DNA of 29,607 nt from assembly GCA_019058245.1 (NCBI GenBank), contig JAHPZJ010000029.1, forward strand, positions 1-29,607. Direction: 5' to 3'. The notes beneath the pieces are model-generated. The model was not told the DNA's origin. It searched no databases and saw only the letters and a program-made list of their open reading frames with translations. This document shows positions 1 to 29,607 of this stretch, piece after piece. The stretch comes from Promethearchaeota archaeon (GTDB lineage Archaea; Asgardarchaeota; Lokiarchaeia; Sigyniarchaeales; SOKP01). Made by a program: the position numbers and the translations under genes. Positions within the stretch are counted from its first letter, which is position 1. Every line of letters begins with the position of its first letter.

Positions 1-348
1 TAATGTCTCTTGACATTATAAGAAATTTAATCTCTCCATCTTTGTCTATAAATTGTTTCCATTTGATTCAATCCAAATAAAGTGGCCTTCTTTATGTTTT
101 AATCTTACTTCAAGATAAGGAATACTAGTTTGCAATAGATTATCAAATTCGAACAAAACTTTTTTATAGTCTTCAAGATGGACAAATTCTAAGAGCTCTT
201 TGTCTATTAAGTCTTTACTAGAATACCCTGTTAGCTTTTGATGGATTTTTTCATTCACAAATTCATATTTTAAATCCTGATTTATAATGGAAACCAAATC
301 ATTTATTTTCTCCACTATTATTTCATTGATTTCTCCCGATTTAATCAA
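1..348 (-). CDS. PAS-domain sensor protein, N-terminal part (apparent 1-nt frameshift near 55-58; continues off the left edge)
   Basis: The ORF reads as a PAS domain (IVEKINDLVSIIN..FVN...LTGYS..DLI...EFVHLED...EVRLKHKEGHFIWIESNG). The alternative frame past GGAAACAATTT continues QFIDKDGEIKFLIMSRDI, the typical PAC end, open to position 1. Confidence 0.8.
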
Positions 349-686
349 TACTAAAACCTTTATTATCTATTTGCATTTTTCTTCTATTTTATAAGCATCA
401 ATATAATTTTAAAAAAATAAAGAGAAATTATCCTTTTTTTCTAAATACAAAATAAATCAAGATTATTTATGTTTTCATTTTTCGAAAAAAAGAAATACGA
501 AAAAGATAAGTCAATTTAATTTTTTCTAAATTTCATATTCGGAATTTCATAAAATGATGCTAAATTAAGAGATTTTTTTGATATTGAAAAAAAATTTTAT
601 TTTTCAGAATATTAAAAAGTATGTTTTTTCATAATATAATAGAAAAATAACTTCATTACATAAAAAACATTTTTGAGGTTTCGAAC

Positions 687-3600
687 TTGAAAGCTCTTTT
701 AAAATCAAATGGTTTGTCGGATAATGCAATTAAAGTGTATCTTGGAGGATTAGGAAGATTTCCATATACTTTTAGTGAGATAAGGAGTATTCTGCCAAAC
801 CTTTCAGAAAATGATGTAAAGCTAATCCTTGATGATCTTGTTGCAAAACAATTAATTATAATTGTTAATCCAAAATATTCAGAATCATTACCTCATTATA
901 TTACTATACCGCCATTTGCAACATTACTTAATAGTATCACTGGAGCAATCGTTCCTTCTGAAGGAATTGATAATCAAAAATCAAAAACAACGTTTTCCTT
1001 AGAAGGATTTAAAGATGCTATTTATCAGGACATTGAAATCATCACTGGGGATTTAATTGATGTAATAAGTACTCAAGATAATTCAGTTCAGACAACAGAA
1101 ATATTATCTGAAGTTGAAAATAATGTAAAGAAATTCGCTCAAGTCATATTAAGTGAAATTATAGAGTTAATTTCACCATTAAAAATGAAATCAGCTGTAG
1201 ATGGTCGCGATTTGACTAACTTTATTAATTCAGTTCAAGAAAAAATTTCAGAATCTGAAGAAATTGTTACAAACATGTTTAACCAGTTTAGAGAGATTGT
1301 GAAAGAAATGGGCCCATCTGATAGATCTTCTCAAATTGAGGGATTTAAAATATTTATAAGAAGGTTAGGAGAAGCAATAGAAAAAAGAGTTAATGAAATC
1401 GCTATAGGGGGAGGTCCAGGATCTTTAAACAATATAGAATTCATTAAAACTTCATTAAATAATATTTTAACTGATTACATTAGTATTCATAAAATTTCAA
1501 TAGAAAAATTTTGGAATATAAATAATAATGAAAAAATCAAAGAAATTATTTCAATATTAATTGATAAATGTACTGATAATTTAACCATTATAGTTCCAGA
1601 TATCGAGATTTTTATTCCTTTAGATAAATTTGAGTTAGATTATTCAGAGGAACTTGATTTAGAAAAAAAAAATGACAAAAAAATAACCATATCCAAAAAG
1701 GGAGAACGTAAAGAACCAGTAATGAGTAAAAAACAGAAAAAAGAAATCGAAGAAAAATTAGATGTCACCGCTAAAAAAGTACCAGAATTAAAGGGATTTG
1801 AATTGAGTCATGATATTGCTGAAATATTATCATATATTTCTGGAATAAATCCAGAATCTGCTGCTATAGAAAGTATACAAGGGTGGTTGAACAGACTTTT
1901 AGTTATCAGAAAACATTTAGATTCAAATACTCAATATCTCCTCCTAGAAAATATTGAAAAATGGAAAAAGAATTATTTTATTGTGAAGAAAATAGAGGAA
2001 GAACCAAAAGAAGAATTAATTGATGAATTAAAAGAGAATAAACTTGAAGAGAAACCTTCTTCTATTGGATTGCAGCTGCAAATCATTTCCTCAGAACCTT
2101 GTGAGAATAAACATGCCATAGCTTTAGCAAATACAGTAAATACAGAATATTTACAGATAAAGAATAATAATATTATTGCTATTTTGGGGGATAATTCATA
2201 TTTAATTCTTGGGGTTTACCATCAAACAAGTTTTAAACCCACATTTGAAATTAGTGGCTTTTTCACTACATATTCACCTATCCTTAAAATGTTTAAACCA
2301 TTTATAGAAGATATAAAGACTAGAGCAAGATATCCTAAAGAAATTGAAATTAATCGCGGTTTTAATGAAATTATTGAAAATATTAATGATTATTCGGGAA
2401 GAAAAATCAGTAAAAGATTAAAAAGATTAATAGATGTAGCTTTTGAACAAGACGGAATCTCTCTGGATATTTTAGAGCTTAAATTATTAGTGGGTAAATT
2501 AGAGAAAAACTATAACTTGTTAAATGATGAAATGAAAGAGTATGTTGTCAATGAACTCAACAAATTGAATAAAAAATTCTCTACTTTAGAATTGATATAT
2601 CCTCCAGAATTTGAACCTACTATTTTAGAAGAAGAACCTAAAGGTGAATTAGAAGTTGAGGGCACAGATTCAAAGATTGATTCCTTGGATCCTGAAAAAG
2701 TAGATAGTTTATTCGAATTATTGATTGAAAAAATTGATGATCTTAAAGGCATCGAAATTGGAGAACAAATTGATAAATTTATAGAAACTATTTTAGAATT
2801 ACAGGGGTATTCTGAAATTGTTGAATGGAAAAAAACACTAAGCACTGTTGATGAAACTTTAGAAGAACCATTTAAAGAAAAAATAAAGCATGACTTACTA
2901 AATTGGAAAGAAGGAATTCTAAAACAAGCTTTGTCTTCTGATATATTAATAAAAGATGAATCATCTGAAATTTATGAACAATCTCAAAATATTAATTCAA
3001 AACAAGAAACCACCCCTTCCATTTCTGAAGAAGAATATATTAGTCCTGGATTGGCACAATCACAATTTGGGAATGAATTAGATTCTTCTACTTCAAAGGA
3101 TTCAGATAAGGTTGATCCTGAAATTGAAATGAAGGAACTAGTTAAAAAAATTCAAGCAAATTTAGGGGAATCAACTGGATTCGAAATCAGTAAGTTATTA
3201 CAAAATATTGTTGATATTATATTAGAGACTGAGGGATATTCTATGGCTCTTAAGGGTATTAAAGATTGGATCAGCAAACTTCGAATGATTAGAACCCCCC
3301 TTGAAACTGAAATTAAAGAAGACTTTGAATCAGACTTCTTAAACTTGAAAGAAAAATATATAACAGAAGACAGTGGAACAGATTTAGATTTTAGTCCCTC
3401 TTTTGAGACGATTGAAAAAACTACCGAGGAAAGTGGAAATAAAAATGAAGGCAAATTAATTGATAAATTTAATAATTTGATACAGACTACAACTTCTCTT
3501 AATGGCAATAAGTTAAGTGAAGAATTACAAGAAATCGCGGATATTATTTTACAATCTCATGGTGCTGTAGCTATAAATGTAATAAGACAATGGATAAGTA

Positions 3601-3689
3601 AATTGAGATCTATGAAAGAACCCTTAGAAGATGATATTAGAGAAGAATTTCTAGCTGAAGTAGAAATTTGGAAGGAAAAATTTAGCTAG
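687..3689 (+). CDS. Large TrmB-like wHTH protein with a split PLD-fold-like domain and five copies of an ~80-aa helical module
   Basis: The N-terminus GLSDNAIKVYL...TFSEI...LDDLVAKQLI resembles a TrmB wHTH. A helical region follows, then PLD-like segments (FWNI..EKIKEIISILIDKCTDNLTIIVP; LQIIS...IAILGDNSYLILG...GFFT). The repeated module is G.E(I/L)S..L..I.D.I....G......I..W...L......L. TTG start with GAGGT upstream. Confidence 0.6.
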   Translation: MKALLKSNGLSDNAIKVYLGGLGRFPYTFSEIRSILPNLSENDVKLILDDLVAKQLIIIVNPKYSESLPHYITIPPFATLLNSITGAIVPSEGIDNQKSKTTFSLEGFKDAIYQDIEIITGDLIDVISTQDNSVQTTEILSEVENNVKKFAQVILSEIIELISPLKMKSAVDGRDLTNFINSVQEKISESEEIVTNMFNQFREIVKEMGPSDRSSQIEGFKIFIRRLGEAIEKRVNEIAIGGGPGSLNNIEFIKTSLNNILTDYISIHKISIEKFWNINNNEKIKEIISILIDKCTDNLTIIVPDIEIFIPLDKFELDYSEELDLEKKNDKKITISKKGERKEPVMSKKQKKEIEEKLDVTAKKVPELKGFELSHDIAEILSYISGINPESAAIESIQGWLNRLLVIRKHLDSNTQYLLLENIEKWKKNYFIVKKIEEEPKEELIDELKENKLEEKPSSIGLQLQIISSEPCENKHAIALANTVNTEYLQIKNNNIIAILGDNSYLILGVYHQTSFKPTFEISGFFTTYSPILKMFKPFIEDIKTRARYPKEIEINRGFNEIIENINDYSGRKISKRLKRLIDVAFEQDGISLDILELKLLVGKLEKNYNLLNDEMKEYVVNELNKLNKKFSTLELIYPPEFEPTILEEEPKGELEVEGTDSKIDSLDPEKVDSLFELLIEKIDDLKGIEIGEQIDKFIETILELQGYSEIVEWKKTLSTVDETLEEPFKEKIKHDLLNWKEGILKQALSSDILIKDESSEIYEQSQNINSKQETTPSISEEEYISPGLAQSQFGNELDSSTSKDSDKVDPEIEMKELVKKIQANLGESTGFEISKLLQNIVDIILETEGYSMALKGIKDWISKLRMIRTPLETEIKEDFESDFLNLKEKYITEDSGTDLDFSPSFETIEKTTEESGNKNEGKLIDKFNNLIQTTTSLNGNKLSEELQEIADIILQSHGAVAINVIRQWISKLRSMKEPLEDDIREEFLAEVEIWKEKFS

Positions 3690-3699
3690 ACCTCTAACC

Positions 3700-4848
3700 T
3701 TAATAAAAAGGGTTATGATATTTTTTGTCAACTTTTTGGTATAATTTCCTTAATCTAATTTCTTTACCAATTAAACCTTCAATTTGACATAAATATTCAT
3801 ATTCATCTTTTAAACAGAGTGTAATAGCGACTCCCTTTTTACTCATTCGTGATGTACGACCTATCCTATGAATATAATTATCAGGGAATTTAGGAATATC
3901 ATAATTAAAAACATGGGAAATATTATCTATGTCAAGTCCTCTGGCGGCCACATCCGTCGCTATAAGTAAATTCACTTGCTTTGTCCTAAATTTATCAAGA
4001 ATTTTTTCTCTCTGAAATTGTGTTAAATTTCCCGAAATGACACCTACTCTAAAGCTAATACCTTTATAGTTTTCCATTCTTCTTTCTAACCAAGATGCGG
4101 TTTTCTTAGTATTTACAAATACTAATGCATGTTTTGGTTTCTCAAGTTTCAAAATTCTTATAAATGTTTTAAATTTTTCCTTATATCTTTCGATTAAATA
4201 ATAAACTTGAGTAGTATTTCCAACAGTTAAATCATCACGACTTAAATTTAGGAATTCAAACTTATTTTTGGAATATTTTTGGACTAATTTTCTCATATCA
4301 GAATCTAAGGTTGCTGAAAAAAGCATAAATTGATATGTTGTCTTTATTTTACTTAAAATATATTTAACATCAGGGGCGAATCCCATATCCCATAACCTAT
4401 CTGCCTCATCTAATACGACAAATCTAATATTTTTAAAGGAAAGTTCTTTTCTCTTGAAAAGATCTATAATCCTACCTGGAGTTCCTACAATAACATTTAC
4501 GCCATTCTTTAATTTGTTTATTTGATTATTTATTGAAACACCACCATATATCGTCATCGATTTAATTTTAGGATCTCTCAAATCCTTTATAACACTGTTA
4601 ATTTGTTTTGCAAGTTCTCTAGTTGGAACTAAAATTATTGCTTCATTATTGATATATTTTAATTGCTCAATGATTGGAAGAATAAAAGCCAAGGTCTTTC
4701 CAGTACCCGTTTTAGATTGGGTCATTAAATGACTACCATCTAAAACGAGTGGAATTGCTTTTTTCTGTACAGGAGTAGGTTTTAAAATATTTAATTTTTT
4801 TAAAGCACTGTTATTTTTTTCACTAATACCTAAATCTATAAAACTCAA
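3700..4848 (-). CDS. DEAD-box RNA helicase
   Basis: Q motif PTPVQ, Walker A TGTGKT, PTRELA, GG, TPGR, DEAD, SAT, TDVAARGLD and YIHRIGRTSR are all present. Confidence 0.97.
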   Translation of the reverse strand: MSFIDLGISEKNNSALKKLNILKPTPVQKKAIPLVLDGSHLMTQSKTGTGKTLAFILPIIEQLKYINNEAIILVPTRELAKQINSVIKDLRDPKIKSMTIYGGVSINNQINKLKNGVNVIVGTPGRIIDLFKRKELSFKNIRFVVLDEADRLWDMGFAPDVKYILSKIKTTYQFMLFSATLDSDMRKLVQKYSKNKFEFLNLSRDDLTVGNTTQVYYLIERYKEKFKTFIRILKLEKPKHALVFVNTKKTASWLERRMENYKGISFRVGVISGNLTQFQREKILDKFRTKQVNLLIATDVAARGLDIDNISHVFNYDIPKFPDNYIHRIGRTSRMSKKGVAITLCLKDEYEYLCQIEGLIGKEIRLRKLYQKVDKKYHNPFY

Positions 4849-4945
4849 TTTTGTCTTTCACTATTACTTTAACTTTTTCACACATTATCATAATAAATAT
4901 ATTAATCAAGAAAGATAAAGGTTTTGGAAATAAAATAATAAAATT

Positions 4946-7141
4946 TCATTCAGAAAAAATTTGTTCAGTTATATTTTGTATTTTGTTTAATTTTTGATGT
5001 AAAAACATCTTAACTTTGTCTGAGGTTATTTTGGGATTATTCATAAATAAATCATAAACTACTAATTCACATTTCTTACCAGTTTTTGCTAACTGCTTAT
5101 GCAAAGGATTAAATTCATCATAAAGAGGAATTGGAAATAAAAAGGGTCTCTTATGAATATGTCTTGAACTTTTTATTAATTTTATTTTTTTTGATAAATT
5201 TGGATCATTTAAGAATGCTGATAAATAATAGGCTTCATTCTCTGAATCAGTGGAATAATAGTAGTTTTCAGATCCAACAATTACTTGCTGTTTTTTATTA
5301 TCTATAACAGCTGCTTTCAATGTGGATCCACTTGCATTATAAACAGCAATAAATGACTTGTTATTAATTTGTTTTTGCAATTTATTCCAATAATTAATGT
5401 TCTCAAACAATGTGTTAATATCACTAGTTTTCTTCTTATTTTGTTGATAGATTTTATTCATTTCTTTATAAAAATTAAGAGCTTTAGGATAATTTTGTAA
5501 GAAATCAAAGTCTAATTCATATTTTTCATTTACAGGAAGAAATATATTTCTTTTACGTTTAATAAAAAAAGGAATAAGATCCAAATTTAAAAAAGTCTTA
5601 AATTTAAACCATTGTTCTATTTCTCTATCTCTAAATTGAAAAGCCCACTTTTTTTTAGCTCGCGATAATACATCTGGATCAGTTGAAATTATAATGGAAT
5701 CCCCTTTTTTTTCCTTTTTTTTAAAAAAAATTAATGTTCTTGGAACGATTGTAGCACCTTGAAAGAATTTGTCTTTATAGGGACTTTTTTCTCTAATATT
5801 AAAAATTTCTAATTGCTGTTTAGGTAAAAGTAATTTTGAACCATTTTTTTCAATTTTTAAACTTGAGTAATATGTTTCTTTTTTTAATTCAAGTTTGTTA
5901 TTAAATAATTTGGCTTTTATTGGATATCTTTCTTTAATCGAAATATTATTATTTTTTCCAATATACTCCGCTTTCAAACATATGTGATTTACATTAAAGA
6001 AATAATTATTTGGAAAATCCCAAATTTCTAAATTATTACTAAAAATAGAAAAGGCTCTAAATTTATTGCAATGATCCCCGTTTAAAACACTTTTTGGCAT
6101 GACAAAAAAGACGTAGCCATTTTTTTTTAAAAAATTTAGAGGCGTGGCATAGAAAAAAATCGCGGCTAATTCGATGTGAGTAATATATTGACTAGGTGGT
6201 TTGATTCCCAAATTTTGTGATAATTCACGAATTCTATTCTGATAATCCTTTATAGGTAAATCTTTATATGTTAACCAAGGGGGATTTCCGATAATAATAT
6301 CAAATGAATGGTATAAATTCTTAATATTGATGGACGTCTCCTTATTATATATCTCAGGAAAAAGAGAATCAATCAAGAAAATGTTAATTCTTGGTGTTAT
6401 ATGATTTTTAATATTAAAATATTCTAAGAGTAGTAAAAATATATTCGATTTTGTTACCACAATAGCTAAGGGATTAATATCAAAACCGTATATATTAGCA
6501 AGTGCTTTAGATTTTTTTTGCTCTGATTCTGAAGAATCGAGAATTTTAATGACTAAATTAATTAAAAAATTACCTGATCCACAAGATGGATCTAAGATTC
6601 TTGAACCCATCGAATAGATATTATCAATCATTTTCTTAACTAAGGTTGAAGGTGTATAAAATTCCCCAATTTTATGGCGGATATCAGGAAGAATTATTTC
6701 TTGATATATATTACTGAACAATTCTTCCTTAGCAAATTTCATATCTCGAATAATTTTATTTATTTCAGTAAATAAATCCTTGTTAAACTTTATCCAAGAA
6801 AAGTACGAAAAATCCAATATTTTCAATTGTTTTAGATTAATTTTTAAATATTCCTCATAATCTCCTGTAATATTGAAATTCTTATGATTAGAGAGTTTAA
6901 AATAAATTAAAAGCTCCAATAGTAAGATAAAATAGGTATGTTTAAAAAATAAATCTGAATTAATCTCATAACCGTAAATATTTGTATAGAAATTCTTCCA
7001 CTCTCTGAAATTTATCTCATATGCTTTTAGTTTCTCTGCTTGTTCTTTAAGATATTCTAAAGATTTAAGATAAATCTTAGAGTTTACACCAAAAATTTCA
7101 GAAATAAAATGAGAATCTAAAAATTTTTTGATCTTATCCAT
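4946..7141 (-). CDS. N6-adenine DNA methyltransferase (N-6 methylase / type IIG-like MTase+TRD, no recognisable nuclease domain)
   Basis: GEFYTP, motif I ILDPSCGSGNF, YGFDINPLA and motif IV IIGNPPW are present, followed by a long TRD-like C-terminal region. Confidence 0.88.
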   Translation of the reverse strand: MDKIKKFLDSHFISEIFGVNSKIYLKSLEYLKEQAEKLKAYEINFREWKNFYTNIYGYEINSDLFFKHTYFILLLELLIYFKLSNHKNFNITGDYEEYLKINLKQLKILDFSYFSWIKFNKDLFTEINKIIRDMKFAKEELFSNIYQEIILPDIRHKIGEFYTPSTLVKKMIDNIYSMGSRILDPSCGSGNFLINLVIKILDSSESEQKKSKALANIYGFDINPLAIVVTKSNIFLLLLEYFNIKNHITPRINIFLIDSLFPEIYNKETSINIKNLYHSFDIIIGNPPWLTYKDLPIKDYQNRIRELSQNLGIKPPSQYITHIELAAIFFYATPLNFLKKNGYVFFVMPKSVLNGDHCNKFRAFSIFSNNLEIWDFPNNYFFNVNHICLKAEYIGKNNNISIKERYPIKAKLFNNKLELKKETYYSSLKIEKNGSKLLLPKQQLEIFNIREKSPYKDKFFQGATIVPRTLIFFKKKEKKGDSIIISTDPDVLSRAKKKWAFQFRDREIEQWFKFKTFLNLDLIPFFIKRKRNIFLPVNEKYELDFDFLQNYPKALNFYKEMNKIYQQNKKKTSDINTLFENINYWNKLQKQINNKSFIAVYNASGSTLKAAVIDNKKQQVIVGSENYYYSTDSENEAYYLSAFLNDPNLSKKIKLIKSSRHIHKRPFLFPIPLYDEFNPLHKQLAKTGKKCELVVYDLFMNNPKITSDKVKMFLHQKLNKIQNITEQIFSE

Positions 7142-7248
7142 TTTTTATCATTCTAGAAATATTACTTAAAAATATTCAACACTCATTAATAGATATATGA
7201 AATTATATTCATATTCTTCTTTAATAAAATGTAAAAAGAAAAAAGAAG

Positions 7249-7764
7249 TCACTTTCTCATAAATGAAGGAAGCATTAAGGAAAAGATTTCCGCAATCAAT
7301 TTTAACTTAGATTTCTCCTGTATTTTTGTAACTATTAAAATAGATTTTGATAGCTCTTCTTTATCTAAAGTACCTCCAGAATAAATTGCTTGTTCAGTAT
7401 TAAATACTAATAAAAACCTTACGTTAGGATTATTGACAATGCTAACTCCTTGAGTATTTTTTAGATCATCATAAATAGAGACCGATTTTTTAGAATATTC
7501 GCTCCTATCAGTAGTAATTAACAGTACTGGAATCCCTCGTCCAACAACTCTTTTGAGTTCTTTTGCATAAAATTCATCTACCTTAGGAGTTACAACATTC
7601 AATTGATCTGTAGTAGAATTTATCAAATTTATCAATGAGTCATTAAGTACATTTTTTTTTTCAGTGCCTCCACTATATTCTATGTTAACCATCCCAACTA
7701 ATGTCATTATCTTATTTTCCAGACTAGTTATTTGTTCTCTCAATTTTTTATTCTCTACACGCAA
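7249..7764 (-). CDS. Short coiled-coil plus PLD-fold (TrmB effector-like) protein lacking the HKD motif
   Basis: A heptad N-terminus precedes LINLINSTTDQLNVVTP...RGIPVLLIT...NPNVRFLLVFNTEQAIYSGGTL, which follows the PLD-like pattern but with HxKxxxxD replaced. Confidence 0.55.
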   Translation of the reverse strand: MRVENKKLREQITSLENKIMTLVGMVNIEYSGGTEKKNVLNDSLINLINSTTDQLNVVTPKVDEFYAKELKRVVGRGIPVLLITTDRSEYSKKSVSIYDDLKNTQGVSIVNNPNVRFLLVFNTEQAIYSGGTLDKEELSKSILIVTKIQEKSKLKLIAEIFSLMLPSFMRK

Positions 7765-7885
7765 CTCAATAATGCGATCCGAAATTTACATCAACTCTTT
7801 TTTGGTCTTTATAATAATAAATTAAGTAAAGTAACTATATTTTAATATTTTATAATTATTGGTTTTTCTAAAAGATTTATTTTAT

Positions 7886-10477
7886 CTAAGAGAATAATTT
7901 TCTCCACGGTTTTCCGAAAAGTAAGTAACTTGAAATAGCAAGACTATTGCGTAAATCAACTTTAGTTGTACCAATTCCTGAATTTGAATCTTTAATTTTT
8001 TCTTCTAAACCTTTTTCCAACTTATTTGCGATAGATTGCTGGCGAGCATTTAAAAGAGCCTTTCCTTGACTAGTCTTATTAAATAAATTGATTAAGAAAC
8101 TAGAAATAATTTGTTTAGTTACATCATTAAAAATTGGATAATTTTTTGAAGCGATCCCCGTGATTTTCTCAAAATTAAATTGAGTAATAATCTCCCCAAA
8201 GTGAGTTAAAGTATTTTTTATTTTTTTACCTTCAATATTAAACATTTGGGAATTAAAAAAAATAAATGGTTTAATTTCTGAAGAGTTCTGACATAATATA
8301 TTATTAATTTCATTAAATGTTAAAATTTGATTATCATTTGTGAGGAAGAAACTATTTCTAGGACTCAAATTAGAATAGAAAATATTCCCTACAAAAACTA
8401 TAATTTGATATATTCTAGAACTCAAATCTGAGATTATATTCTCTCGTGTTGAATTAGGTCCTATTAGTGTTGCTAATTGGTTAATTTCTGCTCTATTATT
8501 AAAGAAGTTTATTAAATAATTTAGTTCATCTGCTCCCGCCTGAAATGGAAAAATTAATTCCTTCCTTCTTTTATCTTCATTCCATTTTAGAGGACTATTT
8601 GAATTGATTGAATCAATTACTAGAATATTATATCCTATCTTGGGTGAATCTAATGAAGAATCTTCACTTTCCATATCATCAAAAACAATTCCTCTTAGTG
8701 GAACCTCAGAGATCTTATAGCCAATTGAATATTTTAAACAGAAAAAGTTATTATCATAGATAAGATCAAAAGGAATGGTCATATTTTCTAATATAAAATA
8801 TACTTGAGGTATTATATTTAAACTTTCAATCTTAAAAGATTTAAAGAAATTTCTTATTAACTTAGGGAGAAAAATATACAGTAATTGACCATATTCATTC
8901 AAATCAAAAGTATATTTACGGTCTTCAGATTCAGAGAAGAGTTCTTCATAAATTTCAAATATTTGAGAATCATTCCAATATTCATTAGAGATTTTACCAT
9001 CAATTAATTCACCACTTGTGGAATTCATTCTGTAAGAAATCATCCCATTACTATTAATTCTTAGAACTAATTGTTTTATCGCAAAATCTTTGTGAAAAAA
9101 ATCTGGAATATCATTATTATTATCAAAAGTATAAATTTCTTTATGTAGATGTTCAGTTTCATTATAGAGAACATTAAGATCAGTGATTATTTTACTATAA
9201 TCCTCATCTAAGTATGTAAGAATTTTCTGTGCTATATGATAATTTTGTTCTTCAAAAACAGCACGATAAAACATCATCCTCCAAAAATCTCGTTGTTCCA
9301 AAGCAAAGAACATGGATTTAAATTGCCATAAAATATTACATGTGTAGAAATAATGAAAAATTTCATCAGTTTTTTGAGGTAATTTTAAATGATTGTTTAA
9401 TTTTTCTAAGGATTGAAGTAGATATCTTTTCTCTCTCATCTCTACAAATTTATTACATGCTTCTACCCATAATTCAATTAGTACCTTATCATAAGATAAA
9501 TCTGTTTTATACATGAACAAATCTTCCAAGAAATCATAGATATCAAATGCCATTTCAAAACGATTTCTACTGATTGAAAAATCGATGAATTTTCGGATGT
9601 AAGTTACAGCTTCACTAAATGAATTATATTCCTGCATCTTTGAGAAAATATTGCGTATGAAGAGAATAATCCAAGAGTATTCACCGATGTCATTTAAATA
9701 AAATATCAGTTCTTCTAGATCAACTAAAACTGTGTCAAAACTTCTTTGATTAATTGAAATTCTGCTTATATTGCTGAATTCATTTTTTAAATATCCCGGA
9801 AGGCGATTTATTAATATTTTATTAATTTCTCTTACAAATTCAGCTGAATCATCCATTAATTTATATGTTAGACAGACATCTTCTAAAATTATATAAAGAA
9901 ATAAAGCACGTTTACCTGGTTCTATATTAAAAATCGTTTTACCTAAACCATCCATACTTAAATGAAAAAATTCGGAAGGTGTAACTGATTTCCTTAAAAA
10001 TGTCAATAATATCTGCAATTCAAATAATTTTTGAAATTCTTGGTTTTCTAATAATTTTGCAGAAAAAGAGCCTATGAATTTAGTTATCCCAATTTGTGAT
10101 AAATTCTCTATATCTACAAATTTTTTAAGGAGATTAATACTAAAATTATTGAATAAATAGGAATCACCTAGTTTAGATAAAAAAGAGAAGAATCTTTTAT
10201 ACGCATCAATATATCTGACTAAATCAATATCAACTTTACCATCTTTATGTTTTACTAATGAATTTAAATAGATCCACCATGAATTAGAAATAATCATATT
10301 AAGTTGATGTTTTTTCTGAATATCAAGCCATTCACTTTTTTCTATGTCAAAACTCAAATTTTCGAGCACATTACTGGCCCATTTATGGTTTGCTGCGAAA
10401 AGTAACTTACGAGCAGTTATAATTTTTTTTTGAAAATTACTTAAAAATTCCTTCTTAAAATCTAATTTCACAGACAT
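7886..10477 (-). CDS. Helical-repeat scaffold plus CHAT (caspase-HetF) domain, predicted catalytically inactive
   Basis: CHAT landmarks occur in order: YGQLLYIFLP, IPFDLIYD..FCLKY, GADE, GPNSTRENI, YQIIVFVGN, FIFFNSQ, GKALLNAR, YLLFGKP. The N-terminal ~450 aa look all-helical. Confidence 0.75.
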   Translation of the reverse strand: MSVKLDFKKEFLSNFQKKIITARKLLFAANHKWASNVLENLSFDIEKSEWLDIQKKHQLNMIISNSWWIYLNSLVKHKDGKVDIDLVRYIDAYKRFFSFLSKLGDSYLFNNFSINLLKKFVDIENLSQIGITKFIGSFSAKLLENQEFQKLFELQILLTFLRKSVTPSEFFHLSMDGLGKTIFNIEPGKRALFLYIILEDVCLTYKLMDDSAEFVREINKILINRLPGYLKNEFSNISRISINQRSFDTVLVDLEELIFYLNDIGEYSWIILFIRNIFSKMQEYNSFSEAVTYIRKFIDFSISRNRFEMAFDIYDFLEDLFMYKTDLSYDKVLIELWVEACNKFVEMREKRYLLQSLEKLNNHLKLPQKTDEIFHYFYTCNILWQFKSMFFALEQRDFWRMMFYRAVFEEQNYHIAQKILTYLDEDYSKIITDLNVLYNETEHLHKEIYTFDNNNDIPDFFHKDFAIKQLVLRINSNGMISYRMNSTSGELIDGKISNEYWNDSQIFEIYEELFSESEDRKYTFDLNEYGQLLYIFLPKLIRNFFKSFKIESLNIIPQVYFILENMTIPFDLIYDNNFFCLKYSIGYKISEVPLRGIVFDDMESEDSSLDSPKIGYNILVIDSINSNSPLKWNEDKRRKELIFPFQAGADELNYLINFFNNRAEINQLATLIGPNSTRENIISDLSSRIYQIIVFVGNIFYSNLSPRNSFFLTNDNQILTFNEINNILCQNSSEIKPFIFFNSQMFNIEGKKIKNTLTHFGEIITQFNFEKITGIASKNYPIFNDVTKQIISSFLINLFNKTSQGKALLNARQQSIANKLEKGLEEKIKDSNSGIGTTKVDLRNSLAISSYLLFGKPWRKLFS

Positions 10478-10501
10478 AAGATTTTGATTCCATCTTCTCT
10501 T

Positions 10502-11698
10502 TTAATTATCTTTTTGATTAGAATTTTCCATACTTTGTACTTGATCGGCAACTTCTTGATTTGGATTGTTGATCCATCCCTTTTGTAACTTTTCCTGAGC
10601 CCATAAAACTGATGATCCTATCCAACCAATATTTTCTCTTCCAGAAGCAGCAATTACTTCAACTTTATTTTTCAATCTTTCTGAGAAATATTTCACAATT
10701 TCAATTTTTAAACGTTTTTCTAGACCAGGGATTAAACTACCACCACCAGCAATAATAATATTTGGAACTATTAACTCCCAATTTTCACGATCCCAAAATT
10801 TTATCACTTTTGAAACTGCCTCTGGCAAGCCTATATAATCTATATGAATTAATGAAGGAATAAATAAGGGTTCAACAAGTTTAAATCTTTCTGTATTAAT
10901 TTCCAATGATGAACCATCTGGTAAATCTACTTTTCTATTATATTTTGTTAAGCCATCTTTTATTCTTTTTATTTCCTCATCTGGATTAAGAACACATATG
11001 GATAGTTTATCTTTAATTTCTTTTGTTATCATTTCGTCAAGATTTAAAGTTTTAACAGATCCCTTTTTTGTTATTATTAAATTTAGAAGATAACTAGTTA
11101 ATTCCTTGCCAGCTATTGGATACAAATCCCTTGCCATAACGTTTGAGAAACCATGTAAAAACGTAGTGATTGTAGTATTTGCCTCCCCCATATTAATAAC
11201 TACACCACTAGTCTTTCTCAAAGTAGCTAAGATTCCTTGAGATTCAGATAAAAATATTAAGGATGGAAAGTTAAATACATTGAAAAAGATTTCTTGTAGC
11301 TTTGTTTTTTCCAATTCTGACATATTAAAAGGGGATAAAATGATAATTGGTTGTTTAAATTGATTTTCTTCAGCAATACTTAATTTTTTATAATGATGAT
11401 AAAAATATTTCATGAAAACATTATAATTACTTTCTTTCTTGAAAAAATGAACTTTCAGAATATTGGAATACTCTAAAGCTTCATTCCCAAAAAGCTGGCT
11501 TTCAGTATTTTTTTCAGTTATAAAAATATCCTCAAGTCCTTCAATTACATCTGATGTAAATAAAAAATCAGTGTTATCTACATAGATACTAGGTGCAATA
11601 ATATCAGGAAAATCATTTCCCGCCCATCCTAATCGAAAGTTCTGGCTCCCAATCTCTATAATTAGTGGACGTAATTGACTCTTTTTTTCATCAGACAT
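10502..11698 (-). CDS. Actin-family protein (divergent Asgard actin-related protein)
   Basis: Actin motifs present: LIIEIGSQNFRLGWAGNDFP (phosphate-1), EIFFNVFNFP, SGVVINMGE (phosphate-2), IAGKELTSYL, LPDGSSLEINTERFKLVEPLFIPS, NIIIAGGGSLIPGLEKRL (adenosine) and WIGSSV. Confidence 0.95.
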   Translation of the reverse strand: MSDEKKSQLRPLIIEIGSQNFRLGWAGNDFPDIIAPSIYVDNTDFLFTSDVIEGLEDIFITEKNTESQLFGNEALEYSNILKVHFFKKESNYNVFMKYFYHHYKKLSIAEENQFKQPIIILSPFNMSELEKTKLQEIFFNVFNFPSLIFLSESQGILATLRKTSGVVINMGEANTTITTFLHGFSNVMARDLYPIAGKELTSYLLNLIITKKGSVKTLNLDEMITKEIKDKLSICVLNPDEEIKRIKDGLTKYNRKVDLPDGSSLEINTERFKLVEPLFIPSLIHIDYIGLPEAVSKVIKFWDRENWELIVPNIIIAGGGSLIPGLEKRLKIEIVKYFSERLKNKVEVIAASGRENIGWIGSSVLWAQEKLQKGWINNPNQEVADQVQSMENSNQKDN

Positions 11699-11756
11699 AA
11701 TAATTTCAATATAGATCTTTTTATAAATTATCCATGGAACGTGAAGAATTAAATAT

Positions 11757-12704
11757 TTATTGAGATAGCTTTAATTCATGAATAAATTCATCTGTAACGC
11801 GCTTTAATTGATATTCCTTAATCTGAAGCTCGAGTAGACCCAAAACTCGCTTAAACTCTCCAGACATAGATTCAATATTAACTTCCGCAACCTTCTCCGT
11901 TTCATTTCGCTTTATTTTAAATTGTTCTAAACTCTCTTGAATTCCTTCAAAAATACTATTTATGCTTAATGTCAAGTCATCAGTATTTTTCTTTGTAATT
12001 TTTCTCATTTTACGTAAAATTCCTAATATATTAGAAATTGACATTTCCCATCTATCATAATTTTCACCATAACTTGTTAATAAACCTTCAAAAAATTCTG
12101 TTAACTTTAAGTAAATGTTCTCTTTTTTAACAAATGAAGGCTCTTTTTTTGTAGATGGCGCCGGGGGCATTTTTTCCGCTCTTTCTAATGATTCGTTCTC
12201 ACCTGACGCTTGGAGTTCTGGAGATTCAGTAGTTTTTACTTGTTCAGTCTTTGGGGTTGGTGAAGGTTTAACTTCTTTAATTTTTTCATCTGATTTTGAG
12301 ATTTCAATCTTTTCTTTTTTTTCTGGAATTAGGGTGGTTCTGGGCTTTTTTTTATCTCGATCGCGTTGAGTTAAGGGAACATCTTCCATTACATAAGCTT
12401 CTGCGATTTTACTTTTGGATTCATGAGTTAATTGAGGTGTAATTTTTATTTCTCCCTCTTTTATTGGATGAATAAATCCTTTTTCTTCAGATACCCCTTT
12501 TAATAATGTTTGTAAGGTAGTTTCAGTAGTTTTTGCAGAACTTAATGCTGTATCTAAAGAATATTCAGGTATTTGATCAACTTCCCCTTCTTTTTCTACT
12601 TGTTTTTCCTTCTTTTCTACTTGTTTTTCCTTCTTTTGTTGTGGTTTCTCCTTCTTTTCTTTTTTCTTCTTATCTTTTTTCTTCTTTTTCGCCACTATAT
12701 ACAC
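11757..12704 (-). CDS. Hypothetical protein: Lys-rich N-terminus, disordered Glu/Lys/Pro middle, ~120-aa C-terminal coiled-coil/helical domain
   Basis: Long ORF lying 38 bp after the AbrB gene and 58 bp before the actin gene. The likely true start is GTG at 12695, preceded by AGGTG. Confidence 0.75.
   Translation of the reverse strand: MYIVAKKKKKDKKKKEKKEKPQQKKEKQVEKKEKQVEKEGEVDQIPEYSLDTALSSAKTTETTLQTLLKGVSEEKGFIHPIKEGEIKITPQLTHESKSKIAEAYVMEDVPLTQRDRDKKKPRTTLIPEKKEKIEISKSDEKIKEVKPSPTPKTEQVKTTESPELQASGENESLERAEKMPPAPSTKKEPSFVKKENIYLKLTEFFEGLLTSYGENYDRWEMSISNILGILRKMRKITKKNTDDLTLSINSIFEGIQESLEQFKIKRNETEKVAEVNIESMSGEFKRVLGLLELQIKEYQLKRVTDEFIHELKLSQ
12592..12637. repeat. 21-bp tandem duplication encoding (K)EKQVEK twice
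   Basis: TTTTCTACTTGTTTTTCCTTC occurs at 12592-12612 and 12613-12633. Confidence 0.8.
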
Positions 12705-12742
12705 CTTCTATGTGACTAATATTTATAGAGATAATTTAATTA

Positions 12743-13144
12743 TTAATCTAAGGGATTGAATTCTACGTCTAATGCCTCTCCCTTTTCTGTTAAAATATTT
12801 TTAAGTTGATTAATGTCGCTAGGACTTTCAGATATTGCAGTTAAAATGGCTTTTACATCCTTTTCGATAATCACCGCTTCCGAGTATATGAGACTAATCT
12901 TTTCTTCTGCAAAGATATCAAGTATTTTTGCTAAAGCTCCTGGAATATCTTTCATTACTATTTTTAACTTGATAAGATTGCTTTCATCCCGTAATCCAAT
13001 AGGAGTAATTCGTATTTCTTTTGTTTCCGAATCGCTTACTAGCATTAATTGGGAATTTGTTGTTATACCAAGATTCTTTCTCGTCACTAAAGGTAATACG
13101 ATCCGTCCTCGATTATCAACTGCTATAATTTTTACATCTTTCAT
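12743..13144 (-). CDS. AbrB/MazE/SpoVT-family DNA-binding protein fused to an ACT domain
   Basis: VDNRGRIVLPLVTRKNLGI is the swapped-hairpin signature. It is followed by MKDIPGALAKILDIFAEEKISL, the ACT D.PG.L motif. Confidence 0.88.
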   Translation of the reverse strand: MKDVKIIAVDNRGRIVLPLVTRKNLGITTNSQLMLVSDSETKEIRITPIGLRDESNLIKLKIVMKDIPGALAKILDIFAEEKISLIYSEAVIIEKDVKAILTAISESPSDINQLKNILTEKGEALDVEFNPLD

Positions 13145-13421
13145 ATTTTTTATTATCGTTATAATACTATAAATTTCTAACCAAAATTCATGGTAATTAC
13201 TATTGTTATAATTATTATCAAAATTATTATTAATAACTTTAATGTAATTCTATTGAGTTATACTTTAATAAATAAAATAATAACTAAATCCTGTTTTAGA
13301 ATCCATTTAAAATATCTGAGTGCTATAGAAAATAAAAGAAAATATTAAGAGCAAAATCAAAAAAGACTTAAACAAGAATAATTGGCTTATTTTTTGAATA
13401 TTTTAAATTTATCTTAGAAAG

Positions 13422-13431
13422 AAAAAAAAAA
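13422..13431 (-). terminator. Oligo-T tract immediately after the VWA gene stop (putative archaeal terminator)
   Basis: A T10 run lies on the minus strand 1 nt after TGA, followed by a ~280-bp AT-rich gap. T-runs are common in this genome, so the evidence is weak. Confidence 0.4.
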
Positions 13432-13432
13432 T

Positions 13433-15634
13433 TCAAAATTGATCCTTATGAGCTTTCATTTTCACTGTTAAGTCTCTAGCCCTTTTAGAATACCAGATCA
13501 ATAATTCTCCAGCATCTTCAGGCTTAAAGTATTCTCCACCGCATAAAGCTGCAGCTCGTGCCATTAATTCGTCATTTGGGTTTCCTAGTCCAACAACATA
13601 CACAACGACATCTGGATTATTGGCTAATTTCTTGATTTCAGTGAAAAATGTATCACCATCTGTAGGAATCCCATCAGTGAGCAGGATAATCATCGTTGGA
13701 TTTTGATCCATTTTATTGAATTCTGTGAGGACTTGATTTGCTGATCTCATTGCCGCTCCTAATGCTGTTGCTTGTCCATATGAATTTCCAACTCGATCGA
13801 CAATCACACGAGCAGCATCTTCTAACACTCCCTTTTTTCCACTTGCGGAATCCATGTAAAATTTATCCCCAAATGGAAGTATCTGGGCCTCATCCGCGAA
13901 CCTTATAACTGAAACTTTTTCTCCAAATCCCCTACCTACTTTTTCACTTAAGAAAAGTACAGCAGCAAATGCAGCTGATATTCTACGTGGTATATTAATT
14001 CCATCTTTAAAATGTTTCAAAAACTCTTGAATTTCCCGAGATTCCATAGCGGCTTTTATTCCCTCAATAGCAGGTGCAATGTTAACAACAAGTACGTCCC
14101 TTGCCATCATACTTCGGCTTATATCTATCACAAGAATTGCGTTAAATGGAATTAAACCTACGGGACTTAAAGACAAGGTGGTATTTGGAGTTACCTTGGC
14201 GAAAATATCCCCTGTTAGATCCGGTACGGTGTCTAGAATTGAACAAGCAATATTCACAGCAGACCATCGTAGTTTAATACCTTTAAATATTATATAATTT
14301 GAAATCCACCCTTTCATTGAATCTACATTTTCTCGAGTGGTACTTATTATTTCCCACATATTTTCTCCAGAAATAGGTGAAATTCCTAAGGAGATACTCT
14401 GTAATGGGATTATTGTTCTTTGATTTTTTGATACTTTTACTTCAAAACTACCAATACCAGATGCTTCTAAAATTTCACTATCAATAACAATCACATTATC
14501 TGGCGTCGTTTCTGAAATTTCAACTTTTCCAGCGCCCATTGCCCCAGTAAGTTCATCTTCAAAAGATAAGATCTCATCGGGCTGGAGAGACAAAGAATAT
14601 TGAGTACGTGGACTAACTAAAGCATAACCCATCAAACTTGGTTGAGATTGGACTTCCAACATCAATTCTGAAGCTGCTTGTATTGGAGGTTCAGTAGAGT
14701 ATACAACAATTTGTTCTGCTTGTATATTCGTATCTTCATAGGTATCTTTACTCATTTTTATTTCATTCATTCCAATATTTGCTTGGTCTATTCTTGCTGA
14801 CCCCATTGCTCTCGTTAAAGGGTCCTCCCATCCTATTAACATTCCTTGACCTAAACCTAATTGCTGAAGAATACCAGCATTTATTTGTACTCTTCCACCT
14901 TCAATATTATAGTCTAATGTTGGTGTAAGAATTATTCCATTTTTTTGTGTTTGGAGTGTATTAATGTCGATTTTATTTGGAAATGGTTCAACTGGAGCAG
15001 CAATCTGCCCTACTGGTTGTTCTACAGTTGGTCGTGGGATTTCCATGGGAGGTGGTGGTTTACTTGGAAGTGGTGATAATGAAGGTTGGGGAGTAGGAAT
15101 AGGTGATGGAATTGGTTGAGGAATAGAAGAAGGTTCAGGTGGAGGTGTAGGTAACGGAGATAAAGATGAATTAGGAGTGATTGTGGGTTTAGGTGGAGGA
15201 TGAGGCGAAGGTGGAGGATGAGGTGAGGGAGGAGCCTGGGGTGAAGGAACGGGTTGAGATGTAGGAACATATTGTGGAGCTGAAATTGATTCAGGTTTAG
15301 GAGTAGGTTCGGGTGGCGGAGTAGGTCCTTTTTTAGGAACTTTTGGAATTTTTAAAGTTGGTGTAAGTTTTGTTGCAGCGCTTACAGGACGTACTGTTAA
15401 TTCAACTCCGGAAAATTGTAAATCATCCAATAAATTCTTAGCAAATTGTCCAGCAAAATCTAATATATTATCAGAAATTTCGACTTTGGCTTCTGTTTTT
15501 AAGTTATTATCAATATTTAACACTTCAATTGGATCTCCATTCTTAACCCCTAATTTTGTGGCATTGGATTGACAAATTCTTACTTTACTTTTTATTTCAT
15601 TATTTGCATCGACAAAAAGTTTGATTTCAGGCAT
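13433..15634 (-). CDS. VWA-domain protein with three Cdc48-N-like barrels, an Nc-like subdomain and a long proline-rich linker
   Basis: MIDAS motif ILVIDISRS, VSVIRF, TALGAAM, ILLTDG, VYVVGLG and GGEYF mark the VWA domain. Three repeats resemble double-psi barrels: KVRICQSNATKLGVKNGDPIEV, RVQINAGILQQLGLGQGMLIGW and YALVSPRTQYSLSLQPDEILSF. Confidence 0.8.
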   Translation of the reverse strand: MPEIKLFVDANNEIKSKVRICQSNATKLGVKNGDPIEVLNIDNNLKTEAKVEISDNILDFAGQFAKNLLDDLQFSGVELTVRPVSAATKLTPTLKIPKVPKKGPTPPPEPTPKPESISAPQYVPTSQPVPSPQAPPSPHPPPSPHPPPKPTITPNSSLSPLPTPPPEPSSIPQPIPSPIPTPQPSLSPLPSKPPPPMEIPRPTVEQPVGQIAAPVEPFPNKIDINTLQTQKNGIILTPTLDYNIEGGRVQINAGILQQLGLGQGMLIGWEDPLTRAMGSARIDQANIGMNEIKMSKDTYEDTNIQAEQIVVYSTEPPIQAASELMLEVQSQPSLMGYALVSPRTQYSLSLQPDEILSFEDELTGAMGAGKVEISETTPDNVIVIDSEILEASGIGSFEVKVSKNQRTIIPLQSISLGISPISGENMWEIISTTRENVDSMKGWISNYIIFKGIKLRWSAVNIACSILDTVPDLTGDIFAKVTPNTTLSLSPVGLIPFNAILVIDISRSMMARDVLVVNIAPAIEGIKAAMESREIQEFLKHFKDGINIPRRISAAFAAVLFLSEKVGRGFGEKVSVIRFADEAQILPFGDKFYMDSASGKKGVLEDAARVIVDRVGNSYGQATALGAAMRSANQVLTEFNKMDQNPTMIILLTDGIPTDGDTFFTEIKKLANNPDVVVYVVGLGNPNDELMARAAALCGGEYFKPEDAGELLIWYSKRARDLTVKMKAHKDQF

Positions 15635-15862
15635 AATTATTCAATTTATTTTCTAAAGTATTTTAATATAATATAAGTGATACATCTTAAAATTTCTATC
15701 AACATTCATTAATTTTCTTTATAAATAATAAACTTATATCAGTATAAGAAACTTTTCTAAAGTTGATTATTTTGGATATAAAATATCTTTTTATAAAAAT
15801 CTTAAACAAATATTAAGTTTAAAAACAAATCTTATAAGAATTTTATTTTTAATATGAAATTC

Positions 15863-16252
15863 TTAGGTTATAGGATATCGTTTTGATATTTCTTGGGAGT
15901 AATATCTAAAAACTTTAACAATCTTTCCCAGATCTGCCGTTTGTCTTGAGGCTCCCATTAAGAAAAACCTTCCAGCGGCGCTAAGTATTATAAAACCATT
16001 ATCACCACGTAAAACTACCTCAAGCATATTTGTATAACCTAGAGCTGCAACAGCATCAGTTCCAGATTGCACAACCACAGCACTTAGACTTGAAAAGAGA
16101 TCTGGATCTAAGTTATAACCAGGAATTGCACTAAAGGCTAATCTTAAGCCCTCTCTGGTAATTAGGGCCAAAGCTTCAAGTTCTGAATACTCTGTAATGG
16201 AACCAAGGAAAGTACTTAAAGCAGAGGCTTCTTCAGGTGTTAAATCACTCAT
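15863..16252 (-). CDS. Roadblock/LC7 (MglB-like) domain protein
   Basis: LEALALITREGL, DLFSSLSA, LG...EVVLRGDNGFIIL and DLGKI match the family pattern; 129 aa. Confidence 0.88.
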   Translation of the reverse strand: MSDLTPEEASALSTFLGSITEYSELEALALITREGLRLAFSAIPGYNLDPDLFSSLSAVVVQSGTDAVAALGYTNMLEVVLRGDNGFIILSAAGRFFLMGASRQTADLGKIVKVFRYYSQEISKRYPIT

Positions 16253-16472
16253 AATTAAGTTTCAAATACTAATTTAATTAATAATAATTAGAAAGTCTAG
16301 ACTTAAAAATTTATATTTCTATTTATCAACTTCTTATTTGCTAAGATTTTGAAATAAAACAATCATATTATAGTTTACTTACAATTTCAATATTTAAGAT
16401 AGAACGAGTGTGAATAATATCCATTTAGGATCAATAAAATAATAAGATTATTGCAAGGAAAATTAGTTTTCC

Positions 16473-17318
16473 TTAAACTCCTCCCAGTTGTTTTTTAATT
16501 TGTTCCTTTAACAATTCTCTTTTGGTTTTTCCCTCAACTGGTTTAGGTTCGGCACCAACACGTTTAAGAAATTCAATTGCTATAATCTTTCCATTTTCAC
16601 TAAGGATTCTAGGAGCATAATCAGCAGCAAAGAACACACCTTCAGGAATAGATCCAACTTTTGAAATTTCTTTTGTAACTTGTTTTTCACCTAAAAATTG
16701 TTGTACTTTTTCAACAATAGAATATGCTTGGTTACCAATAATAATTAGTTCTCTTTCAAAACCAGGTGGCATCTGAATTTCTTCTAGTTTTTGCATAACT
16801 TCTTGGAAATCTACTTGAGTTTGTTCTGGCATTAAGGCTGCCATAGATCCATCACCTCTATATAAAGGACCAATATTTTGAGCAGCTCGATCTTTGCTCC
16901 CTGCTATATTCATACCCTCAGCGGGTTCTGGTGTACCAAAGATATTCTTTTCTCTTAACGGGTGCACTGAGGGGGCTGATACTACTGTTTTCTCTGCTTT
17001 AATTTCTTTTGCTATTCCTCCTTCTGTCTTTCCCCCAATTATCTTTATAAATTCGGGATCCTCTTCACCTTCATCAAGTGGTACAACAGCATAATGCATA
17101 CCAACTTGACCCCTTATTTCTTGTGATCTTTTTGCTCCAATGAATTTTGATCTAACACTACTTTTTACACCTTTCCATAAAAATACCTTCCTTACGTCAT
17201 CTGCAACAAGAACATAGCATTCCTCTGTTTTTAAAACATCCTTAATTGCACCTTCACTTTTTTGCTCTGTAGTTGTCCCATCTGGGTTAATAAGAAAAAC
17301 TTGTGGTATTTTAATCAA
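16473..17318 (-). CDS. Single gelsolin-domain protein with C-terminal extra domain (Asgard 1DGelX-like)
   Basis: Gelsolin-repeat pattern LKTEECYVLV....KVFLWKGVKSSVRSKFIGA...LDEGEEDPEF, then a linker and a compact ~90-aa domain. TTG start with AGGAG upstream. Confidence 0.85.
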   Translation of the reverse strand: MIKIPQVFLINPDGTTTEQKSEGAIKDVLKTEECYVLVADDVRKVFLWKGVKSSVRSKFIGAKRSQEIRGQVGMHYAVVPLDEGEEDPEFIKIIGGKTEGGIAKEIKAEKTVVSAPSVHPLREKNIFGTPEPAEGMNIAGSKDRAAQNIGPLYRGDGSMAALMPEQTQVDFQEVMQKLEEIQMPPGFERELIIIGNQAYSIVEKVQQFLGEKQVTKEISKVGSIPEGVFFAADYAPRILSENGKIIAIEFLKRVGAEPKPVEGKTKRELLKEQIKKQLGGV

Positions 17319-17492
17319 TCTCCTTTCTATTTTTTATGAAATTTAGTAGTTATTACTATTCTAAATCCTCAACTTAAGTTTTTAAAATAACTAGATTAAT
17401 AATATAATAATATTAGAAATTAATAAATCTTTATCTTGGATCCTTTTCAAGTGTTGATAACTCTTAAGAATCAATTATCGATTTGCAAAATG

Positions 17493-19064
17493 TTAAAAAT
17501 TAAGAACACTATTTATCGCTTTATTAATATTATTGACCATATCCATAGCAGTAAAATGATCTCCAATATTACTCTTACAATATTCACCTATACATCCGTT
17601 AAGAAAGACTGCTGAGCAAGCAGATTGAAAAGAACTATTTTTTATTGCACTAAAACAAGCACATAATCCTGCTAATATATCACCGGTACCTCCTACACTC
17701 ATTTCAGGACAACCCGTTCTATTAATTTTTATTTGCTTTCCATTTGAAATATAATCATAGGGGCCTTTTATAAGCAAAGTTAAGTCGAGTTTTTTAGCTA
17801 AATCAAGTATTATTTTACTACGATCGACCATGTTATCATAAGGGGGCAATTCCAATCCTGTCATAATCTTTAATTCACCTTCATGAGGAGTTAATATTAC
17901 TGGTAAGCTTTTAATTAAATTAAGATGATTTTTAATTAATTTTAAAGCGTCAGCATCAAGTATAAATGATTTATTCAGTTCCTTTAAAGTTTTAATCAAT
18001 TCTACTAATAATTCTTCAGTTTCTTGTTCTAATCCTAAGCCTGGACCGATTAATATTGAATCTGCCCATTTTATCAATTCTTTAAGATCGTCTAAAGCTT
18101 TAATATTCAACCAGTTTCCTTTACTAGATCTCACTATTATATTAGGAGAATAATTTCTGAGTGTATTTGCAATTATATCTGGCACATAAGTAATAACTAA
18201 ATCTATCCCAAAGTTAATTCCAGCTAACGAGGCATAAGCAGGGGCTCCAGAGTAATTTTTTGAACCTCCAATTATCAAAATTTTACCAAATTCTCCCTTG
18301 TGAGTCTCTTTTTTTCTTTTTTTTAAGGTAGATAATAAATTGCCTCTCCCAACAAAAATATTAGCTTCAGGAGGAATACCAATAGACCTTTCTATTATTT
18401 CGTTAATATGGTCATTGCTGCATGACAATCCTATTTTTCTTCTATGAAATGTAATTACTAAATCTGCATAAACTGCTTTATCAGATATATTTCCTGTATT
18501 AGGATCAACACCGGAGGGGACATCAATAGAGACTACGGTTCTTATTTCAGTCTCTCCTTTTTTAATACTATTTATTAGATCTATTGCGGAAGCTATAGGT
18601 TCTCTAATTTTTCCTTGTATTCCTGTTCCTAATAATGCATCAACAATTACTTGATATGATTTATCTTTTTTAATTCTATTATCTAAATCAATTAAATCTG
18701 TGGAATCCTTCGTTATTTCTACTTCTATAGAATAATTAAGGTTCTTTAAAATTATATTCCAGTTAAATTGAGCCTCTTCTGTTCGAATATTCCTTGGATT
18801 ACCAACTAAAACAACTAAAACTTTAATACCACGAGAACTTAAGTGTCTAGCAACAACAAATCCATCACCTCCATTATTTCCAGTTCCACAAAAAATTACG
18901 GCTTTTTTGTTAGGTTCTACATAGCCACGATTCATAATTTTTGCTGCAACAGAATAACCTGCACATTCCATTAAATGACTTTTTGGGATTCCAAGCCACT
19001 CAGAGTTATTATCTAAGATTGTCATTTCCTCGGATGCTATCTTTTCAGAATTAAATTCTTTCAT
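17493..19064 (-). CDS. nnr: Bifunctional NAD(P)H-hydrate epimerase/dehydratase (YjeF/Nnr)
   Basis: LMECAG, GTGNNGGDG, DALLGTG and SIDVPSG (YjeF_N); HKGEFG, GGS.NYSGAP, IGPGLG, DADAL, LTPHEGE and GGTGDILAG (dehydratase). Confidence 0.96.
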   Translation of the reverse strand: MKEFNSEKIASEEMTILDNNSEWLGIPKSHLMECAGYSVAAKIMNRGYVEPNKKAVIFCGTGNNGGDGFVVARHLSSRGIKVLVVLVGNPRNIRTEEAQFNWNIILKNLNYSIEVEITKDSTDLIDLDNRIKKDKSYQVIVDALLGTGIQGKIREPIASAIDLINSIKKGETEIRTVVSIDVPSGVDPNTGNISDKAVYADLVITFHRRKIGLSCSNDHINEIIERSIGIPPEANIFVGRGNLLSTLKKRKKETHKGEFGKILIIGGSKNYSGAPAYASLAGINFGIDLVITYVPDIIANTLRNYSPNIIVRSSKGNWLNIKALDDLKELIKWADSILIGPGLGLEQETEELLVELIKTLKELNKSFILDADALKLIKNHLNLIKSLPVILTPHEGELKIMTGLELPPYDNMVDRSKIILDLAKKLDLTLLIKGPYDYISNGKQIKINRTGCPEMSVGGTGDILAGLCACFSAIKNSSFQSACSAVFLNGCIGEYCKSNIGDHFTAMDMVNNINKAINSVLNF

Positions 19065-19197
19065 AACAATTTAATTTAAGGTTAGACTTAATAAATCTTT
19101 TAGTTTAATACTAATTTTTAATTGATTAAAAACTTCATAAATCAAACCAAACCATATTGAAATTAAGTTTTAAAAAATAAAAAAATTCTCTAAGAAA

Positions 19198-20007
19198 ATG
19201 AATGAAAATTTAGAAAAATATCGGATGTATGGTAAAAAATTTGAGGAATTTTTGCGACCATCATCATTTCCAATAGCTATTAAATTTGTAAAGGATGAAT
19301 CAGAAATTCCATCTTATTGTAAGAGACCAAAATCAGATTTAAATATTCAAACTTTTATATGTCAAACCTATAAAATGGTCCGAAGCTATGGGTGGACAAT
19401 GGCAATGACAGAAAAGGATTGTGCTTGTAGGTTAGCAAGAAGTATATATGGTTGGGATCCAATGACAGAAGAAGAAAAGAATTTTGGTAATCAGTTCAGC
19501 CTTGGTCTTTATGCAAAAGATTTAGAGACAGCGAAAAAATGGCAAGAGAAAATGTATCTTTCAAAAGAAAACTACGCAGGATTTATTGTTTCGCCTTTGA
19601 CAAGAACTAAAATTGAACCTGATGTTATTCAAATTTATTGCAATCCTGCTCAGGCTATGAGGTTAATACAAGGATATCTTTACAATAAAGGGGGTATCCT
19701 TGAATTCACTTCTGGAGGTAGGGGGGCGTCTTGTCATGAAGGAGTTATGAAAACTATCCAGACTGATGAACCACAATTAGTTATTCTTGGAAATGGTGAT
19801 CGCGTTTGGGGTGGAGCGGAGGATTCTGAAGTAATGTTTTCAATTCCTAAAAGCAAATTAGAACCTGTTGTTGGTGGATTAGAAACGACTCATAAAGCTG
19901 GTTTGAGATATCCAATCCCAAAATATATGAATTATACTCCAGGTTTCCAAACCGTATTTGAGCAAAAGGCGATAAAAAGAGCAGGTGGAACAATTAGAAA
20001 AGATTAA
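19198..20007 (+). CDS. DUF169-family protein
   Basis: PIAIKF, CQ....R..G, CAC, EPDVIQIYCNPAQAMRL, ASC and GDR....EDSEVMFSIP match the DUF169 pattern as I recall it. Confidence 0.8.
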   Translation: MNENLEKYRMYGKKFEEFLRPSSFPIAIKFVKDESEIPSYCKRPKSDLNIQTFICQTYKMVRSYGWTMAMTEKDCACRLARSIYGWDPMTEEEKNFGNQFSLGLYAKDLETAKKWQEKMYLSKENYAGFIVSPLTRTKIEPDVIQIYCNPAQAMRLIQGYLYNKGGILEFTSGGRGASCHEGVMKTIQTDEPQLVILGNGDRVWGGAEDSEVMFSIPKSKLEPVVGGLETTHKAGLRYPIPKYMNYTPGFQTVFEQKAIKRAGGTIRKD

Positions 20008-20061
20008 TCAGACCCTCTAAACCTATAACAATGAATCAAATAAAGAAAAGACGACTAAAAG

Positions 20062-20199
20062 TGCCGGTGGAGGGATTCGAGCCCTCGAACCTCCAGAATA
20101 CATCCAGTCTGACCCATTTTTTCAGAGGGATTATGAGTCTGGCGCTTATTAAACATGCAAAAGATATGAATGTTTTATAACCAACTAAGCCACACCGGC
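20062..20199 (-). tRNA. tRNA-Met(CAT), elongator type, with two introns (D-arm ~20146-20175; anticodon arm ~20098-20130)
   Basis: Removing both inserts gives GCCGGTG TG GCTT AGTTGGTTA TAGC G CCAGA CTCATAA TCTGG AGGTTC GAGGG CTCGAAT CCCTC CACCGGC A. Acceptor, anticodon and T stems pair fully. Confidence 0.88.
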
Positions 20200-20212
20200 A
20201 TTTTTTTATCAA

Positions 20213-20319
20213 TGGAGCCTCAAGGGGGTTTATCCATTTCAAGCTAAGTGCTTGTAAATCTATGATCCCCCGACCTTTGCCTTACCAAGGCAACGCTCTA
20301 CCGACTGAGCTATTGAGGC
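20213..20319 (-). tRNA. tRNA-Thr(GGT) with a 31-nt T-loop intron (~20230-20260) and encoded CCA
   Basis: GCCTCAA TA GCTC AGTCGGTA GAGC G TTGCC TTGGTAA GGCAA AGGTC GGGGG ATCATA[intron]A CCCCC TTGAGGC T CCA. Confidence 0.92.
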
Positions 20320-20715
20320 ACCTTTTTAAAAACCAATGCTACTAACATTAAATCATTGCTAAATTAAAAATTTTTTTACAAGATATTTACATTTTAACAG
20401 CATAACTGTTGTAAAAGAAGAAATGATTAATCATTCTTAATCTTTAGATATTTTAAGAGAAAAAATTTATATTAAATTTGGTTGATTTCTCAAGATTTCT
20501 TTATTACCCTTTCTATAATTATTATTATAATTTTAGGAGTTTTCCTATTTTTAATACTATGTAGACATAACAAAATGTTTATATATAATGATTGTTGAAT
20601 AACATAGTAACCATTTTAATAGAAATTCAAGTTCTATTATAAAAACAATCCTAAAAAAGAATATAATAATATTTATTAGATAATTTTTGATTTATGCTTA
20701 ATTAGGTAAGAAAAA

Positions 20716-22107
20716 ATGAAAATTCTATTAATTTATCCTCCATTTCAAATTGGAATGGGCATGGGAAAGGTGATGTGTAGTCCTCCACTTTCATTGTTAA
20801 CTCTAGCTGGAGCAGTTAAAGATCTAGATCACGAAATTGAAATTCTTGATTTAAACGTTGATTATTCGTATGGAATTAAAAAAATTCAAAAAAAAATTGA
20901 GCAATATGATATGGTTGGAATTACTTGTATGACAAATACTTTTAAAGTAGTATTAAATATTTGTAAAATTGCGAAAAAGAGTGGAGTTAAAACTCTTTTA
21001 GGAGGGTTTCATCCGACTTTACAACCCGATATTATTGAAAAATTTGAGTGTATAGATATGATTTGTAGGGGGGAAGGTGAAGAAACATTCAGGGAATTAT
21101 TAGATGACAAACCGATAAATAAAATTTTAGGATTATCTTATCGAGACAATGGAAAAGTGGTTCATAATCCAGATCGACCATCAATTAAAAATTTGGATAA
21201 TCTTTCTTATCCAGATAATAGCCTTATTCCTTCTAATTCTTATCATTATTTATGGGTAAAAGCTTGGGTTGTTGAATCAAGTAGAGGATGCCCTTTTAAA
21301 TGTAATTTTTGTTGTGTAACTAAATTTCATCATGGTAAATATAGAGTAAAATCACCCCAAAGAGTAATTAATGAAATTTTAAACGTACCTAATAATGTTA
21401 AATTTATATTTTTTGTTGATGATAATTTCTCGCTAAATCATAAACGTGTTCTTCACATCTGTGAATTAATACGAAAAAATAGACTTCATAAACGATTTAT
21501 GTTTGCTTGTCAGAGTCGAGTTGATGATTTGGCAAATAATCCTGATATGGTTAAGGAGATGGCAAAAGCGGGATTTATCTGTGTCTTTCTTGGTATCGAG
21601 TCTACAAAACAAATGAGTTTGAATCGAATGAATAAACAATATACCCTTGATAAGATACGTAAATGCATTACTCTTTGTCATAAAAATGGAATGATAATTT
21701 TTGGAGCTTTTATAATCGGTAATTTAGGAGAAAATTCTGCTGATGTATGGAGAACTCTTCATATGATGAAAGAACTTGAAATAGACATCATGATGACTAA
21801 TCCACTTACACCATTTCCAGGTACACCCCTCTATGACGAAGCTGTGGCTAATAATTGGATACCAAAGGACTTTCGTTGGGAAAAATGGGATCTAACTGCT
21901 GTAATGAATACACCTGATATGTCTAGATCGGAAATACAGGATTTAGTTGATGAAAGTTATAGATTCTTTTATAAAGACATTGGCTACTTCATATTTGGAA
22001 AACGAATACTAAGAGTAATTTTCAATCCAAAATTTTGGTGGTTTCGGAAAGTAGCATTTAACTATCTAACTAAAGGATTGACAGAATTTTTTTTAAAGTT
22101 GGATTAA
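20716..22107 (+). CDS. Cobalamin-binding radical SAM enzyme
   Basis: MKILLIYPP, PPLSLLTLAG and LLGGFHPT (B12-binding domain); SSRGCPFKCNFC (CxxxCxxC), FVDDNF, LGIES and PFPGTPLY. Confidence 0.93.
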   Translation: MKILLIYPPFQIGMGMGKVMCSPPLSLLTLAGAVKDLDHEIEILDLNVDYSYGIKKIQKKIEQYDMVGITCMTNTFKVVLNICKIAKKSGVKTLLGGFHPTLQPDIIEKFECIDMICRGEGEETFRELLDDKPINKILGLSYRDNGKVVHNPDRPSIKNLDNLSYPDNSLIPSNSYHYLWVKAWVVESSRGCPFKCNFCCVTKFHHGKYRVKSPQRVINEILNVPNNVKFIFFVDDNFSLNHKRVLHICELIRKNRLHKRFMFACQSRVDDLANNPDMVKEMAKAGFICVFLGIESTKQMSLNRMNKQYTLDKIRKCITLCHKNGMIIFGAFIIGNLGENSADVWRTLHMMKELEIDIMMTNPLTPFPGTPLYDEAVANNWIPKDFRWEKWDLTAVMNTPDMSRSEIQDLVDESYRFFYKDIGYFIFGKRILRVIFNPKFWWFRKVAFNYLTKGLTEFFLKLD

Positions 22108-22187
22108 TATAAAATTTAGTTAAGATTTCTTATTAGGTAAAAATAAAAATAAAAGGGATTTAGATTTAATAATAATTCAAATTTCAC

Positions 22188-23476
22188 TTATTTCTTTATT
22201 TTCTTAGTTATAAGGATTGCTACTACTGAAAGAACCCCAAGTAGAATGAATAGATTATAACCAGGAATATCTTCGGGAATGTTTTTTAGAACATTTACGC
22301 TTTTAGAGTCAATCTCATCCCTGCTATCTTGAGCATAGAAGGTTATAACAATTTCTCCTTCAGTTAAATCCTTCCATACAGTCTGATTGATTGCTCCAGT
22401 CAATTCTGTAATATTGAAAGTCCCATTAACTCCTCCTATTGTATACCACATTGCTATAGGTACTCCTTCTATAGAAATATTATATTCAGGTGCAGTATTT
22501 CCGTATGTTTTATTGATAATCGGTGAAATAATTGTAATATTTGGAGCATCCCACCAAATTGGATAGTTATCTTGAGAAATCTCAACCCCCGGAATTATAT
22601 GGGGACTGTCTCCTATACCATCGTCGTTAGTGTCTTTTCCCGAATAATCCCCCCAATAATTTCCTATCGCACCATTATCCCATTGATTATTTGCGCTATC
22701 TTCCCAGCCATTTTCGAACCCATTACCGATTAAATAATTATTTGATATTGTAATATTAGAAGAAGATGCTATCCATATTCCTATTTTACCATTATTACTA
22801 GCATTGTTCCCTGAAACTATATGGTATGTACAATTTTTTAAATAATCCCACTATCTCCATTGTTATTTGCAACGTTTCCTGTGACATTATTATAGTTACA
22901 CTCATTAAGATCCATCCCAAAATCATTACCTTGCATGTTATTATCCGAGATTGTATTATTATTGCAATACCAGATTCTCATTCCACTATCATTGGAGTTA
23001 CTTATTGTATTTCCTGAAATCGTACAATTACTACATGAGTCCATGAATATGCCAACAAAATTGTTGTATATAATGTTGTTAATTAATTGGCCATTATCAA
23101 CATTTCCTCCAAGTAGGATACCTACATTATCCCAGTCATTTCCTGAATTATAAAGAGTGCAATTCTCAATCTTAAAAAACTCGGTAGTGTCTTGAATCCA
23201 TATACAACTTCCTACTCCTGAAGCGTTTATCACCAAATCCTCTATAACATAAGGATTGGAATAAGTTCCTAAGCCTGTACATATACCTACAGATACCGTA
23301 GCAGTCCAATTATTTTCAACATGTATTTTTCCAGATAATTTTGAAAATTTTAGATTCTTCTTATCTAAATTATTATCGTCAATGGATTCTGATTTAATAT
23401 TGACAACTGAAAAAATTAGATTGCTGTTAAATATAAGTAGAAGCACAAAAGCAAATCCTAGAGCTGCACTTAACAT
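22188..23476 (-). pseudogene. Membrane-anchored parallel beta-helix (NosD/pectin-lyase-like) surface protein with Ig-like domain and IPGY-TM C-terminal anchor, split by one frameshift near 22844
   Basis: ORF 22838-23476 ends ...DSGII*. Adding one T (GGG ATT tAT TTA) opens YLKNCTYHIVSGNNASNN...GNYWGDY...DGIGDSP...DNYPIWWDAPNITIISP..., which runs without a stop into ORF 22188-22451 ending IPGYNLFILLGVLSVVAILITKKIKK. This may be a sequencing error rather than true decay. Confidence 0.8.
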
Positions 23477-23684
23477 TATTTTTTAAATCATTTTAGATTT
23501 AACCCCTCCCCCTCTGAATTAAATATTCTTTTAAGTAAATTTATGTTAAAAAAATAATAATTAAATTTCCATTATTAGTTTTGGATTCGGTATTTTGAAC
23601 GCAATATTGGATAACTATTGAATCAAAAATAATAGTTAGATTTGCAATAAAATATAATAAAAAAAAGAGAGAAGATTTTTTTGA

Positions 23685-24362
23685 TTATAGTAAAGCAGTA
23701 AAGAATGCCCCTAAGGTTATATAAAATTGAGCCATAATATAAGTTGTCATAATGATAAGTCGTGCGTTGGTAAATTCACCTGCCCATTTATTTGTTGCGA
23801 TACACGCATCAGAAAAAATGAATGATATTGAACCGACGTAAACAAATATAAATGGGAAGCCTGAAAATTCTGCTAATCTTAAAATTGCCGCAATATGCAT
23901 TATTAATATCGCTACTAGATATACTAATACAGGAATCTTCATATCTTCAGTTTTTTTAATGAATCTTGGAACTGTAAATATAAGAACTAATATTGCAGGA
24001 CCTAGTAAGAATAGTCCCCATATATCGAAATTCATAATATCAGAGATTGACAAGAAAAATGATATTATATAGAAGATCTGATTCATTAAAAAAGCAACCA
24101 TTCCAAATAAAAACCATTTTTCTTCATTTTCCAGCATCAAGAAAATATCACCGGCACATCCACTTATCAATGCTACTACAATTAACCAGTCTATTTGACT
24201 TATTGAAGCGCCCTCGATTGCACCAAAGATATAAAATAATATTAATAATGGCATTAAAAGAGGTTTTGATAAATATTTGATTTTTTTATTCTCTTTATAC
24301 TCTGCAAATAGTTCTATTATTGCTACAATAAAGAATAAGATTAAAAAAATATATTCAATCAT
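23685..24362 (-). CDS. YhhN/TMEM86-family (lysoplasmalogenase-like) membrane protein
   Basis: SKPLLMPLL, AGDIFLM, FLFGMVAFL, F.FSD and IMTTYIMAQ; several hydrophobic helices. Confidence 0.9.
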   Translation of the reverse strand: MIEYIFLILFFIVAIIELFAEYKENKKIKYLSKPLLMPLLILFYIFGAIEGASISQIDWLIVVALISGCAGDIFLMLENEEKWFLFGMVAFLMNQIFYIISFFLSISDIMNFDIWGLFLLGPAILVLIFTVPRFIKKTEDMKIPVLVYLVAILIMHIAAILRLAEFSGFPFIFVYVGSISFIFSDACIATNKWAGEFTNARLIIMTTYIMAQFYITLGAFFTALL

Positions 24363-24483
24363 ACTATATCATTTTAGGGATATTTAATTTAGTAATATTC
24401 TATTAATTTAGATCTGATTAAATAATTTTAGAATAATAAGTAAAAACTAAGTATTTTTAATTTCCGATTTAAAATCCAAAAGA

Positions 24484-24534
24484 TTTATATATAAAAAAAG
24501 ATATTTGTTCTATATCGAACGTTCTATATCGAAC
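24484..24534 (+). promoter_or_regulatory. TATA box plus tandem palindromic operator, putatively bound by MarR
   Basis: TTTATATATA at ~24484-24493 is followed by two exact adjacent copies of GTTCTATATCGAAC (24507-24520, 24521-24534), each 12/14 self-complementary. Confidence 0.7.
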
Positions 24535-24573
24535 ATTCGAAATAAAACAAAAAATAAAAATTAAGGATTAAAT

Positions 24574-24723
24574 ATGGAAACAATGTCATTTCGTAATGGA
24601 ATTAATCAATATATTTACTATAAGGAACCAATTACCAGAAATAGTGTCATACATAAAAAGAAAAATCCTATCGAAATAAAAAATACAAAAATAGATAATA
24701 AAGGGGTAAAAAAATGGAGTTAG
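24574..24723 (+). CDS. Possible 49-aa leader ORF overlapping the PNPOx start
   Basis: ATG at 24574 with AAGGA upstream encodes METMSFRNGINQYIYYKEPITRNSVIHKKKNPIEIKNTKIDNKGVKKWS*, overlapping the next gene by 10 nt. Confidence 0.35.
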   Translation: METMSFRNGINQYIYYKEPITRNSVIHKKKNPIEIKNTKIDNKGVKKWS

Positions 24724-25184
24724 AAGAAGTGAAAAAATTGAGTTTAGAATTAATGGAATATTCTAAAGCAATATATTTAACTTCAATTAACTCTGAAGGA
24801 TACCCGATAACAAGAGCTATGTTTAATTTAAGAAATAAAGCACAATTTCCTGAATTTTCAGATTTCTATAAAGAATTAGATAATCAATTTGACGTATTTA
24901 TTTCAACAAATACGTCATCCTCTAAAATAACTCATATTAAAAAAGATCCTAAGGTTTCAGTTTATTACTGTGATCCAGAAGAATTTAAGGGAGTGATGTT
25001 TGGAGGTGAAATTGATTTTATTAGTGATATGAATATAAAGAAAAAATTATGGTTAGATTGGTGGACCAAATATTATCTTAAAGGTCTAAACGATCCAGAT
25101 TATTCATTGCTCCGTTTAAAACCAAAAATAGCATATTTCTATTATAGATTACAAAAAGTTCAGTTTAAACCCGGTGAAGATTAA
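24714..25184 (+). CDS. Pyridoxamine 5'-phosphate oxidase-like FMN-binding split-barrel protein (general stress protein 26-like)
   Basis: LTSINSEGYPITRAM, ISTNTSSSKITHIKKDPKVSVYY, GVMFGG, KKKLW and DPDYSLLRL. Confidence 0.88.
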   Translation: MELEEVKKLSLELMEYSKAIYLTSINSEGYPITRAMFNLRNKAQFPEFSDFYKELDNQFDVFISTNTSSSKITHIKKDPKVSVYYCDPEEFKGVMFGGEIDFISDMNIKKKLWLDWWTKYYLKGLNDPDYSLLRLKPKIAYFYYRLQKVQFKPGED

Positions 25185-25645
25185 TGGAAAAATTAAGGGA
25201 AGGAGGTTTTTTAATCACAAAGATCCGTCAGCTTTCACAACAGATCTTTAATAACTTATTAAAAGATTATAATCTTAACGAGATTAGTGCTGCTCAAGGT
25301 AGAGTTATGTTTCCACTTTGGCAAAAAGATAATATTTCCTTCCAAGAACTTAAAAGAAAAGCACTGTTGAGTAAAGCAACCCTTTCATATATGTTAGACA
25401 AACTTGAAGAAGCGGGTCATATTAAGCGAATACGTAGTGAAGAAGATAAGCGAACCATCAATATAAAATTAACAAAAAAGAATAAAGTATTACAGGAGAA
25501 ATATTTTCAAGTTTCTAATAAGATGAATGAAATTTTTTATAAAGATTTTTCTGAGAAGGAAATAAATGAATTTGAAGGCTATTTAAGAAGACTTTTGGAT
25601 TCCTTAATACAAGTTAGCAAGGAAAATAAGTTAAAGAATATTTAA
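25184..25645 (+). CDS. MarR-family transcriptional regulator
   Basis: ISAAQGRVMFPLW, LSKATLSYMLDKLEEAGHIKR and EDKR..NIKLT. TAATG overlap with the upstream gene. Confidence 0.95.
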   Translation: MEKLREGGFLITKIRQLSQQIFNNLLKDYNLNEISAAQGRVMFPLWQKDNISFQELKRKALLSKATLSYMLDKLEEAGHIKRIRSEEDKRTINIKLTKKNKVLQEKYFQVSNKMNEIFYKDFSEKEINEFEGYLRRLLDSLIQVSKENKLKNI

Positions 25646-25903
25646 TTTTACTTTTTTACCTTTTTTCATTGATTTTATTATCATTAACAAGTAGCAGTAA
25701 GAACAATAAAATTTTATTTTAGTATTCTTCCAAATAGTTGCCATAGGAGCTTGGAATGATTCTGGATATTTCCTTATAACATTTTCAAATGAATATTCTT
25801 TATTACAATTCCCACAATACCTTTTAGAAAGATCTTGCCCTTTAATATTATTTTCTCTACAAAAAGATTTAAATTCTCTTGAATTGCCATTATTTTTTGA
25901 CAT
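25631..25903 (-). CDS. Small putative zinc-binding protein (CxxC...CxxC)
   Basis: YCGNCNK and FYCSYCY; the gene starts 2 bp after the carbonic anhydrase stop. Confidence 0.7.
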   Translation of the reverse strand: MSKNNGNSREFKSFCRENNIKGQDLSKRYCGNCNKEYSFENVIRKYPESFQAPMATIWKNTKIKFYCSYCYLLMIIKSMKKGKKVKLNIL

Positions 25904-25905
25904 TC

Positions 25906-26823
25906 TTATTTATTCTCAGAATCAATTGAAATTTTTCTTTTCTCTGTATATATTTTCGGTATATATATTTTAACTCCATGAAATTGGATTTTTGGAATAG
26001 AAATTTTTGGTATTATAGTTGAATTATTATTTTTTAGCTTATCTTTCATGTCATCAAGTTCAATTTTGGATATTTTATTAGATTTATCTTCATTTTCAGA
26101 GATGGAAGAATTTATATATTCATTTAATTCTATATCTTGAGAATGATCGTTCGAGTTATCGATTATTATATTTTTAGGCTCTATTTCCTCTAAAAAATCT
26201 GTGAATTGATTTTTCTTATAAGCCAGTATTTCTTTATAATGTTGTCTAAAGCTCTCAATATTCTTATAATCTTTTATTTTCTCATATTCAAAAGCCAGAC
26301 CTGTTTCAACGTCATAGAGCATTCCGGATATTTCAGTTTCCGGATAAAATTCCTTAATCAATTCTAATGATTTTATTTGTTCTTTTATATTTTGTATCTC
26401 ATCTACGAATGGTTTAAAGAAACTTCTTAATTTTGGAATATGTTCATGATAATTTTGTGTTAAACTTGAAAGAAATTTTATTGGTAATTTTTCTCTAAAT
26501 TCATTTAAATTAATTTTTGTCATTCCACAATCCAAATGCCCCAAAACTACAATATATTTAATATCGTATTTAACTATAGCTAAAATAATAGATCTTAACA
26601 CATCCAAAGTATAGAGATTTCCAGCATTCCTTAAAACAAAGACATCTCCAAGATTGAATTGAAAAATTTCATTTATATTGATTCTCGGATCCATACATGT
26701 AAGAATTAAAACAGGATATTTTGGGATATTCTCAATCTTATTGATTTTATCTAATTCTTTTGAAAATTTTAAATGATACCGATAATTACCCTTTAAAATA
26801 ATATTTTTAATAATTTCTGCCAT
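25906..26823 (-). CDS. Beta-class carbonic anhydrase with C-terminal extension
   Basis: LTCMDPR, RNAGN, GHLDCG (CxDxR and HxxC zinc ligands) and GMLYDVETG. Confidence 0.93.
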   Translation of the reverse strand: MAEIIKNIILKGNYRYHLKFSKELDKINKIENIPKYPVLILTCMDPRININEIFQFNLGDVFVLRNAGNLYTLDVLRSIILAIVKYDIKYIVVLGHLDCGMTKINLNEFREKLPIKFLSSLTQNYHEHIPKLRSFFKPFVDEIQNIKEQIKSLELIKEFYPETEISGMLYDVETGLAFEYEKIKDYKNIESFRQHYKEILAYKKNQFTDFLEEIEPKNIIIDNSNDHSQDIELNEYINSSISENEDKSNKISKIELDDMKDKLKNNNSTIIPKISIPKIQFHGVKIYIPKIYTEKRKISIDSENK

Positions 26824-26843
26824 TATTTATCTAACTTATTTTA

Positions 26844-27656
26844 TTAATTTGAATATATTACTAAATCTTTTTCTTTTTTCTTAATTTTATTATAACTTAA
26901 ATCTACTTTATCCTCTGGGAAAGATATTAAAATAATTCCCCTAAATAATATAAAGATACCTGTAGCATAAAAACAACAGGCTAAGATTCCCTTAATTAAT
27001 TCTTTGCCCCCTAATTTAGCATTGAGATCCGAAATACCATTAACTAACTCTTCATTATTATGATCGAAAATCAATATTAGTACTGAAATAATCAAAAAAA
27101 TATAGAAGGATTCAAAAATAATCTGAAAATTTCCAATGATTAATTGATTAAATACGTTTAATATTAACGAAATACCTTGGTAATAAAACACCATCATAAT
27201 GATCACTAACCCTGCTCTCGAAGATATAGAACTTAACGAATAATAAAGGTTTAATCGAAGATTTTGGTGATAAATGTTTTTTTCATTTGTATTAGAAAGG
27301 AAATCTTTATCAATATTGAGAATTAAAATGAAAACACCCTTGATTAGAAGTATTATTCCTATTCCATGAAAAATACATCCAATTATCCCTAAACATAAAG
27401 CATCGAGAAGGATATAGTCAAATTCTTCATTATATATCATTGGAGAAATATAATTTTTATCATATATAAAAAATAAAAAACCAATAATAGAACCTAATAA
27501 ATACGTAGAAGATAAATAAATCCAATCAAAAGGATTTACCAAAATTTTAAGAAAAAATATAAAAAAAATAATGGATACCGATAAAGCAGGGATATACGAA
27601 ATTTTATCTAAAAAATGAATAGATTTTTTTATATATTCTACTGATTTATCATTCAT
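26844..27656 (-). CDS. Uncharacterised polytopic membrane protein with an internal two-fold repeat
   Basis: Multiple hydrophobic helices; LCLGIIGCIFHGIGIILLIKGVFIL aligns with LIKGILACCFYATGIFILFRGIILI. Confidence 0.7.
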   Translation of the reverse strand: MNDKSVEYIKKSIHFLDKISYIPALSVSIIFFIFFLKILVNPFDWIYLSSTYLLGSIIGFLFFIYDKNYISPMIYNEEFDYILLDALCLGIIGCIFHGIGIILLIKGVFILILNIDKDFLSNTNEKNIYHQNLRLNLYYSLSSISSRAGLVIIMMVFYYQGISLILNVFNQLIIGNFQIIFESFYIFLIISVLILIFDHNNEELVNGISDLNAKLGGKELIKGILACCFYATGIFILFRGIILISFPEDKVDLSYNKIKKKEKDLVIYSN

Positions 27657-27715
27657 TACTTAAATCCCTCCTTTAATATTTTCTAATATAAAAAAAAAAT
27701 TTCAATTTTTAGTAG

Positions 27716-28885
27716 CTATTTTTTAACCAGTATTTCCTTTATCTTTTCCGCACCACCGTTATTAAAGAACGCTTTAATTTTATCCGAATACTCTGGCAAA
27801 AGTTGTAAGAATGGCATAATTGCACGAGAAAGGGAACTAAATGCTTCATTACCGTCACCCATTATGAACATTTTATCTGGGCTCAAGTTTTTAAACACTT
27901 CCGGTAAAATGTTCGTTAATTGAACTGCTAAGAACCTTTCATCTGCAGTAGTCATTGCCTCGACTTGCTTCTTAAATCCTTCCGCTTGGGCAAGCATTTG
28001 TTGCTTTATATTCTCCGCTTCACCCTCCGCTTGAGCAATCAATTTTCGCTTTATTTGTTGAGCATCAGCATCAGCTTCAATGATTTTCTTTTGTCTATCA
28101 CCATCAGCTTCTATTTGTTTACGTTCTCTCTCTTGTTCTGCTATCGCAATTTCTTTATCCTTTCTTCTCAATTCAATTTCTTTTTCAACTTGTTGGTTTT
28201 GGATTCCAATCTCATTTTGAACTTCCAATTCTCTTATCCTGGATTCTCTTTCAGATTCTGCATTGGCTATCCTCGCTTTCTTTGCTTCAACTGCCTGTTT
28301 TACCGCTTCCATATTCTTTTTTAATCCAGGTTCTAAAATATTTACTTCTCGTATTTCAATTGATTCGATTATTACACCCCAATCCGCTGTTAACTCGTGT
28401 ATTTCTTTACTTACGATGTTTATTATTTCTCTACGCTCCCGAATTATTTTTTCAATGGGCATATTAGCACAAGTAGTTCGGATAATCGCTTCTGCAGCAT
28501 TTTTAAGAATCTTCTCTACATAGTTTTCATCTCTAGGAATCCAAGATACTGCACTAAACGCTTTTTCAGGATCAATTACTTTCCATATTAGCATTCCTAC
28601 AATTGAGATATTTTGGTATTCCATTGAAACAACTTGCTCGTGAGCTTCTAAAGTTGTTTGAATACTTGTGGTTGGAATTACAAGGTATTCATCAATCAAA
28701 GGTAGTAACCATAAACTTCCTCCCAATCCAGCATGCTTCACTTTTCCATTACGCAAATGTATAACAAATTGGTTTGTTTTGAACTTCCTATATCTTGTAG
28801 CCATGAAAATTAGAAATAAGAATGCTACTACTATTACTATAACTACTAGCCACGTTATCCATGTATATATTTCTTGAAACAACAT
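27716..28885 (-). CDS. SPFH/flotillin-family protein
   Basis: N-terminal TM helix, SPFH core (EAIIRTTCANMPIEKIIRER...WGVIIESIEIREV) and an EA-rich coiled-coil tail. GGAGG upstream. Confidence 0.93.
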   Translation of the reverse strand: MLFQEIYTWITWLVVIVIVVAFLFLIFMATRYRKFKTNQFVIHLRNGKVKHAGLGGSLWLLPLIDEYLVIPTTSIQTTLEAHEQVVSMEYQNISIVGMLIWKVIDPEKAFSAVSWIPRDENYVEKILKNAAEAIIRTTCANMPIEKIIRERREIINIVSKEIHELTADWGVIIESIEIREVNILEPGLKKNMEAVKQAVEAKKARIANAESERESRIRELEVQNEIGIQNQQVEKEIELRRKDKEIAIAEQERERKQIEADGDRQKKIIEADADAQQIKRKLIAQAEGEAENIKQQMLAQAEGFKKQVEAMTTADERFLAVQLTNILPEVFKNLSPDKMFIMGDGNEAFSSLSRAIMPFLQLLPEYSDKIKAFFNNGGAEKIKEILVKK

Positions 28886-28985
28886 TTCCTTATTTTTTAC
28901 CTCCTAATTTTTAATTCTAATATATTTTTAATAATTTTTTTATAAAATTTTAAATAATGATTAATATTTTGTTTTAATACCACTT

Positions 28986-29607
28986 CTATCTAACCCTGTT
29001 TCGAATTGAACTAAATTTATTATCAACTAATAAAAAACCATCTTTTATATCACAAATATATACTTCTTGTCCCTTTTCGAAAGATGAATCAGGATTTATC
29101 GGTTTTACGTGAATCTTTTCAAACTTCATTGGATTATTTGAAGGAATTCTAATAACTCCACCTCTCTTATCGACATCTAAAACAATGACTCCTTTTTCTC
29201 CAATTAAATTTTGAGTAGAAGATATGCTATAGTATCTTGATACAGCTATCTTTTTCCACGTAATAGAAATGAGTTTTGTAAATAGAAAAGTTACTGCTAA
29301 TGATGCAAAAAATATCAAAAATTTTATCCCTTCAGCAAAAAGATAATAGAATAAAATTCCTGATATCCCAAAAAATAATAAAGATGTTGAAAATAATAAC
29401 ATAAATGGAGCAGGAGTTGCATCATTCAATAGATCATAATGATCTCCTGTCTCATCAAAATGGTCAGCATGATCTACATGCCCTAAATCTGCGTGATCTA
29501 CGTGATCAATATGATCTACATGCCCTAAATCTGCGTGATCTATGTGATCAATATGATCTACATGCCCTAAATCTGCGTGATCTACGTGATCAATATGATC
29601 TACATGC
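28986..29607 (-). CDS. NfeD-like (YqiJ/YuaF-type) flotillin partner, 5'-truncated by the window edge
   Basis: TM helices followed by an OB-fold-like tail (LIGEKGVIV...GVIRI...FEKGQEVYICDI...LLV). The frame stays open upstream of 29429 through His/Asp repeats to the window end. Confidence 0.85.
   Translation of the reverse strand, partial: HVDHIDHVDHADLGHVDHIDHIDHADLGHVDHIDHVDHADLGHVDHADHFDETGDHYDLLNDATPAPFMLLFSTSLLFFGISGILFYYLFAEGIKFLIFFASLAVTFLFTKLISITWKKIAVSRYYSISSTQNLIGEKGVIVLDVDKRGGVIRIPSNNPMKFEKIHVKPINPDSSFEKGQEVYICDIKDGFLLVDNKFSSIRNRVR
29469..29607. repeat. 42-bp coding tandem repeat (at least 3.3 copies) encoding IDHVDHADLGHVDH
   Basis: ATGATCTACATGCCCTAAATCTGCGTGATCTACGTGATCAAT starts at 29469, 29511 (one substitution) and 29553, with a partial copy at 29595. 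Confidence 0.95.

What the first reader, a model, noticed from the sequence alone, without database searches (positions are those of the whole stretch)
7886..10477. CHAT pseudo-protease: both catalytic residues are replaced
Seen: the usual His motif (IIHFAGHG-like) reads IIVFVGNI, with Asn at 8384-8386. The Cys motif (LVFLNAC-like) reads FIFFNSQ, with Gln at 8246-8248. The other CHAT landmarks and the 863-aa frame are intact. Known: CHAT/caspase-clan enzymes need a His-Cys dyad, and helical-repeat+CHAT architecture is shared with Csx29 and, loosely, separase. Inference: the domain is retained as a peptide-binding or scaffolding module rather than decaying.
Basis: partly seen in the sequence, partly recalled or inferred. 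Interest (0 to 1): 0.7.

Follow-up and report, generated by a model that had tools for sequence, protein, structure and literature searches.

The report
Dead separase-like protease beside archaeal actin
An Asgard (Lokiarchaeial) archaeon encodes a well-conserved 863-residue protein built like separase or Csx29 (helical repeats plus a caspase-type CHAT domain) in which both catalytic residues are replaced in every relative examined, and its gene always lies directly after a divergent actin-related gene, so it is probably a non-cutting partner of that actin relative.

Summary
ORF 7886-10477 (-) encodes 863 aa. IIVFVGNI has Asn698 at 8384-8386 and FIFFNSQ has Gln744 at 8246-8248. A profile-profile alignment with dyad-bearing CHAT proteins (99.7%, E 2.5e-25, 283 columns) puts Asn698 on the catalytic His and Gln744 on the catalytic Cys.

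The modelled C-terminal 404 residues (pLDDT 85.5) match Csx29 (Z 19.6) and separase protease domains (Z 16-17.6) over their whole length. Caspases, metacaspases and MALT1 match only the last ~270 residues.

Among 136 full-length relatives, position 698 is Asn in 132 and never His. Position 744 is never Cys. No conserved Cys or His is present elsewhere in this protein's C-terminal domain. dN/dS is 0.07-0.29, so the protein is a maintained pseudoprotease and not a decaying gene.

The family is confined to one Lokiarchaeial order, which includes Promethearchaeum syntrophicum MK-D1 and Ca. Lokiarchaeum ossiferum. It always sits in the cassette coiled-coil protein, divergent actin relative, pseudo-CHAT, His-less PLD-like protein. 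Related CHAT proteins in sister families keep the dyad and lack these neighbours.

A scaffold or peptide-binding role is inferred, not shown. No paper describing the family was found. This scan had already noted the same module in other genomes (one follow-up report, e1-5603719), and my results agree with it.

The parts
7886..10477 (-). Whole gene: 863-aa helical-repeat + dead CHAT protein (P0001)
   Evidence: ORF. There are 248 homologs of about 860 aa in Asgard MAGs. A full-length AF2 model has pLDDT 79.7, and its Foldseek hits are Csx29, DdvA and separase.
9128..10477 (-). N-terminal all-helical repeat domain (residues ~1-450, about 22 helices)
   Evidence: DSSP of the full model shows helices H5-27 through H434-448, mostly at pLDDT 85-95. 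Whole-chain Foldseek alignments to the TPR-CHAT proteins Csx29, DdvA and separase. W67, W269, W337 and R405 are invariant even in 17%-identical members.
8693..9082 (-). Accessory alpha/beta subdomain before the caspase core (residues ~466-595). It holds the CHAT landmarks LPxxIR, IPFDLIYD and FFxLKY.
   Evidence: The domain model aligns from model residue 7 onward with Csx29 420-750 and with separase protease-domain constructs. Caspases and metacaspases align only from model residue ~136-156. Motifs are aligned.
7889..8692 (-). Caspase-hemoglobinase (CHAT) core without a dyad (residues ~596-863). It includes a poorly modelled acidic/Ser-rich loop at ~598-613.
   Evidence: VIA-align gives Z 12-16 to SAVED-CHAT, metacaspase 4, caspase-7 and MALT1 over model 136-404. 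The low-pLDDT segment is seen.
8384..8386 (-). Asn698 codon (AAT) at the catalytic His position
   Evidence: Asn in 132 of 136 family members (Tyr 2, Ser 1, Thr 1) and never His.
8246..8248 (-). Gln744 codon (CAA) at the catalytic Cys position
   Evidence: Gln 125, Arg 8, and Lys/Leu/Pro 1 each of 136, never Cys. His in MK-D1 and Arg in L. ossiferum.
10502..11698 (-). Divergent actin-related protein (398 aa). Its stop lies 24 nt before the pseudo-CHAT start.
   Evidence: Pfam Actin 151 bits. It is the most divergent of five actin-family genes in this genome. It is ~25% identical to the genome's Lokiactins and both phosphate loops are degenerate. It lies immediately upstream of the pseudo-CHAT gene in every locus with enough flank.
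11757..12704 (-). Lys/Glu-rich helical protein (315 aa), first gene of the conserved cassette
   Evidence: No Pfam, NCBIfam or PADLOC hit. Its C-terminal ~100 residues are conserved and syntenic in L001-L023 and L025.
7249..7764 (-). Coiled-coil + PLD-like protein (171 aa) lacking the HxK histidine, last gene of the cassette
   Evidence: PLDc_2 matches 9 of 10 orthologs (best E 1.3e-4) and there is a weak NucT match. The motif reads NNPNV(K/R) where HxK is expected. The C-terminal tail MLPSFMR is invariant. Syntenic in 24 of 25 loci.

Best explanation
The gene encodes a catalytically dead member of the TPR-CHAT architecture (the separase / Csx29 / DdvA type). It has an N-terminal alpha-helical repeat domain, an accessory alpha/beta subdomain, and a caspase-fold CHAT core in which the catalytic His is Asn and the catalytic Cys is Gln.

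Shown here: it arose within Lokiarchaeia from dyad-bearing CHAT proteins. It has been kept intact, single-copy and under purifying selection throughout one order. It is always encoded 3-40 nt downstream of a degenerate actin-related protein, inside a four-gene cassette: charged helical protein, ARP, pseudo-CHAT, His-less PLD-like protein.

Inferred: it no longer cuts peptide bonds. It works as a scaffold or adaptor subunit of a complex built around that ARP. The vestigial substrate cleft keeps N625, P629, W632, N698, P706 and S709 nearly invariant and may hold a peptide segment of a partner, much as separase holds securin or Csx29 holds Csx30, but without cleavage.

The confidence given is for the whole statement. 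The shown part alone I put at about 0.9 and the scaffold-of-the-ARP part at about 0.5.
For: - Dyad equivalence comes from the profile-profile alignment.
- Fold: Csx29 Z 19.6 over 294 residues and separase Z 16.3-17.6 over about 285 residues, covering model residues 7-401. Caspases match only 136-404. Foldseek E is 1.6e-10 to Csx29.
- No dyad in 136 of 136 members, nor in MK-D1 or L. ossiferum.
- No conserved alternative Cys or His.
- dN/dS is 0.07-0.29 for both halves in 8 pairs.
- Distribution: full-length matches in 117/134, 7/14 and 1/1 genomes of the three families of one order. Elsewhere in 400 Asgard genomes only partial CHAT-domain matches appear.
- Cassette synteny holds in 20 of 20 close loci, and in MK-D1, L. 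ossiferum and two further MAGs, although the proteins are only 24-42% identical.
- Dyad-keeping relatives (IHYAGH...LNSC, IHFAGH...INAC) occur in sister families. One of them aligns over 644 columns including the helical part, and none has ARP, PLD-like or K-rich neighbours.
- No PADLOC match for any cassette protein.
Against: - No experiment, expression data or complex prediction was available. Physical interaction with the ARP or any other cassette protein is inferred from gene order alone.
- The direct Pfam CHAT score of this protein is below the curated cut-off.
- The near-invariance of Asn698 is unusual for a merely vestigial position and could point to a chemistry or ligand not considered here.
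- Position 744 varies in the deep branch (Q, R, H, K, L), so the two former dyad positions are not constrained together.
- Model coordinates could not be inspected, so the clustering of the conserved residues around the former active site is inferred from their alignment to CHAT and caspase loops and was not measured.
Confidence: 0.55

Rival explanations
1. It is still a hydrolase that uses non-canonical residues, for example a Ser/Thr nucleophile, or an Asn-based self-cleaving lyase using the invariant Asn698.
For: Asn698 is kept in 132 of 136 members. S709, D575, D715, K582 and E499 are conserved at 95% or more. Strict conservation at a former catalytic position is more than a dead site strictly needs.
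Against: No conserved Cys or His is available. S709 and the preceding Pro are general CHAT structural landmarks that dyad-bearing relatives also have. I know of no precedent for a Cys-independent clan-CD protease (own knowledge).
Confidence: 0.05
2. It is a decoy or regulator of an active CHAT protease paralog, as cFLIP is for caspase-8, and the ARP linkage is incidental.
For: Some genomes of the same family also carry long (1142-1155 aa) CHAT-domain ORFs. Examples are G121:C57, G099:C39, G343:C46 and G345:C46. One of them, L032, reads IIHFSGHAF.
Against: The window's own genome has no match to Pfam CHAT at E <= 0.01, although it is only 76% complete. In these searches the active paralogs were patchy while the pseudo-CHAT was found in most genomes of the order. 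The dyad-keeping relatives are not syntenic with it.
Confidence: 0.08
3. It is part of a defence or conflict system. CHAT domains are common effectors in CBASS and type III CRISPR systems, and here the domain would be degenerated into a sensor.
For: The closest solved structures are defence proteins: Csx29, SAVED-CHAT and DdvA. In this family of genomes a type IIG-like methyltransferase gene lies just downstream.
Against: The gene is near-universal, single-copy and syntenic across an order, and its divergence looks vertical (24% identity between sub-lineages with the same gene order). That pattern is unlike the patchy distribution of defence islands. There are no PADLOC hits for the four cassette proteins. 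The methyltransferase is not part of the cassette in MK-D1 or L. ossiferum.
Confidence: 0.07
4. It is a maintained pseudoprotease scaffold, but its partner or ligand lies outside the cassette. Gene order with the ARP would then reflect shared transcription only.
For: Only synteny links the genes. No fusion of ARP and pseudo-CHAT appeared among the homologs listed.
Against: The gap between the ARP and pseudo-CHAT genes is 3-40 nt, and the order of four genes persists despite divergence to 24-42% identity. Among prokaryotes that usually marks subunits of one complex or steps of one pathway (established comparative-genomics principle).
Confidence: 0.2

Closest known systems
Csx29 / TPR-CHAT (Craspase protease of type III-E CRISPR-Cas)
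   Same: Same overall layout: helical repeats, an accessory subdomain and a CHAT core. It is the best structural match (Z 19.6, rmsd 3.9 A, 294 residues, Csx29 420-750) and the top whole-chain Foldseek hit.
   Different: Csx29 has an active His-Cys dyad and works bound to Cas7-11. This protein has Asn and Gln at those positions, has no CRISPR neighbours, and shares only ~10-12% identity. It sits in an ARP cassette in archaea.
Separase (Peptidase C50)
   Same: Helical-repeat N-terminus plus a C-terminal protease region whose catalytic caspase fold is preceded by an accessory, non-catalytic subdomain (own knowledge). The model aligns over its full length with C. thermophilum (Z 17.6), human (Z 17.3) and yeast (Z 16.3) separase.
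   Different: Separase is an active Arg-specific protease of about 1100-2200 aa. No Pfam Peptidase_C50 match was found here or in any of 58 orthologs. No specific phylogenetic affinity to separase was tested.
DdvA anti-sigma factor of Myxococcus xanthus (periplasmic TPR-CHAT)
   Same: A TPR-CHAT architecture used in a regulatory, non-degradative setting. Foldseek E is about 1e-6 and Z is 13.9.
   Different: DdvA keeps the canonical dyad H862/C907 in a resting geometry (PMC11506125). It is a membrane protein and a dimer.
Bacterial pseudo-orthocaspases
   Same: Conserved prokaryotic clan-CD domains in which both dyad residues are replaced and the protein is nevertheless maintained (PMC6426788).
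   Different: They are p20-type (Peptidase C14) proteins with Tyr/Ser at the dyad positions. They have no helical-repeat domain and no actin link. This protein is CHAT-type with Asn/Gln.
Asgard actin-related proteins (the three non-Lokiactin actin homologues of Ca. L. ossiferum)
   Same: The upstream partner gene belongs to this group. L. ossiferum and MK-D1 carry the same ARP and pseudo-CHAT gene pair. The paper reports transcripts of all four actin homologues (PMC9834061).
   Different: The paper does not mention CHAT (0 occurrences). Which of its three ARPs is the one in the cassette was not resolved here.

Membership tests
CHAT domain (Pfam PF12770, clan CD) | Significant sequence similarity to the CHAT profile | tested here: met
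   hhalign of the family profile against 20 dyad-bearing CHAT proteins gives 99.7%, E 2.5e-25 over 283 columns. 33 of 58 orthologs hit PF12770, the best at 5.3e-8. This protein alone scores 18.9 bits, below the 24-bit cut-off.
CHAT domain (Pfam PF12770, clan CD) | Caspase-hemoglobinase fold | tested here: met
   Domain model has pLDDT 85.5 and pTM 0.87. Z is 19.6 to Csx29, 16.3 to SAVED-CHAT, 14-15 to gingipain and metacaspase, and 12.6 to caspase-7.
CHAT domain (Pfam PF12770, clan CD) | Catalytic His-Cys dyad (active protease) | tested here: not met
   Asn698 and Gln744 sit at the aligned positions. 0 of 136 relatives have His or Cys there.
TPR-CHAT proteases (separase / Csx29 / DdvA type) | N-terminal alpha-helical repeat domain fused to a C-terminal CHAT domain | tested here: met
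   About 22 helices over residues 5-448 are followed by the CHAT region. Whole-chain Foldseek hits are Csx29, DdvA and separase at E 5.6e-9 to 1e-4.
TPR-CHAT proteases (separase / Csx29 / DdvA type) | Accessory subdomain directly before the catalytic caspase fold | tested here: met
   Alignments to Csx29 and separase start at model residue 5-9. Those to caspases, metacaspases and MALT1 start at 136-156.
TPR-CHAT proteases (separase / Csx29 / DdvA type) | Proteolytic activity through the dyad | tested here: not met
   The dyad is absent. Activity itself cannot be tested with these tools.
Separase (Pfam Peptidase_C50) | Match to the Peptidase_C50 profile | tested here: not met
   No PF03568 hit at E <= 1 for this protein, nor at E <= 0.1 for 58 orthologs. 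Dyad-bearing CHAT relatives P0188 and P0190 do hit it weakly.
Csx29 (type III-E CRISPR accessory protease) | Encoded beside Cas7-11/gRAMP and Csx30/Csx31 | tested here: not met
   The neighbours are an ARP, a helical protein, a PLD-like protein, a methyltransferase, a VWA protein and a Roadblock protein. No PADLOC hits.
Pseudo-orthocaspases | p20 (Peptidase C14) domain with Tyr/Ser in place of His/Cys | tested here: not met
   No Peptidase_C14 hit. The substitutions are Asn/Gln. Only the principle is shared, a conserved dead clan-CD domain (PMC6426788).

The most novel reading that the evidence does not exclude
The four-gene cassette encodes a so far unknown actin-related-protein complex of Lokiarchaeia, made largely of former enzymes: a degenerate-ATPase ARP, a dead separase-like TPR-CHAT and a His-less PLD fold. 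In it the dead protease cleft permanently holds a partner peptide. One candidate is the invariant Arg-ending C-terminal tail MLPSFMR of the PLD-like protein, which looks like the product of an Arg-specific clan-CD protease. The Lokiarchaeial TPR-CHAT clade, with both dead and dyad-keeping members, could in addition be close kin of the ancestor of eukaryotic separase.
Probability: 0.12. Interest if true: 0.85.

Novelty: new variant of a known kind. Interest (0 to 1): 0.62.

Why it matters
The functions of Asgard actin-related proteins are unknown. In eukaryotes, ARPs always work inside multi-subunit complexes. A gene pair conserved across a whole order, and present in both cultured Lokiarchaeia (MK-D1 and L. 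ossiferum), names concrete candidate partners that can be tested now by co-purification, structure prediction and localisation.

It also adds a clear example of a maintained pseudoprotease in the separase/Csx29 architecture, all of whose characterised members are active proteases. Finally, it shows that Asgard archaea hold both live and dead versions of that architecture, which bears on where separase came from.

Tried and rejected
- **Searches that gave nothing useful.** The PDB sequence-profile search with the family alignment found no CHAT structure, only a chance eS24 hit at E 0.054. The search for related loci with the 14-sequence deep alignment failed for lack of a conserved stretch, and a 5-sequence alignment worked.
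- **Expression.** No RNA holder was listed for the cassette. Nothing can be said on expression in this organism.
- **Family libraries.** PADLOC gave nothing for any of the four cassette proteins. NCBIfam gave nothing for the pseudo-CHAT or the K-rich protein, and only far-sub-threshold hits for the ARP and the PLD-like protein.
- **Relocated dyad rejected.** Cys580, Cys729 and His759 of this protein are not conserved. The family's commoner His691 and Cys815 are Gln and Ser here. Two deep members have a Cys one position before the Cys column, but they lack the His.
- **Fusions.** No ARP and pseudo-CHAT fusion appeared among the listed homologs. 'Longer' and 'shorter' length searches were not run, so split or fused forms are not excluded.
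- **Literature.** In the held library, the one paper with 'Asgard' + 'CHAT domain' and the one with 'separase' + 'Asgard' (separase named only in a list of cohesin interactors) do not treat this family. 'Asgard' + 'actin-related protein' + 'separase' found none. A 2026 preprint on structural clustering of Asgard proteins mentions neither separase nor a CHAT domain.
- **Coordinates.** Model coordinates are not exposed, so pocket geometry could not be measured.
Full report
**Observation**

The minus-strand frame 7886-10477 is open for 863 codons. IIVFVGNI occupies residues 692-699, with Asn698 encoded by AAT at 8384-8386. FIFFNSQ occupies residues 738-744, with Gln744 encoded by CAA at 8246-8248.

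**Is it a CHAT domain, and are these the dyad positions?**

The direct Pfam match is weak: PF12770 at E 0.0011 and 18.9 bits, below the 24-bit cut-off, covering residues 549-726. At family level the link is solid.
- 33 of 58 orthologs hit CHAT, the best at E 5.3e-8.
- A profile of 58 orthologs, searched against 1.84 billion representative proteins, reaches CHAT proteins at E 1e-8 to 1e-3. Five of the six sampled score 92-145 bits against Pfam CHAT, and the sixth, P0179, scores 79.7 bits.
- hhalign of the family profile against 20 dyad-bearing hits, in which the two His and the Cys are invariant, gives 99.7% probability and E 2.5e-25 over 283 columns.

In that alignment 'ydIIHyAGHa' pairs with 'yhIIxFVGNI' and 'lvFlNAC' pairs with 'flFFNsQ'. 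One template even reads FFNSC against FFNSQ. Asn698 therefore replaces the catalytic His and Gln744 the catalytic Cys. Other CHAT landmarks persist: IPWEL/IPFDL, FLCLKY/FFLLKY, the P..S motif, and LYGDP/LFGKPW.

**Fold**

The full-length AF2 model (pLDDT 79.7) has about 22 helices over residues 5-448, followed by an alpha/beta region. Its Foldseek hits are Csx29/TPR-CHAT, DdvA, separase and SAVED-CHAT.

Residues 460-863, modelled alone with a 41-sequence alignment, give pLDDT 85.5 and pTM 0.87. Foldseek then gives Csx29 at E 1.6e-10, followed by SAVED-CHAT, gingipain, DdvA, separase, CED-3, MALT1 and caspases.

VIA-align results:

| Match | Z | Notes |
|---|---|---|
| Csx29 | 19.6 | rmsd 3.9 A, 294 residues |
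| C. thermophilum separase protease domain | 17.6 | |
| Human separase | 17.3 | |
| Yeast separase | 16.3 | |
| Caspase-7, metacaspases, MALT1, SAVED-CHAT | 12-16 | cover only model residues ~136-404 |

The Csx29 and separase matches span model residues 5-404. The protein therefore shares the accessory subdomain that precedes the catalytic fold in TPR-CHAT proteases, not just the caspase core. All characterised members of that architecture that I could check keep the dyad. DdvA has H862/C907 (PMC11506125).

**Is the loss conserved?**

The search for homologous proteins returned 248 relatives. All of the best 120 are about 800-870 aa, 58-87% identical, and come from Asgard MAGs. The representative search added members of 833-911 aa that are 17-24% identical.

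In a MAFFT alignment of 136 full-length members:
- Position 698 is Asn in 132, Tyr in 2, Ser in 1 and Thr in 1. It is never His.
- Position 744 is Gln in 125, Arg in 8, and Lys, Leu and Pro in one each. It is never Cys.
- N625, P629, W632 and P706 are kept in all 136, and S709 in 135.
- The only C-terminal columns with frequent His or Cys (691 and 815) are Gln and Ser in this protein, so no relocated dyad exists.

The MK-D1 ortholog reads Asn/His and the L. ossiferum ortholog reads Asn/Arg.

Nei-Gojobori dN/dS for eight ortholog pairs is 0.07-0.18 for the N-terminal half. It is 0.12-0.26 for the C-terminal half and 0.11-0.29 for its caspase-fold core. The domain is maintained, not decaying.

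**Distribution**

With a 17-sequence deep profile over 400 Asgard genomes, full-length matches occur in 117/134, 7/14 and 1/1 genomes of the three families of one order. Elsewhere only partial CHAT-domain matches appear. The earlier close-ortholog profile had found 39/40 in the window's own family.

The search for related loci named two members of the order: Promethearchaeum syntrophicum MK-D1 (NZ_CP042905.2) and Ca. Lokiarchaeum ossiferum B35 (CP104013.1).

**Origin**

CHAT proteins from two other families of the same class keep the dyad (IHYAGH...LNSC; IHFAGH...INAC). One of them, a 1012-aa protein (G241:C184), aligns with the family profile over 644 columns including part of the helical region, at probability 99.1%. 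None of these relatives has the neighbours described below. The dead family thus looks derived from live TPR-CHAT proteins within Lokiarchaeia.

**Context**

In all 20 loci fetched from the window's family the order is: K-rich helical protein, actin-related protein, pseudo-CHAT, PLD-like protein (the last missing in one locus). A methyltransferase follows.

The same four-gene order is found in MK-D1, L. ossiferum and two more MAGs, although identities to the window's proteins fall to about 24% (pseudo-CHAT), 27-31% (ARP), 26-34% (K-rich) and 37-43% (PLD-like). The methyltransferase is not conserved there.

The gap between the ARP and the pseudo-CHAT is 24 nt in the window and 3 nt in MK-D1.

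The ARP scores 151 bits on Pfam Actin. It is the most divergent of five actin-family genes in the genome. Both phosphate loops are degenerate compared with the genome's Lokiactins.

The 171-aa downstream protein is a coiled coil plus a PLD-like domain. PLDc_2 matches 9 of 10 orthologs, the best at 1.3e-4. Its HxK histidine is Asn (NNPNVK), and its C-terminal tail MLPSFMR is invariant.

None of the four proteins matches PADLOC. In NCBIfam the pseudo-CHAT and the K-rich protein match nothing, and the ARP and the PLD-like protein give only far-sub-threshold hits.

**Interpretation**

Shown: this is a TPR-CHAT-type protein without a dyad, maintained by selection, restricted to one order, and invariably linked to a degenerate ARP.

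Inferred: it is a non-catalytic scaffold or adaptor of an ARP-containing complex, using the conserved former substrate cleft to bind a peptide.

Speculative: the ligand may be the Arg-ending tail of the PLD-like partner, which resembles the product of an Arg-specific clan-CD protease.

The rivals are residual non-canonical catalysis, a decoy for an active paralog, a defence system, and a partner outside the cassette. They are weighed in the report sections. None is excluded experimentally.

**Novelty**

Conserved dead clan-CD domains are known. Examples are the pseudo-orthocaspases with Tyr/Ser (PMC6426788), and cFLIP and the non-catalytic subdomain of separase (own knowledge).

I found no paper describing a dead TPR-CHAT, an Asgard CHAT family, or any partner of an Asgard ARP. 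The L. ossiferum paper reports four actin homologues, all transcribed, and does not mention CHAT. UniRef labels one ortholog 'CHAT domain-containing protein', and the other named orthologs are 'hypothetical protein'. I class this as a new variant of a known kind.

This scan had already noted the same module in other genomes, and one follow-up (e1-5603719) reached the same overall reading. My tests were run independently and agree.

**Limits**

There are no expression data: no RNA holder was listed. No complex prediction was possible.

Noticed in passing
window 7249-7764 (-): The 171-aa coiled-coil + PLD-like protein has Asn where the HxK histidine is expected (NNPNVK/R). It ends in an invariant tail MLPSFMR(K/S) across orthologs that are only 37-42% identical (MK-D1, L. 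ossiferum). It may be a second pseudoenzyme and a possible peptide ligand.
   Followed up: partly
window 10502-11698 (-): The actin-related protein has degenerate phosphate-1 (EIGSQ against DNGTG) and phosphate-2 (NMGEA against DIGDG) loops relative to this genome's Lokiactins. The MK-D1-type orthologs differ again (DVGAF, DMGYY). It is the most divergent of five actin-family genes in the genome (146-441 bits).
   Followed up: partly
window 4946-7141 (-): A 731-aa N6-adenine methyltransferase of type IIG-like kind (PADLOC REase_MTase_IIG, E 1.9e-34) follows the cassette in the window's GTDB family. It shows no match in the MK-D1, L. ossiferum or related loci. In two loci (L001, L002) it matches only the C-terminal part at 33% identity.
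   Followed up: partly
L026 (G241:C184:1533-4571), L027-L029: Other Lokiarchaeia-class families carry dyad-keeping CHAT proteins. One of 1012 aa shares part of the helical region with the dead family. They could serve as the live outgroup for dating the loss of the dyad.
   Followed up: partly
G030:C10, G135:C180, G289:C3, G138, G269, G180, G129 (genome search rows): A few orthologs show 1-3 in-frame TAA or TAG stops, or are split over contigs. This could mean occasional pseudogenisation or assembly errors. It was not examined.
   Followed up: no
window 12743-16252 (-): On the same strand upstream lie an ACT-domain protein (133 aa), a 733-aa VWA protein and a Roadblock/LC7 protein. tblastn found none of them in the MK-D1, L. 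ossiferum or related loci (each with up to 6 kb of flank), so they are not part of the conserved core.
   Followed up: partly
window 8639-8687 (-) (residues ~598-613): An acidic, Ser-rich and poorly modelled loop (DDMESEDSSLDSPKIG) lies between the FFxLKY motif and the first core strand. Its sequence varies among orthologs. It could be a regulatory or phosphorylated linker.
   Followed up: no
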